Shown here piece by piece: positions 1 through 64,000 of a DNA stretch of 64,000 nucleotides (the stretch's first letter is position 1; the number at the start of each line of letters is the position of its first letter). The notes beneath the pieces were generated by a model, which did not search any database, was not told the DNA's origin, and saw only the letters and a program-made list of their open reading frames with translations. The translations under genes and the position numbers were made by a program. The DNA comes from a virus. Lineage: Duplodnaviria > Caudoviricetes. The DNA lies in the IMG/VR virus record IMGVR_UViG_2706795719_000001, positions 97,990 to 161,989 of that record, one strand, 5' to 3'.

Positions 1-517
1 TTTTATGCAGGCTGAAGTCGTTAATAGAAATAAACGTCTTTATCCTAAAAAAATCTTAGAACAAGCCGTAGATAAATATATAAAAGAACAAGTTAATTCT
101 AAACAAGCTTTAGGCGAATTAAACCACCCACCACGGGCTTCTGTGGATCCAATGCAAGCTGCAATTTTAATAGAAAAACTTTGGTGGGAAGGTAATAATG
201 TCTATGGGAGAGCTAGAGTCATTGAAGGCGATTATGGCCCAGGAGATAAATTAGCAGCTAATATACGAGCTGGTTGGATTCCTGGCGTTAGTTCTCGTGG
301 ATTAGGATCTTTAAAATCTTCTGGAAAAGGTTATAACATTGTTCAAGAAGGGTATAGATTAACTGTGGGTGTGGATGTTGTATGGGGCCCTTCAGCACCT
401 GATGCAATGGTTACTCCTAAAAGGATTCAGGAATCAACAGATATTCCTAAAAATATAGAAAATAGTGCTGATAAGGCATTTTCTTTATTATCAAAACGTT
501 TAAAAGAAACGTTATAA
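1..517 (+). CDS. 21: prohead core protease gp21 (5' truncated)
   Basis: NRNKRLYP, ALGELNHP and GVSSRGLGS motifs; precedes gp22/gp23. Confidence 0.95.
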   Translation, partial: FMQAEVVNRNKRLYPKKILEQAVDKYIKEQVNSKQALGELNHPPRASVDPMQAAILIEKLWWEGNNVYGRARVIEGDYGPGDKLAANIRAGWIPGVSSRGLGSLKSSGKGYNIVQEGYRLTVGVDVVWGPSAPDAMVTPKRIQESTDIPKNIENSADKAFSLLSKRLKETL

Positions 518-520
518 ATA
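513..520 (+). promoter_or_regulatory. T4-type late promoter TATAAATA for gene 22
   Basis: exact late consensus 30 nt before gp22 ATG. Confidence 0.8.
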
Positions 521-549
521 ATTATGTAATTTAACAACAGGACTTAAAA

Positions 550-1341
550 ATGCTTAAAGAATTTTTAATTGAAGAAGCAGAGAAACTTAATGACGTTTCT
601 GTAGCTCTAGATGGCATTTTCGAATCAGTTGAATTGTCTGATGATGTAAAAGCCCAATTCAGTACTGTTTTCGAAACTGCGGTAAAATCTAATGCTATTA
701 AATTAGCAGAAAGCCATATCACTGAATTAATTGAAAAGGCTGAAACAAAAGAACAAGAGCTTAAAGAATCTATCCAAGAATCTGTAGAAAAAGAAATGGC
801 AGAAAACATTTCTAAATTTATGGATCATGTTTCACAAGAATGGTTAGAAGAAAATAAATTAGCTGTAACAAATGGTATTAAAGCTGATTTGTTTGAATCT
901 ATGTTCCAGAGTATTAAAACCGTAGTTATTGACCATAATATTATTCTTCCTGAAGAATCTGTAGATGTTGTCAAAGAAATGGAAGAAGAACTTGAAGAAA
1001 GTAAATCTGAAGTAGCTTCACTTTTCGATAAGACTGTATCTTTACAAGAAAAAGTAAACTCTCTTGAGAAAGAAAAAATTATCAAAGAACAAACTGCCGA
1101 GCTGACTGAATCCCAAAAAGAAAAAGTTGCTAATTTGATTGAAGGCATTGCTTATGGTGAAAAATTCAAATCTAGTTTAGAAGCTATTGTTTCTATGGTT
1201 TCTAAATCTACAGAAGAAAAAGCACCTATTTCTGAAGATATAAATAATGATGAGAGTGGTATGAACTATACCCCAGAAAAACCAGTCGTTAAAAACGACC
1301 CAATGAGTGTTTATACAGCTGCGGCTAAAAAAATCAATTAA
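550..1341 (+). CDS. 22: prohead core scaffold protein gp22
   Basis: MLKEFLIEEA start, acidic coiled coil, synteny. Confidence 0.95.
   Translation: MLKEFLIEEAEKLNDVSVALDGIFESVELSDDVKAQFSTVFETAVKSNAIKLAESHITELIEKAETKEQELKESIQESVEKEMAENISKFMDHVSQEWLEENKLAVTNGIKADLFESMFQSIKTVVIDHNIILPEESVDVVKEMEEELEESKSEVASLFDKTVSLQEKVNSLEKEKIIKEQTAELTESQKEKVANLIEGIAYGEKFKSSLEAIVSMVSKSTEEKAPISEDINNDESGMNYTPEKPVVKNDPMSVYTAAAKKIN
1239..1246 (+). promoter_or_regulatory. late promoter TATAAATA for gene 23
   Basis: exact consensus inside 3' end of gene 22. Confidence 0.75.
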
Positions 1342-1361
1342 TTTAATTTAAAGGTATTAAA

Positions 1362-2912
1362 ATGGAAATCAAAAATAAAGATGCATTAATCGAAAAATGG
1401 GGTGATTTTATGAACAACCCTGACCTTGGAGTTATTGAAGGTACTACTAAACAGGCTATTATGGCCAAAATCCTTGAAAACCAAGAAATGGACATTCATA
1501 AATCTCCAGAATATCGTGATGAAAAAATTGCAGAAGCTTTCGGCGATTTTTTAACCGAAGCCGAAGTTGGTGGTGACCATGGTTATGACGCTAGCAATAT
1601 TGCTATGGGTAAAACAAGTGGTGCCGTAACACAAATTGGACCTGCTGTAATGGGTATGGTACGTCGTTCATTCCCTAACATGATTGGTTTTGATATCGCT
1701 GGTGTTCAGCCAATGAATGGACCAACTGGTCAGTACTTCTCATTACGTTCTATTTACGGTGAAGATCCGTTAGCAAAAGATGCTAAAGAAGCATTCCATC
1801 CTATGTTTGCACCTGATGCAATGTACGGTGGTCGTGGTTCACACGAGAAATTTGAAAAAATCGAAGCCTCTAAAGAATTAACAGAAGGTAAAGTATATAC
1901 TTTCGAATTCACAGAAACTGGTACGGCCCATTTACAAGCAGTTGAAACTGTAACTATCGCAGATACAGAAGTTGAAGCCGATGTACTTAAGAATTTAGAA
2001 GCTGGTAAATTAGTAGAAATTGCTGAAGCAATGGCTACAAGTATTGCAGAATTACAAGAAAGTTTTAATAAGTCCAAAGATAACCCATGGGACGAAATGA
2101 CTTTCCGTATTGACAAACAGGTTGTTGAAGCCAAATCAAAACAACTTAAAGCAAGCTATTCTATTGAACTAGCACAAGATTTACGTGCAGTACATGGTAT
2201 GGATGCTGATGCTGAATTAAGTTCTATCCTTGCTACAGAAATTCTGTTAGAAATGAACCGTGAATTAGTTAACTGGATTAACTATACTGCTCAACCTGGT
2301 AAAACTGGTATGACTTTAACCATGGGTTCAAAAGCAGGTGTATTTGACTTCCAAGACCCAATCGATACACGTGGCGCACGTTGGGCGGGTGAAAGCTTTA
2401 AGGCTCTGTTATATCAAATTGATAAAGAAGCTGCAGAAATTGCACGTCAAACTGGACGTGGTGCTGGAAACTTCTTAATCGCTTCACGTAACGTTGTTAA
2501 TATCTTAGCCTCAGTGGATGTTAACGTTACTCCAGCTGCTCAAGGTTTAGCACGTGGTCTGAATACAGATACAACTAAAGCAGTATTTGCCGGTGTTCTT
2601 GGTGGTAAATATAAAGTTTATATTGACCAATATGCACGTCAAGACTACTTTACAGTAGGTTATAAAGGTGCTAACGAAATGGATGCTGGTATTTACTACT
2701 GCCCATACGTTGCATTAACACCATTACGTGGTAGTGATCCTAAGAACTTCCAACCAGTAATGGGCTTCAAAACACGTTATGGTATTGGTATTAACCCATT
2801 TGCTGATTCTCGTTCACAGTCTCCAAAAGACAGAATCACTTCTGGTATGCCATCACTGGATTCAATTGGTAAAAATGCTTACTTCCGACGTGTATGGGTT
2901 AAAGGTTGTTAA
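1362..2912 (+). CDS. 23: major capsid protein gp23
   Basis: FLTEAEVGGDHGY, YCPYVALTPLRGSDPKNFQPVMGFKTRYG, YFRRVWVKG motifs. Confidence 0.99.
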   Translation: MEIKNKDALIEKWGDFMNNPDLGVIEGTTKQAIMAKILENQEMDIHKSPEYRDEKIAEAFGDFLTEAEVGGDHGYDASNIAMGKTSGAVTQIGPAVMGMVRRSFPNMIGFDIAGVQPMNGPTGQYFSLRSIYGEDPLAKDAKEAFHPMFAPDAMYGGRGSHEKFEKIEASKELTEGKVYTFEFTETGTAHLQAVETVTIADTEVEADVLKNLEAGKLVEIAEAMATSIAELQESFNKSKDNPWDEMTFRIDKQVVEAKSKQLKASYSIELAQDLRAVHGMDADAELSSILATEILLEMNRELVNWINYTAQPGKTGMTLTMGSKAGVFDFQDPIDTRGARWAGESFKALLYQIDKEAAEIARQTGRGAGNFLIASRNVVNILASVDVNVTPAAQGLARGLNTDTTKAVFAGVLGGKYKVYIDQYARQDYFTVGYKGANEMDAGIYYCPYVALTPLRGSDPKNFQPVMGFKTRYGIGINPFADSRSQSPKDRITSGMPSLDSIGKNAYFRRVWVKGC

Positions 2913-2923
2913 TCTTTAATTTT

Positions 2924-2949
2924 AAATAGGGACTTCGGTCCCTATTTTT
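2924..2949 (+). terminator. intrinsic terminator after gene 23 (UUCG loop)
   Basis: aaatagggac-ttcg-gtccctattttt. Confidence 0.9.
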
Positions 2950-2971
2950 GCTTAAAAATCCGTGGTTGGAT

Positions 2972-2979
2972 TATAAATA
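2972..2979 (+). promoter_or_regulatory. late promoter TATAAATA for gene 24
   Basis: exact consensus upstream of gp24. Confidence 0.8.
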
Positions 2980-3005
2980 TTAGTATAACCAGAAGGAAAT
3001 TTAAT

Positions 3006-4256
3006 ATGACTGATAAGATTCAAAATTTATTGCGCGAATCAAGTACAACTGCGGGTTCTTCAAATGGACGTCCGGATCTTGTTGGATTAACTCGCGCAAC
3101 ACATGATTTAATATTCACTGATTTAATTGCTATTCAAAATACAAATCAGCCAGAAGCGACACTTTACGGTGTTAAATATTTAAATGACAATAACCAAATG
3201 AGTTTTATGACACCCGCTACATATTCAGGTGCTGTAAAATCTATAGAAAATATTGAAGAACTTGATGTATCAAAATCTTATTCTAAAGGTGATATGGTTA
3301 AATTAGATGAGGTGGTTTATAAAGTAGTACTAGATAACCCATTTAAAGATTTAGGTTCTTTACCAAAAGAAGAGGCTTTAGGCCAGGCCATTATTGATGG
3401 TTCAATTAGATTTATGTCAGAAGCGGCTTTAACAGGGCATTTTGAACAAAAAAATGTAGAAATTGCTGAAGCTTCTGTTAGATTAGATAGATGGAATATT
3501 CCTGTAAGAACTAGAAAAATTAAAACAGAATTAACCGTTGAATTTGCGCAAGATTTAAATTCAAGCCAATTTGAATCAGGTGCTGTAATTGATGACATGC
3601 TAGCTACTATTTTAGCTGAAGACGTAAACAAAGATGTTATTCAAAAAATAATGACTGTTTCTAGTCGATATAAAGTTAAAGGAATTTCTGATAAAGGAAT
3701 GTTAGATTTAACTAAAACGGATGTGGCCCCAGAACAAGGACGTACTTTATATCGATACATTTGTGAAATGAATGCTTCGATAGAAAGAAACACTACCTAT
3801 GATGGAACATATGTTTTGGCTAGTTCACGTTGTGCAGCTATTTTATCTGCTTCTGGTTGGATGGATATTAATCCAGATTATCCATTAGCGGCAGGAACAC
3901 TTAAAAATGGATTACCGGTTTATTCTGACCCATGGTCTCCTGTAGATTATGTTGTTGTCGGAACTAAACAAAATTTAGGTGAATTAGAACATGTTGGTTC
4001 ATTGTTCTACGCTCCTTATGTTGATTTTGATGGGGCTGGTGCATATAAATTGGTTGTTGACCCAGACAGTTTACAACCTAAATTGGCATTAATGGTACGT
4101 TATGGGCTTTCTATTAACCCGTACACAGTTATTGAAGTAGACGATAAACCACAAAAAGAATCTATGCTAGTTCAAGGAGATGACTGGGATAATTTAGTTG
4201 GTAAGTCTAAAATGTCTTATATCTTAGGTGTTCAATTACCTAAACTTATAGAATAA
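3006..4256 (+). CDS. 24: capsid vertex protein gp24
   Basis: LLRESSTT..GRPDL, SLFYAPY; gp23 paralogue following gp23. Confidence 0.95.
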   Translation: MTDKIQNLLRESSTTAGSSNGRPDLVGLTRATHDLIFTDLIAIQNTNQPEATLYGVKYLNDNNQMSFMTPATYSGAVKSIENIEELDVSKSYSKGDMVKLDEVVYKVVLDNPFKDLGSLPKEEALGQAIIDGSIRFMSEAALTGHFEQKNVEIAEASVRLDRWNIPVRTRKIKTELTVEFAQDLNSSQFESGAVIDDMLATILAEDVNKDVIQKIMTVSSRYKVKGISDKGMLDLTKTDVAPEQGRTLYRYICEMNASIERNTTYDGTYVLASSRCAAILSASGWMDINPDYPLAAGTLKNGLPVYSDPWSPVDYVVVGTKQNLGELEHVGSLFYAPYVDFDGAGAYKLVVDPDSLQPKLALMVRYGLSINPYTVIEVDDKPQKESMLVQGDDWDNLVGKSKMSYILGVQLPKLIE

Positions 4257-4291
4257 ATTTATTTAATTTCCGGTAATTTATTACCTTTTTT

Positions 4292-4313
4292 GGGAACTTA
4301 GGTTCCCTTTTTT
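4292..4313 (+). terminator. terminator between convergent gene 24 and SLOG gene
   Basis: gggaac-ttag-gttccc followed by T run. Confidence 0.7.
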
Positions 4314-4314
4314 A

Positions 4315-4878
4315 TTAAAAAAGCCAATCTAAACTAGGATCTGTATATCCTATCATTTCTTTAAATTCTTCCATTATCATAAAATTATTTAAATTATAGG
4401 TTTTAATCCCTAATGATCTAGCTAAATAAACAGCTGTTCTTGTACCACCAGAAACATTTCCAAATTTATCTTCAGGTGCCCAAAAAATAACGCTATCTAC
4501 AGGGTCTTCTAATGTAGGGCTTAATATTTGCATGCAATTTCGACATTGCAGATGTTTAACTGTTTTAGAACATGAATCTAATTTTGGATAGAACCTTCTT
4601 ATTATATTAGCACTTTTGTCTTGTAATTCTTTATTAAAATCTGTAAATACATGAATACCAGGTTCTTTATAGTGGTTATTAAATCCAAGGTGAGGAATAA
4701 TAATACATCTTAAATCATGACTATATTCCTTCATAAAATTGTAATCACTCCCAGGCGCACCTCCTGACAATCCTAGGACACCTTGATCTGATATGTATTT
4801 TCCACCCTTTATTAAAATATTATATAATTTAGTAGGAATTTCTCTTGACCCTATTAAAGCAACAGAATTTTTAATCAT
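4315..4878 (-). CDS. SLOG/DprA-like Rossmann-fold nucleotide-binding protein
   Basis: VALIGSR, SGGAPGSD, RNCMQIL, SGGTRTAVYLARSLGIKTYNL motifs. Confidence 0.75.
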   Translation of the reverse strand: MIKNSVALIGSREIPTKLYNILIKGGKYISDQGVLGLSGGAPGSDYNFMKEYSHDLRCIIIPHLGFNNHYKEPGIHVFTDFNKELQDKSANIIRRFYPKLDSCSKTVKHLQCRNCMQILSPTLEDPVDSVIFWAPEDKFGNVSGGTRTAVYLARSLGIKTYNLNNFMIMEEFKEMIGYTDPSLDWLF

Positions 4879-4889
4879 AATATACCCTA

Positions 4890-4907
4890 AAGGACCCGAA
4901 GGTCCTT
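4890..4907 (-). terminator. UUCG hairpin/terminator
   Basis: minus strand aaggacc-ttcg-ggtccttt. Confidence 0.6.
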
Positions 4908-4910
4908 CAT

Positions 4911-5087
4911 TTAAGATTTAACAATCAAAGCCGCAATAGTTGTAATAACAATTATAATAAGTAAAATACTTGCTGGGATCCATAATGGTGACAATACCCA
5001 CCACCAAGACCATGTAATTGTTCCAACAAGTTTAAGAACAACGAATATAAGAGTTAAAATTTGTAAAAACCCAATATTTAATTTCAT
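4911..5087 (-). CDS. small two-TM membrane protein
   Basis: LTLIFVVLKLVGTITWSWWWVLSPLW hydrophobic pattern; start moved to MKLNIG. Confidence 0.75.
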   Translation of the reverse strand: MKLNIGFLQILTLIFVVLKLVGTITWSWWWVLSPLWIPASILLIIIVITTIAALIVKS

Positions 5088-5088
5088 A

Positions 5089-5334
5089 TTACCACCCTGA
5101 TATATTAATGACATTAGAGTCGTATTGGGTACGTTTAACTTTAAGACCTTCTTCTTTTAGTACATTAATTACTGCTTCTTGGACTATATAAGAAGATTCG
5201 TCAAAGGCCCAATTTAAATCAGTGTGTCCTGATTTAGCCCTAAAAAGAAGTGAGTTTTTAATTTCGTTAAGTATAACTTTTGAAGCTAAATCTACTTGTT
5301 CATTTTTTACTTTAATAAGTGTATCAATTAACAT
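5089..5334 (-). CDS. hypothetical protein (paralogue of 8186-8419 and 8442-8663)
   Basis: AKSG..L..EG.KV..ISGW pattern. Confidence 0.65.
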   Translation of the reverse strand: MLIDTLIKVKNEQVDLASKVILNEIKNSLLFRAKSGHTDLNWAFDESSYIVQEAVINVLKEEGLKVKRTQYDSNVINISGW

Positions 5335-6329
5335 ATAATATTCACCCAATCTTTTCTAATAAATTCTTGAACTTCTTTTTGGATAGATTTTTTAATTAAA
5401 GATGGGTCATCATATTCTAAAATATCATTACCATCTTTAAGCATATCTTTAAGAATATCTTGCATCATTAGGCCTTGAACTTTACCAAAGTCTTTGGTTT
5501 TAACTTCACCAATATGACTTAATACATTAGATAGTCTTTGTTTTGTGATATATGCTGTAGCCGTATTGACAAGTTCCTGGTCATCATTTGACAATTCAAC
5601 AACTGGTTTTACTTTACGAACTTTTCCGGTTTCTTTAAATAATTCGTTTTTGCACTTAAATATAACACGACTTTTATTATTAAATTCTACAGGAAGTACT
5701 GGTTTTAATACATAACCTTCTGCGATATTATCTTTGCCTTTTGGTTGTGGACCAAAAATGGTTGAATTGGCTTCAGGAATACCATGTTCTTTAGCAATGC
5801 GGTTAAATTCAGGAATTAAACTATCAAACGCTCGTTCTAAATTGGACAAATTATCAAAATTACCTACAGTAATAACTGGACAAATTTTAAACCCATGTTT
5901 AGAAGAAAGGAATCTTATAAAAGCTGCATCAACTAAATTTCCATTAATTAGAATATCGAATACCCAAAAATCTTTTTCTTTATAATCAACTTCACGTTGA
6001 ATACCAGGGCCAGCGTATTCACCAAAAATTGTTAATTCTTCTAAATCGGGCATAGATTCTTTAAGAAAAGAATACATTTCTAAAATATTTGTTTTATACC
6101 GTTTAAGAATTAATTCATATCCAAAAAATGATTCAGTTTCGCCTATAACACTAGTTCGTTTAGCACATACTACATCTTTACCATCACAAATAAAACTAAA
6201 ATTAGTACCATGGACTTTTTCTTGAGCAATCCAAAAAATACCAGGAGAAGTAAATCCTTCAAAAAATGCTTTTTCAACTAATTTTTTGTTATCAATATTC
6301 TCAATAGAACCATATTTAATAAATTTCAT
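5328..6329 (-). CDS. rnlB: RNA ligase 2
   Basis: QEKVHGTNFS motif I, EGYVLKP, FKCKN. Confidence 0.95.
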   Translation of the reverse strand: MKFIKYGSIENIDNKKLVEKAFFEGFTSPGIFWIAQEKVHGTNFSFICDGKDVVCAKRTSVIGETESFFGYELILKRYKTNILEMYSFLKESMPDLEELTIFGEYAGPGIQREVDYKEKDFWVFDILINGNLVDAAFIRFLSSKHGFKICPVITVGNFDNLSNLERAFDSLIPEFNRIAKEHGIPEANSTIFGPQPKGKDNIAEGYVLKPVLPVEFNNKSRVIFKCKNELFKETGKVRKVKPVVELSNDDQELVNTATAYITKQRLSNVLSHIGEVKTKDFGKVQGLMMQDILKDMLKDGNDILEYDDPSLIKKSIQKEVQEFIRKDWVNIIC

Positions 6330-6330
6330 A

Positions 6331-6678
6331 TTATACCTTAAATAGTCTAATCTGTAGTTCTGAAGGAATTTCTGATGTGTATTTGATTTCTAAATTAAAT
6401 ACCCGTCCACTGTAAATAACTAATATTTGGTCTGGATTTTTCTCTGCCCAATCAATATTATCAGGTCCAATAATATTAAGCATCTCTAAATCAGAGAAGC
6501 AACTTAATGCAAAAGCTTTTTTTAGGAATGTATGTATATCAGCCCATTTAGTTTCATCACAAATGGCTGGTTTAGCAACTGATAATTTATGGGTATAACA
6601 TTCTTTATCACACCAACGTGTAAAAAATGCTTTCTGTTTTTCTTCTAAAGGAATAACCCCTGCTGTATACCAACCCAT
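6331..6678 (-). CDS. hypothetical protein
   Basis: ORF with SD in tight operon. Confidence 0.65.
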   Translation of the reverse strand: MGWYTAGVIPLEEKQKAFFTRWCDKECYTHKLSVAKPAICDETKWADIHTFLKKAFALSCFSDLEMLNIIGPDNIDWAEKNPDQILVIYSGRVFNLEIKYTSEIPSELQIRLFKV

Positions 6679-6687
6679 AATAACCCC

Positions 6688-6972
6688 TTACTTAGATGGA
6701 ACAATACGGAACTTATATTCGCCGCCATTGGTAAATTTAACTTCTAATTGGGTTGATTCACCAACATAAAGAACTAAAATTGAATTTTTATTAGAACGTA
6801 ACCAATCTTGATATTCTTCAAAAGCCTTGCGTAAAGATGGGACACTATTTTTATATCGTCCTAAAATAGTCCAAGAAAACTCACCAGAGCCCATCCATTT
6901 AGTTTTACGGCTATATTTTAAAAGGTCTTCAATATCAATACTCAGCCATGTTTTAAAATTTTCTTTAATCAT
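6688..6972 (-). CDS. hypothetical protein
   Basis: ATGA-coupled ORF; C-terminus weakly resembles 6331-6678 (ILV.Y.G...LE.K). Confidence 0.65.
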   Translation of the reverse strand: MIKENFKTWLSIDIEDLLKYSRKTKWMGSGEFSWTILGRYKNSVPSLRKAFEEYQDWLRSNKNSILVLYVGESTQLEVKFTNGGEYKFRIVPSK

Positions 6973-7160
6973 TTTCTTACCTTCATTCGTTTACGATAAA
7001 CAATCTTTTCTCTTGATTTAAATTCTTTCTGTTTTTCTTCTACTTCAATAAAAACAGTTGCCATTTCTTTAGCTGTACCACCCATTTTTCTTGCTATATC
7101 AACAAAGTGCATACCTTGTTCTCTAAGAAAATGGATTTTGATTTTATCATGATTTGTCAT
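6969..7160 (-). CDS. 24.3: T4 gp24.3-like conserved protein
   Basis: KIKIHFLRE.G..FVDIAR and EKIVYRKR; position. Confidence 0.75.
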   Translation of the reverse strand: MTNHDKIKIHFLREQGMHFVDIARKMGGTAKEMATVFIEVEEKQKEFKSREKIVYRKRMKVRK

Positions 7161-7320
7161 TATTTTCTTCAAAGTCTTTACAGATGCCAATAAGTTTTTT
7201 ATTTAACTCTTCAACAAATTCTGTTACCGATTCTGGGTACTCATCAAATAAAAAACATAGATACTCAGAATGTATTTCATGAGCAACTTGAGAAACCATA
7301 GACTTAAGTTCTTTGTTCAT
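7147..7320 (-). CDS. 57-aa hypothetical protein (not in ORF track)
   Basis: hand-translated MNKELKSMVSQVAHE...NDKS with GAGG SD; fills operon gap. Confidence 0.6.
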   Translation of the reverse strand: MNKELKSMVSQVAHEIHSEYLCFLFDEYPESVTEFVEELNKKLIGICKDFEENNDKS

Positions 7321-7322
7321 AA

Positions 7323-7757
7323 TCACCTCTCAATAATGTGTATTCTATCATCTAAAATATCAATAAGCACAGATTCAACGTTATCCCAATTTAAACCACC
7401 ATTAGAACACCCAGGTTTAGGTAGGAGAACTCTTTTAAAATTGTTATTAGATACTATATCCATAAGTTCTAAAGCACTCTGGCGTATCAGAGATATGTCA
7501 GATTTATCATACCAGTTATACTTGGTTGGAAATGAAATTAAACTTATGTTATTATATTTTGTTAGAACTCTACACACATGTCCATATTGGATTAATGATT
7601 TAGCCATAATAAGATCTAAATTATTAACCTTACAGGAAAAGAGCCGGGCTATACCAGCTCCCATTACAGCTCTTTTATTTTTCTTAATATTCATATTAGT
7701 GGTTATACATATTGCATCACATGGAATATTAAGAATATCACCTTTTATTATTTTCAT
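7323..7757 (-). CDS. macrodomain ADP-ribosylhydrolase (DarG-like)
   Basis: IIKGDIL, VMGAGIA, FPTKYNW, LPKPGCSNGGLNW motifs. Confidence 0.85.
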   Translation of the reverse strand: MKIIKGDILNIPCDAICITTNMNIKKNKRAVMGAGIARLFSCKVNNLDLIMAKSLIQYGHVCRVLTKYNNISLISFPTKYNWYDKSDISLIRQSALELMDIVSNNNFKRVLLPKPGCSNGGLNWDNVESVLIDILDDRIHIIER

Positions 7758-8176
7758 AAGGCCTGTTTAAGATGTTCAATAGCATTTAAAATTTCAGATG
7801 GTATTCCACCACGCGGATGATGATGAATATTGTCGCCATAATGTCTAAAATCCATACCAATTACACGAACTTTATACTTGGTTTCAGGCAAATGCTCATC
7901 TTTATAACTAGAACCCCATGTATTAGAGCTTGTAACTTCTTTTGTTTCAAAATAAGTACATCCACGATGACAATAATTATCCCAAAAATCAACATCTTTA
8001 TCAAATAATGGGTGATCTTCGCGAATTGTTAAATAAACAGCATAGGCCCAATCTGGATTTTCTTGAAATAACTTTTTGTATTCTACAGGCAATCCAACAT
8101 ACCAAGATGCTACTTCAATTGCTTCGCCTTTTTGAGTATCATTATGTACGGTAAAAACATATTTTAAAATATCCAT
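7754..8176 (-). CDS. hypothetical protein
   Basis: coupled ORF; HRGCTY and IGMDFRHYGD resemble a common phage family. Confidence 0.7.
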   Translation of the reverse strand: MDILKYVFTVHNDTQKGEAIEVASWYVGLPVEYKKLFQENPDWAYAVYLTIREDHPLFDKDVDFWDNYCHRGCTYFETKEVTSSNTWGSSYKDEHLPETKYKVRVIGMDFRHYGDNIHHHPRGGIPSEILNAIEHLKQAL

Positions 8177-8185
8177 ATCATTTCC

Positions 8186-8419
8186 TTAATAAGTCCAAGA
8201 AATTTTAACTCTGTCATGATATACCACTTTATCATGGTTTTTTGAAACTGTAAACCCATTTTTTGTCAAAATTTCAATAATATCTGATTTAATAGTCTCA
8301 TCTTCAGAAAGCTTGTAGTATATTTCTTTGCGGCCATCCATTGCTACTTCTCGGATGGCTTTAAAGATAAAACAGAGGTCTTTATCAATAACACTAGATT
8401 TAAGTTCTTCTACAGTCAT
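8186..8419 (-). CDS. hypothetical protein (tandem paralogue)
   Basis: start moved to MTVEEL (AAGG SD); similar to 8442-8663. Confidence 0.65.
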   Translation of the reverse strand: MTVEELKSSVIDKDLCFIFKAIREVAMDGRKEIYYKLSEDETIKSDIIEILTKNGFTVSKNHDKVVYHDRVKISWTY

Positions 8420-8441
8420 ATTATTAACCTTATAATCAAAA

Positions 8442-8663
8442 TTAGTATAAAGAAATTCTAATACATCCACGATAGTCGTCATTTCCATGGTTTTCCGATA
8501 TTTTATAACCTTTTTCTCCCAAAATATTATAGACCCATAACTCTATAATGGGATTTTCTGGAAGTTCATAATAAAGTTCTTTTTTACCACTTTGGGAAGC
8601 TTCTTTTATAGCGTTAAGAACATTTATTATTTCTCTTTGCACCATAATTTGTTGGATATTCAT
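8442..8663 (-). CDS. hypothetical early protein (tandem paralogue)
   Basis: GAGG SD, directly below an early promoter. Confidence 0.7.
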   Translation of the reverse strand: MNIQQIMVQREIINVLNAIKEASQSGKKELYYELPENPIIELWVYNILGEKGYKISENHGNDDYRGCIRISLY

Positions 8664-8692
8664 GTGTACCTCTTATAACGTAATTAGGTTTA

Positions 8693-8722
8693 AATATACT
8701 TCAAACAGGGTTTAATGTAAAC
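8693..8722 (-). promoter_or_regulatory. T4-type early promoter
   Basis: GTTTAC-18 nt-TATATT. Confidence 0.7.
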
Positions 8723-8753
8723 TACAAAATTACTTTTATTTCTCAAAAAAACA

Positions 8754-8782
8754 GTTTACATATGCTTTCAACATGATATTAT
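8754..8782 (+). promoter_or_regulatory. T4-type early promoter on the + strand
   Basis: A-tract, GTTTAC-17 nt-TATTAT with TG extension. Confidence 0.8.
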
Positions 8783-8820
8783 AGACATATCAAAACACAC
8801 AAACATAAATGGAGTATATA

Positions 8821-9180
8821 ATGACTAAATCACAAATTAACCAAATTTTAAAAACTTTAGGTTATGGTAATTTAAAATATGCTAACGGCAAATCAGTCAA
8901 AAATGGTACATCATTTGTTAAAGGTATAGAACTTCATTCAACAGGTCCAATGAATATCTCTGAACCACAATATGCCAAAATGGATAACTTAGTAAAAGAA
9001 TTATCATCTCATTTTAACAAAGAATATTATCACAACAGCCAAATAGCAGTTTTTACAACCTATGATTCTAAGTTAAAAATAATTATCTCAATGAGAGAAT
9101 TTAACACCTATGGATATGATAGATATGCTGATTCTGGATATTTAACACATTATGCTTCAATAGTTATAGAGAAAAATTAA
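8821..9180 (+). CDS. hypothetical early protein
   Basis: GGAG SD, own early promoter and terminator. Confidence 0.75.
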   Translation: MTKSQINQILKTLGYGNLKYANGKSVKNGTSFVKGIELHSTGPMNISEPQYAKMDNLVKELSSHFNKEYYHNSQIAVFTTYDSKLKIIISMREFNTYGYDRYADSGYLTHYASIVIEKN

Positions 9181-9182
9181 AC

Positions 9183-9211
9183 AAAAATGGGACCTTACGG
9201 TCCCATTTTTT
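9183..9211. terminator. bidirectional terminator between 8821 ORF and gene 54
   Basis: aaaaatgggacc-ttac-ggtcccattttt. Confidence 0.85.
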
Positions 9212-10124
9212 ATATTAATCTGGTTATAGCCCCTATACCTCCACCGGCCCCACCTAATCTTGTTAAATTTCTTAATGAAGAACTTAAAGAATTTTCTTCA
9301 GATATATTATCAATGGCTCCAACGGTTTTAGATTCTAGCCAATCTAATGCGGCTTGTCGTCCTACTGACCCAACTTGCATTGCTCTATATGCAAATGTAA
9401 CATCAAATACCGCTATAGTATTATTGTCTTCATATGATAATTCAGGTGCACTGACAGAAACTGGGACGCATCCTGTGAACATTGCAACAGTGTGCGGTAA
9501 CCCGCTTCTATTATGCAGATTAACTTGTATATCAGCTTCTACATCGATAGGTAGGGCCCTTAATCCTGTTATTGGATCTTCAACAGCATTAACCCAATCT
9601 TGCATAGCCCTATAATTACTTGCTTCTGAGTCCATTCTAAATGATATTATTAAAGGATCATATTCTCTAGATAATATTTTTATATTAGGAGAATTATGGT
9701 TTTTATCCATTTCATAAGATAATCTATTTTCCGGTAATTTAGCAGAATAAACCATTAATCCGGAAGTTGGGAAAGCCATATTAAAAAAATCTAGTAAATA
9801 TGTACCTACTTCAAATTCACCTAATAATGATTGAACTACTCTATTAGTCATTGCTCCTAAAAGATATTTAGATACACCTGATTTCCTCACTAATTTTTGG
9901 GTCCCAGAAACGATAAGACTAGAAACAGCACTTGTCACGTCACCTTGGGTTATTCCTAAAAAATCCGTATCTATTGGCAAGTTATTAAACAAAAATCCGC
10001 CAAAATTATCTAACAGCTCATTTGTTTTTGAAGATGGGGCTGTTGCAAAAACAACACTAAACATATTAGTTCGTTGAAAATCCAAATTCACAGCTTGACT
10101 TTTAAATTCTTCTAATGTATACAT
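9210..10124 (-). CDS. 54: baseplate tail-tube initiator gp54
   Basis: MYTLEEF..DFQRTNMFSVVFAT, EDPITGLRALP. Confidence 0.95.
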   Translation of the reverse strand: MYTLEEFKSQAVNLDFQRTNMFSVVFATAPSSKTNELLDNFGGFLFNNLPIDTDFLGITQGDVTSAVSSLIVSGTQKLVRKSGVSKYLLGAMTNRVVQSLLGEFEVGTYLLDFFNMAFPTSGLMVYSAKLPENRLSYEMDKNHNSPNIKILSREYDPLIISFRMDSEASNYRAMQDWVNAVEDPITGLRALPIDVEADIQVNLHNRSGLPHTVAMFTGCVPVSVSAPELSYEDNNTIAVFDVTFAYRAMQVGSVGRQAALDWLESKTVGAIDNISEENSLSSSLRNLTRLGGAGGGIGAITRLI

Positions 10125-11167
10125 TATAATAATCCTTCTGCAAATAATGTTCCACGATTTAATGTTAATATTTCTCTAAATGTTATTTCGAGAGTAAAGG
10201 TGCTTGGTAAATTTGGGGCCATTGCTAGACCATTAAAATGACCATTAGGAGATTTGTCAAATCTTATACTTGATATTTGTGCTGGTCCAAATATGTCAGT
10301 TCTTCCATCATAAGAAGAGGTTTTACCGAAATTTCGTATAACCCATATTGTTGGATTACTTACAACCAAGACATTAGATAAAAAACTTGTTATATTTTCT
10401 AATATTGTTCCAGAAGTATCAGCCCCAGTTGGAGTATTAGGATTTATTAATGTAGTTTTATACCATTCATCAATAGCTGCTTTAATTTCTTTAGCAAATT
10501 TAGATACACCCGTTTCCCCATAAGAAAAATAACTAAATATTTCATATATATAAAGTATTTGAATTAGGTCTTGGGGTGTTCTTGGGGTTAGATGCCATGT
10601 AAAAACTTTAGTTCTATTATCCGCACCGGCGTACATAGAACGAGCAGTGGTATAAATTTGTTCACCTTTATCAGCCATAATTCCTTGTGTTATAGAATCC
10701 AATGCTCCAAAAACGGCTGTAGAAGCCACATTACTTAAAGCCCCGGTTACAGAACCGCCACCTTTGGTCAATAATGAATCACCAACATCATTAAATCTAT
10801 GAGAAATATTATCTACGTCAGACTGGCTTCTGGGCATTAATATATTTGCAACAGATTCTTGCTTAAATGTTGTAGTTCCACCTTTACTAGAAAAATCTAT
10901 ATTAATAGCATCAACGGTACTTTGTTTTTTTCTAAAATCTCTTAAAGATCCAGTATCTCTAGCATTATAATTATATGCAGTAAATAATAAGCCATTTTTA
11001 TATAAGTCATTTAATCTAAAATCTAAATCATTATCTGTTCCTGAAGCTCGTTCTGCCGGAAATTGTGCAACTAAAGTTTTTGTCGGGCTAGTTGTGGGAT
11101 TAGAAGCCCCGGCCGATACTTTAGTTCCTATATTTTCAACAGATTCTTCTAAAATTTTTAGTTTCAT
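10124..11167 (-). CDS. 48: baseplate tail-tube cap gp48
   Basis: AQFPAERASG, APNLPSTFTLEITFREILTLNR. Confidence 0.95.
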   Translation of the reverse strand: MKLKILEESVENIGTKVSAGASNPTTSPTKTLVAQFPAERASGTDNDLDFRLNDLYKNGLLFTAYNYNARDTGSLRDFRKKQSTVDAINIDFSSKGGTTTFKQESVANILMPRSQSDVDNISHRFNDVGDSLLTKGGGSVTGALSNVASTAVFGALDSITQGIMADKGEQIYTTARSMYAGADNRTKVFTWHLTPRTPQDLIQILYIYEIFSYFSYGETGVSKFAKEIKAAIDEWYKTTLINPNTPTGADTSGTILENITSFLSNVLVVSNPTIWVIRNFGKTSSYDGRTDIFGPAQISSIRFDKSPNGHFNGLAMAPNLPSTFTLEITFREILTLNRGTLFAEGLL

Positions 11168-12879
11168 TAATTAACCTCTAGTGCTTTATACATGCCAGGA
11201 GCAGCATATCCTGTTACAGGAGTTTGTTGAATAACAGTTTTATTATTTGCAACATTATTTTGGACATTAGCAGTGTTTGTTGTAGATTGGATAGTAGATT
11301 CTGATGTTTGAATATTATTAATATTTTCAGCACTAGTATAATCTTGGGATTCTTTAGGGTCTTCAGGCTTAATATTAGGGATTTGTTCTAACAATAAGTC
11401 AGATTTATCTAAGGCCTCTATTCCAAGTTTATAATAATCCGAATCAACTTCTACACTTTGATTATCTATAATTGAGCTTGCTAATTCTCTGAGTTCCCTA
11501 GCTATTTTAGACAAATTTTCCGGGCTATTTCTTTGAGCTTCAGCCATAGCTATAAGATTATTTAATCTTGCTTCTGTCTTTACTTGTTCTTCTATATTAC
11601 TAGCTTCAGGATTGTTTTGATTAGTTTCTTTAATTGCAGTATCAGCCTGTTCTTGGGTTATAATTCCACCTTCAACAAATTTGGCTGCTTCTTCTTCAAC
11701 TGTAGTTCCAAACATTCTAGCTTTGGCTTTAACAACTCTTGTCCATCCAGAATCTTCTTCTTGGGATGTATTTCTAACATCATTTCCACGAACTTTGGCC
11801 ATTAATTTTAATTCATCATCTGTTGGCATATACCCGGTATTTTTATTATAAGCCTCTATCGCGGCAACTTCTAATTCATCTGCCCAAGTATCTTGTCCCA
11901 TAGCTCGGAGTAAAGATGATAATAATTTACCTAATGCAAATTGTATACCTTGCAATAAATTTTCCAAAACATTTACAAGGCCTTTAACTATTGCTAATGT
12001 TAAATTACCAAAATCACCTTCTTTCCAGAATTTTTTGACATCTTCTAATGTTGCAAAAATTGATCTCAATATTGGTGCTAATGGCCCAAGTTTTTCTTCA
12101 AAATCATCAAAAGCTTCATTAAACAATTTACCCCAGTATTTAAAATGGATCATTATCAAATCCATTGCTAATACAACAGCTAACATTATAGCGGCCCATT
12201 TAGCAGCAAATAAAGCAGCACTTACTGTGTATTTAAATAACATATCTGCTATTCTATTTGTCATACCATACGCAGATTTAAACCCGGTTTTGACATTTTT
12301 ATTCAAAGTCCCAAGAATTTTACTTAAAGAATCTTTTTCTTTATTGTCCTTTTTGGGTTCTTTATTTTTCTTTTCTTCTTCAGGTTTAGGTATTCTATCA
12401 ATATCTTCTTTATTAATAATTAAATCTTTAATAGCAGACTCTAGCTTAGAATCTTCAACTGGGACTGGAAGTTTAGAAAATGCTTCTTCTGTTTCAGATA
12501 CTTCAGGCTCTATAACTTCTTGTTTTTCTGGTTTAAATTTCTCTTTTAATAAATTACTTAATTTAGAGATATTAGAAGAAAATGTATCTGATAATTTAGA
12601 TGTTGAAGACGATAAATCCTTTAAACTGTTATTAGTTTCTTGGTTAGAATCTATTAATAATTCAACACCAGCTTGGACATCTTGGACAGAAGAATTTATT
12701 TTAGTCGAGGTGCTTTCTATTGTCTCTGCTACAAGTTCAATACCACTAGATAAATCTGTCAAAGAATCAGAGACAGACCCCATTGAATTAGCAACATTTT
12801 CTTGTCCTTTAGCCTCTTTAGATATTTTGTTTTTTTCTTCTATAACTTTAGTTCTTCTAAATGAATCAGGTGTTTTCAT
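11167..12879 (-). CDS. 29: baseplate hub / tape-measure protein gp29
   Basis: helical, LFKYTVSAAL..AK, position. Confidence 0.9.
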   Translation of the reverse strand: MKTPDSFRRTKVIEEKNKISKEAKGQENVANSMGSVSDSLTDLSSGIELVAETIESTSTKINSSVQDVQAGVELLIDSNQETNNSLKDLSSSTSKLSDTFSSNISKLSNLLKEKFKPEKQEVIEPEVSETEEAFSKLPVPVEDSKLESAIKDLIINKEDIDRIPKPEEEKKNKEPKKDNKEKDSLSKILGTLNKNVKTGFKSAYGMTNRIADMLFKYTVSAALFAAKWAAIMLAVVLAMDLIMIHFKYWGKLFNEAFDDFEEKLGPLAPILRSIFATLEDVKKFWKEGDFGNLTLAIVKGLVNVLENLLQGIQFALGKLLSSLLRAMGQDTWADELEVAAIEAYNKNTGYMPTDDELKLMAKVRGNDVRNTSQEEDSGWTRVVKAKARMFGTTVEEEAAKFVEGGIITQEQADTAIKETNQNNPEASNIEEQVKTEARLNNLIAMAEAQRNSPENLSKIARELRELASSIIDNQSVEVDSDYYKLGIEALDKSDLLLEQIPNIKPEDPKESQDYTSAENINNIQTSESTIQSTTNTANVQNNVANNKTVIQQTPVTGYAAPGMYKALEVN

Positions 12880-13384
12880 TTTGGAATAATCCTAATATAT
12901 CATCGCCATACACAACTTTATCATCTAAATTTATAGCGATACTTTTTCCGAGTTCATCGGCCCATTTATAAACAAAAGCCGGCATACTACCAAAATCTAC
13001 TTTTTCTAAAGATAATGTTTCTAATAATTCTTTAGCAGTTGAAAATTTTTCTCCTGGTAATATGTCTCTAAATTTATATTCTTTTCCTTGATATGTAAAT
13101 TTAGGTGTTGGTAAAATGTAAACATCATTAATAGAATATATTTTATTGTTATACTCAAATGTGTCGTTGCATTTTCCATTAAATTCAGCTAAATGAAGTA
13201 ATACTAAATGGGCTTCTTTAAATGATAAATTCTTATCAACTGAGTCTAAAACAATTTTTAATGTTTCTTCAGGAGATTTGGCTTCTTTAAATTTTTCATA
13301 ATAGTTAAGACCTAATTTAGGAATAACTAATTCTTTTCCATTTATATTAATCTTCTTCAACGGAAGAATTATCTTTAATTTCAT
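12866..13384 (-). CDS. 28: baseplate hub distal subunit gp28
   Basis: IPKLGL, MPAFVYKWAD. Confidence 0.9.
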   Translation of the reverse strand: MKLKIILPLKKININGKELVIPKLGLNYYEKFKEAKSPEETLKIVLDSVDKNLSFKEAHLVLLHLAEFNGKCNDTFEYNNKIYSINDVYILPTPKFTYQGKEYKFRDILPGEKFSTAKELLETLSLEKVDFGSMPAFVYKWADELGKSIAINLDDKVVYGDDILGLFQNENT

Positions 13385-14492
13385 TTTTTACCTTAATATG
13401 ATCTACAGGTTTAAGAACTTTACTATTACTAAACATGTATATGTGAGTAAAACTTTGGTTATTAGACATTTCATGTATAACAGAATCCACATAAAATGTA
13501 CTTAAAAATTGGTTTTTAGGGTCATAAAATTCCAATTTAGTCCCAGGTGTTATATCAAAATCACCATAAGTTGTGCATTTAGCATAAGAATCATATTGGG
13601 CCATGGTATTAAGCTTAGTTGCTTCTTCATACCCATTTCTGAATAATTGGTCAGAATAACCACCATTGCGAGATACTAATATAGAATTCTCTCCATTACC
13701 ATTTACTATTCTTGTACAATTTTTATCAATCATACTAAATGAATATATTGTAGAATTCTCGTATGGATTTCTGTTATATGAATTTGTTTTTGTTATCCAT
13801 TCAAAATCATATGCTAATGGGTATTCTAATTGATCGGCAAATTGCCCGACCATTAATGGTTCTCCTACTACCATTTCTTTAACTTTAGAATTAATAATTT
13901 GTTGGAAATCCGTGATGTGGATCCCATTAAAATCATCCCAAACCAAAGCAAACATATCAGATGCAACAGAAATACCAGTATCTCTAACATAATCCATATA
14001 TTCCTTAATTCCTAGTACCCATGGAACTAGAGGTACGTGTATATTAGTCCCTGTTATCGTAGGTTTCAATAGTGGCGCATCTGTATATAAAACATTAATC
14101 ATTTCTTCAATAGTTTCTGTAGCGTTCTTAAAGAACACCCTACTAAATTTAAGATTTTTATTTTTATATGGTGGTATTAATTGCATTGTGATAATATTAT
14201 CACCTTTTTGGTCTACAGAAACAGATGAATATTTAACAGCATAAATTCTGGTTTTTGATATAGATGTATTAGCATTTCCTACAGAAATCTGAAGTATTTG
14301 GTCCCCATCAAGTTTAGTATGCATATTCTTATGGTCATAAATCTGAAGCATGCCTTCATTTGTCCCATATAAATCATCTCTGATAGTTAACGTAGTAAAT
14401 GTTCCACCTAGTTCAACAAATCTATTTTCTAACCAAGCATCATAGTTTTGGTAGAGTTTTATAGATACATTAGGATATCCCACTCTTTGCAT
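13347..14492 (-). CDS. 27: baseplate hub subunit gp27
   Basis: MQR.GYPNVSIKLYQNYDAWLENRFVEL. Confidence 0.95.
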   Translation of the reverse strand: MQRVGYPNVSIKLYQNYDAWLENRFVELGGTFTTLTIRDDLYGTNEGMLQIYDHKNMHTKLDGDQILQISVGNANTSISKTRIYAVKYSSVSVDQKGDNIITMQLIPPYKNKNLKFSRVFFKNATETIEEMINVLYTDAPLLKPTITGTNIHVPLVPWVLGIKEYMDYVRDTGISVASDMFALVWDDFNGIHITDFQQIINSKVKEMVVGEPLMVGQFADQLEYPLAYDFEWITKTNSYNRNPYENSTIYSFSMIDKNCTRIVNGNGENSILVSRNGGYSDQLFRNGYEEATKLNTMAQYDSYAKCTTYGDFDITPGTKLEFYDPKNQFLSTFYVDSVIHEMSNNQSFTHIYMFSNSKVLKPVDHIKVKNEIKDNSSVEED

Positions 14493-15243
14493 GTTTTTTG
14501 TCCTTTATATCTTTTTCTATCAGTGCTAGTGTAATTGTTCGGTTCATAGGGGTCATTTTCTCAATATCAGATAAAGAATATCCCTGTTTAACCATTATAT
14601 GGTTTATTTTATAAAACGTAATTATCTCTTCTTCAGAAAGTATTATTTTAAATAAATCTAAAATATTTCTATATGTCATTTCATGAGATTCACAACAACT
14701 AAATTTAATTGGAATATAAATTGGATATATATCTTTTATGATAGTTTCAAAATCGTCTAATGATATAACAGACATGACAAGATTTTTATTTTCTTGGTCT
14801 AAGTCTTCCCATAGATATTCACTATTAGCATCTTCTATTTTATATATACAACTATCAAATAATTGTTTTATATCAGTTGTCATGTTATTTGTAAAATCAA
14901 AATATATTTTTATCCCTGAAGTCTCAAGAACTGGTCTATTAAGTTTTTTTAATTCTAAATTTAGAAATGTCTTTTTTTCTTTACCACATTTGGGGCACTT
15001 GAATCTTATAGGTAAAACTGTTTTACCTATTGATGCGGTAAACCATATAATAAATGCATATGGTCTATATATTTTTGGCATATCAGGAAAACATTCTTCT
15101 AAAAGCTCATCTAAAATTTGTTCTGCTTCATCTGGGTTTTTTTCTATTTCACTTCTCACAAAAAGTAATTGTAAATAATCATCATTAGAAAATTGTCTTA
15201 TTCTATATGTTTTTTCAGGCGTAACAATTCTTATTATGTTCAT
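14470..15243 (-). CDS. 51: baseplate hub assembly protein gp51
   Basis: CPKCGK, FSCC, MTP..R.I.L.LIEKD; position. Confidence 0.9.
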   Translation of the reverse strand: MNIIRIVTPEKTYRIRQFSNDDYLQLLFVRSEIEKNPDEAEQILDELLEECFPDMPKIYRPYAFIIWFTASIGKTVLPIRFKCPKCGKEKKTFLNLELKKLNRPVLETSGIKIYFDFTNNMTTDIKQLFDSCIYKIEDANSEYLWEDLDQENKNLVMSVISLDDFETIIKDIYPIYIPIKFSCCESHEMTYRNILDLFKIILSEEEIITFYKINHIMVKQGYSLSDIEKMTPMNRTITLALIEKDIKDKKHAKSGIS

Positions 15244-15291
15244 AGTGTCTCCTCTTATTTATTTATAAATACATAAAAAGGAGACACTATG
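15241..15291. promoter_or_regulatory. bidirectional late promoter (palindrome TATTTATAAATA) flanked by a 13-bp inverted repeat covering both SD+ATG
   Basis: catagtgtctcct (15241-15253) / aggagacactatg (15279-15291); promoter 15260-15271. Confidence 0.85.
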
Positions 15292-15873
15292 TTTGAAATA
15301 ACATGCAATGATTTAATATATAAAGCCAGATATTTCACCCTGGATGAATACGAGGCAACTCTTCTCAAAATAACTGATAATAATATTAAAGAAGCTATAA
15401 CTAAGCTCTTAATTGATTGTGTGGATTCCTATGATACAAATTTACCTAAACACTACGCAGAATGTATTTTTCTTAAACTATGGGCTCATAGTTTAGGTGG
15501 AGTGACAAAAGACTTAAATGGTGTTTTTGTCAATTTTAATTATATAGAATCTCCAGCAGAAAAAGGCTTTATCTATAAAATAGAAAATTTAAGCTTAAAA
15601 ATGAGGTATCCAAAATTATTTGAAGATTCTGATAAGCTGGAAATGGTTATTAATTGTATTGATTCTGTAATATTAGAAAATGAAACGGAAATAAAGATAC
15701 AAGACCTTTCATCAGAAGATATAGAAGCTTTATATTCGCTTTTAACAAAAGACTCTATTATTGCATTAAGAGATGAATTGCTTAGACCAAAACCATATAT
15801 TGCTTTTCCACTTGATGGAGAAATACATAAAATAGAAGGGTTTAAAAACTTATTAGAGGTGATAGATGAGTAA
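15289..15873 (+). CDS. 26: baseplate hub subunit gp26
   Basis: FTLDEY, LWAHSLG, MRYPKLFED; divergent from 51. Confidence 0.85.
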   Translation: MFEITCNDLIYKARYFTLDEYEATLLKITDNNIKEAITKLLIDCVDSYDTNLPKHYAECIFLKLWAHSLGGVTKDLNGVFVNFNYIESPAEKGFIYKIENLSLKMRYPKLFEDSDKLEMVINCIDSVILENETEIKIQDLSSEDIEALYSLLTKDSIIALRDELLRPKPYIAFPLDGEIHKIEGFKNLLEVIDE

Positions 15874-16252
15874 AATGAATGTTTTATACTCTGACTTGGA
15901 CCCTAAAATGGAAAAAGGCTGGGATAAAGATCTACATAAAGTTGTAGGAGATAGAGCTGTTAAAAATTCTATTCTTGGGATAATTAGTACAAGAAAAGGG
16001 TCTAGACCCTTTGATCCAGAATTTGGGTGTAACATAACAGATCAGTTATTTGAAAATATGAGCCCATTAATAGAAGATACTATAGAACGATCTATTGTGT
16101 CTGCTATAAAAAATTATGAACCAAGGGTTCAACGTTTAAAAGTCTCTGTTACTACATTATATGATTCTAATTCTATCATAGTGGATATAATTTTTTCTAT
16201 AGTAGATAATCCAGATACATTAGAACAAATAAAAGTTCAATTATCTAAATAA
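15866..16252 (+). CDS. 25: baseplate wedge subunit gp25
   Basis: YSDLDP, STRKGSRPFDPEFGC, NYEPR. Confidence 0.95.
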   Translation: MSKMNVLYSDLDPKMEKGWDKDLHKVVGDRAVKNSILGIISTRKGSRPFDPEFGCNITDQLFENMSPLIEDTIERSIVSAIKNYEPRVQRLKVSVTTLYDSNSIIVDIIFSIVDNPDTLEQIKVQLSK

Positions 16253-16446
16253 TTTACTATAGTTATTAATTTATTACTTAATAGTTATATAGAATATACT
16301 ATACTTTTAATAAAATAATAAACTAAGGAAACTATTTTCTGGAGCGCAGCTCCAGATTTTAATAACACAGAGTTATTAATTTATTACTTAATAGTTATAT
16401 AGAATATACTATACTTTTAATAAATTAGTTTACTATAGTTATTAAT
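16253..16446. repeat. AT-rich 66-bp-unit repeat array, locus A, with GCA-triloop hairpin at 16338-16356
   Basis: identical 54-bp blocks at 16261 and 16371, partial third copy; 60 bp identical to 52294-52353. Confidence 0.95.
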
Positions 16447-16495
16447 AATAGGCTATTATTATAATTTGTATATAATGTATCTTTATGGAGGAATT

Positions 16496-16906
16496 ATGAA
16501 TTTAGAAGAATTACAAACAATGTTATCAGAAGACCTAAAAATAGATTCGTTAAAACTTCAATATGAAGCTGCCAATAACCCATCATTATATGGTAAATGG
16601 TTAAAAATTTATTCTGATATAAAGAAAGGAATTATTTCTTATGAGGCTAATAAGAAAAGATTACTAAAACAACGATTAGACCATTATACAGGCCGTGGCG
16701 ATGAAGTATGTATGGATTTATATGAAAAATCTGAACTAAAAACTGTTATTGCGGCTGACCCAGAAATATTAAAAACCCAAACATCAGTTGAATATAGAAA
16801 TCTTTTATTAGATTTTGCATCCAAAGCTTTAGATGCAATAAAGGCTCGTGGGTTTAGTATTAAACATATTCTTGAATGTAGACAATTTGAGGCAGGTACA
16901 AAATGA
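16496..16906 (+). CDS. uvsY: recombination mediator UvsY
   Basis: DLKID..KLQYEA, DHYTGRGD, EKSELKTV, RGFSIKHI; GGAGG SD. Confidence 0.95.
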   Translation: MNLEELQTMLSEDLKIDSLKLQYEAANNPSLYGKWLKIYSDIKKGIISYEANKKRLLKQRLDHYTGRGDEVCMDLYEKSELKTVIAADPEILKTQTSVEYRNLLLDFASKALDAIKARGFSIKHILECRQFEAGTK

Positions 16907-17283
16907 CGAGCATTGATATCATTAAAGAAAATTTAGATATGGTGTTAGCAATGGAGAATTTGACAACGGATTCTCAAAGAGACTTAGCTATTAATGCCAT
17001 GAAACGGCATTTAACTAATATAAATAATATTAAGCTGATGGCTGAAGGTATTGATAAAAGTGGGTTATTACCTAATTATTCTTTACCACAAATAATTGAA
17101 GAAATAAAAGGATGGGCTATGGACCATATTTGTGTAGTTTGTAAAAAGCCTATTGATGAAAGTTTAGTTATCTTTAACGATAATAATGAACCTGTTCATC
17201 CTGGGCCATGTTATAATTTCTCCAAAGAACAACCAGTAACAGAATCTGGGAGTTCTTTAAATGAAGTAGAATTATTAATGTAA
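16903..17283 (+). CDS. uvsY.-2: protein with C-terminal UvsY.-2-like domain and extra N-terminal region
   Basis: ICVVCKKPID..PVHPGPCYN..LNE..LL in the last 54 aa. Confidence 0.75.
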   Translation: MTSIDIIKENLDMVLAMENLTTDSQRDLAINAMKRHLTNINNIKLMAEGIDKSGLLPNYSLPQIIEEIKGWAMDHICVVCKKPIDESLVIFNDNNEPVHPGPCYNFSKEQPVTESGSSLNEVELLM

Positions 17284-17298
17284 AAATAAAAGACGAGA

Positions 17299-17520
17299 TC
17301 ACTCGTCTTTTTCTGTTTCTAGATCTTCTAATTCCAATCTTTTACCTTCTAATGCATCTCTGATAGAAATATCATCTGTATCTTTAATTTTTAATTCTTT
17401 AATTCGTTTAGAATAATATTTTTCTAACTCTTCTAATCCAGCCAATGTTTGGCATTCTCTAATTTTATTCATAAAAGTTTCTACACTAGCTTCTATTAAA
17501 ATATCTTTAAACGATATCAT
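17299..17520 (-). CDS. uvsW.1: UvsW.1
   Basis: CQTLAGLEELEKYY.KR.KE..DTDDISIRDAL.GKR. Confidence 0.9.
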   Translation of the reverse strand: MISFKDILIEASVETFMNKIRECQTLAGLEELEKYYSKRIKELKIKDTDDISIRDALEGKRLELEDLETEKDE

Positions 17521-19019
17521 AATTTAACCTCTCTCATTGAATAGTCAAATTTTTCACTTGCATATCTTTCTATACGTTCTAAAGCGTGCTTTAAAGCATA
17601 GTTCAAATGAACATATTTCTTTTTAGTATTTTTAGACTTGGGTTTTACACCCATATCATCAACAATATCCCAAAGTACACCTTCTGCTTTAGAACCATGT
17701 AATCTAAGGACCCTACCAATAGATTGAAGAACTGTTACTTTGGATTTAATAGGATGTGCAAATATAACATGGTGTAAATTCTTAATAGAGACACCAGCAC
17801 TAAAAACACCATAAGAAGCTACTACGACCATCCCTGAGCGTTTTTCTGCCATAGCCTTTATAATATCTCTATCTTTATCTTTAACCTCTCCTGCGATAAA
17901 GAAGACATTCTCTTCACCATGGATAGATTTACAATATTCGTAAAGATCTTTGCCGTGTGCGATTCTATCAAACATTACAAAAACATTTTCATCTTTGGAC
18001 CCAAGTTTACAAGCTAACTTAGCAATCCATTCATTACGTTGTTTTGCTTTGATAATTATTTTTATTTCATCTTGATATGCAAAACCTTTAACCTTTTCCG
18101 TAAAAGCATCAGGATATCTTAAAAATAAAGTATTGATTTTAAGCTTAGAGACTTGTCCGGCTTCCATTAATTCTGCTGTAGATACTGGACGATAGATGTT
18201 TCCAAATAATCCAATATATTGCATAATATTAGCTTTACCGTCTTTTACTGTACCAGTTAATCCAAATTTGAATTTACAATTACTTAAGCCATTGATAATA
18301 GTACTAATGCTCTTTCCCGTAGCTAGATGGCACTCATCATTCATTAACATTCCGAACTGTTCAAACCATTCTTTAGGTTGTTTTATGGCCGTTTGCCATG
18401 TTGATACATAAACCAATGCATCAGAATCTTTAGCAGTACCACCTTTAATTCCTAGAAGCATTTCTCTAGAAAATAATCTATAGTCAACTAAATCATCAAT
18501 CATTTGTTTAACAAGGATAGTAGTAGGAACTAAAATTAAAACCTTACCTTGGAAATTCTCAATATAATATCTAGCCAGGAGTGCCTGGATCAACGATTTA
18601 CCAGCTGATGTAGGTAAATTCAACAATGCCCTGTTTTGTGACAGGCCTTTAACTACAGAGTCTTTTTGATACCAATGAGGCGTTATCTTAGTAGAACCAG
18701 AATAAACATCTTTAGAGTCCACCCAATCAGAAATTTCTTTTTCTGTAATTCCACCATTGTCTGTTATTTTAGGGTCTATTTCTACTTTATAATCCATATT
18801 ATCAGCAAATTTTTTAACATAGTCCACTAATCCATACGGAAGCAGTCCATCATATCCTAAAATACGGATTTTACCGTCCCACTGCCCATATTTGAATTTA
18901 GGATTAAACTGGTAACCTGGAGTCTCAAAAGAAAAATAATCTCTAAGTTCAAAGAAAATAGAATCTTCACATTCGATTTTTACACTACTATAATCGTAAA
19001 ACTTTAATTTAATATCCAT
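17517..19019 (-). CDS. uvsW: DNA helicase UvsW
   Basis: LPTSAGKS, NDECH, QSIGRVLR; start moved to MDIKL. Confidence 0.97.
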   Translation of the reverse strand: MDIKLKFYDYSSVKIECEDSIFFELRDYFSFETPGYQFNPKFKYGQWDGKIRILGYDGLLPYGLVDYVKKFADNMDYKVEIDPKITDNGGITEKEISDWVDSKDVYSGSTKITPHWYQKDSVVKGLSQNRALLNLPTSAGKSLIQALLARYYIENFQGKVLILVPTTILVKQMIDDLVDYRLFSREMLLGIKGGTAKDSDALVYVSTWQTAIKQPKEWFEQFGMLMNDECHLATGKSISTIINGLSNCKFKFGLTGTVKDGKANIMQYIGLFGNIYRPVSTAELMEAGQVSKLKINTLFLRYPDAFTEKVKGFAYQDEIKIIIKAKQRNEWIAKLACKLGSKDENVFVMFDRIAHGKDLYEYCKSIHGEENVFFIAGEVKDKDRDIIKAMAEKRSGMVVVASYGVFSAGVSIKNLHHVIFAHPIKSKVTVLQSIGRVLRLHGSKAEGVLWDIVDDMGVKPKSKNTKKKYVHLNYALKHALERIERYASEKFDYSMREVKL

Positions 19020-19033
19020 TACTTTCACCTTAT

Positions 19034-19055
19034 TATAAATACATATATATTTATA
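19034..19055. promoter_or_regulatory. two opposed late promoters for inh (+) and uvsW (-)
   Basis: TATAAATA 19034-19041 and TATTTATA 19048-19055. Confidence 0.75.
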
Positions 19056-19075
19056 CAAAGCCTAAAGAGGACATT

Positions 19076-19786
19076 ATGAAAATTGACCAACAATATATTG
19101 ATTCTTTAACTGAAGAATATACTTCAGGCGAAATTGATAGAAAAACAGCTAAACAAAAATTATCTGAATATGCAAAAGAATCATTTAATTTTGATTTAAA
19201 CAAACAAAAAAGTTTTGAAAATATGATCGTCCAACTTAAAGAACTGATTGACAATTATGAAGAACCTGAATTAGAAGATCAAGACGGTATTTCTATTAAA
19301 GATCTAATTACCGCAGCTGACCAATTAGATGGTAAAAGTGTTTTTAATGATGCTAATGAAGAAGCTATTGATCTTATAGAATCTATTTCGACACCAGAAG
19401 ATCATAAACAATCTAAAGAAAAAACTATTGGTCTAGAAAAACCCGTGGTTGAACCAATGAATGTTGAAACATCAATCTCTGAAGTGCAGGAATCACCTGT
19501 AGAACATCCTACAACACAAGAACAGATAACTATAAAAGAAAATTATATCCTTCCAGAAGAGTTCTCTCCAACTATTACCTTAATAGGCAAAGCTCCTGGA
19601 TATTACACTCTCCCATGGTGGATTTATAAATGGATTTTAGAAAACGAAGATTGGAAATCTCGCCCTGAAGAATGTCCTGAATTCTCTGCAATTAATATTT
19701 TAAAATCGTTAATTTATTTTATTAACCGAGATGGACAAGTTAAAATACGAGAAACTAGAAATTCTAGATTTTATACACTAAAATAA
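19076..19786 (+). CDS. inh: inhibitor of prohead protease Inh
   Basis: K.KSFENM, PGYYTLPWWIY.WI, IRETRNS.F. Confidence 0.93.
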   Translation: MKIDQQYIDSLTEEYTSGEIDRKTAKQKLSEYAKESFNFDLNKQKSFENMIVQLKELIDNYEEPELEDQDGISIKDLITAADQLDGKSVFNDANEEAIDLIESISTPEDHKQSKEKTIGLEKPVVEPMNVETSISEVQESPVEHPTTQEQITIKENYILPEEFSPTITLIGKAPGYYTLPWWIYKWILENEDWKSRPEECPEFSAINILKSLIYFINRDGQVKIRETRNSRFYTLK

Positions 19787-19798
19787 AATGGAAAAAAT

Positions 19799-20878
19799 AT
19801 GCCAACACTAAATATATCTCCTACAAATCCGTCTATAACATTAGGACAGACTCAAAAGTTTACAGCAGAAATATTAGACCCAATACCAGAATCAGTTACA
19901 ACATATAAATGGTTTGTTGATGGTGAACTTGATGATACATCATCTACAGAGACATTTAGTTTAACACCTAATACTATTGGAGAAAAAATTATAAAAGTAG
20001 AATCAACAAGTACAGGTTCAGAAGAACCAGTAGTTTTGACAGATGAAACAACTCTGACTATTAAAAAGAAAACAATGAATCCTATTGTTAATATTGAAGT
20101 TGATAAATCTACTACAGAAGTTGGAAATACAGTTAAATTTACTGTTAAAATTGAAGGCGCTCCAGAAGGTTCAACAACAAAATACTTATGGGATTCTGGA
20201 GAAACTGAAGAATCTATTAATGTTGTTACTACAGAAGTTGGGAATCTTAAAAAAGAGTGTACAGTTACTATATCGCATAGTGATTATGACACTAAAGAAA
20301 TTAATGCATCTTCTACTGTAGATGTTACAGCTAAGACCATGGATGACGTTATACTTGATATTGTTATAACACCAGATAAAGTAAAAGTTGGCGAAGATTA
20401 TGAAGTCGAAGCTATTGTTACAGGTGGTCCGTCTGACAAATCAATCAAATATAAATGGAATACTGGGCAGGAGTCATCTAAATTTACAATAACAGCAAAA
20501 GATATTGGTATAATCAAATATGAATGTACTATTACAGTAGATGCCAAAGACTATTTATCATTTAGCACCAAATCGTCCCATTCGGTTAGTATAGAAAAAG
20601 CCCCAGAAGAGCCAGAAATTGCATGCCGATACATTCATCCATTAGACCATAGAAAATCTGCATATTTGTGGGTTGGGTATTGGGTACTAGAAGAAATAGA
20701 AAAGGCTGTTGAAGAAGGAATTGACTGGAAAAAACCAAATAATACAGATTTAAAATATAAATGTGACTTACAAACACTTGCTCTTATGTTAGAGACATAT
20801 CCTAATATAGAAGTTCAAGAATCAAGAAATGGATATATTTTATCTAAAGAAGATATTGAAAATGGAGTTATTTACTAA
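19799..20878 (+). CDS. hoc: head outer capsid protein Hoc (three Ig-like domains plus capsid-binding domain)
   Basis: repeated Y.W Ig-like strands; YIHPL..R.SAY.W.G.W and QESRNG. Confidence 0.9.
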   Translation: MPTLNISPTNPSITLGQTQKFTAEILDPIPESVTTYKWFVDGELDDTSSTETFSLTPNTIGEKIIKVESTSTGSEEPVVLTDETTLTIKKKTMNPIVNIEVDKSTTEVGNTVKFTVKIEGAPEGSTTKYLWDSGETEESINVVTTEVGNLKKECTVTISHSDYDTKEINASSTVDVTAKTMDDVILDIVITPDKVKVGEDYEVEAIVTGGPSDKSIKYKWNTGQESSKFTITAKDIGIIKYECTITVDAKDYLSFSTKSSHSVSIEKAPEEPEIACRYIHPLDHRKSAYLWVGYWVLEEIEKAVEEGIDWKKPNNTDLKYKCDLQTLALMLETYPNIEVQESRNGYILSKEDIENGVIY

Positions 20879-20880
20879 AC

Positions 20881-20907
20881 AAAAAAGGGACCGTATGGTC
20901 CCTTTTT
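20881..20907. terminator. bidirectional terminator after hoc
   Basis: aaaaagggacc-gtat-ggtcccttttt. Confidence 0.85.
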
Positions 20908-20911
20908 ATTT

Positions 20912-21178
20912 TTATTTTCTAAAGATCTTACCAAATTTACTAATCACAAAATTCTCACCGACTTTAATATCAATTCTTATTGAAGTATTTCCAATAATAT
21001 TTGAAGACAACATTTCATCTAAATCTATTGAAGAAATTCTATCAAAATCTTGAACAATATTAAACCCACCATTATCACAGAAGGAATCAATAAATTCTTC
21101 TATTTTACATGAACACTCATCGGATAATATATCTCCATATAAACGACAAGTAGACCCATCAATATTCAAAATAACCAT
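20912..21178 (-). CDS. hypothetical early protein
   Basis: AGGAG SD; early promoter upstream. Confidence 0.7.
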   Translation of the reverse strand: MVILNIDGSTCRLYGDILSDECSCKIEEFIDSFCDNGGFNIVQDFDRISSIDLDEMLSSNIIGNTSIRIDIKVGENFVISKFGKIFRK

Positions 21179-21207
21179 AATATTCTCCTATTTGTTTAGA
21201 CATGTAG

Positions 21208-21237
21208 ATAATACCACATGTCTATTCTATTGTAAAC
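21208..21237 (-). promoter_or_regulatory. early promoter
   Basis: GTTTAC-18 nt-TATTAT, TG extension. Confidence 0.8.
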
Positions 21238-21441
21238 TTAAAATTCACCCATTTCTTCAATAAATTCTTCATGATCAAATGGGAACATCTTCCAAAATTC
21301 TTCAACCTTTTCATCAGAAGTAAATTCTACAAATAATCCTTCAGAGTCTGGTAAAATTTGAACTATTTCCATTTGTAATTCTGAAATAGCTTTGAAATGT
21401 TCTGAAGTTAAAGCTCTTATCCAAATATGAAAAGTTGTCAT
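21238..21441 (-). CDS. hypothetical acidic protein
   Basis: start moved to MTTFHIW (AGGAG SD). Confidence 0.7.
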   Translation of the reverse strand: MTTFHIWIRALTSEHFKAISELQMEIVQILPDSEGLFVEFTSDEKVEEFWKMFPFDHEEFIEEMGEF

Positions 21442-21473
21442 TTTTATTTCTCCTAATATGTTGGTATAGTGGT

Positions 21474-21502
21474 ATAATATCATATTAGAAGCAAAAGTAA
21501 AC
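21474..21502 (-). promoter_or_regulatory. early promoter with overlapping MotA-box-like TTTGCTT
   Basis: GTTTACTTTTGCTT...TGATATTAT. Confidence 0.75.
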
Positions 21503-21504
21503 AT

Positions 21505-23547
21505 TTAATTGATAAATTTTTCAGGTATTTGGTCAAAATCCATTATATCGGCTAAAATAGACATGGCTTCAGACGATTCAAGTGTTTGATTTTCTTTAAT
21601 AATCTCTTGTTCTTTAACAAAATTTCTAAAGTTAATTTTTTCAAGAACACCTTCATTTAAGAATTTATCACCATCGAAAACCTCTGTACATTCAACTAAG
21701 TCTTCTGCTGGCATATACACAGTATCGATAAGAAAAGATTTACTCAATTCTCCTGACCCATGAATAGATCTAATTTTTAAAGCTGAACCACGAGGTAATA
21801 TAACTTCAGATTCATGAGAAAATCTAGAAAGATCCCCTGGGACAATAACTTTGACTTTGTGAACACCCGAGATCATAATACCCAGTCTAGCAATATAATC
21901 TGAACTACGTTCTGCATTTGAGTCTACTACTTTATCCCCTAAAGTTTCCCTAGCTTCGGTTTCCCAGTCTTGTGGTTGTCCTATATAAGAAGAAGCAGAA
22001 TTAGAAAAACCTTTATTAAAAAATATCGGCGCTAAAGACGTCGAAACAAAGTTTGGGAAATACAATATTTTATTTTTAACACTTTTATCAAGATCTTTGT
22101 ATTCATGACGCTGGGCCCTATATAAAATCGTAGATCTATCTAATTTAACTCCTTTAGAAAAGGCTTTGTCTAAATTAGGGATATATGTATTAATTGTCTT
22201 TTTAGTGGCTTCATCATTTCCTAATAAAAAACTATTAATATCTTCATAATTCTGACTTGTATAGTTTGTTATTGCATCTTTTTCTTCTGCTGTATAGTCT
22301 ATGGATTCTTCTAGATTTCTATAAGAGCTACCTACTACATCAGTATATGAACTAGAAATAGCTTGTATAATTTTACTGATACTAGATAGTTTTTCAGAGT
22401 ACTCTATATCAGAAGGCAAATATTTTAAAGTATACTCAGTAATATCTTTAAATTTGAAAATAATTTCTTTATCAGATTTTAAAATTTCTGAAAGTTTCAA
22501 CATATATGGTTTTATTTTTAAATCTAGTTCAGATGGCGATAAATATTTATCTTCATTATGAATAGCTAAGACAACTGCTGTTCGTATATTATCTAATTCT
22601 GTGTGGTATTTTGACTCAACTTGTTCATCATCAGACATAGGCAACATATCGGCTATATTAGAAAATGTTTCTTTAGTTTTTTCATTAACTCGTGTTTGAA
22701 TTCTGGAAAAGGGTGCATCTACACTACTATATATAGGTGGATTACCTTGGAACTTAACAAAAGCTTCTTTAGCTTCTTTCGAATAGCCATCTAAATCGTC
22801 TGGTTTAGAAATACTATACAATGCAGTCATAAGTTCACGTCTAGAAACTTTAGTTTTAGAAATTAAAGAACGTTCATTTCTCTCATTTTCTTGGGCTGCA
22901 ATACTACCTGCAATGGCTTCCATTTTAGAAACTTGTTTGCCTGTTTTATAGTTAATATAAACATCACCTACTTTAGATTCTACTTTGGTATACAACGATG
23001 AATCTATGTCAGGAATCCCAGAGATGTCTTCTAATGGTTTATTTTTACGGTATATAAGAACATATGCGTGTTTACCAGTAAATTGATAGAGGTCTTCTAG
23101 GACTACAAATTTACCACCCGTGCGTTGCATAGCCAATCGTTTAATAATACGTTGTAAAGATTTTTCTTGGCCTTTCATTTTCTTAGCTGGGAATCTGAAC
23201 AATACAGCGTCTATTTTTAATTTTTTAACTTGTTCATAAACAGTATCAAAAATAGTATTCAAAGCCCCAATAGGGTCTGCGCCTAATCCATCTCTTAACT
23301 CAGCAGCATTACCGTTTTTAGATAAACTCATTAAAAATACTTGGACAAATTTATCGCCCATTTTAACTTGTTTTACTGCATCCCCTTTAGACAAATAAGA
23401 AACCATACGAACTAAAAGATTATCATTACCTGGGACTTTTATGTTCCAAAGCTGTGGAACTTTCGCTTTTTGATTAACATTAATAGCTTGATATTGTGCT
23501 ATTTCTGAATCAAAAACTTCATTTAAATTAATTTCACTTAATTCCAT
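21505..23547 (-). CDS. alt: RNA polymerase ADP-ribosyltransferase Alt
   Basis: LNEVFDS start, LYRAQ, NFVSTSL, ESEVILPRG catalytic motifs. Confidence 0.95.
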   Translation of the reverse strand: MELSEINLNEVFDSEIAQYQAINVNQKAKVPQLWNIKVPGNDNLLVRMVSYLSKGDAVKQVKMGDKFVQVFLMSLSKNGNAAELRDGLGADPIGALNTIFDTVYEQVKKLKIDAVLFRFPAKKMKGQEKSLQRIIKRLAMQRTGGKFVVLEDLYQFTGKHAYVLIYRKNKPLEDISGIPDIDSSLYTKVESKVGDVYINYKTGKQVSKMEAIAGSIAAQENERNERSLISKTKVSRRELMTALYSISKPDDLDGYSKEAKEAFVKFQGNPPIYSSVDAPFSRIQTRVNEKTKETFSNIADMLPMSDDEQVESKYHTELDNIRTAVVLAIHNEDKYLSPSELDLKIKPYMLKLSEILKSDKEIIFKFKDITEYTLKYLPSDIEYSEKLSSISKIIQAISSSYTDVVGSSYRNLEESIDYTAEEKDAITNYTSQNYEDINSFLLGNDEATKKTINTYIPNLDKAFSKGVKLDRSTILYRAQRHEYKDLDKSVKNKILYFPNFVSTSLAPIFFNKGFSNSASSYIGQPQDWETEARETLGDKVVDSNAERSSDYIARLGIMISGVHKVKVIVPGDLSRFSHESEVILPRGSALKIRSIHGSGELSKSFLIDTVYMPAEDLVECTEVFDGDKFLNEGVLEKINFRNFVKEQEIIKENQTLESSEAMSILADIMDFDQIPEKFIN

Positions 23548-23577
23548 TTTATCACCTTTATAATAAGAATATAGTAT

Positions 23578-23585
23578 TATTTATA
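23578..23585 (-). promoter_or_regulatory. late promoter for alt
   Basis: TATAAATA on minus strand. Confidence 0.75.
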
Positions 23586-23624
23586 CCAAAAAAGGGCCGA
23601 AGCCCTTATTTTTATGTATTCCTT

Positions 23625-23864
23625 TTATTCAGATATTCTTGCTTCTAAATTTAACGTATCAATTTCAACATCAAATTCTAAAACTTCTGGATTTTCATCA
23701 GAAGATATAGCCGTTTTGTATTTTTCTATCCCATTTTTTGATGATAATAAAGTAGATTTGACTACATTAAGTTCTTCCGAGTATTCAAAATCACCGTAAA
23801 TATTACCGTCAGTTTTTGAAGCTTTTTTAAACATTTTTAATAATTCATCGTTTGAGTATTTCAT
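23625..23864 (-). CDS. hypothetical early protein
   Basis: start moved to MKYSND (GGAG SD). Confidence 0.7.
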   Translation of the reverse strand: MKYSNDELLKMFKKASKTDGNIYGDFEYSEELNVVKSTLLSSKNGIEKYKTAISSDENPEVLEFDVEIDTLNLEARISE

Positions 23865-23892
23865 TTTAATCTCCATTTGTTTTGATGAGCCT

Positions 23893-23942
23893 ATAGTATC
23901 AAACTTAAAAGCAAAAGTAAACAAAAAAGGGACAAAAGTCCC
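23893..23942 (-). promoter_or_regulatory. terminator + early promoter cassette (GGGAC-TTTT-GTCCC type)
   Basis: hairpin 23929-23942 then GTTTACTTTTGCTT...TACTAT. Confidence 0.75.
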
Positions 23943-24127
23943 TAAATAATTTTTTGAAGCTCTAAAGCAATATTTTTTAGTTTTTCTACGTCGGATTTTC
24001 TAAAATTAGAATTCTTATCAAGATTAAAAGAAACCAAGGCATTGCTCCATATAGTTTCTTCTAACAAATCTAAGTTATCGTTTAAAATATTCTTCTGGCG
24101 ATTGTCCGAAGATTTCATAAAAATCAT
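23942..24127 (-). CDS. Alt.1-like small protein
   Basis: overlaps ligase 3' end, as T4 alt.1 does. Confidence 0.5.
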   Translation of the reverse strand: MIFMKSSDNRQKNILNDNLDLLEETIWSNALVSFNLDKNSNFRKSDVEKLKNIALELQKII

Positions 24128-25541
24128 TAGCCTCTTGTTTATCTAGACGACGCATTTTTACACGGGGTAAAAATAAACTATAAGTTTCTCGTCCTTCTAC
24201 CTTTTGGGCTGCATTACATACACCAGAAATAATCATGCCGATAAGTTTGCCCTGTTTATGTAAATCCCATAAAAGACGTCGGTCTAATTCATGACGTTCT
24301 TCTAATGGAATCCAGACTTTTTTACCTTTAACTTTTTCGTAATCTTTATCTTTAAAACCTGAACCACAATCAACTAAAATAGTTCCATCTCTAGATTTTA
24401 AATTAACTCCACCAAGTTTTTCTGGGTCTTTAGAATGTGGATAGGCCCCAATAATTTCTAGGTCAAAATCTTTTTCTTCTTTAAATTTGACCTGGTCACA
24501 AGTACGCCCATCGGCCCAAATACCATTTTTATTTTTTAAAATAATACCTTCTAACTTCATATCTACATATTTCCTGTAAATAATCTGGGCTTCTTCTAAA
24601 GTTTTAACTTCTTCTGAAGGGATTAATTCAAGGCGTTCTGAATTTAATGTAATTTTTTCTAAATCTTTTAAACGGACTTCATAAGGTTTATTGATTTCAT
24701 TTTTATTTGAAGATGTTCCTTGTGTAACTTCATAATTGATTAAATCCCATACTTGGAATCGTACACAATCTGCTTCGTCTTTAGTAATTGTTCCTTGGAT
24801 AGATTTATTAGCAATACCATTGCCTTCTTCCCGAGATGCAACAATATTTTCTTCTTCCTCTTCATCAAAAAACATATCAAGACCCTGTTTTTTAGATTTA
24901 GGGAAATATACTAATTCACCATCCACAACGACATTACCAAGACCTTCAGTAATTTTTAATATTTCTTCTTTTAATGAATCTAATCCTTGATATTCGCTTC
25001 CAGAACGAGAATATAAATTAACTTCACCATCTACAACTTCAGCAAAACATCTAGCCCCATCTGCTTTTAATTGGGCTATAGCCGGGAATTTAATTTTAGA
25101 TATATTTGCTTTACTAAATGGCGCGGCTAAAAATTGTGGCTGTTTAGGTAAAAGATTTTCCCATACTTTATTAGGAATACTTCTGCCTACACCGCATTCT
25201 AAATCACGTTTAATAATACGTTTAACTAAAGCTGCATCTTTTGGACATAAACTTTCTAGTACTTCTTTTAACCCGGCAATACCTGCATGTCCTGTTAAAA
25301 CTCTGGCTCCTAATACATTTTCTAAAAAATCTAATGCATCTTGTAAAGTTTTAGATTCATCTTTAGGTTCATATTCCGGAATCTTTTTAAGATGGAATTT
25401 GACCTTTTGAGAATACGTTAATCTAAATACATCTTTAACAAGATGATTTTGTTTATATTTTAAAAGAATGGCTTCTTTTTCTTTTAATGAATCTGTAGAA
25501 GCCAATTCAGCAATAATATCGTATACCATACCTTTTTCCAT
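24075..25541 (-). CDS. 30: ATP-dependent DNA ligase gp30
   Basis: AQLKADGARC, DGELV, EGIILKN, SLFLP. Confidence 0.97.
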   Translation of the reverse strand: MEKGMVYDIIAELASTDSLKEKEAILLKYKQNHLVKDVFRLTYSQKVKFHLKKIPEYEPKDESKTLQDALDFLENVLGARVLTGHAGIAGLKEVLESLCPKDAALVKRIIKRDLECGVGRSIPNKVWENLLPKQPQFLAAPFSKANISKIKFPAIAQLKADGARCFAEVVDGEVNLYSRSGSEYQGLDSLKEEILKITEGLGNVVVDGELVYFPKSKKQGLDMFFDEEEEENIVASREEGNGIANKSIQGTITKDEADCVRFQVWDLINYEVTQGTSSNKNEINKPYEVRLKDLEKITLNSERLELIPSEEVKTLEEAQIIYRKYVDMKLEGIILKNKNGIWADGRTCDQVKFKEEKDFDLEIIGAYPHSKDPEKLGGVNLKSRDGTILVDCGSGFKDKDYEKVKGKKVWIPLEERHELDRRLLWDLHKQGKLIGMIISGVCNAAQKVEGRETYSLFLPRVKMRRLDKQEANDFYEIFGQSPEEYFKR

Positions 25542-25550
25542 TTATAGTCC

Positions 25551-26186
25551 TTATTTTATACTATTTAATGATTCTTCTAAGTCAGGTAAAATTGTTTCAA
25601 AGTCATACCAATCTTTAACATTGATAATAGGGCAATCTGGTAAATCACGCTTACCACGAGGCATATGGATAAGAGGTAATCTAGAAATAACTTTATGACA
25701 GTCTTCTAAATTATGAGCCAAATCATCAACAAAACATAACAGATTTTTAGTATGTTTAACTTTAACATCTAAATAATGAGGCGTTTTGGATTCACCGTAA
25801 TTAACTAATAAAATATCGCTAAATGCATTTGGGAATAAAGAATTCAAGTTATATAAACGATTAAATAATGCTTGGTCTGTTGTACCTAATGCCGTAATAG
25901 CTACAAATTCATATTTCTCTTTAAGACGATTAATTACTTCAATAGCGTCTGTATATCCTGTTAAATATTTTATGTATTTTGAATTATTATATTCTGTCAT
26001 CAATTTTAAGCCAAGTTCTTCGTTACATCGAAACATTTGTCCTGGCGACATAAATACATTTTCAGTAATAACTTTAAGGATATTTGTTGTATCGATACCA
26101 TAATCTTGAGCAAAATAAGGAAGTCCAGACGCCCACTGGACCAAGATACCATCAACATCAGTTAAAATAACAGGTTTTAAATTCAT
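25551..26186 (-). CDS. 30.2: gp30.2 HAD-family protein
   Basis: KPVILTDVDG..WASGLPYFAQ, FVDD. Confidence 0.9.
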   Translation of the reverse strand: MNLKPVILTDVDGILVQWASGLPYFAQDYGIDTTNILKVITENVFMSPGQMFRCNEELGLKLMTEYNNSKYIKYLTGYTDAIEVINRLKEKYEFVAITALGTTDQALFNRLYNLNSLFPNAFSDILLVNYGESKTPHYLDVKVKHTKNLLCFVDDLAHNLEDCHKVISRLPLIHMPRGKRDLPDCPIINVKDWYDFETILPDLEESLNSIK

Positions 26187-26638
26187 TTCACATCCTCATA
26201 ATAAACACTGACAGAAGCATTTGCAGTATACTCAAAGATTTTAACAATTCTTTGATTATTATCGCTTAAGAATTTTTTAATTTTTGTATCAAGTTCTTTT
26301 TTAATCAATGGACCCACAATTGTTTTAGCTTCTCCTTCGATAAATACCGCAATTAATTCTTTATTTTCTACTTTTTCATTATATGATGATATATTTTCTA
26401 TTTCTTCAAAAAATTCATATTCATCACTTGTCAAAATAATAGATAAATCCTTTTCTATGTCTTCACCATTATAAATTTTATTATTAAAGAATATACTAGT
26501 TACAGACCCGTCACCTTCTATAGAATCTATTTTAAACGGGTTTGTACCAATAAATTCGGCAATAGCTGCATTATACATAGATTCCCTTGAAAACATTTCA
26601 GGTTTATCTAACTTGTACCATTTATTTAGCTCAAACAT
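26183..26638 (-). CDS. hypothetical protein (MFELNKWYK family)
   Basis: paralogue of 26648-27094. Confidence 0.75.
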   Translation of the reverse strand: MFELNKWYKLDKPEMFSRESMYNAAIAEFIGTNPFKIDSIEGDGSVTSIFFNNKIYNGEDIEKDLSIILTSDEYEFFEEIENISSYNEKVENKELIAVFIEGEAKTIVGPLIKKELDTKIKKFLSDNNQRIVKIFEYTANASVSVYYEDVK

Positions 26639-26647
26639 AATATTTCC

Positions 26648-27094
26648 TTAGTTATAAACTACGCCCATAGAAGCCACTTTAGAAAGAACATAAATTTCTA
26701 CTTTTCCTTTAGGGTTGTTAGATAAAAAATCCTCAACACACTCATCTACTTTATGTTTAGCAGTTATAAGTGGGAATGACTTAACTCCATCTAAAATTTG
26801 GACCAGTACTACACAATCGTCTTCATCTTTATCATCAGAAGTTTTTTTAACTTCTTCAAAAAACCAGGCTTCGTTTTTTGAAAAAACGATATCTAACCCA
26901 GAAGAAATGTCAGATGCAATTAATTCGCGGCCATTGACTAAAATTTTACTTACATTTTTTGTATCAGGTAAAAATTCTAACACCTTAAACACATGTCCTT
27001 CAATGATATTATATATTTTCTCGTTATACATTGATTCATCAAAAAACTCACTTCTAGAACCGACAAATTTATACCATTTATTTAACTCAAACAT
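26648..27094 (-). CDS. hypothetical protein (MFELNKWYK family)
   Basis: first 9 aa identical to neighbour; shared ESMYN, FFEE. Confidence 0.75.
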   Translation of the reverse strand: MFELNKWYKFVGSRSEFFDESMYNEKIYNIIEGHVFKVLEFLPDTKNVSKILVNGRELIASDISSGLDIVFSKNEAWFFEEVKKTSDDKDEDDCVVLVQILDGVKSFPLITAKHKVDECVEDFLSNNPKGKVEIYVLSKVASMGVVYN

Positions 27095-27138
27095 ATTATT
27101 TTCCTATTGTCAGTTTAACTTTATAATCTTCAGTTATT

Positions 27139-27594
27139 TTAATTAACTACTCTTTTTCTCAATGCTATTAGTATACCACAAAATTCTTTATTTGTTAATA
27201 TAGTTTCAAATATATTTTCACTACCTATACTATGTACTAATTTCTTATTACCAGTGTAAGCCAGGGCATCCCTAAAAGTCTTATTTTGATTAAACATATG
27301 AATATATGCCTTAATCAATAAACGTTTGTAGGCTTCGCTGTGTCTATTAATGGGTGTTCCTTTATACCACATTGTGTTGTTTTTAATTTTTGGACCTGCT
27401 AGTTTAGCTTCTAATCCATGTAGTTTAAAAACACGTTTCTGTTCTATAGGGTCTTGAATTTTTAGACCTTGTAAAAATCCTTCTATGCTGGCAAATTCTT
27501 GGTTATCCATTATAAAAGGATGGTATGTAAAATTGCTTAATTCATTAGAGGGCCAGGACCCTCTAGAATGAATATCAACAACCTGAGAACTCAT
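27139..27594 (-). CDS. 30.3: gp30.3 NADAR-family protein
   Basis: WPSNELSNF, FASIEGFLQGLK, QNKTFRDAL, LVHSIG, TILT..EF; start moved to MSSQV. Confidence 0.88.
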   Translation of the reverse strand: MSSQVVDIHSRGSWPSNELSNFTYHPFIMDNQEFASIEGFLQGLKIQDPIEQKRVFKLHGLEAKLAGPKIKNNTMWYKGTPINRHSEAYKRLLIKAYIHMFNQNKTFRDALAYTGNKKLVHSIGSENIFETILTNKEFCGILIALRKRVVN

Positions 27595-28066
27595 ATGCTT
27601 TAACCTCGTTACAACAAGATACGCGTTTATAAATGACCCAATCAGTTGGGTCATATTTTCCTAAAACTACTTTTTTTGCTTCATCTAAAGAAAGTCCATC
27701 TAAATCTAATTCCATACGTGATGGATTAAAAACAGCATAAATGTCTTCTGATTCTTGTTGATCTTGTTTTTTCTGTGGTTTTTCTAACAGATTTCTTTCT
27801 TCATCTGAAGAAAAGAAAATATCAAAACCTTTAGGATTTTTTTCCTCTGGGATAATATCATCTACAGAATATAATTTCATAACACCTTGACTAGTGATAA
27901 TCCCTAAGATATCATTACTATCATTTAACCAAAAATTAGGAAATCCTAATTTTTCTAAAAACTCTATTAAACATATGTTGAAACTATACGTATATTGGTT
28001 ATTGCTTAAAACAGATGTTTTTGTGATTTCAGGATGTTTTAATTTATACTCAGTCATAGTTTTCAT
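27575..28066 (-). CDS. hypothetical early protein (possible distant MFELNKWYK-family member)
   Basis: AAGGA SD; YKL..PE and SDE pattern. Confidence 0.7.
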   Translation of the reverse strand: MKTMTEYKLKHPEITKTSVLSNNQYTYSFNICLIEFLEKLGFPNFWLNDSNDILGIITSQGVMKLYSVDDIIPEEKNPKGFDIFFSSDEERNLLEKPQKKQDQQESEDIYAVFNPSRMELDLDGLSLDEAKKVVLGKYDPTDWVIYKRVSCCNEVKAYEFSGC

Positions 28067-28093
28067 AATATATCCTTTAAATTAATTTTGGCT

Positions 28094-28166
28094 ATACTAC
28101 ACTAATTTTTAGTACTTGTAAACACTTATTTTCAATAAAATCAAAAAAGGAGACCGAAGTCTCCTT
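28094..28166 (-). repeat. terminator + early-promoter cassette, copy 1
   Basis: gtaaacacttattttcaataaaa..caaaaaaggagaccgaagtctcctt. Confidence 0.9.
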
Positions 28167-28177
28167 AAAATTATTTT

Positions 28178-28414
28178 TCATAACGACACTAAGTCTAAGA
28201 TACGCTTCATTTGACTAATAATTGCTTTACCAGAATCATTATCATAAACAAATTTTGTTAATGCTATATCTCTTATAGTAGTTGTTTTTGCTAATTCTTT
28301 AAGATCGTTGTTAAAGAAATAAAGTGCATCAGCTTCATTGTCGAAGTACTTATTATAAACCTTTTTTTCTTTAACAATTCTGTATACTAAATTATATTCA
28401 GTTGATGTTGACAT
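28178..28414 (-). CDS. hypothetical early protein between two cassette copies
   Basis: GGAGG SD. Confidence 0.75.
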   Translation of the reverse strand: MSTSTEYNLVYRIVKEKKVYNKYFDNEADALYFFNNDLKELAKTTTIRDIALTKFVYDNDSGKAIISQMKRILDLVSL

Positions 28415-28442
28415 TTTAGACCTCCATTATTAATTGTGATCT

Positions 28443-28515
28443 ATAATATCCTTTTTTAAAAGAGAAGTAAATACTTATTTTCAATAAAAACAAAAAAGGA
28501 GACCGAAGTCTCCTT
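28443..28515 (-). repeat. terminator + early-promoter cassette, copy 2
   Basis: gtaaatacttattttcaataaaaacaaaaaaggagaccgaagtctcctt. Confidence 0.9.
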
Positions 28516-28519
28516 AAAT

Positions 28520-28654
28520 TTATTTCTTGTTACCAAGGTTAGCTAAAAACTTAGCTCGGCCATTTTCTTGTCGTTTAACAAATCCAACCAATTTATCTAA
28601 GTCTTGGTTAATGCGTTTATTCGTTTTTCGTTTGTAACCTTTACGTGCAGACAT
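28520..28654 (-). CDS. 30.9: gp30.9-like basic protein (44 aa, not in ORF track)
   Basis: MSARKGYKRKTNKRINQ matches the GYKR..N.RINQ motif; downstream of rIII. Confidence 0.75.
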   Translation of the reverse strand: MSARKGYKRKTNKRINQDLDKLVGFVKRQENGRAKFLANLGNKK

Positions 28655-28663
28655 AATAATTCC

Positions 28664-28909
28664 TTATTTCAATGTAACAATATAATGACGAACAGCTTTA
28701 CGGGCATTGGAACTTAAATGCTTAGCATATTTTAAATTATCGTTTTCTAAAAGCTCTTGATGAAGAGATTTTTGAGCCGGATTTAAATGTTTAAAACCTT
28801 CAAGAACTTTTAGTGCTTCAGCCAGAACATCAATTGATGCTCCATAATTTTCATGGCCATTTTGAAAAGAATTACGTTGGATATCTAAAATTGTTTTTAC
28901 AAAAGTCAT
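28664..28909 (-). CDS. rIII: lysis inhibition accessory protein RIII
   Basis: NGHENYGASIDV.AEAL..L.GFKHLNPAQ, ARKAVRH. Confidence 0.95.
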   Translation of the reverse strand: MTFVKTILDIQRNSFQNGHENYGASIDVLAEALKVLEGFKHLNPAQKSLHQELLENDNLKYAKHLSSNARKAVRHYIVTLK

Positions 28910-28981
28910 AAGTGCCTCAAAAATGCGAGGTTAATATTTAGTGGTCTAATTGACCACCGTTTAGAACATTAGTTCATATAC

Positions 28982-29305
28982 TTATTTATACACTGCTGCG
29001 ATTGACCTGTAATGGGCCGTAATAAATTTTTGGTCTAATTCTTTAGCTTTTTTATTATTAAAAACTGTTTCTGGGTGAGGGACATTACGCATATTACCAT
29101 TTGGTAAAGGCACAACGTCACCAATTTCAAAATAACCTTTAGGAACACTATCGCCGATAGAATAAATTTCACCCAATTGTGGGATTTCTCCTTCAGCCCG
29201 TTGAGTTGAAATAATAATACCACTAGAAGATCGTTCTTCTGTTCCTGCAGATTTAGCAATTGCCGTGATAACAACGGATTCGCCAAGAGCTTTAATATCT
29301 TTCAT
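28982..29305 (-). CDS. 31: co-chaperonin gp31 (GroES-like)
   Basis: IKALGE.VVI, GEIP..G, NVPHP, HY..I.AVYK. Confidence 0.95.
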   Translation of the reverse strand: MKDIKALGESVVITAIAKSAGTEERSSSGIIISTQRAEGEIPQLGEIYSIGDSVPKGYFEIGDVVPLPNGNMRNVPHPETVFNNKKAKELDQKFITAHYRSIAAVYK

Positions 29306-29622
29306 TAAACCAACCTTAAAATTTCTTCATACAACATAGAATTAACAGAAATAATATTTTCAGTAATAATAGAACGCCATGCATTAATTTCGGTATCAAA
29401 TACACGAATATAACTTGGAGTTTTAGTTTCTTTTTCTGTTAACAGTTTTGAATCATCTTGTTTAGGATGATATTCTGTAGGAATAATATCATAATCTAAC
29501 GTACAGCGAATAACACGAACTGAATTATCTTTTTTCTTAAAAACTATTTCGTTTTTACCATTATGTAATAACGTACGAATTAACGCATTTAATTTAGTTT
29601 TTCTTTCTTCTGTAAGTTTCAT
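29305..29622 (-). CDS. 31.1: gp31.1-like SH3 beta-barrel protein
   Basis: IVF.K.D.SVR....TLD, VFDTE..AWRS. Confidence 0.8.
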   Translation of the reverse strand: MKLTEERKTKLNALIRTLLHNGKNEIVFKKKDNSVRVIRCTLDYDIIPTEYHPKQDDSKLLTEKETKTPSYIRVFDTEINAWRSIITENIISVNSMLYEEILRLV

Positions 29623-30173
29623 TTTACACCACAATAGTTAGTTATAGTAGACCAATCAATATGATTAAGATTAGAACGTTCGTATTTAATAACTTCAATG
29701 CCTGAATCTAATAGAATTTTGTCCCAACCGGGAACATTTCGGTCATATGTTTCTGCATACACGAGTTTTTTAATACCTGATTGGGCAATTGCTTTAGCAC
29801 AGTCAGGGCAAGGGGATAATGTCACATACATAGTCCCACCATCAATAGAAATACCGTTTCGAGCAGCAAAAATAATAGCATTTAATTCTGCATGGATTTC
29901 ATGTTTAGAAGACCAATCATTATGATGTTCACGGAATTCCATATTTAACCCGGTTATAGATTTTGGTCGAGAACCACCATTAATAATTAAAGGCTTAGTC
30001 CAACCCTGGTCATGTGCATGGTCACAACAGTTAATACCACCCGTAGGAGAACCGTTATATCCAGTGGAAATAATTCTTCCACCCTTTTCAATTACCGCAC
30101 CTACTTTCCAAGATACACATTTAGATTCTTGAGAAATAATATATGCTAATTGTAAATACGTGGAAGCTTTCAT
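29619..30173 (-). CDS. cd: dCMP deaminase
   Basis: MKASTYLQ, HAELNAI, SPCPDC. Confidence 0.97.
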   Translation of the reverse strand: MKASTYLQLAYIISQESKCVSWKVGAVIEKGGRIISTGYNGSPTGGINCCDHAHDQGWTKPLIINGGSRPKSITGLNMEFREHHNDWSSKHEIHAELNAIIFAARNGISIDGGTMYVTLSPCPDCAKAIAQSGIKKLVYAETYDRNVPGWDKILLDSGIEVIKYERSNLNHIDWSTITNYCGVK

Positions 30174-30457
30174 TAATATTTTCCTGTATATTCTAATAAT
30201 TTTGATGGTGTTTGAACAACGACTTCAAACATACAAATAGTTGGATTAAATTCAACTGAAACTATATATCTGGTTTTATATTCCGGGTCCATTAACCCAA
30301 TTAAATCCCAAATATTATCTTTTAAATCAATTCTATGCCATTGAGAAGCAACTTCAAACATATTATTTATATGCCACTGCTCAATATATAATCTTAGCAT
30401 TTCATCTAGATTTTCTGGTGAAGTATGATTTAAATGTTTTTTAACTTCAAATTTCAT
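30173..30457 (-). CDS. hypothetical protein
   Basis: TAATG-coupled ORF. Confidence 0.65.
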   Translation of the reverse strand: MKFEVKKHLNHTSPENLDEMLRLYIEQWHINNMFEVASQWHRIDLKDNIWDLIGLMDPEYKTRYIVSVEFNPTICMFEVVVQTPSKLLEYTGKY

Positions 30458-30732
30458 TAATGTTTTCCTACTAAGTTAAAATAAACTAGATATATTGTAT
30501 TACGTGTTTTTACAAGAGCAGATTTATCATTAATCATTTCAAAACTTTTAATAGTAGAAGTTGTGACATAAGAACCATTATAAAATCTTTTCTTTTTGTC
30601 GTCACTAATATATCCTGTTAATGAAAAACTACCATTTACAGATTGATTTAAAAATTCTTTAATTTCGTCTACAGTTTCAAAAGTATATACAACATCTAAA
30701 ACTGCATCATATTGAATATCTTTATTAATCAT
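30457..30732 (-). CDS. hypothetical protein
   Basis: G.I..D.KKRF.NG..V.TS...TRNT.Y phage motif; start moved to MINKD. Confidence 0.7.
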   Translation of the reverse strand: MINKDIQYDAVLDVVYTFETVDEIKEFLNQSVNGSFSLTGYISDDKKKRFYNGSYVTTSTIKSFEMINDKSALVKTRNTIYLVYFNLVGKH

Positions 30733-31703
30733 TATAATTCCATAATTAAATTTGTTGTGTCTAATATACCAATACATGGGTCCGTAATAGATACACCCCA
30801 TAAAAGATTTTTTGATATCTTTTGATTACCTTCTTCTAAATTGCTTTCAATCATAAGGCCAAAAGTATTTTTAGACTTAATTGCTTCTTTAGCAACTTCA
30901 ATTTGCTTTTTAAAATCACCTTCACAATTAGAATGAGAACAATCGACCATTACAGGAATATCTAAACTGTCAATATATTCTTTAGAATAATTTGTTTTAT
31001 ATTCTTTGCCAATTTTGCCACCACGTAAGATAACATGGGTGTTTTGATTACCATTGGCATAAATTTTACTAATTACACCATTCATATCAATACCTAAATA
31101 TGAATGTGGAAATGCTGCGCTTTTAATAGCATCTAAAGCAACTTGAATATCACCTGAAGTAGAATTTTTGAATCCAACAGCCATAGGTAATCCTGAAGCA
31201 ATTTCACGATGGGTCTGTGATTCTGTAGTACGAGCACCAATAGCGACCCAACTAAAAATACCTGATAGATACTTAATAGTAAATGGGTCCAAGACCTCTG
31301 TCGCCAAAGGAAGTCCAAGATTCAATAGTTCTAAACAGAGATGGCGGGCAATTCTTAACCCTTCATCAATATTAAAAGAACCATTTAATTCTGGGTCGTT
31401 GACTAGGCCTTTCCAACCTACAGTTGTGCGTGGTTTTTCAAAATAAACCCGCATAACCAATAGATATTTGTCAGAAACATGTTTTTGTAATTCTTTAAGA
31501 TATTTTCCATAAGTAATAGCTTGTCCAGGGTCATGAATAGAACATGGGCCGACAACAATTAATTTTTTATTACTTTTACCCGAAATAATATCTTTAATTA
31601 AATTACGATGACTTTCTACTTGTCTAGATAATTCAGGAGAAATAGGTAGGTCATAATGTAATTCTTGTGGAGTACTAATAGTTTTAACGTGCATGGATAT
31701 CAT
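30732..31703 (-). CDS. class I DAHP synthase (AroF/G/H-like)
   Basis: VGPCSIHD, RVYFEKPRTTVGWKG, IGARTTESQTHRE, DCSH.N, SITDPC. Confidence 0.95.
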   Translation of the reverse strand: MISMHVKTISTPQELHYDLPISPELSRQVESHRNLIKDIISGKSNKKLIVVGPCSIHDPGQAITYGKYLKELQKHVSDKYLLVMRVYFEKPRTTVGWKGLVNDPELNGSFNIDEGLRIARHLCLELLNLGLPLATEVLDPFTIKYLSGIFSWVAIGARTTESQTHREIASGLPMAVGFKNSTSGDIQVALDAIKSAAFPHSYLGIDMNGVISKIYANGNQNTHVILRGGKIGKEYKTNYSKEYIDSLDIPVMVDCSHSNCEGDFKKQIEVAKEAIKSKNTFGLMIESNLEEGNQKISKNLLWGVSITDPCIGILDTTNLIMEL

Positions 31704-31938
31704 ATTCCTCTGAATGGATTAGATGAGTATCATCTTCATCCTTTACCCATAATTTTAAACTAAAAATCCCTTGTTTGCACTTAACTTCCCAAAGAACATC
31801 AGATTTAAATAAGGTTTTAAAAATACGAGTAACTTGATAGATAATAGCTTCATCGGTATAAGCATAATCCGAACACATAGAAATAACACCTTGTGCTAAA
31901 TCAGATAATGACAATTGCTTAGGAACTTTATACATCAT
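31684..31938 (-). CDS. hypothetical protein
   Basis: start moved to MMYKV (GGAG SD). Confidence 0.6.
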   Translation of the reverse strand: MMYKVPKQLSLSDLAQGVISMCSDYAYTDEAIIYQVTRIFKTLFKSDVLWEVKCKQGIFSLKLWVKDEDDTHLIHSEEYDIHAR

Positions 31939-32137
31939 AACATTTTCTCCAATCAACATTTCCATCAGGATAAAGTCCAATAATATAATAATCATTGCCT
32001 TTATTAGTTTCAATTGTAACTAAGACTTCTTTAATAAATCCAGAATTAATTGTTTGGGTTGAATTTAAATACACAACAGAACCTTCAATTTTTTCTGAAA
32101 GGGTCTTTGCCAAAGTATGGACTTTATCTTTAAACAT
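31928..32137 (-). CDS. hypothetical protein
   Basis: ORF with AGGA SD. Confidence 0.6.
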   Translation of the reverse strand: MFKDKVHTLAKTLSEKIEGSVVYLNSTQTINSGFIKEVLVTIETNKGNDYYIIGLYPDGNVDWRKCYDV

Positions 32138-32145
32138 ATTCTTTC

Positions 32146-32340
32146 CTATAATGAAACAAATACTTTTCTAATTTCGTGGCCAGGCCCATATCTATTTTCT
32201 ATTGCTATTTTTGCTTTTTCATATGTTTTATATAGGCATAAACATTCTTCTTTCCACTGTTTAGAAAATAAGCCACCATGGTTTATTAATATTCCTTGAA
32301 AGGCTAAAGTATTTTTACGAAAAACCGCATAAAATTCCAT
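32146..32340 (-). CDS. hypothetical protein
   Basis: TAATG-coupled to pseT. Confidence 0.6.
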   Translation of the reverse strand: MEFYAVFRKNTLAFQGILINHGGLFSKQWKEECLCLYKTYEKAKIAIENRYGPGHEIRKVFVSL

Positions 32341-33338
32341 TAAAAGTCCCCTCTCGAAACTTGCCAACATTCCAATCCCAAGATTCGCCACATATCAACA
32401 ACTTGTTGACGATCATCTAGTACATAAAGAACATTATACCTATTTGCAATGTGTTTGTAAAACAATTCTTTCTTAACAATAGAATCTTTTCGATGATCTT
32501 TGTGTTCACGCATAATTAACTTAGAATACTTCACATTGTGCTTGTTAAGCCATTTTTTGGTCCCAATACGATGCTCTTGTTCTTCGCCTTCTTCACGTCC
32601 GGAAGTCAAAAGAACCTCAACACCCATATCATACATCATATTTACATGATTAATAACATTCTGGCGGGGTTTGTCTTTATATAGCTTATAAAGGTCATAA
32701 GGGCTTCTATGATTATTATCGGCAATAGTTCCATCGATATCAACAATAATTGCTTTAGGCAGTTCTAAAGTTTTCGACCAATCAGGAACACCATGTAAAT
32801 AATGTTGCATTTTTTCGTAAAATGAATAAATCACAGCAGGAGGAACAGCAGCTTCACCACGATAAAGATTACGTTTATATAATGTTTCTAGATCTTCGTC
32901 GAATGGGACATAATTAATTTGACAATTGAATGAAGATGCAAAGTCTTCCCATTTAGTCCGTGTTTTAGGATTTAAGTTTGTATCGGAAATAATGACAATG
33001 CGATTACCAGGTTGGTTTAGCCATTTTAGTGCAAGAAGTTGTTGTTTGTCTGTGACTTGTTCTTCACGTTGTCTTGTCGGTTTATATTCATTACGTTTAC
33101 AATCAAAAATTTCACAACGTAAGTTATCTCTATTAAGATCTAAAACAACTTCAGGATTAGCATCAACCATTTCTTTGGCCCAGGTACTTTTACCAGAACC
33201 AGGAGCACCAACAGTCATAATAACTTGTTTAACGAATTCGTCTTTAGGCTTAGATTTGTCATAACCCAAATAATCTAAGGTCTTTTGGTCTTCAATATTA
33301 ACCCAAATAATCTCATTGCTTTGTTCTGGTACAAACAT
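32340..33338 (-). CDS. pseT: polynucleotide 5'-kinase / 3'-phosphatase
   Basis: GAPGSGKSTWA P-loop, DTNLN, DIDGT, DDRQQVV. Confidence 0.96.
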   Translation of the reverse strand: MFVPEQSNEIIWVNIEDQKTLDYLGYDKSKPKDEFVKQVIMTVGAPGSGKSTWAKEMVDANPEVVLDLNRDNLRCEIFDCKRNEYKPTRQREEQVTDKQQLLALKWLNQPGNRIVIISDTNLNPKTRTKWEDFASSFNCQINYVPFDEDLETLYKRNLYRGEAAVPPAVIYSFYEKMQHYLHGVPDWSKTLELPKAIIVDIDGTIADNNHRSPYDLYKLYKDKPRQNVINHVNMMYDMGVEVLLTSGREEGEEQEHRIGTKKWLNKHNVKYSKLIMREHKDHRKDSIVKKELFYKHIANRYNVLYVLDDRQQVVDMWRILGLECWQVSRGDF

Positions 33339-33347
33339 AATAAATCC

Positions 33348-33527
33348 TTATTTAATCAAGGTTGCCATAAATGTTAAAAATTGTCCACGAACAGAATCCT
33401 GGTCACGAGATATTTGTGCATTCTGGGTAGGACTATAATCAGATTCTGATTCAGTTCTTAAACAATATCCTAGAGTTTCATATTCTCTAAAAAGCTTATA
33501 TAATGTGTCATATTGTTCTTGGGTCAT
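33348..33527 (-). CDS. 59-aa hypothetical protein, PseT.1 position (not in ORF track)
   Basis: hand-translated MTQEQYDTLYKLFREYE...; AAGGA SD, ATGA overlap. Confidence 0.65.
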   Translation of the reverse strand: MTQEQYDTLYKLFREYETLGYCLRTESESDYSPTQNAQISRDQDSVRGQFLTFMATLIK

Positions 33528-34228
33528 TTTATGTCCTTTTCAATAGTTTCGATAGTTAAATAAACTTTGGATTTAATTGGCGTAACTGTTTTACCGGCCT
33601 TTTTAAATAATTTTGTTGCTTGGTCCGGGTCTGTTTTATATAGATTCTTGGCTTCTTCTTTAATTAAAGTAGCTTCTTCTACGGCAGACATAAGCTCTTT
33701 AATTTGACGACGAAGAACTTCGATATCAGAATCAGGATTATGAGGAACAAAGTCATCTTTTAAAACCATAAATTTACCCCAGTGGGACTTTTCTATTAAA
33801 GGATGACATAAAACGATATCTTTCTCAATCAATTTATTATCGTATGAATTAATATATTGTACAACTACCTTATCAATAAAAGGATCCTTAGGATTTTCTA
33901 ATATAAAAACCGGTTTATATTTCGGGTCTGATCCTTTAGAAGAATTAAATTTTAAGTATTGTTTTAATTCTGTATCACGAATTCCTTCAATATAAGAAGC
34001 ATCATTTACTACATACTCTGGTAAAATTTCAGCACCAATGTATCCAATATCTACACTTATGTGGTTTCGTGACAATGATGCTAAAGGTGTATTAAACCCT
34101 GTCATACCAACAAATTCAGAATATTTAATCATTATCGAACCATCTTCAAGAGTGGCATTAACAATAACAGGGAAATCTAAATTTTTAATAGAACGATATC
34201 CACAACTGTTTAATAATTTAACTTTCAT
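33524..34228 (-). CDS. hypothetical protein
   Basis: 234-aa coupled ORF. Confidence 0.7.
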   Translation of the reverse strand: MKVKLLNSCGYRSIKNLDFPVIVNATLEDGSIMIKYSEFVGMTGFNTPLASLSRNHISVDIGYIGAEILPEYVVNDASYIEGIRDTELKQYLKFNSSKGSDPKYKPVFILENPKDPFIDKVVVQYINSYDNKLIEKDIVLCHPLIEKSHWGKFMVLKDDFVPHNPDSDIEVLRRQIKELMSAVEEATLIKEEAKNLYKTDPDQATKLFKKAGKTVTPIKSKVYLTIETIEKDIK

Positions 34229-34514
34229 TTAATTTCTCACATTTAGGTTCATTTAACTCAACACGATAATAACATACCATAGTTTTCATTTGTTGTAAAT
34301 ATCTTTTTACGTCTTCAAGCCAAATTCTTAAATCTTGAGATTCTTTATAAGATAAAGCAACTTGTGGACCTTCTTGATTAATCACTTTCCAATTGACATC
34401 TATTGGAGATACCGGAGCAGGCCATTGTGGATGAATTTTTGGTACTTCAGGACTCACAGGAACAACGCTAGCGCATCCGGTTAATAACATAATAGGAATT
34501 ATCAACTTTTTCAT
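34218..34514 (-). CDS. pseT.2: outer-membrane spanin (o-spanin)
   Basis: lipobox LLTGC; HP.WP, DVKRY, CYYR..L.E..C. Confidence 0.9.
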   Translation of the reverse strand: MKKLIIPIMLLTGCASVVPVSPEVPKIHPQWPAPVSPIDVNWKVINQEGPQVALSYKESQDLRIWLEDVKRYLQQMKTMVCYYRVELNEPKCEKLNES

Positions 34515-34873
34515 TGTGTTTCCTCTACTACACTATCTGTGAACTTTTTAAATGAATCATTTATAAGTTTAGATACTAAACCGGGCTTGGCTTCTACAAC
34601 ATGTTCTCTAGAAGCATCCTTCTTTAACTTATAAGAAATAGTATTTGTTTCTGATTGGATAGAAGCAAATTTCTCGTTTAAAGTATTATACTGTTTTATT
34701 TGAGAATCTAATTTTTCTTTATATTGATTAAAAGAGCTTTCTAATTCTGTAAGCTTTTTTTCTGTTTGGTCTAACTTGTCAGAATTAGTAGAATATAAAT
34801 GGTAAAAAATACCATTACTTATTACCAGGACAAAAATCCCAGTAATCATGTATAATTTTGTATTCATCGACAT
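34511..34873 (-). CDS. pseT.3: inner-membrane spanin (i-spanin)
   Basis: N-terminal TM, coiled coil, KPGLV...IN.SF. Confidence 0.9.
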   Translation of the reverse strand: MSMNTKLYMITGIFVLVISNGIFYHLYSTNSDKLDQTEKKLTELESSFNQYKEKLDSQIKQYNTLNEKFASIQSETNTISYKLKKDASREHVVEAKPGLVSKLINDSFKKFTDSVVEETQ

Positions 34874-35364
34874 AACTTAAAAATAGTGTTAATGATATCA
34901 TCAGAAGATAACCCTCTGAATAGAATATGATTTCTTGATGTTGAAGAGCTACAACTAAAAGAGGGTATTTCAGAAGCCATATCATCATAGGTCATATTTT
35001 TATGCATAATACCTAATTGGTGTTTTTCATAAATAGGGTCTACGATAATATAACATTTATGCCCGTTGATATGGACATTAGGCTGGGAAATATTAATAAA
35101 AATTTCTGCACCTGTATTTGCTAGATAACTTTCTAAAAATGATTTCATTTCTTGGACAGCTTCTGGCATTTTTTCACGTCTTTCTTCAGAAATACGGTCA
35201 TTATATTCTTTCTGCTTAGATCGTTTAGAATCATTACGTGATATAGCAGTTCTTAAATCTGAAAGATACCCAACTTTTTTAGAACCTTTGTAAACCCAGA
35301 TACCGTCATGACGATCGCCAAAAGCCGCTACTACAGTTTCGTTTGTAATTTGTTGTAAATCCAT
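34864..35364 (-). CDS. alc: Alc, inhibitor of transcription on cytosine-containing DNA
   Basis: MDLQQITNE, G.RHDGI, FINISQPNVHI. Confidence 0.92.
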   Translation of the reverse strand: MDLQQITNETVVAAFGDRHDGIWVYKGSKKVGYLSDLRTAISRNDSKRSKQKEYNDRISEERREKMPEAVQEMKSFLESYLANTGAEIFINISQPNVHINGHKCYIIVDPIYEKHQLGIMHKNMTYDDMASEIPSFSCSSSTSRNHILFRGLSSDDIINTIFKLCR

Positions 35365-35369
35365 GTTGA

Positions 35370-35422
35370 CCTCTCGTTTTTGATTTTTAATCACTATAAT
35401 ACAAAAACGAGAGGGTGTAAAC
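35370..35422 (-). promoter_or_regulatory. alc early promoter embedded in a 13-bp inverted repeat that covers the SD
   Basis: GTTTAC-18 nt-TATAGT; arms 35370-35382 and 35402-35414. Confidence 0.75.
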
Positions 35423-36540
35423 TACTTTTTATAATTTTCCGGGACAAAATAACTGTAATATTTGACAAAAAGGCTATTTAATACTGAAAGCAATACATCG
35501 TAATCAAACCCGTTATACATTTTCATGTAAGCAGAAAATACTTGTGGTATACCAAGTTTATTAAATTCTGTTTGTCCATTGACAGCATAGTCTTTTCGAT
35601 CTTTACCAAGATTTTGTTCATAAACTTGTTTAATATTTTCTACTTGAGAATGAATAGCCTTAGTATAGACTTCTTCAAAAGTATTAATTTTATCTAAAGC
35701 CACTTGGTCATTAGCAAATAATGATTTTAGATCATCTGAAGTACCTTCTACAATTGCTTTAAAAAGATCTTCATTTGATGTAATAGAATCTTTTGTTCTA
35801 TGTAAAGAAACATAGGCATGGCTTTTTACTTTAAATTTGGTCCCATCTGACATCTGTGCAACTACACCTTCAATGCCTTGTGATTCGTAAACTTTATCAA
35901 CCCAACCTTCTTCAGGTTCATATCTAGTAACAAGAATAGGTTTTAGTTCTTTGATAGAATTTAAATCGTTATAATCAATATATTCACCTGTTTCATTATG
36001 ACGAGCGTTTAATAAAATTAAAGCCGGTTCAGAATAAGAAAGAACAATGCGATTTGTTGGAGCAACATATTCAAAATTGAAAGTATAATCAGGATTATCC
36101 TTAATCACTTTTCTTACATCACTATATGCTTCTGTATTAATCAATTTACAAGCTTCCTGGGCTTGTTCTGATGTCACGGATCCTTTAGATTTTAAATAAA
36201 CAAATCCATCTACAATATAAGAACTAATTAAAGACCCATCTGCTTTATCCATAAGATATTCTACCTTAGAAAGGTCTAAATTCATTGTCATTGGGTTTTC
36301 ATTTAAATTAAAAAATTTCTCCATTGGTCTAGAAAGAATTTTAATTGGATTTCCTTCTTCGTCAATTTCAAACATGATACCACGACATTCTAGTGCATCA
36401 GGTAAAAGCCAATCAGAATATGATGCGTAGTTATAATTAAAAATCCGAGCTTTATTATTTAGACTTAATGACACATCTACATAAAAAAACTTGGTTCTAT
36501 CATACTCGCATAAAGCCATCAAATTGTCAAATAGTTTCAT
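35422..36540 (-). CDS. rnlA: RNA ligase 1 / tail fibre attachment catalyst
   Basis: ALECRGIMFE, RPMEKFFNLNENP, K.DGSL. Confidence 0.96.
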   Translation of the reverse strand: MKLFDNLMALCEYDRTKFFYVDVSLSLNNKARIFNYNYASYSDWLLPDALECRGIMFEIDEEGNPIKILSRPMEKFFNLNENPMTMNLDLSKVEYLMDKADGSLISSYIVDGFVYLKSKGSVTSEQAQEACKLINTEAYSDVRKVIKDNPDYTFNFEYVAPTNRIVLSYSEPALILLNARHNETGEYIDYNDLNSIKELKPILVTRYEPEEGWVDKVYESQGIEGVVAQMSDGTKFKVKSHAYVSLHRTKDSITSNEDLFKAIVEGTSDDLKSLFANDQVALDKINTFEEVYTKAIHSQVENIKQVYEQNLGKDRKDYAVNGQTEFNKLGIPQVFSAYMKMYNGFDYDVLLSVLNSLFVKYYSYFVPENYKK

Positions 36541-36947
36541 TCTTTTTCCTTATGTTGTGTATTCCAATCAGGGTTAAACATTTTAATAAAAATTGGCTCT
36601 TCAAGGTCCATAGTACTTATTTCCATTTGCCCTAAATCATTTTTAGCCACTAAGTCAAAACACTGACGATAATAAAATATTACAGATTTACCTTGATTTA
36701 AAGAATCATAGATATTTTTAGATTTAGTGGAATCTGAAGTCCAAGTTTGCCTGTTCATGGAAGTTCTGTAATAATTTATCCTCTTTCTAAGATTTTTAGT
36801 TTTACCAATGTAAACTAATTGTCCATCAACTTCTATAGCGTATATTACATTTCTTTTTGTTTTAAGCTCTATTGGAATAGGTGATATTTCATTATTGTCT
36901 AAATTGAGCTCTAAATATTTTACAAATCCGAATTGTTTAAATGACAT
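36537..36947 (-). CDS. denA: endonuclease II (GIY-YIG)
   Basis: NVIYAI..VYIGKTKNLRKRINYYRT, EEP.FIK.FNP.WN. Confidence 0.95.
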   Translation of the reverse strand: MSFKQFGFVKYLELNLDNNEISPIPIELKTKRNVIYAIEVDGQLVYIGKTKNLRKRINYYRTSMNRQTWTSDSTKSKNIYDSLNQGKSVIFYYRQCFDLVAKNDLGQMEISTMDLEEPIFIKMFNPDWNTQHKEKE

Positions 36948-36974
36948 ACATATAAAGGGCCGAAGCCCTTCTCC

Positions 36975-38144
36975 TTATAAGTATTTCTTAAATCCATCTA
37001 AAACTTCTGGATTAATATCTTCATCAATCTGAGAAATTAAATAAGAATCAATTTCAACTTCTTGGGGTGCTGATTGAACACCTTCAGAATTTAGATATTT
37101 AGACATCCAGACTAAAGGATTTTTAAGACCTTTATATGGACTATTTAATCCAGCATGACGCATTCGGATATCAGTAATATAGTCTACATAAGCTTTAAGA
37201 TTTGTATGATTCAGACCTGTAACGGTTCCATATTTAAATAAATCGTCTACCCAATCTTTTTCTTGTTGATTTACTTCAAGAAATAACTTGGTAGCTTCAT
37301 CTTTTAATTCTTCAGCAATCTTTTTCCATTCATCGCCTTCTTTGCCAGATTGCCATTGTCTAATCATATACTGGGTACCTTTAAGATGCAATTGTTCATC
37401 ACGGGCAATTAATTTCATTATCTTAGAGTTACCTTCCAGAACACCTTTATTTTCAAAGAAATTAAATGTACATGCAAAAGAAACATAAAAACGAATAGCT
37501 TCTAAAGCATTAATAGCATGCATACATAGATAAAGTTTACGCATTGCATTATCTAAGTCTTTTTCATATCTGCTCCAAGCGCCTAAAAGTGGCATTCCTG
37601 TAGGGTCTCTTTGCTCTTCTTCAGAAATTAAATCTTTTATATTTTCGTATTCTCTAATTGCCTTAATAAGATCATCATAATATTTTGTAATGGATTCTGC
37701 TCGGGCCATAATTGCGTCATCAAGAACAATCTCATCAAATTCTTTTGAAGGGTCTTCATAAAGATTACGCATAATATGGGTATACGAACGAGAATGAATT
37801 GTTTCACTAAATGACCAGGTCTGAATCCATGTTTCTAAAGATACATCAGAACAAATAGATAATAAAGCCTCTGAAGGACCTCTGCCTTGGATTGAATCTA
37901 ATAATGTTTGATATTTTAAATTATTAGTAAAGATTCTTTTTTCGTGTTCAGGTAATTTGTCATATTGTGCCTTATCTGTCATTAAGTTTACTTCTTCAGG
38001 ACGCCAAAAAAAGCTTAAAGCTTTTTCAGTCAAGTCTTCAAAGACCCGATGTTTTACTGTTTCGTAACGTGCAATACCTGTGGATTCACCAAAAAACATT
38101 GGTTGTTCCATAATATTGATTTGGTTTTTATTAAAAATGCTCAT
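36975..38144 (-). CDS. nrdB: class Ia ribonucleotide reductase beta subunit (intronless)
   Basis: FFWRPEEV, ETIHSRSY, LEAIRFYVSFAC, RDEQLH, APQEVE. Confidence 0.97.
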   Translation of the reverse strand: MSIFNKNQINIMEQPMFFGESTGIARYETVKHRVFEDLTEKALSFFWRPEEVNLMTDKAQYDKLPEHEKRIFTNNLKYQTLLDSIQGRGPSEALLSICSDVSLETWIQTWSFSETIHSRSYTHIMRNLYEDPSKEFDEIVLDDAIMARAESITKYYDDLIKAIREYENIKDLISEEEQRDPTGMPLLGAWSRYEKDLDNAMRKLYLCMHAINALEAIRFYVSFACTFNFFENKGVLEGNSKIMKLIARDEQLHLKGTQYMIRQWQSGKEGDEWKKIAEELKDEATKLFLEVNQQEKDWVDDLFKYGTVTGLNHTNLKAYVDYITDIRMRHAGLNSPYKGLKNPLVWMSKYLNSEGVQSAPQEVEIDSYLISQIDEDINPEVLDGFKKYL

Positions 38145-38145
38145 T

Positions 38146-38340
38146 TTAATCCTTAATTCTCTTTTTAACCACTGTATTATTTTTTAAAGCATTTTCATAA
38201 GCAGCTTTAATCAATTTTAATCTTGTAGTTTTATATTCTTTAATATTATCAAAATCTATCCTGGCGGAGCCAGGATATTGATTATAATTTGCATGATTCA
38301 CAGTCCGAGTCTTTTGATTCATCTTGATTATTTCCATCAT
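38146..38340 (-). CDS. possible small protein between nrdA and nrdB (start uncertain)
   Basis: overlaps nrdA 3' end and fills the gap. Confidence 0.4.
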   Translation of the reverse strand: MMEIIKMNQKTRTVNHANYNQYPGSARIDFDNIKEYKTTRLKLIKAAYENALKNNTVVKKRIKD

Positions 38341-40519
38341 TTGTATTGTGGTAATACATTGTTTTTCCACCTAATGACCAGAAATATAACATATCATCCA
38401 TGATTACGCTCATTGGTACCTTAGATTTTTCATAAATACTTGGGGTGTAATAAGTATTAACAGAAATACTTTGGTCTACAAACTTCTGCATAATAGCAGC
38501 TTGAGTTAAATAACCTTTCATTCCGCGTTTACTTAGGTCCCAGGCATAATCATAAAGATCTTCATTAAACTCAATATTAGGAACAACTTGATTAAACGAC
38601 CCGTCTTTAGAAGCTTTTGCCGTCACAGATTTTCTTGGTGGCTCAATACCATTTGTGCTATTAGAAACTTGAGAAGATGATTCACAAGGCATTAATGCAG
38701 ATAAAGTACTGTTTCTGATACCGTATTGCTTAAGGTCTTTACGTAAAGATTCCCAATCACAAACATATTCTGGTTTAACTACTTTATCAAGGTTTTTATT
38801 ATACCAATCAATGGGTAATAAGCCTTGAGAATATTTAGTTTCATGATAAAGCTCACAAGGTCCTTTTTCTTTTGCTAAATCAACAGAGGCCTTAATTAAT
38901 CCATACTGTAAACGTTCAAATAACTCATGAGTAAACTGTTGAGCATTATCATAATTTAAAAACTGCGAAGCTAAAGAAGCAGCATAATTAGTTACACCAA
39001 CACCTAATGCACGGCGTTTTTTAGCAATCAATGCTTTTTCTACAGGATAATCTTGATAATCTAATAAAGCATCCAATGCTCTAACAGCCACACGTGCAAT
39101 TTTATTAATTTGTTCTTGGTCTTGATAATCAAATGAATCAAGTACAAATGCTGATAGAGTGCAAAGTGCTATTTCCCCATCATCTTTACTAATATCACTC
39201 GTGGGTAATGTAATCTCTGCGCATAAATTGCTTAATCTAATAGGAGACGTTTCTCTAATAAATGAACTTTGTCTATTAACATTATCAACAAAGAATGGAT
39301 AAATTCTTGCTGTATTAGCACGCTCTGTTAATAAAATAGAAAATACTTCAGATGCCTTGATTCGTTTTTTACGAATAGAAGTATCTTTTTCTGCGGCTTC
39401 GTATAAATCACGGAATTTCTGTTCGTTACTAAAATAAGCATCATACATACCAGGGATTTCATGTGGACTAAACAATGTAATATAATCATCATTAATTAGT
39501 CGTTCAATCATAAGGTCATTAATTTGAACACCATAATCTAAATGACGAATACGGTTTTCTTCAATACCTTTATTATTTTTAAGAACTAACAATTTTTCTA
39601 ATTCAAGGTGCCACATTGGGTAATATAAAGTAGCAGAACCACCTCGAATCCCACCTTGGGAACATGATTTTACAGATGCCAAATGGGTTTTCCAAAATGG
39701 AATGACACCGGTATGGACAACTTCGCCAAATCCTATTTTAGACCCTTCAGCCCTATACATACCGGCATTAATACCAATACCAGCTCTTTTAGAAATGTAT
39801 TTTACAATAGCTGCATTTGTTTCATTAATAGAATCTAAAGAATCACCGCTATCAATAACTACGCAAGAACTAAATTGACGTGTTGGGGTTCTTACACCAG
39901 ACAAAATTGGTGTTGGTAAAGACAATTGCTTATCTGATACAACTTCATAGAATTCAATTACCTTTTCTAGTCTGTTTTCAACTTCTTCTTGGAATAAACA
40001 CATTCCAATAAGCATAAACGCATATTGAGGTGTTTCGTAAATAATTCCTGTTGAACGGTCTTTAACCATATATTTAGAAATAAGCTGCATAGTACCTGCA
40101 TATGTAAACTTAAAATCTTTGTCATGGACAATGTATTTTTCTAATTCAGAAATTTCTTGGGCTGTATATTTAGAAAGAATTTCTGAATCATATAATCCTA
40201 AATTCACATTACGAGAGATTAATTCAATAAATGGGATAGGATTAGATTGGCCATATACTTTTTTACGTAAAGCAATATGTTCTAAATTTGATGCAACATA
40301 TTGATAATCTGGTGTTTCTTTTGTTATATTAGATGCTGCAACTTTGATAATTGTTCTCTGGATTTGCTCTGTGGTCATGTTATCAATAAACATAGGCCTA
40401 GCAATTTCCATCACTTCATATGGGTCTACTGATGTATTTCTACATGCAATTTCTAGAACATTAATAATTTTAGATTCGTCAAAATCTTGAGTTACACCCG
40501 ATGATTTAATTACTTTCAT
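38282..40519 (-). CDS. nrdA: class Ia ribonucleotide reductase alpha subunit
   Basis: ATP cone, RQFSSCV, SNLCAEI, C-terminal CESCKL. Confidence 0.98.
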   Translation of the reverse strand: MKVIKSSGVTQDFDESKIINVLEIACRNTSVDPYEVMEIARPMFIDNMTTEQIQRTIIKVAASNITKETPDYQYVASNLEHIALRKKVYGQSNPIPFIELISRNVNLGLYDSEILSKYTAQEISELEKYIVHDKDFKFTYAGTMQLISKYMVKDRSTGIIYETPQYAFMLIGMCLFQEEVENRLEKVIEFYEVVSDKQLSLPTPILSGVRTPTRQFSSCVVIDSGDSLDSINETNAAIVKYISKRAGIGINAGMYRAEGSKIGFGEVVHTGVIPFWKTHLASVKSCSQGGIRGGSATLYYPMWHLELEKLLVLKNNKGIEENRIRHLDYGVQINDLMIERLINDDYITLFSPHEIPGMYDAYFSNEQKFRDLYEAAEKDTSIRKKRIKASEVFSILLTERANTARIYPFFVDNVNRQSSFIRETSPIRLSNLCAEITLPTSDISKDDGEIALCTLSAFVLDSFDYQDQEQINKIARVAVRALDALLDYQDYPVEKALIAKKRRALGVGVTNYAASLASQFLNYDNAQQFTHELFERLQYGLIKASVDLAKEKGPCELYHETKYSQGLLPIDWYNKNLDKVVKPEYVCDWESLRKDLKQYGIRNSTLSALMPCESSSQVSNSTNGIEPPRKSVTAKASKDGSFNQVVPNIEFNEDLYDYAWDLSKRGMKGYLTQAAIMQKFVDQSISVNTYYTPSIYEKSKVPMSVIMDDMLYFWSLGGKTMYYHNTNDGNNQDESKDSDCESCKL

Positions 40520-40530
40520 TTTTGTCCTTT

Positions 40531-41097
40531 CTAATTATAATATTGATCTATTTTTCTAATATGGTTTTGGATAAACGAACTTAATATAGATGCCAATTTT
40601 ATAGAATTTTCTATATTGTAGCATATCATAATCTTTTTATCACACGATGCTAAAGAAAACATATAAAGTAGTTCTTTATTTTCAGAATTTAAATAACTGA
40701 CAATAGATATTGCAGAAGAAAAATGTTTAGTGTTTTGGTCATCTGTTAAAAATTCTTTTATACATATTTCTGACTTAGATTCAGCATAGTCTTTCCAAGT
40801 ATCTAAATATTTCACAAGCTTATTAAGTTTAGTTTTATAATGTGTCAGAATTTTATCTGTATTAGTTTTATTAGGGCTTTTACCGTATATGTAAAAACTC
40901 GGTGTATGTAAAATAATATACTTAGACCCAAAATTAAATTTTATGGATGACACTAAATTTATAGGCCTATTTTTGTTTCTTATCTTTTTATACTCTAAAG
41001 AAATTGTTTCTGTTAAAACAACCCATTCTGATTCGTTGATTTCATAAAAATCATTATTGGATATTTCTATAGAATTATCAGTTTTATTAACATACAT
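40531..41097 (-). CDS. hypothetical protein
   Basis: long ORF; start moved to MYVNK. Confidence 0.6.
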   Translation of the reverse strand: MYVNKTDNSIEISNNDFYEINESEWVVLTETISLEYKKIRNKNRPINLVSSIKFNFGSKYIILHTPSFYIYGKSPNKTNTDKILTHYKTKLNKLVKYLDTWKDYAESKSEICIKEFLTDDQNTKHFSSAISIVSYLNSENKELLYMFSLASCDKKIMICYNIENSIKLASILSSFIQNHIRKIDQYYN

Positions 41098-41104
41098 AAA
41101 AATC

Positions 41105-41386
41105 TCACAAATAAATTTTATCATTAAACACTTTATTAACAACTTCGGCTATTATATCACCATGGCATGGTTTTGGCGAACAAGTGCAACCAAGTCTTGT
41201 ACCTCTTAAAACTTCTAGATGGGACTTAGTTATTTGTCCAGATTTTATTTTGTTAAGAAAATATTGCTTAAATTTCTTTATATTTTCTTCTCTAGTCCCA
41301 TCTTTAAAAGGATTACCGAACATAGTTCCACGTTGAATATTAATATCAAAGTCAGAATTATATTTATTAACTACTGTACAGATCAT
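41105..41386 (-). CDS. nrdA.1: DUF4326 / NrdA.1-like protein
   Basis: VVNKY.SDFDINIQRGT.FGNPF, LGCTCSPKPCHGDII. Confidence 0.85.
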   Translation of the reverse strand: MICTVVNKYNSDFDINIQRGTMFGNPFKDGTREENIKKFKQYFLNKIKSGQITKSHLEVLRGTRLGCTCSPKPCHGDIIAEVVNKVFNDKIYL

Positions 41387-41445
41387 TCCAAAACAACCAT
41401 TATAACAACTACAGTGACAATTATAATCAATACTAACGGATCCAT
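41383..41445 (-). CDS. 20-aa hydrophobic micropeptide
   Basis: MDPLVLIIIVTVVVIMVVLE; AAGGA SD, TAATG and ATGA overlaps. Confidence 0.5.
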   Translation of the reverse strand: MDPLVLIIIVTVVVIMVVLE

Positions 41446-41543
41446 TATAGTTCCTTAAACCAAGGTTGGGTATCTTCATACAAAAATCCTGCCATCAAAC
41501 AGATAACAGGAAACCAAATAATAAAAGCTAATAAGTATTCCAT
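41445..41543 (-). CDS. 32-aa single-TM micropeptide
   Basis: MEYLLAFIIWFPVICLMAGFLYEDTQPWFKEL; AAGGA SD. Confidence 0.55.
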   Translation of the reverse strand: MEYLLAFIIWFPVICLMAGFLYEDTQPWFKEL

Positions 41544-41544
41544 A

Positions 41545-41880
41545 TTAATCCTTTGGGCCCATAAAAGCTTTTAATGTTTCTTTAAGTTCATCAATCCTAA
41601 TGGATTCATTAAATTTATCTTTGATATCTTTAGGTGAAGATATACAATATGAGTTACAATCTATATCATGAATATATTCGAATTCTACACTTGCACCTGT
41701 ATATGCAAAAATATGCAATGAAGACCATGCATTAGGATTAAATTCTACTATATTATCTATTAGATCTATGTCATAAAGGTCTTTTAGTTTATGCAAATCC
41801 GAGCAAAGGGATTCAATAGAATCCCAAACACCTAAAATCTTTTCTGGTTCATCATAATAGGCTTGCACTAAAAAATTCAT
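41545..41880 (-). CDS. hypothetical protein
   Basis: AGGA SD, within operon. Confidence 0.65.
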   Translation of the reverse strand: MNFLVQAYYDEPEKILGVWDSIESLCSDLHKLKDLYDIDLIDNIVEFNPNAWSSLHIFAYTGASVEFEYIHDIDCNSYCISSPKDIKDKFNESIRIDELKETLKAFMGPKD

Positions 41881-41888
41881 AATAAATC

Positions 41889-42731
41889 CTATACACTAAA
41901 TGGGTATTTAATTGCAGGGTGATATTGATAATCTTGTATCTCAAAATCATCTACGGTAACCCAGGTTTCAATATCTTCTAAAGATTGAATGTTATCATTA
42001 ATAATAAGTTTTGGTGCCTCAAATGGCTCTCTAGAGATATGTTCTGGAACCAATTTAAGTTGGTCTTCATAGATATGAGCATTTGTAATTTTATGAAATA
42101 CACGCCCAAATTTATTGCCGGTAATTTGTGCCATTAAGCGTAATAAAACATAACACTGTACCATATTAAAATTTAATCCCAATGGGACATCACATGATCT
42201 TTGGTATGAAGTTAAATATAATGTGCTATTAACTAAAGAAAAATTATGTGTATGCATACATGGACGCAAACATCCTAAGTCAAATTCACCTGGGTTCCAG
42301 AAAGTAATAATTTCTCCACGGTCATCAATACCTTGGCTTAAATTATCATATACTTTTCTTAGTTGGTCTACAGAACCATTCCAAGAACGTCCTTGGACAC
42401 CGTAAACACGACCCATATCATCGGGTCCTTTACGATTAGGATTATTTAACCATGATTCGTTTTCATTTGCATTTGCATTCCATGTATTACACCCAATCTC
42501 ACGAAATTGTGCAGCACTTGAATACCCACGAAGATATCCTAGCAGTTCAGCAATAGCAGCTTTATAAAAACTTTTACGTGTAGTATCAATAGGAAATTCA
42601 GAATATTCTAGGTCAGCGTTAATAATAACACGACAAAACTTACCAGTTCGTTTATTATAAACATCTTGGCCTTCGTTATAAATTTTTTTCAGTAATTGTT
42701 GATACTGGTATTTTTCTAAGGTCTTTTCCAT
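41889..42731 (-). CDS. td: thymidylate synthase (intronless, non-T4-type lineage)
   Basis: [37 protein letters not shown]. Confidence 0.96.
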
Positions 42732-42988
42732 TTATTATCTCTTACATAAACGGGTTGTTTAAACGATAATTTAAGTTGGTCTAAATCAACTTTTGCATCA
42801 GGTTCTGCGAATTCTAATTCACCGGTACCTAAAAGCTTACCATCAACCCAAAGCTCTATAAGTGTGATATCCGAATAATTTTTTCTGGAGTTTAAAAAGT
42901 TTTTTACATCTTCTAAATTAGTAAAAACTCCTACATTTCTACCGGATTCGCATATATTGACATCAGTAACAATAAGAATCTTCAACAT
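42716..42988 (-). CDS. hypothetical protein
   Basis: start moved to MLKIL. Confidence 0.6.
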
Positions 42989-43370
42989 TTTTATCAGCCA
43001 AAACAAAATAAATTTGCTCACCTTGTTTTATAAAATATCCGTACATTTTTAGTTCTGTTCCTTGAACCATAACATATCCTTCAGAAACAGCTTTAGCCAT
43101 GTCAAATAATGTAGTACGAATATAAACTAACCCATCTTTAGTTCTAATGCATGTACATGATGAATTTTGGTTTGAACCGAGTTCTTTTATATCACATGAG
43201 ATTTCATAAATACCATGTGGTATTTCTCGTTCTTGGCAATTTCTATAATTAGACTTAAAAGCCCTTAAAGAAACAGAATCTAAAAAGAATGTTCTTGAAG
43301 GAGGGGCTTTAACTAATTTCCATGAACATATTGGCTGTACAAACTTTTTATACAATTTAATTTCAGCCAT
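42963..43370 (-). CDS. hypothetical protein (tandem paralogue)
   Basis: W.LV.AP, PHG.YE, G.F.K.G shared with 43363-43764. Confidence 0.7.
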   Translation of the reverse strand: MAEIKLYKKFVQPICSWKLVKAPPSRTFFLDSVSLRAFKSNYRNCQEREIPHGIYEISCDIKELGSNQNSSCTCIRTKDGLVYIRTTLFDMAKAVSEGYVMVQGTELKMYGYFIKQGEQIYFVLADKNVEDSYCY

Positions 43371-43764
43371 TATTTAAATCCTCATTTATTAATGGATAAA
43401 GGCAAATAACACGCCCGTTTTTTCTAAAAATTCCTTTTACTGTAATGCAGTTATTTTCAATTTTAGTGTGGCCTTGACTAATAGATTTAAATAGTCGTGA
43501 TAAACATGTATCAACTTTAATACATCTTTTATCTTTAATGTCTGATGTTTTTAAATATAAGTCATGCCCATTACGTAAACATTCTCTATCTATTTTCCAA
43601 TCTTCTAATTCATAAACACCATGTGGCATAACTTCCACATATTCTTTTCGTAAGAGGCTTTTATACTCTTCAATAGTAAGGTCTTTAAAATATAAGAAAT
43701 TGGTTTTTGGTGCTTCAACAAGTACCCATTTAAACTCAGTCTCTAAAGGTTGAATTAATTTCAT
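43363..43764 (-). CDS. hypothetical protein (tandem paralogue)
   Basis: same shared motifs as 42963-43370. Confidence 0.7.
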   Translation of the reverse strand: MKLIQPLETEFKWVLVEAPKTNFLYFKDLTIEEYKSLLRKEYVEVMPHGVYELEDWKIDRECLRNGHDLYLKTSDIKDKRCIKVDTCLSRLFKSISQGHTKIENNCITVKGIFRKNGRVICLYPLINEDLNNG

Positions 43765-44345
43765 TTTTGTTCTCTTATCAAATGATTTTCTTCTATACAG
43801 TCATAGTGATTAAGCATGTAAATATGTTGTTCTATTTTCTTAAAATTTCTCAGTTTATCTAAGTCAACAAATACATCACTCTGGTAAATACAAGATTTTT
43901 TAATTTCAGTCCAAATAACTTTATCACAAAAATCAAATGAAGCTTCAATTAATCGTTTACCACCAATAATAGATACTAAATTTTTTAATTCAGGATTTCT
44001 TGTAAACAGTTCAAGTTCTTTACAAACTTCTTTAAGTTTATTAGAATCCCAAGGCCCAATAATTTCTCTATCTGCAGATTTACCATCTAATGATAATAAA
44101 GGTTCTCTAGGATCATCAACCATAACAATAGAATATCGATCTTTTAATTTAGGCATAGCCATAAAAGTTTTTGGCCCCATAACAATATATGAATCAACAT
44201 CAGTGTCAGGATTCACTCTAGGGGCAATTGTTCTGGACTTAAAGTTATCCATATCTTGTTTAATTCGATCCCAAGGAAGTCCACCCTTAAGTCCTATGCC
44301 ATATCCTTTTGGTTCTTTTTGGGTGGCAAAAATTGTCTGAATCAT
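43761..44345 (-). CDS. frd: dihydrofolate reductase
   Basis: GLPW.RIKQD..NFK.RT, VMG.KTF, SIIGG. Confidence 0.92.
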   Translation of the reverse strand: MIQTIFATQKEPKGYGIGLKGGLPWDRIKQDMDNFKSRTIAPRVNPDTDVDSYIVMGPKTFMAMPKLKDRYSIVMVDDPREPLLSLDGKSADREIIGPWDSNKLKEVCKELELFTRNPELKNLVSIIGGKRLIEASFDFCDKVIWTEIKKSCIYQSDVFVDLDKLRNFKKIEQHIYMLNHYDCIEENHLIREQK

Positions 44346-44371
44346 AATTCACCTCATTAATTTTGATATCT

Positions 44372-44442
44372 ATAGTATCATGATAAAAATCTTTGTAAAT
44401 ATTTTTTCACTAAAACAAAAAAGGAACCCGTAGGTTCCTTTT
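44372..44442 (-). promoter_or_regulatory. gene 32 terminator followed by early promoter for frd
   Basis: aaaaggaacc hairpin; ATTTAC-17 nt-TACTAT. Confidence 0.7.
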
Positions 44443-44447
44443 TAAGA

Positions 44448-45344
44448 TTAAATCAGATCATTTAAGATATCATCTACAGATTGGTCACTTGTAGAAACAC
44501 TTTCACCTAAATCAACCGGATCATTAAATGCATTCATTTGTTTAGAAAAATCATCTTGAGTAGATAAATTCTCTAATTCTGCATCAATATCAGCTGAAGC
44601 ACTAGAAGCAGAACCAGCAACCATACTTACACCCATAACTTGTTTAAACTTAGTTTCAAGTTCTGCATATGGTTTAAATTGGTCTTTAGCTACGATTGTT
44701 TGTAAATCTACACATTGATCAATAATTGATTTCTGTACAGCTTCATCATCAATATTAGGAATTTCTGATTGAGCGTAGAATTTACAATCATCATAATTAG
44801 GGAAACCACTTACTTTTTTAACTTTAAGAGCAAAGTTAGCACCTTCAAAAGGACAGAAAATATTAACCGGAGTTTCGCCCATTTCAATATCAACGTTGGC
44901 CATGGCATCAATTTTATCCATGATTTTTTGACCAAACCGATATTTAAATACTTTACCTTCATTTTCAGGAGAATTAGGGTCTTTAACTACTAAAATATTA
45001 GCCCAATAAGAATGTTTACGTTTAATCAGTTTATATTCTTCTGGATTAGTATTATATGAGTCTTTTTCTGATAGATATTTACACACTGGGCATGATTCAT
45101 AATCCCCATGGGTAGAACTACAATTATTGATATACCATTTACCGTTTTTCTTAAATCCATGATTTGTTAATTTAACAAACGGAGTAGCATTGTCATCTTT
45201 AGCTGGTAAGAAACGAATAACTGCGTTACCATTACCTGCGGCATCAGTTTTTAATTTCCATTCGTTTTTATCTTCAGATTGGAAACCACCTTTTAAGCCA
45301 GCTAATTGTTCTTGAAGTTCTGTTACTGATTTACGTTTAAACAT
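44448..45344 (-). CDS. 32: single-stranded DNA-binding protein gp32
   Basis: MFKRKS, G.AVIRFLP, HGD..SCPVC, acidic tail. Confidence 0.98.
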
Positions 45345-45384
45345 ATTTTTACCTTACTTTATTTACGGTTTTACTTTATTTACT
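45345..45384 (-). promoter_or_regulatory. putative unstructured gp32 autogenous translational operator
   Basis: reiterated GTAAATAAA/GTAA motifs in the leader. Confidence 0.6.
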
Positions 45385-46038
45385 TTAATACTTACATGCA
45401 TTGATTGTTTCTACAAAAACTTTCTTTGCAGTTTCACTATCTATTTCTAGAAGTTTTTTGTATGCATTTAATTTAGTCGAATAAGTGGACCAAACTAAAT
45501 CATTAGAACATTGGTCATGTTTATTTATAATACCTAAAAATGAATCAAGAAGAATAAACGTTTCATAACCAATAATATTGGATTGGAGAAGTTTGAATAT
45601 ATATGAAGTTTGGGTCTTAGTATTATATTCAAATATCTCTTTAAGCGTTTGAACATTTATTTTTTTAGAAAAGTAATAAATATTTTTAAGGTCTTCTTTA
45701 TATACTTCAGAAAGACCTTGTAATTTACCTACATATTCTCGATAAAACACTAACGCATCTGCATCTGATATTTCACCTATCCATGCATCCTGGTTTGCTA
45801 CTAAATTAGAAATAAAAATATAAACAAGTTCATTAAGTTTATATTTATCAGACAACTTTTCAAAAAAATATTTATCACGACGTTTATTATAAGCCGCATC
45901 CGATATACGCATAACCCAGTTATATTTAATTACATCGTATTTACCATTCATATGATTTTTTAACATCAGATATAATTGGTATACACTTTTACCGGTGATA
46001 TATTTATTTGAATTTGGTGGAATACGGACTTTAATCAT
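45385..46038 (-). CDS. 59: helicase loader gp59
   Basis: GKSVY.LYLM.K.H.NG.YDV.KYNW, KRRDKYFF. Confidence 0.96.
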   Translation of the reverse strand: MIKVRIPPNSNKYITGKSVYQLYLMLKNHMNGKYDVIKYNWVMRISDAAYNKRRDKYFFEKLSDKYKLNELVYIFISNLVANQDAWIGEISDADALVFYREYVGKLQGLSEVYKEDLKNIYYFSKKINVQTLKEIFEYNTKTQTSYIFKLLQSNIIGYETFILLDSFLGIINKHDQCSNDLVWSTYSTKLNAYKKLLEIDSETAKKVFVETINACKY

Positions 46039-46042
46039 AATA

Positions 46043-46312
46043 TTAAAATAAAAAATCTAATGTGTTTAATGTGAATGTTTTACGAACAGAAGGTCTTAAT
46101 TCATTGTTTTCTAAAGCTTCTTTAGTGATCTTATCAATTATTGCAGCTGGTAAATATTTGGTACATAGATTATATGGAATAGAATTTTCTTCTAACCAAT
46201 TAGTAGAAGCTTCTATATAAGAAGCTCCTTCTTTAACTTTTTGCTCTATTAAAGCTCCAACAATAGTTGGGTCTTCTATATCAATATTACTGTTTTGGGA
46301 ACAAAGAGTCAT
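46043..46312 (-). CDS. 33: late transcription coactivator gp33
   Basis: SY.EA...WLEENSI, LRPS, NTLDFL. Confidence 0.92.
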   Translation of the reverse strand: MTLCSQNSNIDIEDPTIVGALIEQKVKEGASYIEASTNWLEENSIPYNLCTKYLPAAIIDKITKEALENNELRPSVRKTFTLNTLDFLF

Positions 46313-46556
46313 ATAAATCTAATGCCTCATCAGTTTCAGCTTCAAAACGTTCACGAGTTTGTTTATGATAAATTGCAAAAATACGGGTCCACATTTTAGA
46401 ATCTACACCTAATTCATCTTTAGCTTGATTTTTAATGTCTTTAATTTTTTCGGCGTATCCTTCCATGATAGTTTTTTGGTCAGACGCTTCTTTAATCATA
46501 GCTGCTAATTTTTCACCATGTACTGCTTCATCAAATTCAATTTTTTCTTTAGACAT
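46287..46556 (-). CDS. dsbA: dsDNA-binding protein DsbA
   Basis: FDE.VHG..LA..IKEASD, ELGVD.K. Confidence 0.92.
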   Translation of the reverse strand: MSKEKIEFDEAVHGEKLAAMIKEASDQKTIMEGYAEKIKDIKNQAKDELGVDSKMWTRIFAIYHKQTRERFEAETDEALDLYDSLFPKQ

Positions 46557-46564
46557 AATTACCT

Positions 46565-47482
46565 CTAAAACATGTTAATATCTTTAGTTAATTTAACTAA
46601 TCCGGCCTTTACAAAATATGGATAAATTTTACTTCTTCCAGGGACTTTAAAATTATCAAATTCATCTATAATTTTTTGTTTAATATCCTCTGGAATACAA
46701 GTCATATCTATCATAATCTTATTTTCATTAAAGCGTTTAAGTTCTTCTTCTGAAAGGTGTTTTTCTGGTCCATCATCTAAACATGATTGAATTAATTTAG
46801 AAGAAATACTTGGGGCTCTTTCACCTTCAACACGAGTAAACCAATAATCAGAACGACATTTAACACCGGCTACAGTATCTTTTCTATCTCCTTTAAGGAG
46901 CTTTGTCATTAAGAATTCTGGGATAGATTCTTTTGATTTAACCATTTTCTTAAGTTGTGGAGCCCATTGTTTAATATTATTATTAATATGCAATTGTTTG
47001 TAGTCACCATCCGAAGAAATAATCATTATTTTCCTATCTAAACATTCTCTAAGAGTAAGAACGCCAATAATGTCATCAGCTTCAACCCGTGGAATGTCAA
47101 TAGTATAATAAGGCATATTTTCTCTGAATTCTTCTTTAATTTGATTGATAGCAGTAAAATATCCTTCCCAATCAAAAGTAGAATTCTCATCACGATCTGC
47201 GGCCCGGGTCTTTTTATAATAATAGCCGTAATCTCGACGCCAATAACCATTGTTAGCATTATCAAATGCAAGAACTGTAATAGGATATTCGTCATTAAAT
47301 TTCTTAAGATTAAATCGAATACTATTTAATACAATGTGTCTTAACATCCCAATCTTAATTGGTGTATTCTGGAATTCTTGGAATGCCGCGGCTAATGCTA
47401 TTTGAGACATATCAAAGAATTTAATTCCTGGTTTTTCATCTTCTTCGTCGTCAAAAAATGCACTTAAATTAACTTGATTCAT
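46565..47482 (-). CDS. rnh: RNase H (5'-3' exonuclease)
   Basis: GYWRR....YYKK.R, EADDII, SSDGD, KGD.KD. Confidence 0.95.
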   Translation of the reverse strand: MNQVNLSAFFDDEEDEKPGIKFFDMSQIALAAAFQEFQNTPIKIGMLRHIVLNSIRFNLKKFNDEYPITVLAFDNANNGYWRRDYGYYYKKTRAADRDENSTFDWEGYFTAINQIKEEFRENMPYYTIDIPRVEADDIIGVLTLRECLDRKIMIISSDGDYKQLHINNNIKQWAPQLKKMVKSKESIPEFLMTKLLKGDRKDTVAGVKCRSDYWFTRVEGERAPSISSKLIQSCLDDGPEKHLSEEELKRFNENKIMIDMTCIPEDIKQKIIDEFDNFKVPGRSKIYPYFVKAGLVKLTKDINMF

Positions 47483-47520
47483 AAACCCTCTAATAAATAT
47501 AATAAAGAAAGGAGCCATAT

Positions 47521-50500
47521 ATGACTTTAAACAAATCACTTAAAGCAACATACGGACTTGATGCCTCTAACGAAAAAGTTATAAATGTCGGGCTAGCCGA
47601 CAAAAAAACTTTAACGGATGGCGTTAATGTCGAATTTTTAATTCAAGAAAACACAATCCAAGCATACGACAAAAACCGTGGATATGAAAAAGGCTTTGCG
47701 GTTATATTTGAAAATAGAATTTATGTTTCAAATCAAAATATAGAATCACCAGCAGGTGATTTTGAGCCTCATAAATGGTTTTCTTTACGTGTAGACCCTA
47801 AATGGGAAACAATATTCGAAACCGTGTCTTCAGGTCAGATTATAACATCAGGACAATTTATTGCAGCTAATACTTCAATAAATGACCTTTATTTTAAATT
47901 ACCTAGAAAACCACAACCAGGCGATACTGTTTGTATTAAAGAAGTTTCTGGTAATTCAGGTTACAAATATCTTAAAATAGGTAAAACCGATAATTCCATT
48001 ATTTGGAACGGTACTGATGTTGAAGAATTATATCTAACAAGACCTTATTCGCAAACTTATTTTATATTTTCAGGTAATGTTTGGAATGTATTTCAAATTG
48101 AACATGAAGATATTGGAAGAATTATATCTACGTCGCCAATAAAGCAACAAGTTTCTGCTGGTGAAAGACTGTATAGATTATCTTCAACAGGCGAAATTAA
48201 TATTATGTTACCAAAATATGCTATGCATGGTGATGTAATAGAAATGTTTGACGTTGACGGGTTAACATCAATAAATCATTTAACAATTTTTGTTTCAGAA
48301 GGTTCAGGACATGCTATTGGAACACTAGGGCAAACTAAATACGAAGTTAGAACCATCGGTAACGGCCGTTTAGTATTTGATGGCTCTAATAATTTATGGA
48401 GATTATGGGATGGTGATATTAGAACAAGATTAAAAACCATTAAAGAAGACCATAAATTACTTCCTAATGAACAAATTCTTGTTTATGGGGCAAATAATAC
48501 TGTTAAAGAAACCATCACATTAACTTTACCAAGAAATATAGCAGTAGGTGATACTGTAGAAATATCATTAGGATATATGAGAAAAGGGCAAACTGTCGTT
48601 ATTAAAACCGATGGCGATGATATTATTGGGACGGATAAAAATCTTTTACAATTCCCAAAACGTTCACAATATCCACCAGAAATGGCTTGGGTTGAAGTTA
48701 AAGAACTGTCATTTAATGGAACCGATGATTATTTACCATATTTAAAATTTGCATACGTAGAAACATTATCTAAACTTGGATGGGCAGTTCAACATTATCG
48801 TCCTAATGTTGAAAGGGTTGATTTTAAAAATCCAGAAAGAATTGGATTAATTGCATTAGCCACTCAAAATCAAGCTAATATTGATCATGAAAATAACCCG
48901 GAAAAAGAATTAGCTATTACACCATTTACACTGGCTAACAGAGTTGCCACTGAAGAAAGACGTGGTATTGCTAAAACAGCAAAAACTTCTATGGTCAATC
49001 AAAATTCAAATGGAAAATTTGAAGATGACACTATAGTAACACCTAAAAAATTAAACGAACGAACAGCTACAGAAGAACGACGTGGCCTAGCCGAAATTGC
49101 TACTCAAGAAGAAACAAATACCGGTAAAGATGATACGACTATTGTTTCTCCGTTAAAACTCGAGAACAGGAAAGCCTCAGAAACTTTATCTGGTATTGCT
49201 AAAATAGTTCCATCCAAGGGAGCCCCAGGAACACAACGTGATAAACCAGGTACAGGTGTTTATAATTACACAGATAATAAGACTATTGTTTCTCCTTCAG
49301 CTATACATGAGCTTTTAAGTACAGAAAATTCTCATGGTGTTGTTTACTTAGCATCTGAAACTGAAGTTATTGAAGCACCAGATATGGACCCTAAATTTCC
49401 TGTTGCTGTAACTCCGGTTCAACTACATAAGAAAACTGCAACAGAAAATAGAATTGGTTTCTCTCAAATCGCTACACAAGAAGAAACTGATTTAGGGCAA
49501 GATAATTTTAAATTCATAACACCTAAAAAATTAAATGATAGAAAATCTTCAGAAACGTTAGAAGGTATATCAAGATATGCTACGTATGAAGAATTTAAAA
49601 AGGGTGATTTAAATTTAATTTCTGAACCTGGTAAAATAAAACAATTTTTACAAGAAGCAAGAATAACAACTGTTCCTGAATCAGGAATCGTATTTACCGG
49701 TAATATTTGGGACACTTGTAATTTTGATATTAAGGCTTCGTCTGAAGTTGATAGAGGAACTTTAAAATTATCTACACAAGACCAAACAAATACAGGTGAA
49801 GATGATACAACGGCTATTACGCCTAAAAAATTACAAAACAAAAAATCAACAGAACAAGTTGAAGGTATAATTCAACTTTCTACTTATGCAGAAACAATTG
49901 CAGGAGAAGTTAATAATAAAGCCATATCACCACAAAACTTTGTTTTAGCTGTACAAACAGAAGATAATGGTTTACAAGCTTCAACTTCTTTACGTGGTTT
50001 TGTAAGATTGTTGGATGGGGCTAGTGTATGGCAAGGAACTGACGAAACAGGTAGTGATCCAGAAAATGAAGACTTCTTACATGATGGATATGCAGTTTCA
50101 CCAAGAGAACTAAATAAAGCATTAAGTCATTATCTTCCTATAAAAGGAAAGGCCGTTAATTCTACTTTGTTTGATGACCTAAAAACTTCAGATTTTGTTA
50201 GAAGAAATATTGATCAAGAAATTGATGGAGTAATGACTTTTAATAAACCAGTTATTCTTAAAGATACTTTAGTTTCTACAAGTTCTGGTAAATTTGAGTC
50301 TTTAGAATCAAAAACAGTTTCTATTGGTGATGGTACTATCGGTTCAATAAGCTTTTTATCTACTACGCCATGGAAAATTGATGTACAAGATGATTTCAAA
50401 ATTAACAATGTAAAAATTGATAAAGATGAAGTTATCCATTCTAAAGGATTAGAAACGGTTTCTTATATTGATACTTCAGAATATAGATTAAATGGTAAAA

Positions 50501-51177
50501 CATTTATTTCTGGACAAGGCACTATTAATGTAGGTGATTCAGAATCTCAAATTAGATTCCAGACTAAAAATCCTAATGATGTAAGAATTTCTGGTTCTAC
50601 TATTATTGTTAATACTAATTTAGAAGAAAAAGGTAATAAACACTTTATTAATCGTAAACAAGATACCGTTGACGGAGACATTGAATTTACTAAACCAATA
50701 AAAATTAATGTCCCGGAAAACATGGTTGAAGTTTCAGAAGGTATATTTGTTGCTAAAATTACTTCTAAAGAAGAATATGAAAAATATCCAGGTATAGCAG
50801 TTCCTAAAATAGACCAAGAAACTCAAAAAGTTATTGATTACACTTATGTTAAAGGGCCTGGTACGTTAACTCAGTATGGTGATACAAAATCATACACATA
50901 CAGAATCTGGGCCCCACAAGCTTTAGGACAGGAAGATAATCATAATAACTATTCTTTATGGATGCAGGTTTATAACCCAGTTAAAGGTGAATTTGATGCA
51001 TGGGGTAGAATTTATACTTCGCAAAATCCACCTACTGCTGCAGAAATAGGAGCTGTTTCTTCATCTGGTTCTACTTTTGAAACACTTAAAGTTAATCAAT
51101 GGTTACAAGTTGGACCTGTAAGAATGGTTCCGGACCCAGTAACTAAAACTGTAAGGTATATATGGATCGATGAGTAA
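47521..51177 (+). CDS. 34: long tail fibre proximal subunit gp34
   Basis: GLDA..EKVINV, repeated ATE.R.G...IATQ.E...TPKKL motifs. Confidence 0.95.
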   Translation: MTLNKSLKATYGLDASNEKVINVGLADKKTLTDGVNVEFLIQENTIQAYDKNRGYEKGFAVIFENRIYVSNQNIESPAGDFEPHKWFSLRVDPKWETIFETVSSGQIITSGQFIAANTSINDLYFKLPRKPQPGDTVCIKEVSGNSGYKYLKIGKTDNSIIWNGTDVEELYLTRPYSQTYFIFSGNVWNVFQIEHEDIGRIISTSPIKQQVSAGERLYRLSSTGEINIMLPKYAMHGDVIEMFDVDGLTSINHLTIFVSEGSGHAIGTLGQTKYEVRTIGNGRLVFDGSNNLWRLWDGDIRTRLKTIKEDHKLLPNEQILVYGANNTVKETITLTLPRNIAVGDTVEISLGYMRKGQTVVIKTDGDDIIGTDKNLLQFPKRSQYPPEMAWVEVKELSFNGTDDYLPYLKFAYVETLSKLGWAVQHYRPNVERVDFKNPERIGLIALATQNQANIDHENNPEKELAITPFTLANRVATEERRGIAKTAKTSMVNQNSNGKFEDDTIVTPKKLNERTATEERRGLAEIATQEETNTGKDDTTIVSPLKLENRKASETLSGIAKIVPSKGAPGTQRDKPGTGVYNYTDNKTIVSPSAIHELLSTENSHGVVYLASETEVIEAPDMDPKFPVAVTPVQLHKKTATENRIGFSQIATQEETDLGQDNFKFITPKKLNDRKSSETLEGISRYATYEEFKKGDLNLISEPGKIKQFLQEARITTVPESGIVFTGNIWDTCNFDIKASSEVDRGTLKLSTQDQTNTGEDDTTAITPKKLQNKKSTEQVEGIIQLSTYAETIAGEVNNKAISPQNFVLAVQTEDNGLQASTSLRGFVRLLDGASVWQGTDETGSDPENEDFLHDGYAVSPRELNKALSHYLPIKGKAVNSTLFDDLKTSDFVRRNIDQEIDGVMTFNKPVILKDTLVSTSSGKFESLESKTVSIGDGTIGSISFLSTTPWKIDVQDDFKINNVKIDKDEVIHSKGLETVSYIDTSEYRLNGKTFISGQGTINVGDSESQIRFQTKNPNDVRISGSTIIVNTNLEEKGNKHFINRKQDTVDGDIEFTKPIKINVPENMVEVSEGIFVAKITSKEEYEKYPGIAVPKIDQETQKVIDYTYVKGPGTLTQYGDTKSYTYRIWAPQALGQEDNHNNYSLWMQVYNPVKGEFDAWGRIYTSQNPPTAAEIGAVSSSGSTFETLKVNQWLQVGPVRMVPDPVTKTVRYIWIDE

Positions 51178-52288
51178 TATAATGGTTGAATTCGGCCAAG
51201 ATTATGTGGGTGCTCAAACGTTCTCAGAGAACAATGCTCTCACATATAAGTTAACTATAAGGGCCAGTAATAAAAACACACAGGGTGAATCCTGTGTGTT
51301 AATTAATGATAAAAAAATATCAGATCAATGTCAAAAAGGATTTAATGTTTGGGTTATAGATAATAAAGGTAATTTATTCAACAAAATGATTTTTGATTTT
51401 ACAGAAGAATCTGGAAGAAATGCCTTTATTGATTTCATGAAATCCCAGGATAAAAATATAATTTGTATTAGTTCTTCTGATGAATTATTTTCTTCGGAAG
51501 AACTCACAAAATATATGAAAAGTATAGGGTCTGCTTCATGGAATGATTTTTTAATTAAAAAGATTAAAACCGTTTCTTATGCATGTGTATATAGAACAGA
51601 TATAAAGCAAATAGTACTGGAATCTATTCAGTATTCAGATGGTATAAAAGAAGATAATGTTTTAGAATTAGAAACTATTTTTGATTCTGAGTATTCTTTA
51701 GGGATAACTGGATTTCCGGGTTCTATAGTCTATGATCATAAAGAATATACATCAGTTGAAAATGACTACAAAAAATGGCCCACTAGTTTGTTGAATAATA
51801 AATTATCTGATTATGGTCTTAAGCCAGGTGATTGGGTTTCTTTAAGTGCATCTATATTTGGCGATAAAGAACTTAAAGACGAAGGTGGTTGGACAAGGAT
51901 AGATTGTAGATGGGTTCTTGGCAATACATGGAAACAATCATTTTATCTTGAGAGCACACTAAAAGGAAATTACCCAGTCCAATCTATGGTTAATCCAGAT
52001 ATATGGGAATCTAAAACTGTTTATTCTCAGATTCCAGAAGGTGTAGATGGATTTGTCATTATAGCTTCTAGATATAATTCTGAGCTAGGACATTCTGCTG
52101 TAAAAAACGTGGCATTTGGTAAATCAGCAGAACCTATAATAGAAGAATCTGATCGACAAATAGGGATAAATGGTATCAGAAATTCATTTATAAAAGAGGA
52201 AGAACAAAAAGTAGGTTCATTATTAAGTTTATTAAATCTTAAGGACAAATCAGATACAATTTCTTCTATAAACTTTAAAGAAATCTAA
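51170..52288 (+). CDS. 35: long tail fibre hinge connector gp35
   Basis: EFGQ.YV....SENN start; size and position. Confidence 0.9.
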   Translation: MSNIMVEFGQDYVGAQTFSENNALTYKLTIRASNKNTQGESCVLINDKKISDQCQKGFNVWVIDNKGNLFNKMIFDFTEESGRNAFIDFMKSQDKNIICISSSDELFSSEELTKYMKSIGSASWNDFLIKKIKTVSYACVYRTDIKQIVLESIQYSDGIKEDNVLELETIFDSEYSLGITGFPGSIVYDHKEYTSVENDYKKWPTSLLNNKLSDYGLKPGDWVSLSASIFGDKELKDEGGWTRIDCRWVLGNTWKQSFYLESTLKGNYPVQSMVNPDIWESKTVYSQIPEGVDGFVIIASRYNSELGHSAVKNVAFGKSAEPIIEESDRQIGINGIRNSFIKEEEQKVGSLLSLLNLKDKSDTISSINFKEI

Positions 52289-52293
52289 TAACG

Positions 52294-52439
52294 TATAGTT
52301 ATTAATTTATTACTTAATAGTTATATAGAATATACTATACTTTTAATAAAATAGTTTACTATAGTTATTAATTTATTACTTAATAGTTATATATATATAA
52401 TATAAAGAACTTAATAAATTCTGGGAGCGAAGCTCCCAG
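52294..52439. repeat. AT-rich 66-bp-unit repeat array, locus B, with GAA-triloop hairpin at 52421-52439
   Basis: tandem copies at 52297 and 52363; 75/76 identical to 16371-16446. Confidence 0.95.
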
Positions 52440-52461
52440 TTTTCTTTAGAAAAGGCTCTTT

Positions 52462-52469
52462 TATAAATA
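52462..52469 (+). promoter_or_regulatory. late promoter for gene 36
   Basis: TATAAATA; leader aataaagaaaggag shared with gene 34. Confidence 0.8.
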
Positions 52470-52489
52470 CAATAAAGAAAGGAGTTTAT

Positions 52490-52957
52490 ATGGCAGACCT
52501 TAAAAGAGGAAGTACTGCTGGAGGAGAATTAATCCTTACACAAGGAAATTTTCCATTAATACCAGTTGGTAATTCTTTATATTTTAACAAGCATAAAGTC
52601 TACACTGAATATGATAAGCCTACAGCAGAAGAAGTTGATTCTGTTTCGGCTTCTAAAGGTGGAGAATTTAAAGAAAGAGTAATTTTTAAAGAAATACAAG
52701 TTAATGGTAAAACAACTCCATTAACAATTAAAGAAGGGTTAGAAACAGATAGTGAAATAACTATAGGAACATTAGATATTAAATCAGGTGATAAATCTGT
52801 TTTATTGATTGATCCTTCTAATCCTGAATTACTTCAAACAGATTCTATAAAAACTAATAAAACCGTGCTAACATCCCCAGGAACAGAAGCTAATCATGCT
52901 GTTAGATATGACCAAGTTGTGTTGGTAGGTGATGTTATTGACTTTGGAGAATTCTAA
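52490..52957 (+). CDS. 36: long tail fibre distal connector gp36
   Basis: MADLK.GST.GG, QGNFPL, IDFG.F. Confidence 0.9.
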   Translation: MADLKRGSTAGGELILTQGNFPLIPVGNSLYFNKHKVYTEYDKPTAEEVDSVSASKGGEFKERVIFKEIQVNGKTTPLTIKEGLETDSEITIGTLDIKSGDKSVLLIDPSNPELLQTDSIKTNKTVLTSPGTEANHAVRYDQVVLVGDVIDFGEF

Positions 52958-55212
52958 TGGCAAAAATTCCAAGAATACAATTTAAACGAACTAAAAGTCC
53001 AGGAGTAAAACCTTCTAAAGATATTTTAGCAGAAGGCGAATTAGCTATTAACCTAGCAGATAGAATGCTTTTTACCAAATCAGGTGAAGAAATAATCGAT
53101 CTTGGTTTTGCTAAAGGTGGTACTGTTAATGGAGATATTATCCAAGAAACAGGTAATTTTATTACTAACGGGGTTTTAACTGTCCAATCTCCAATTAACC
53201 CCGGAATAAATTTTCTAAAAAGCGATACAAATGAATATTTAAGATTAGAAACTAAAAATAATGAAGGTTTGTTTATTTTTGGCGACGGTGGACAAACTAA
53301 AGCATTTGTAAAGCTCCCTAAAGAAACTGGTACTATTGCTACAAGAGAATGGACTAACTCTAATAAAGTTGATAAAAAAGGCGATACATTAACAGGTGAA
53401 CTTAGATGGACTAATAAATCACCAGAGACATATACCCAATTTATAGAATCTACAGCAGTTAATGACTCAACGGCTAAAAACTTTATTAGAAAATTTAGAA
53501 ATCGTTCAGGAGGATACTTATGGCATGAAGTTGTAGACGAAAATGGATTGTCTTATTATACAGGAACAACAATAGACCAATTGAGAGTTCAATTAGGAAT
53601 ATCTGGTGTAAAAATAGATGGTGGAGCATCTTATGAATTCAACGGATCAGTAAGAAAAGCAGGTATAGATGCTATTGTTGACCAAGGCTCTTGGTCCACA
53701 TGGAGAGACCGTCCAGCTCTTGTTCAAATGAGATGTCAGTCTAATAATGGTTCATCATCATTGTTCAAGATTTTGAGTAATACTGGGAAACCTATAGCGG
53801 CTTTTGGTGGTTTTAGTACAACTGGAGACGAAACCCAATCTAGGTTCCAATTTAGATTTGCGAATAATACTTTAGATTACTATAATGGTGGGATGTCAAT
53901 AGATGGAGAAATTGTTGCCAAAGGCCAAATTAATGTAAAAGATAAACAAGGTGGAACACCATATACCCAAATATCATACGAAAGTAACGAAGCCCGTTGG
54001 TCTGTTAATGATGGCTCATGGAAAATATTAAGACATCCTAAAACAACAGGAACAGCTGCTACCCAAGAATGGGCTAACTCTAATTTCTATAATAAAACAG
54101 ATTCTGATAATAGACATGTACTATTAGGAACTGGTGGTAACATTAGATTACATTCTTATAAATCTGGTGGTCATGGGTATTCTTCTTGGTATGAAAATAA
54201 TGCCAGACAGGCTTATATAGGATTCGGAAATGACGGTTCTACAGAATTTACCATTAATAACGAAAAAGGATCTAATAGTACTATTAACCTTAAAGCTGGT
54301 AATGTTCTTGTTAACAGTGCAACTGTCGCGACTCAAAATTGGTCTAATTCAAATCATTACAAAAAAACAGAAACCTATAATAAATCAGAAATTGATGGTA
54401 AAGTTAATGGTAGATTAACTCAAAGCCAAGCTGATGGAAGATATGTCAGAATGGATTTGACTAATCTAGGTAAACAATATACGCCGGCAGAAACGATAGC
54501 TTCTGGGAACTGGGGTAGACCTATTGGGTTTTCAACAATGACACACCCTAATACACCTAATAAGCCAGCAGGTATAACGGGTTATGGGTACTGGCACGTT
54601 ATAGCAGGTAGAGATCAAGGAAATGGATACGCTGGATTTTTTACAGAATACAGTGGTGGACGTGTTTTTTATGGAAGGGGTGAAACAGGTGGTGCCAACC
54701 CAACTTGGTCTAAAGTTTATACTGAAGCAAGTAAACCTACTCCAGGTGAAATAGGTGCTTATACTAAAGGAGAAACTTATTCTAGAGCAGAAGTTGATTC
54801 TCGTGTAAACGGTAGATTAACACAAGCCACGGCGGATGGCAGATACGCATACAAAGGTGGTGCTACAGGTCAAAACTTTGGTGCTAATATAGTTGATGCC
54901 GCAGATGTTAATATTCGTTCAGATATCTCTGTTAAAAGTAATTTAGTATATATAAAAAATGCATTAGATTTATTAAAACCATTATCTGGATATAAATATG
55001 ATTTAAGACTTAACGATAATACTCATAAAAACTCTGTAGGTATAATTGCTCAAGATGTACAAAAAGTTCTTCCTGAATTAGTACAAAAAGATTCGACAGA
55101 TTTATTATCAGTTAACTATAACGGGTTAACAGCAGTTCTTATTAATGCGGTTAACGAACTTAATAACAGACTTAAAGAATTAGAGGTGAAAAATGGCAGT
55201 AACAGGACCTAG
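52957..55212 (+). CDS. 37: long tail fibre distal subunit gp37 with C-terminal intramolecular chaperone
   Basis: IQFKRTK..G..P....LAEGELAINL.D; RSD...K, GIIAQDVQKVLPE, VNYNGL. Confidence 0.93.
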   Translation: MAKIPRIQFKRTKSPGVKPSKDILAEGELAINLADRMLFTKSGEEIIDLGFAKGGTVNGDIIQETGNFITNGVLTVQSPINPGINFLKSDTNEYLRLETKNNEGLFIFGDGGQTKAFVKLPKETGTIATREWTNSNKVDKKGDTLTGELRWTNKSPETYTQFIESTAVNDSTAKNFIRKFRNRSGGYLWHEVVDENGLSYYTGTTIDQLRVQLGISGVKIDGGASYEFNGSVRKAGIDAIVDQGSWSTWRDRPALVQMRCQSNNGSSSLFKILSNTGKPIAAFGGFSTTGDETQSRFQFRFANNTLDYYNGGMSIDGEIVAKGQINVKDKQGGTPYTQISYESNEARWSVNDGSWKILRHPKTTGTAATQEWANSNFYNKTDSDNRHVLLGTGGNIRLHSYKSGGHGYSSWYENNARQAYIGFGNDGSTEFTINNEKGSNSTINLKAGNVLVNSATVATQNWSNSNHYKKTETYNKSEIDGKVNGRLTQSQADGRYVRMDLTNLGKQYTPAETIASGNWGRPIGFSTMTHPNTPNKPAGITGYGYWHVIAGRDQGNGYAGFFTEYSGGRVFYGRGETGGANPTWSKVYTEASKPTPGEIGAYTKGETYSRAEVDSRVNGRLTQATADGRYAYKGGATGQNFGANIVDAADVNIRSDISVKSNLVYIKNALDLLKPLSGYKYDLRLNDNTHKNSVGIIAQDVQKVLPELVQKDSTDLLSVNYNGLTAVLINAVNELNNRLKELEVKNGSNRT

Positions 55213-55708
55213 AGTCGGAAGTTCAGCAAAAAAAGAAACTGGTGAATCTAGTATGAAGGCCGCTGGGGCTAAATTAAGACTTAGTACTCCGTTTAAAATG
55301 TCTCAAATGATAGGAAGAAGTGTAAAAGGGTTAATATACACATTAGACTTAAATACTAATATCGATTGGCCCAAATGGTATAGTTCTACAAAAACTGATG
55401 TAACCCCATACGGTGATTTTAAACTTGGCGAAACTGGTGACAATAATATGAAAATCATAGGTGTGGGTGCTCACCACTACTATAATGGTGATAAAAATGT
55501 ATATTTGGAAATGTCAGACCCGTCAATGATACACAATTATACTAGATTAGTTTTAAGACATAACGGAATACAGTATACTCTTGTTCCTGGGATGGAATTG
55601 TTTAAACAAGTATTTGTCCCCAGAAGCCAAGATTTTGATGCTTTCTATAATTTAGTAGTGTCTAATCTTAGGAAAGAAGTAAGTATGGATGTAATTGAAT
55701 TAGTATAA
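55193..55708 (+). CDS. 38: gp38 adhesin-type receptor-binding protein (atypical)
   Basis: MAV.GP.VGSSA..ETG...M...LRL..PF.MS.M.GRS N-terminus. Confidence 0.8.
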   Translation: MAVTGPRVGSSAKKETGESSMKAAGAKLRLSTPFKMSQMIGRSVKGLIYTLDLNTNIDWPKWYSSTKTDVTPYGDFKLGETGDNNMKIIGVGAHHYYNGDKNVYLEMSDPSMIHNYTRLVLRHNGIQYTLVPGMELFKQVFVPRSQDFDAFYNLVVSNLRKEVSMDVIELV

Positions 55709-55717
55709 TGAGAAAAT

Positions 55718-56341
55718 ATGGACAAAGGCTTTTTTCTAAGCCTGCTTGATACACTGTTTAAAGACGCCGATGGAAAATTAATCCTTTGGCGTCTTCTTTC
55801 TATAGGAGTACTTGGAATTGGATGTTTTTTATATGTTGCTAGAAATGAATTTTTGGAATTATATAAAAACACTAGATACGAGGCTTATCAACAAGTTCAA
55901 AAGCAAGAAAGAGAACTTAAATTTGAAAAGGCCGTAGTAGACCAATTGCAAATAGTCCATGTATCGTCAGAAGCAGAGTTCAGTGGAATAACTGAATTTA
56001 GACCAGTTGGATTAAATTATTTTTTTGATTTAATTGCTTATGAAGGAAAACTTCCTGAGGAATTGAATTCTAAAAATTTAGGAGGATGGCCTGTTGATAA
56101 AACATCAGAAGAATATATTGAACACATGAATGGACATTATTATACAACAACCGAACATTTTAGATTGCCAACAAGGAATAAAATAGAAAATAAATGGTTG
56201 TTTTCTTGTCCATATTATAATTTGAATAATAATTATGCTGGGAGTATATTTATGATGTGGCCTGAAAAACCTGTTATAAGCGAAGATAGACTTAACATCA
56301 TCTGTTCACAGGCTTCCAGGACCATAGGCAGGACTAAATAA
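55718..56341 (+). CDS. t: holin T
   Basis: LLD.LFKD, single TM, QLQIVH.SS, FSCPY.NL.N.YAG. Confidence 0.95.
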   Translation: MDKGFFLSLLDTLFKDADGKLILWRLLSIGVLGIGCFLYVARNEFLELYKNTRYEAYQQVQKQERELKFEKAVVDQLQIVHVSSEAEFSGITEFRPVGLNYFFDLIAYEGKLPEELNSKNLGGWPVDKTSEEYIEHMNGHYYTTTEHFRLPTRNKIENKWLFSCPYYNLNNNYAGSIFMMWPEKPVISEDRLNIICSQASRTIGRTK

Positions 56342-56343
56342 AA

Positions 56344-56778
56344 TTACGAATATAATCTATCATATTGTTGTTTATGTTGTGTCTGAAGGGATTCTACACA
56401 ACATTTACAATATGGAAAATACCCATCTTTAGAATTTTTCGATTCTGAAAATTTTTCTAAAGGCAATATTTCTTTACAGTTTTTGCAAATTTTATGTAAA
56501 GGAATTTTAATTTCTTTTGCAACATGTGGTAAAACTACTTCTACCGATAATTCTTGTTTAAAAGGTTCTACTAATAATTTTGATAAAACAGATTTGCCTA
56601 ATGTAACAACTACTAAATCTGGCCCTAAATATGTATTTTCGCAATCACCCCAATCAACAGAGACTGTTAATCCAACCCTTTTGACTACTCCTATTCTATT
56701 AATCGGATTATTCGATAATCCTGAATAAAACTTAGATTTATCGCTTATGTATACAAAATCACCAACTTTAATAGTCAT
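56344..56778 (-). CDS. hypothetical protein with C-terminal Cys4 zinc finger
   Basis: KICKNCK..LPL..F...DG...YCKCC. Confidence 0.7.
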   Translation of the reverse strand: MTIKVGDFVYISDKSKFYSGLSNNPINRIGVVKRVGLTVSVDWGDCENTYLGPDLVVVTLGKSVLSKLLVEPFKQELSVEVVLPHVAKEIKIPLHKICKNCKEILPLEKFSESKNSKDGYFPYCKCCVESLQTQHKQQYDRLYS

Positions 56779-56780
56779 AA

Positions 56781-57038
56781 TTAATCCTTATGATGTTTAC
56801 TTGTGGCATGTTTAACAATCGTATGAGTGTTAATAAAATCAATAGCTTCTTGTTCTGTAACTAATTTAATTTCTAAAGAATCAACGCCATTTTCTAATCG
56901 TTCTTCTAACGGGCATAAAGAATCAACGTAATCTGTGATAGATTTAATATAATTTTCTTCAGTAACGTCCTTTTTTGTTCCTGAAGCAAATTTATCTGCA
57001 ATTACACCATTCTTTTTATATGTAGTAATAGAAAACAT
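56781..57038 (-). CDS. hypothetical protein
   Basis: coupled ORF. Confidence 0.6.
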   Translation of the reverse strand: MFSITTYKKNGVIADKFASGTKKDVTEENYIKSITDYVDSLCPLEERLENGVDSLEIKLVTEQEAIDFINTHTIVKHATSKHHKD

Positions 57039-57415
57039 TATAATGACCCTTTTTCTTGGTTTAAATTAATTTTATACTCAAATACATGGGCATAATACCC
57101 GTTATGAATATTAACAATTTCTAAATAATACCCACCAGAGATTTCAAATGTAATGCTATTAAAATAATTTGATCCATCATCTTCAATAGAAAATTCTGCT
57201 ACGCCAATAAATTCTGCTGATTCTGGTAAATCTGACAATTTGACTTCTTTAAACCCATTATTGAACCTATCATTTTCTTTTTTGAAGAATTTATAATAAG
57301 CATATTCGCAACAATGTTGTGAATCTACATCAAATCCAACAAAGTTATCATTATTATCAATAAAATTGGTTGTTTTTCTTTCGTATTTTTTGCCACACAC
57401 CTTTTCAATAATCAT
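57038..57415 (-). CDS. hypothetical protein
   Basis: CCE and N.HNGYY.H pattern. Confidence 0.7.
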   Translation of the reverse strand: MIIEKVCGKKYERKTTNFIDNNDNFVGFDVDSQHCCEYAYYKFFKKENDRFNNGFKEVKLSDLPESAEFIGVAEFSIEDDGSNYFNSITFEISGGYYLEIVNIHNGYYAHVFEYKINLNQEKGSL

Positions 57416-57927
57416 TTAACTAATTCCAATTCATCTTTAGAGAACCAATAGATATGGCCAAATTTATCTACACATGCATATTGTAATCTAGAATCATTAG
57501 GCTCAATTTCATGGATAGTAAGATCTTCACCAATATCAACATCACATTCTACGCCAATGGTATTTTTAACAAATTTTACAGTATCACCAACAGAAAACAG
57601 ATCACCAGGTTCCCACCCATGAGACTTAAATTTAGCTACAACCCCATTTTTCAATTCAACCACAAATGGATATTCTGCATCATCTGAAAATTCTTTAAGT
57701 GTTCCTACAATACCATTATTACAGATCTCATCGCCTGTATTAAATTCATACGGTTCAGCCCAAACATCTTCTCTAAACCACATTTCAAGACCACTATCAG
57801 TTTTTATATAATAAGGATGATCTGAGTCTTTATCCATTTTTAATACATGCCCGGTACAATTTGGGCTTACGGTATGTCTAACTTTATCACCGACTTTAAA
57901 TCTTAATTCGTCATTACGTTTAAACAT
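57412..57927 (-). CDS. hypothetical protein with three tandem F..GD.V repeats
   Basis: FKVGDKV, FNTGDEI, FSVGDTV. Confidence 0.7.
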   Translation of the reverse strand: MFKRNDELRFKVGDKVRHTVSPNCTGHVLKMDKDSDHPYYIKTDSGLEMWFREDVWAEPYEFNTGDEICNNGIVGTLKEFSDDAEYPFVVELKNGVVAKFKSHGWEPGDLFSVGDTVKFVKNTIGVECDVDIGEDLTIHEIEPNDSRLQYACVDKFGHIYWFSKDELELVK

Positions 57928-57928
57928 A

Positions 57929-58201
57929 TTAACCTCTATTTAAATACATTTCAATTAAAGAATATGTAGATTTATGACCGGTATTAAATTCTTCAATAAG
58001 TTTAGTTTTTTCTTCATCTGATAATGATTTAACTAATGATTTAAGATTACTTTTATTAAATAACTTGCCATTATTACGAATACCTAATTCATTAATGAAC
58101 GCTATGAAAAGATTTTCATCTTCAATTATATCTTCACTTTCAAATTTGATAAGAATTGAGATAACAGCAAAAATTTCAGATAAAGTTTCCAATTTGTTCA
58201 T
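57929..58201 (-). CDS. asiA: anti-sigma70 factor AsiA
   Basis: SILIKF..EDI.E...FIAF.NELG, LIEEFN.G. Confidence 0.93.
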   Translation of the reverse strand: MNKLETLSEIFAVISILIKFESEDIIEDENLFIAFINELGIRNNGKLFNKSNLKSLVKSLSDEEKTKLIEEFNTGHKSTYSLIEMYLNRG

Positions 58202-58424
58202 TTTGTGCCTTGCTTGGTGTTAGTAAATAATAATTAAAATTTTGTACTTCTAAAGATGGTTCTACAACATCCCATCCTGATAATATATCCATCATTCCAG
58301 GGCAGTATATTTTACTATTACAATATAATTTAGAACCATCCAACGTATATACAATGTTCCCTGTTATTCTTGACTGTACTTGAAATCCTTTTCTTGCTTT
58401 ATCCATTGCATTGTAAAAATTCAT
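58176..58424 (-). CDS. DUF2829/Tad2-like small protein
   Basis: MNF..A....KG..V and DIL..W.VVE pattern. Confidence 0.5.
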   Translation of the reverse strand: MNFYNAMDKARKGFQVQSRITGNIVYTLDGSKLYCNSKIYCPGMMDILSGWDVVEPSLEVQNFNYYLLTPSKAQNEQIGNFI

Positions 58425-58430
58425 TTAACC

Positions 58431-59036
58431 TCACTTAGAAGCTTCGATGACTTTAATCATGTTTTCTTCTGTTAATTTAATGTCCACATAATAATTATTA
58501 CCTTTAAATTTAACAGTAGCACCAATTGATTTATATTTTTCAACTAATTCTTCTGATAATTTGTAGCCAAATACTCGCATTTCGCCTTTATGTCTAACTT
58601 CAAATTGTCGAATTCCATTAACACGTTTTTCTAAACGAAGTTCTAAATTACTTCTATTTTCAAAAATACCTTTAATAGCGAATGGTGATATTTCTTTAAA
58701 TTTTTCAGCGAATTTGGTCATTTCTTCAGTAACACCACGTGGTTTACGTGTTGTTTTAATTTTAGAAGGATTTTCTTCTGCAAAGATATCTGCTGCTTTA
58801 AGAATAACTTCTGTTCCTTGTTCTGTTGCAATTAAACCGTCACCTGATTTTTCAATAAAACCTTTTTTGATTAAAACACCGATATTAGAGTTAATTGAAG
58901 CAGAAGAAATTTCAGGAAGAGCTTCACGAATATCTTTAGCTTGGATAAAATTGGTTTTAGCAACTTCAAGAAGAATTGCACCCGTTTTTTCATTTAATTC
59001 TGAAGAAGCTTTTAAAACATAAGATAATTTAGACAT
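58431..59036 (-). CDS. motA: middle transcription activator MotA
   Basis: MSK..Y..KAS...LNEKT, NSNIGVLIKKG.IEKSGDGL, NRSN. Confidence 0.96.
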   Translation of the reverse strand: MSKLSYVLKASSELNEKTGAILLEVAKTNFIQAKDIREALPEISSASINSNIGVLIKKGFIEKSGDGLIATEQGTEVILKAADIFAEENPSKIKTTRKPRGVTEEMTKFAEKFKEISPFAIKGIFENRSNLELRLEKRVNGIRQFEVRHKGEMRVFGYKLSEELVEKYKSIGATVKFKGNNYYVDIKLTEENMIKVIEASK

Positions 59037-59081
59037 AATAGACTCCGTTTAAATAATTTGTTATTTCGTTTTGATGATAAG

Positions 59082-59156
59082 ATAATACTATACTTAAAAA
59101 GCTTTGTAAACACTTATTTTCAATAAAATGCAAAAAAAGGAGACCGAAGTCTCCTT
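59082..59156 (-). repeat. terminator + early-promoter cassette, copy 3 (motA promoter)
   Basis: gtaaacacttattttcaataaaatgcaaaaaaaggagaccgaagtctcctt. Confidence 0.9.
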
Positions 59157-59164
59157 GTATATGA

Positions 59165-59602
59165 TTAATAAGCAATTTTCAACTTATCACAAATTTCTTT
59201 TAAATACTTTATACGATGTTCCGGTAAATTTTTGTCCAAAATAACTAAGCCATATTCATCAGGATGGTAATCACCTAAGAATTTGATTTGATGATTTATT
59301 ATAGTAAACTGATTGATATTAGCATCAAATCTATCAATAGTTTCTTTTAAACTGGTCTTAGCAACTAAAATATCATTATTATCACGCTGGAATAAAGTAG
59401 TCCACTTATCTGTGAAATGAGGTTCTTCATGTGGGGTCTCTGTATAACCTTTAGATATCATCAACCCACGAAATTTTTCCATATCTAATGGACGAACCCA
59501 ATAATCAATATCTCTTGGTGGAGTTTTGTAGTAATAATCTCTAGCTGCTCCACCAATGATATGATAATTAATGTTATTGTCACTTAATATTTTAGAAATC
59601 AT
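59165..59602 (-). CDS. minimal nucleotidyltransferase (CCA-adding/poly(A) polymerase head-like)
   Basis: IIGGAARD, PRDID, RFDANINQ motifs. Confidence 0.8.
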   Translation of the reverse strand: MISKILSDNNINYHIIGGAARDYYYKTPPRDIDYWVRPLDMEKFRGLMISKGYTETPHEEPHFTDKWTTLFQRDNNDILVAKTSLKETIDRFDANINQFTIINHQIKFLGDYHPDEYGLVILDKNLPEHRIKYLKEICDKLKIAY

Positions 59603-59790
59603 TCTTTAATAGTCCACCCTTTTTCGTACATATCTCGTTTAAAGAACAAGAAATTCCAGAAATAGCCAGATTCATCTTTAATATCCCCGTTAACCATATA
59701 CAAATATTCTTCTGGAGAAAAATACTCATGCATAATTTTGTGTCCATCTTTCATGGCTTCTAGAGCTTCTTTTCTATCCATTAAAAACAT
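59599..59790 (-). CDS. small protein, weakly DUF2829/Tad2-like
   Basis: EALEAMKDGHKI...F....YL...GW.I. Confidence 0.45.
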   Translation of the reverse strand: MFLMDRKEALEAMKDGHKIMHEYFSPEEYLYMVNGDIKDESGYFWNFLFFKRDMYEKGWTIKE

Positions 59791-60068
59791 TACATTTCTC
59801 CAGCAGAACGGTTAAAAAATAAATTAGTTTTTTCCATAACATGATTAAAACAAACATCCCAATACGAATCAAAAATAGACTCTAATGATGAATCGTGTTG
59901 AATTTTAACTGAAGCTTTACAGAAATCTTCAAATGGGATATCAGGCATTGATTTACCGGCTGCTGTTAAATAAATTGATGACAAATTCCATGTTGGATTC
60001 TTAATAGTCAACAAAGATACTAATGCAATAAATTGCTCAAAAACTTCATATTTTTTAATAGGTTTCAT
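59790..60068 (-). CDS. hypothetical early protein
   Basis: GAGG SD beneath an early promoter. Confidence 0.65.
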   Translation of the reverse strand: MKPIKKYEVFEQFIALVSLLTIKNPTWNLSSIYLTAAGKSMPDIPFEDFCKASVKIQHDSSLESIFDSYWDVCFNHVMEKTNLFFNRSAGEM

Positions 60069-60095
60069 TGTATTTTCCTCAATAAATTTTATGTA

Positions 60096-60146
60096 ATATT
60101 ATCACACTTAAAAGTCTTTGTAAACCAAAAAAGGGACAAAAGTCCC
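60096..60146 (-). promoter_or_regulatory. terminator + early promoter cassette (GGGAC-TTTT-GTCCC type)
   Basis: same hairpin as 23929-23942; GTTTAC-18 nt-TAATAT. Confidence 0.75.
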
Positions 60147-61505
60147 TTAATTTATATTAATAGAATCTATGTCTTTTTTATATTCAGTTTCTATATCAGT
60201 GGTTTTCCAGTATTCATATTCCTTTTTATATTCTTTAGCTGCTTGTTCTAATTTTTTAATTTCATCTTTAGTCATATGATAAAGATTCATAGAAATTAAC
60301 TTGTCAGAAAAGGGTTTAAGATTATCAAACTGTTCTATAGCTGCTAAAGCATCTTTACGACTTTTACCTGATAATACAATAGTTTTATCAAGAACCATTT
60401 TAATAAAATCTACTTTGGCTTTTGCGTAATCATACAAATACTCTGATTCTGATATTTTAATATCAATACGCTTTTGGTAAAAAGGCTTTCTTATTTCTAC
60501 AAAATATTTAATTAATTCAGATGCTTTAGTAAAATCATCTCTAATTTTACCTTGGTCATCAATCACTGTAAAAAATTGACCTATTTTTTGAGATAAACCA
60601 AATTCTTTAATGATTTGTTCATGTCTTTCTTCTGGGTCTGTCTTAAGATTAAAATCTTTTTTTATTGTGATTTTAAATCTGAATTTTACTTGACCTGTTG
60701 TTTCGTCTTCACCAGATAAATCATCATAATCGGAAATTTTACCTTGATTAACTAATTCATCTAGAATTTTTGTAGTATATGCTTCGCGTTCCCATTTGTA
60801 TGGAACTTCTGTAATAAGAAGTTGGGTTTTGCCTTTAAGTTCATATGTACCTTGTAATTCTACACCTGATTCAGTAGGAATAATCTTACCATTAAATTGT
60901 GGAAACTGTACTTCAGGTTCTTTATCTAATTTACCATCAATAGCTAATTTTGTACATTCAACAACAGATTTTAATGAATGAGGTAAAATATTAGTAGCAT
61001 AACCAGTAGCAATTCCTTTAACACCATTTAATAAAACAGTTGGAATAATAGGTAAATAAAACTTAGGTGGAATGTGTTCTACATCAGGATGTTCTGGAGA
61101 AATATTAAGGTCTTTATATAAATCAAAGAAGTTTTGAGATATACGACAGAACACATAACGAGCAGCACCACCTTTTTGGATTAATCTAGAACCAAATGCA
61201 CCACGCCCGTCTAAAAAAGGAACATTGTTATTCCAATTATTGGCCATTAATTTACCGGCTTCAGCCGCAGAACCTTCACCATGGTGATATCCGATTTCGG
61301 CAACACCACCAGACAATCCTGCTAATTTATGATATTTACTTTTATCACCTTTAGCTTTTTCTAATGCTCTATAAATTATAAATCGTTGGACAGGTTTAAA
61401 TCCATCTATAAGATTTGGAATAGCTCGCTCTTCTACGGTGTATAAGGCATATTCTTTAGCTTCATTGTTAATAATGCTTTTTAATGAACGTAAATTCAAT
61501 TCCAT
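60147..61505 (-). CDS. 52: DNA topoisomerase II medium subunit gp52
   Basis: RAIPN.IDGFKPVQR, YHHGE, AARY catalytic Tyr, GIATGY. Confidence 0.97.
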   Translation of the reverse strand: MELNLRSLKSIINNEAKEYALYTVEERAIPNLIDGFKPVQRFIIYRALEKAKGDKSKYHKLAGLSGGVAEIGYHHGEGSAAEAGKLMANNWNNNVPFLDGRGAFGSRLIQKGGAARYVFCRISQNFFDLYKDLNISPEHPDVEHIPPKFYLPIIPTVLLNGVKGIATGYATNILPHSLKSVVECTKLAIDGKLDKEPEVQFPQFNGKIIPTESGVELQGTYELKGKTQLLITEVPYKWEREAYTTKILDELVNQGKISDYDDLSGEDETTGQVKFRFKITIKKDFNLKTDPEERHEQIIKEFGLSQKIGQFFTVIDDQGKIRDDFTKASELIKYFVEIRKPFYQKRIDIKISESEYLYDYAKAKVDFIKMVLDKTIVLSGKSRKDALAAIEQFDNLKPFSDKLISMNLYHMTKDEIKKLEQAAKEYKKEYEYWKTTDIETEYKKDIDSININ

Positions 61506-61559
61506 TATATCTTCCCAATGCAAAAAGGCCTTTCGGCCTTTGTTTTTAAAATTAAATTA

Positions 61560-62051
61560 TTAATTATATTTAAAAGAATAATTATCTTTAATACGACTTT
61601 TTACTTCATGCATATTATTATAGATATCTGTTTCTGTTTTAGCTAATTTACCAAATAAAGTTCCTTGTTTACCAACTTTATTTGTTAGATATTTAGCATT
61701 TTCCATAGAAACATAATACACTTCAATTTCTGTTTTTGCAGATAAATGGCGTTTTAACTTTGCAGCTGGTTTAAATTTAGCAGCCTGGATTTTGTTAATG
61801 ATTGTATATAAACCATAGTTTGTACGGAATTTTTCATTAACCCGTTGTCGACCTACAGTATAAACATTTAAGCCTTCACCTGTATTTTTATCAACAAAGA
61901 AATAAAACCCGGGTTTAAACATATTTTCATCTGTTTGAGAATTGATAATAATATCAATATTCCAAGAACCAGGGTTTCTTGTAAGAGTAACTACTAAATC
62001 AGAAAAACCAGAAACATGCTGTTTGTTAAAACGTACTTTATTAAAATTCAT
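61560..62051 (-). CDS. ndd: nucleoid disruption protein Ndd
   Basis: PGFYFFV, VGRQR, Y.F..N end; position next to denB. Confidence 0.8.
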   Translation of the reverse strand: MNFNKVRFNKQHVSGFSDLVVTLTRNPGSWNIDIIINSQTDENMFKPGFYFFVDKNTGEGLNVYTVGRQRVNEKFRTNYGLYTIINKIQAAKFKPAAKLKRHLSAKTEIEVYYVSMENAKYLTNKVGKQGTLFGKLAKTETDIYNNMHEVKSRIKDNYSFKYN

Positions 62052-62085
62052 AATGACCTCATTCACGATTAGTTAGTATGGATGT

Positions 62086-62114
62086 ATTATAACTAAAAAT
62101 CCTTGGATGTAAAT
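62086..62114 (-). promoter_or_regulatory. early promoter for ndd
   Basis: ATTTAC-17 nt-TATAAT. Confidence 0.65.
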
Positions 62115-62713
62115 ACTTTAAAACAAAAATTTTTATCTCTTTTAATTCTTCCGGTTAAATAGTAGCCGTCGAATTTAGATTTACGAATACTACCATTCTT
62201 TGTAGATAAAGCGTATTGGTCTGCTAAAATATAAGGAATCATCCTAAATGTGTTCAGGGCAATCTTTTCTGTTTTGAATATAATTATAATATCTGCCACA
62301 CCAAATTTCAAGAACGGCCCCAGGTTTATCCCTGATGTACCTGGACAATCTCCATCTATACCAGAGTTTACTGTAACCCATTTAGAATTTGATTGATGTG
62401 TTTTAACTTCTATTCTTAATCCAGAGTATTTTGGGTGAGCTATAACATCATAAGCATATGTGTATGGGTCTTCAAGATCTTCTTGTCCATGATTAATAAT
62501 ACCATCTACATGTTCTTTGACATATTCTTCTGCCATAATAGCAATCATACATTTCTCAAAGCATTCTGGTATAGTTTGATTTGGGTTAGATTCCAACGAA
62601 TACTTTGTTGTTGAACGTATTTTTTCTTTAGTATCTTCACTCATATCTCTTAAAGACATTACTTTAGGCTTTAATTCTGACAATCTTTTCCACCCAGGAT
62701 TTGTTTCTAACAT
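62093..62713 (-). CDS. denB: endonuclease IV DenB
   Basis: TNPG..RL, DPYTYAYDV.AHP.Y.GLRIEVKTHQS.SKW. Confidence 0.93.
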   Translation of the reverse strand: MLETNPGWKRLSELKPKVMSLRDMSEDTKEKIRSTTKYSLESNPNQTIPECFEKCMIAIMAEEYVKEHVDGIINHGQEDLEDPYTYAYDVIAHPKYSGLRIEVKTHQSNSKWVTVNSGIDGDCPGTSGINLGPFLKFGVADIIIIFKTEKIALNTFRMIPYILADQYALSTKNGSIRKSKFDGYYLTGRIKRDKNFCFKVFTSKDF

Positions 62714-62724
62714 ATTACCTCTCA

Positions 62725-62749
62725 ACAAAAAAAGGGACCGAAGTCCCTT
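62725..62749 (-). terminator. rIIB terminator (UUCG)
   Basis: minus strand agggac-ttcg-gtcccttttttt. Confidence 0.85.
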
Positions 62750-62762
62750 AACTTATTTAAAT

Positions 62763-64000
62763 CTATTTTTTAAACTTATCAGTTACATCTTCTAGAACAG
62801 TATAACCACATGTTCGCATTTTAGCATCGTTATAATCCACTGGAATAGAAACTACATCACGTGGATGAACTTTGACAGAAACTACACGGCTTTTACTTCC
62901 ACCAAATGATGGGATATAAGACTTGGAACACACATGTAAGCCGGAAGAACATGTACGATTATCGTCTTCATCTACTGTATTACGTGGAACTTCTACACGT
63001 TTACCTGGTGAATTATCAAATGTACCACTATGACAATCTAAATAATTATCACGTACGACTTTCCATGCAATAAAATGACCATCTGCTGTGATTTCGATAT
63101 CGGTAGCCATTAAGAAATCATACAAACGCATTACAGCTTTACGACTTGGATTTAACATTAAATTTTCTAAGAATGGTAATAAAAATTTAAAATCTTTACC
63201 TTCTTTCATATTAGAAATAATTTTACGAGTTAATCCTGAATCAATAACAAGGTCTTTATAATATAAAGTAGAACCTTCTATTTTAATATGACCCTGTGTA
63301 TAAGACTTGATAGCTCGTTTTGTATTAATAAGGTCTAACGCTTTTTGGACATGTTTGTGTTCAGTTTTAGAATCACCTTTAGAAACGGCTTCCATTGCTT
63401 TAGACAGTTCAGATAAAGCATCTTTAAAGTTTTCATGGTCTTTACCTGCGTTATATGTTTTAGTTCCTACTGTAATAGAAATAAACTTACTATTAGCGTT
63501 CCAAACCAAATTTTCTAAAATATCTTTGGTCTTTTCTGTATTTTTTTTAGAATTTTTAAAATCTACACCTGATGTCGATTTTTTAAAAAGATCAATGATA
63601 TAATTATTGATATCTTCTGCTGTTTGCTTATCAGAACAATTATATGCATATATAGTATCTTTTGATTTTAACTTTCCAATACGAATAATACCCGGGATAG
63701 CTAAGTCACAACTTTGTGCAAACATATCTCGTTCTTTAGGATTGTTGATACAAACCTTGTCACATGTAATAGAAGTATTTAATTTAGGGTCGATAATAAT
63801 TTTATCTGCAAATACCCAGTCATATGCCAATTGTGAACCCGGCTCAGGTGTATAAATTTGTGTAGGGTTTTCTTTTAAAACTCTTGTAATAGTATCTGAC
63901 GATACATTAAAATGACGTGCAATAAGAGCTTTTGACTTACCTTCAACAAAAAGATTAAAAACAGTTTCTTTTTGTTGTTGATTTAAAATTTTAACGGACA
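62763..64000 (-). CDS. rIIB: RIIB protector from prophage-induced early lysis (start probably just outside window)
   Basis: frame open to window end with HTH (IARHFNVSSDTITRVL); FLENL..NPS, CS.GLHVC, DYNDAKMR.C.Y. Confidence 0.93.
   Translation of the reverse strand, partial: SVKILNQQQKETVFNLFVEGKSKALIARHFNVSSDTITRVLKENPTQIYTPEPGSQLAYDWVFADKIIIDPKLNTSITCDKVCINNPKERDMFAQSCDLAIPGIIRIGKLKSKDTIYAYNCSDKQTAEDINNYIIDLFKKSTSGVDFKNSKKNTEKTKDILENLVWNANSKFISITVGTKTYNAGKDHENFKDALSELSKAMEAVSKGDSKTEHKHVQKALDLINTKRAIKSYTQGHIKIEGSTLYYKDLVIDSGLTRKIISNMKEGKDFKFLLPFLENLMLNPSRKAVMRLYDFLMATDIEITADGHFIAWKVVRDNYLDCHSGTFDNSPGKRVEVPRNTVDEDDNRTCSSGLHVCSKSYIPSFGGSKSRVVSVKVHPRDVVSIPVDYNDAKMRTCGYTVLEDVTDKFKK

Follow-up and report, generated by a model that had tools for sequence, protein, structure and literature searches.

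MotA-dependent middle promoters of bacteriophage T4 carry the box (a/t)(a/t)(a/t)TGCTT(t/c)A centered at -30 and TAnnnT at -10, the T4 late promoter TATAAATA precedes the start of transcription by ~6 nt, and the T4 origin oriE contains clustered 12-nt repeats at regular intervals. RB49 is a T4-like phage that lacks MotA. We know of no motif that the T4 origins have in common. T4 is the only phage of this group with experimentally defined origins, and its origin sequences are not conserved among its relatives; the design of oriF and oriG is that of a promoter combined with an AT-rich unwinding element, and the T4 origins are hot spots of recombination (PMC3016281). PeSL (promoter-early stem-loop) cassettes are known in RB49/phi1 and other T4-like phages (PMC2839356, PMC4122927).

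The window analyzed here, a stretch of 64,000 nucleotides, comes from a 162-kb Bragavirus, a T4-like Proteus phage with 98% identity to Proteus phage PM2. In the whole genome, cassettes separate core genes at four constant junctions distributed around the molecule: XPD/DinG-like helicase gene|gene 55, gene 2|3, gene 25|uvsY (locus A, 16253–16461 of the window), and gene 35|36 (locus B, 52286–52440). In genome coordinates these lie at 38.5, 70.1, 114.3, and 150.3 kb, respectively, and the helicase gene occupies 38567–39988. The preliminary description had reported locus A and its recurrence at locus B; the recurrence is real (52286–52393 is 95–100% identical to locus A), but the genome has four such loci rather than two. 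The two halves of the conserved box described below have no occurrence in the 162-kb genome beyond these loci, where the repeat finder returned exact repeats of 54–87 bp, well beyond chance expectation. Relatives in several genera keep the cassette at the same four places, which argues, on the basis of sequence, for a genuine control element that had not been described before and that may be an origin of replication. The proposal of a conserved non-coding cis element is thus borne out both by copy number within the genome and by retention of the box across genera. No description of the motif was found in the searchable literature, a body of papers itself incomplete.

Each unit comprises, in order, a 27-bp box, an AT-rich spacer of 17–40 bp, and a GC palindrome that is perfect and has a loop of 3 nt, and it always lies directly 3' of a stop codon. 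The box has the consensus TTATTACTTAA-NN-yTTATATAkAAtAt and an A+T content of 85–90%; its -10-like core reads TATAGAAT or TATATAAT, with the hexamer TAGAAT or TATAAT in all copies. The palindromes, which are invariably attached to a conserved box, have stems of 6–10 bp within extremely AT-rich DNA; among 38 hairpins from 10 phages, the stem sequence is variable and fully compensated and the loop orientation is mixed, with ~13 of the 38 carrying the complement form. The GC hairpin, and the T-run that stands directly 3' of three of the four hairpins in the Bragavirus genome (hairpin and T-run are present at 16338–16365 and 52421–52447; the T-run is absent at the gene 55 locus), resemble intrinsic (rho-independent) terminators. 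The cassettes differ from these in that the T-run is missing after most hairpins of MP1, PSTCR6, 4S, and VP8, that the hairpin never occurs apart from a box, and that the loops invert freely, whereas ordinary terminators of the same genome retain strand-specific loops, 29 having the same orientation and 1 being flipped.

All features described at loci A and B are on the plus strand. At locus A, gene 25 (baseplate wedge, 15866–16252) and uvsY (16497–16906), both identified from the ORF list and from the annotation of PM2, which is 98% identical there, flank a gap of 244 bp; the gap had been given as 240 bp and is real, with the start of uvsY (ATG 16497) agreeing with PM2. The first copy of the box (TTATTACTTAATAGTTATATAGAATAT, 16271–16297) is the part of the 66-bp unit (16253–16317) that is conserved across genera as well as repeated. 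It is followed by an AT-rich spacer (16298–16337) in which TAATAAA occurs together with a duplicate of the gene 3 leader and ribosome-binding site, AATAAACTAAGGAAACTAT, a string that also stands before the gene 3 ATG (~70 kb in the genome), and then by the perfect palindrome TCTGGAGC-GCA-GCTCCAGA (16338–16356) and TTTT; this is the mid-element GC hairpin noticed earlier. Sequence reading and the repeat finder agree on the second copy of the box (16381–16407) and on the identical 54-bp blocks at 16261 and 16371, which are spaced by 110 bp. The partial third copy, again 66 bp beyond the second as originally reported, contains only the 5' part of the unit (GTTTACTATAGTTATTAAT, 16429–16447; repeat finder). 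The terminal palindrome AATAATAG-G-CTATTATT was found at 16444–16460, within a segment conserved in Bragavirus (16444–16476) that includes the AATAATAGGCTATTATT palindrome and two TATAAT hexamers (16460–16465 and 16471–16476) and is likely to be the uvsY promoter region; the TATAAT at 16471 has no TGCTT upstream, in keeping with the earlier observation that it lacks a MotA box.

At locus B, gene 35 (long tail fiber proximal connector, 51170–52288) is followed by a first copy of the box (52307–52333) and a second, variant copy (52373–52399) with TATATATATAAT and then AAAGAACTTAATAA. The perfect GC palindrome CTGGGAGC-GAA-GCTCCCAG, then TTTTCTTT, occupies 52421–52439, and its loop is inverted (TTC) in PM2. 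A canonical T4-type late promoter of gene 36, TATAAATA, lies 3' of the cassette at 52462–52469, upstream of gene 36 itself (tail fiber hinge connector, 52490–52957).

The repeats had been taken for an iteron array, and, like T4 oriE and plasmid iteron origins, the cassette does show direct repetition within AT-rich non-coding DNA close to an origin-like position, with a helicase-like gene adjoining one copy. TACT is indeed present at 16255, 16275, and 16297, but the 20–24-bp subrepeats built on it are weak and degenerate and are absent in MP1, 4S, VP8, and IT22. Neither these subrepeats nor the 66-bp tandem period is kept beyond Bragavirus and PSTCR6, in contrast to the regular repeats of oriE; other genera have only one box in each unit, and most relatives have one unit per locus; at least three evenly spaced, conserved short direct repeats, as expected of iterons, were not found in the cassette, and the iteron interpretation was abandoned.

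The box is present at the same four junctions in phages PM2, SJ_PmiM, SdyM_006, phiP4-3, Morganella MP1, Providencia PSTCR6, Serratia 4S, Cronobacter VP8, and Erwinia IT22, and the four syntenic sites are occupied in at least six lineages. These relatives were surveyed by pattern searches in single genomes; a BLAST search of the phage collection with the unit had returned only PM2, probably as an effect of the low-complexity filter, and near-identical copies exist in relatives. A pattern scan of IMG/VR gave only MP1 and phiP4-3 records, besides single chance matches. The 21-bp stretch TTATTACTTAATAGTTATATA shows one visible substitution among ~40 Bragavirus copies, and the coding DNA flanking these copies is 82–92% identical; conservation of the intergenic regions as a whole is no higher than that of the coding flanks, and only the box is invariant. 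Tandem copies with the 66/110-bp spacings occur only in Bragavirus, MP1, and PSTCR6 and are expansions limited to some genera. Serratia 4S and Cronobacter VP8 have one box and hairpin at each of the four loci, as does Erwinia IT22 at most loci. Cassette copies are co-directional with the adjoining genes at all four loci of the Bragavirus genome and in all but one of ~40 locus-by-phage instances in the box-bearing clade. In Serratia 4S the 25|uvsY cassette is inverted as a whole unit, suggesting that the cassette works independently of its neighbors. Duplications of loci are seen in phiP4-3 and IT22, and the v1 and v2 variants are exchanged between loci in different phages, which demonstrates gene conversion. 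The box is absent from RB49, RB43, Aes508, and LPCS28, which have their own lineage-specific repeats of 50–100 bp; of genes 3, 36, 55, and uvsY, two or three are preceded by such repeats. Triloop GC hairpins accompany the repeats in RB49, Aes508, and LPCS28, and some copies of such repeats are inverted in Aes508, RB43, LPCS28, and Acinetobacter 133. In T4, neither the box nor junction repeats of this type were found.

We regard the four cassettes as candidate promoter-like replication origins analogous to T4 oriF, an assignment to which we give a probability of roughly 0.4 from the sequence comparisons. The cassette would be a self-contained cis-acting DNA in which a box with a -10-like core, an easily melted spacer, and a GC palindrome follow the design principle of oriF and oriG, a promoter with a downstream unwinding element. 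Transcription or factor binding at the box could melt the extremely AT-rich DNA, leading-strand synthesis would then be primed from an R-loop or a short RNA, and the palindrome might limit the opened region through pausing or termination of the transcript or through hairpin extrusion. In duplex windows of 100, 150, and 200 bp, the four loci rank as the least stable of the genome, with instability z values of 3.9 to 5.1 versus ~3.0–3.1 for the fifth window, and in 60-bp windows they take the six lowest ranks of stability. An A+T-rich unwinding element as in T4-type R-loop origins is therefore present at all four, in support of the unwinding character proposed previously. The equivalence in position with oriF also stands: one cassette occupies the same gene 25|uvsY junction, and the T4 record places oriF at 115321, the start of uvsY. 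The cassettes resemble the T4 origins further in having a promoter-like -10 followed by very AT-rich DNA, and in being several and dispersed, in or adjoining late-gene clusters and prone to recombination and duplication. They differ in that four loci share one sequence, invariably accompanied by a perfect GC palindrome, that the MotA box (TGCTT) of oriF and oriG is lacking at -30, and that the three other cassettes are off the T4 origin positions, one locus being 2.9 kb from oriG, another 3.4 kb from oriE, and the one upstream of gene 55 having no counterpart among annotated T4 origins. At the two cassettes surrounded by genes of one direction, no switch in GC or AT skew was seen.

In weighing replication origins, the exact number of four loci, the same junctions across genera, the least stable DNA, and the oriF position were counted in favor, as were unit inversion in 4S, duplication-prone loci, junction repeats in distant phages, and loop inversion: relative to PM2 the loop is inverted in three of four cassette hairpins, versus 1 of 36 other hairpins (Fisher p ~0.002), a frequency that fits hairpin extrusion or template switching at the cassettes. 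Counted against were the lack of a MotA box, of a -35 element, and of a clade-specific initiator, the absence of a skew switch, the AT-rich spacer of only ~20 bp in single-unit phages, which is short for an unwinding element, and the co-directional copies and the box abutting the gene 3 ribosome-binding site, which resemble a plain promoter. An initiator specific to the element had been postulated, but phyletic profiling found no DNA-binding protein, and no initiator gene, confined to the box-bearing clade; the only candidates from the clade profile were rI, RpbA, and a 146-aa protein of no assigned function. The extended motif GGTATAATGrrTCTAAGTCC, which occurs in paralogues of the T4 oriF promoter at T4 11883, 53339, 75986, and 115385 and was considered as a marker of T4 origins, was rejected because the oriA annotation (16763) is not at one of these sites, and the motif is just a middle-promoter subclass. 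A short, sequence-defined cassette at four syntenic sites, with analogous lineage-specific repeats at two or three junctions in more distant phages, would offer concrete, clonable candidates for how T4-like phages beyond T4, such as the MotA-less RB49, start replication. The phages concerned are under development against Proteus, Morganella, Providencia, and Serratia.

A wider form of the origin proposal, which we think rather unlikely in its full extent, is that many non-T-even T4-like phages have two to four sequence-defined replicators at helicase|55, 2|3, 25|uvsY, and 35|36, whose sequence turns over while their positions stay fixed. Such a replicator would be an AT-rich core flanked by inverted repeats, with a -10-like motif and triloop GC palindromes, T4 oriF would be a T-even derivative of one of these sites, and the XPD/DinG-like helicase and a DprA-like protein may act on them.

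A role in transcription control with no part in replication is a serious if tentative alternative. Genes 3 (with the downstream gene 1), 55, uvsY, and 36 would be served by the box, either as an operator or as a hybrid or factor-dependent promoter, and the hairpin would be a terminator, attenuator, or RNA-stabilizing stem, as the T-runs at three of four hairpins would suggest; gene conversion, for which the swapping of v1 and v2 speaks, would keep copies within a genome alike, as described for PeSL cassettes, which are the precedent in T4-like phages for cassettes combining promoter and stem-loop (PMC2839356, PMC4122927). Every copy has the TAGAAT/TATAAT core, the copies at all four loci of the genome run in the direction of their neighbors, and in PSTCR6, VP8, IT22, and Bragavirus 15–45 nt separate the box from the gene 3 ATG downstream of it, an interval in which a ribosome-binding site but no other promoter occurs. 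Gene 36 of MP1 and PSTCR6 is likewise directly preceded by the box with no other promoter, and certain copies in these phages are near the late consensus (TATAAATT, as in the MP1 gene 36 copies, and TATAAAAA). Because the box resembles a promoter -10 and stands directly 5' of gene 3 with no intervening promoter, a transcriptional role is about as likely as an origin role. However, the box is outside the known promoter classes of the phage, namely early (GTTTACA-17-TAtTAT), late (TATAAATA, 30 copies), and MotA-type (TGCTT), and is confined to four loci. No TGCTT occurs within or adjoining the unit, where the -30 region relative to TAGAAT reads TAATTTATTA, and a genome-wide MotA scan (TGCTT[TC]A-N11-13-TAnnnT) did not match the cassettes. 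A TACTT variant of this pattern was discarded, its matches being only the cassettes and random sites, as was a late-promoter reading, with all 30 TATAAATA sites of the genome outside the box and one of them 3' of the locus B hairpin. A sigma-70 promoter scan was uninformative (9 sites versus 8.3 expected by chance), with no -35 element at the box, and inspection of the box by eye gave no convincing match to sigma-E, sigma-S, sigma-28, sigma-54, IHF, or DnaA that holds across genera. Furthermore, genes 55, uvsY, and 36 are already served by their own promoters 3' of the cassette hairpin, a transcript from the box would be merely 40–65 nt where a terminator-like hairpin comes next, most hairpins of MP1, PSTCR6, 4S, and VP8 have no T-run, 4S has an inverted unit at 25|uvsY, inversion is also seen in the analogous repeats of Aes508, RB43, LPCS28, and Acinetobacter 133, and >40 other terminator-type boundaries in the genome have no box. 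As a new promoter class or insulator, the cassette would be a fourth regulatory signal beside the T4-type early, middle, and late signals and would also account for the local duplication hot spot near tail fiber and recombination genes.

That the cassettes are instead programmed recombination or break sites, at which the palindrome, extruded into a hairpin or cruciform, is cut by the phage nucleases gp49 or gp46/47 and seeds recombination-dependent replication or gene conversion, appears improbable. Perfect palindromic stems in extremely AT-rich surroundings, local duplications, and exchange between loci would suit such sites, as would the enrichment of loop inversion at cassette hairpins, whose loops flip between close relatives. 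An XPD/DinG-like SF2 helicase, whose gene adjoins one cassette, and a DprA-like protein (4315–4878 of the window) might take part; they are the sole proteins of the Bragavirus phage that are present in nine of nine compared non-T4 genomes yet absent from T4. The helicase is, however, also present in phages with no box, and strict co-occurrence with junction repeats is broken by Acinetobacter 133 and KP15, which share junction repeats without a helicase, and by Aeromonas 65, which has the helicase but no shared repeat. Moreover, stems of 6–10 bp are short for cruciform extrusion, and a cutting site leaves both the -10-like core and the strict conservation of the 27-bp box unexplained.

It is hardly likely that the cassette specifies a small RNA or 3'-UTR RNA element, in which the box would be the functional single-stranded portion of a short RNA terminating at the hairpin and acting on host or phage mRNAs or binding an RNA-binding protein: a conserved linear segment with a compensating variable stem is typical of small-RNA families, the unit is always just 3' of a stop codon, and AU-rich segment, hairpin, and U-run occur together in Bragavirus, but loops occur in both orientations, the U-run is missing from most non-Bragavirus hairpins, the inverted 4S unit would not share transcription from that upstream gene, and a box of such high A+T content would lack structure. 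Rfam 15 gave no match in the whole window at the gathering score and, for 16150–16560 at E up to 1, only the sub-threshold JA04 (24 bits versus a gathering score of 81); searches for tRNA and tmRNA found none. A MITE or other mobile element was rejected on account of the four positions being fixed across genera.

Like PeSL cassettes, the candidate origin cassette is a short intergenic composite of promoter-like sequence and GC stem-loop whose repeats within a genome are homogenized or shuffled by recombination. PeSL cassettes have a consensus sigma-70 early promoter, dozens of copies, and flanking ORFans in hyperplastic regions, whereas the present cassette lacks a -35 element, has its box 5' of the hairpin, and is fixed at four core-gene junctions. 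Cassettes of the PeSL type are also present in the Bragavirus genome, for example at 28092–28176 and 59082–59156 of the window.

The window corresponds to positions 97990–161989 of the whole record (G000:C1), which is 161,989 bp long with a G+C content of 31%, and the region described here is 98.4% identical to that of Proteus phage PM2 (Straboviridae, Bragavirus) and 83–85% identical to those of Proteus phages SJ_PmiM and phiP4-3 and Shigella phage vB_SdyM_006. Genes at the two repeat loci of the window were assigned from the PM2 annotation together with ORF lists. Locus A (16253–16461) lies between gene 25 (15866–16252) and uvsY, whose ATG is at 16497, and locus B (52286–52440) lies between the tail fibre genes 35 (51170–52288) and 36 (52490–52957). 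As reported in the preliminary description, locus A contains identical 54-bp blocks starting at 16261 and 16371, a third, partial copy that starts 66 bp past the second, a GC hairpin (16338–16356), a palindrome, AATAATAGGCTATTATT (16444–16460), and a TATAAT at 16471 with no TGCTT upstream. The recurrence of the element at locus B was also confirmed: an array (52286–52393; 95–100% identity) is followed by a related hairpin (52421–52439) and then by a canonical late promoter, TATAAATA (52462–52469). The AATAATAGGCTATTATT palindrome lies immediately 5′ of the uvsY −10 hexamers, is kept in five of five Bragavirus genomes, and may be a uvsY operator.

Although only two loci had been described, the whole genome holds four, the third and fourth being on the minus strand at 38455–38573 and 70016–70213 of the record. 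All four are intergenic and have the same direction as the flanking genes, and neither half of the unit is found elsewhere in the whole genome. The junctions, read from the PM2 annotation, are those between a 473-aa ORF and gene 55 (late sigma factor), gene 2 (DNA end protector) and gene 3 (tail completion), gene 25 and uvsY, and genes 35 and 36. The element occupies all four in PM2, SJ_PmiM, SdyM_006, and phiP4-3; recognisable copies are present at the same junctions in Morganella phage MP1 (Gualtarvirus) and Providencia phage PSTCR6, and copies also in Serratia phage 4S, Cronobacter phage VP8 (Muldoonvirus), and Erwinia phage IT22 (Roskildevirus). Conservation of the cassette in at least six lineages is established. 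The core defined by cross-genus comparison comprises three parts: (i) a 27-bp box, TTATTAyTTAA-NN-yTTATAwAkArwA; (ii) an A+T-rich spacer of 17–40 bp, usually with TAATAAA within it; and (iii) a perfect GC-rich palindrome of 6–10 bp with a loop that is almost always 3 nt. There is one box-to-hairpin pairing per locus. Because 4S and VP8 have a single unit at each locus, as does IT22 at most loci, the tandem copies (66 and 110 bp) seen in Bragavirus, MP1, and PSTCR6 are lineage-specific expansions. Thus the box, spacer, and palindrome are kept across genera, but the TACT-led 20–24-bp subrepeats, interpreted previously as the iterons of an origin upstream of uvsY that would also include an unwinding element and a hairpin, are not conserved, and the iteron part of that model falls.

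It is established that the box-spacer-palindrome is a self-contained unit at four fixed, well-spread junctions and that one of these, 25|uvsY, coincides exactly in position with a proven T4 origin. The origins in the T4 record are oriA (16763), oriE (79355, inside gene 5), oriF (115321, at the start of uvsY), and oriG (152947, inside gene 34). The position of oriF is the same as that of the 25|uvsY cassette, whereas oriG is 2.9 kb from the 35|36 junction and oriE is 3.4 kb from the 2|3 junction; no origin is annotated near gene 55 in the T4 record. Both oriF and oriG are composed of a middle promoter and an A+T-rich unwinding element; no motif is common to the T4 origins, most of which lie in late-gene regions, and they coincide with hot spots of recombination (Kreuzer and Brister review, PMC3016281). 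The best single explanation, with a probability of about 0.4, is a promoter-like origin cassette, which would account for a unit that can have either orientation, occurs at few fixed sites, and is A+T-rich and palindromic. Nearest-neighbour energies rank the four loci lowest in duplex stability genome-wide at window sizes of 100, 150, and 200 bp (z values of 3.9 to 5.1, as compared with ∼3.0–3.1 for the fifth site), and with 60-bp windows they fill the six least stable positions (z 3.7–4.3; next, 3.3). No switch in GC or AT skew occurs at the two cassettes inside long co-directional gene runs, a result that is uninformative for T4-like phages and lends no support to an origin.

A purely transcriptional role is nearly as probable: in nearly every phage that carries the box, it adjoins gene 3 and points the same way as its neighbours. 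Both readings could hold at once, since the T4 uvsY promoter is also an origin. The box of Bragavirus, PSTCR6, VP8, and IT22 is directly upstream of the gene 3 ribosome-binding site and ATG, and the stretch from hairpin to gene 3 contains no further promoter. Gene 36 of MP1 and PSTCR6 is likewise directly downstream of the box with no other promoter between; the MP1 gene 36 copies are TATAAATT, one base away from the late consensus. The box resembles a −10 region, and its position supports promoter activity. Judged by its sequence, it nevertheless fits none of the early, late, and MotA promoter classes. The early promoters here resemble those of T4 (GTTTACA, 17 bp, TAtTAT) and usually follow a UUCG-type terminator in a layout like that of PeSLs, the promoter-early stem-loop cassettes of RB49, phi1, and other T4-like phages; late promoters are TATAAATA (30 copies in the genome); and T4-type MotA promoters are few, with MotA and AsiA encoded by PM2. 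The box has no −35 element, scores at chance level in a sigma-70 scan, lacks TGCTT at −30, and has a core, TATAGAAT or TATATAAT, that differs from late TATAAATA. Genes 55, uvsY, and 36 have their own promoters 3′ of the hairpin, and an RNA initiated at the box would be only 40–65 nt long where the hairpin is terminator-like; together with the unit at 25|uvsY of 4S, which is inverted in its entirety with the hairpin still after the box, this speaks against the box being simply the promoter of the adjacent gene. The PeSL-like cassettes of this phage (28092–28176, 28441–28525, 44403–44440, 59082–59156, and 62713–62750), composed of a UUCG-type terminator hairpin, an AT-rich tract, and an early promoter of the type described, are a repeat family distinct from the four-locus cassette.

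A recombination or break site is a minor alternative reading of the cassette. The entire intergenic region is 81–91% identical to those of other Bragavirus genomes, about equal to the coding flanks (81–92%), and the box is essentially invariant, with one visible substitution in TTATTACTTAATAGTTATATA among ∼40 Bragavirus copies. Its 3′ half has two variants, v1 (GAATATACTATACTTTT) and v2 (TAATATA(TA)AAGAACTT), whose assignment to loci differs from phage to phage, and copy 1 of locus A repeats the gene 3 leader, ribosome-binding site included; cassette copies thus exchange sequence by gene conversion. Local duplications of an upstream-gene 3′ end and part of the cassette, involving gene 25 in phiP4-3 (segment L015, 2445–2520) and gene 2 in IT22 (73547–73900), mark the cassettes as hot spots for duplication or recombination.

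An RNA element is also a minor alternative, and the hairpin loops argue against a loop-specific RNA function. Pairing is perfect in all 38 cassette hairpins, which have 17 distinct stems, and the loops occur in both orientations (GCA 9, TGC 5; GAA 3, TTC 2; AAA 3, TTT 3; GTA 3, TAC 1). Between this phage and PM2, the loop is replaced by its reverse complement in three of the four cassette hairpins, as compared with one of 36 other comparable hairpins of the genome, 29 of which are unchanged and six have point changes (Fisher p ∼ 0.002). The single flipped non-cassette hairpin (9183–9210; 107172–107199 of the record) is terminator-like with a 12-bp stem and has a TTAC loop in this phage and GTAA in PM2. 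Either loop inversion is unusually frequent at cassette palindromes or only there is it free of strand-specific selection; both explanations fit a structure formed in DNA or a stem that needs only pairing.

Whole genomes were also fetched, and the 330 bp upstream of genes 55, 3, uvsY, and 36 were compared inside each. No segment shared between these regions was found in T4. RB49 has 99 bp common to the gene 3 and gene 36 regions (96% identity), Aes508 has 63–104 bp common to genes 3, 36, and (inverted) 55, LPCS28 has 43–53 bp common to 55, uvsY, and 36, and RB43 has 55–65 bp, part inverted, common to 55, uvsY, and 3. These repeats have no sequence relation to the box; the sequence thus turns over while the positions persist. 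Those of RB49, Aes508, and LPCS28 are built similarly to the cassette, with inverted-repeat arms flanking a core that is AT-rich (TTTAGAATAATA in RB49, TATAAGAAATA in LPCS28) and then one or two GC hairpins, of which several have triloops (GCGAAGC, GCAAAGC, GCGTAGC); the RB43 hairpins are of the CGCTTCGC type. In a second genome set the pattern extends further, though not uniformly. Acinetobacter phage 133 has a 62-bp inverted repeat common to the gene 3 and uvsY regions, and Klebsiella phage KP15 has, in very AT-rich surroundings upstream of 55, 3, and uvsY (segments L245–L253), TAGATC arrays of four to five T(T/A)AGATC(A/T) motifs, each including a GATC site, that may be another lineage-specific version of the system. 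The upstream regions of Aeromonas phage 65 have no shared repeat. In RB69 and T4 nothing is shared except an antisense MotA-type promoter in the 2|3 gap, AATGCTTTA-N13-TATAAT in T4 (segment L100, 2956–3061; T4 ∼75986, plus strand), whose −10/+1 region agrees with the uvsY/oriF promoter at 20 of 22 positions. RB69 has similar copies, and those at T4 11883 and 53339, away from the annotated oriA (16763), indicate an ordinary middle-promoter subclass, and the motif was rejected as a marker of T4 origins. No description of the cassette was found in the literature (motif, repeats at these genes, MP1, five T4-like genomes, PeSLs), of which few subscription journals were covered, so a prior description is possible.

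Profiling across genomes gave no convincing protein restricted to the box-bearing clade. The 473-aa ORF (38567–39988 of the record, minus strand, outside the window; L003:1585–3006) lies between genes 55.2 and 55, directly upstream of the gene 55 cassette, and carries Walker A and DE motifs; it matches Pfam DEAD weakly. Its AlphaFold model (mean pLDDT 89, confident) matches 3crw (E 2e-10) and DinG (E 1e-9 to 5e-9), and a fold like that of XPD/DinG-type SF2 helicases is predicted with high confidence. The protein occurs in ∼239 phage records (RB49, RB43, Aeromonas, Cronobacter, Serratia, and Proteus groups) and is missing in T4, RB69, KP15, and Acinetobacter 133. Among the proteins of this phage, only this one and a 187-aa DprA-like protein (4315–4878, minus strand; phrog_768, with a weak match to Pfam DNA_processg_A) occur in each of the nine non-T4 genomes of the first comparison set but not in T4, and both are candidate trans factors. 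The two genes are neighbours in Aes508. The link between these proteins and the cassettes is suggestive without being strict.
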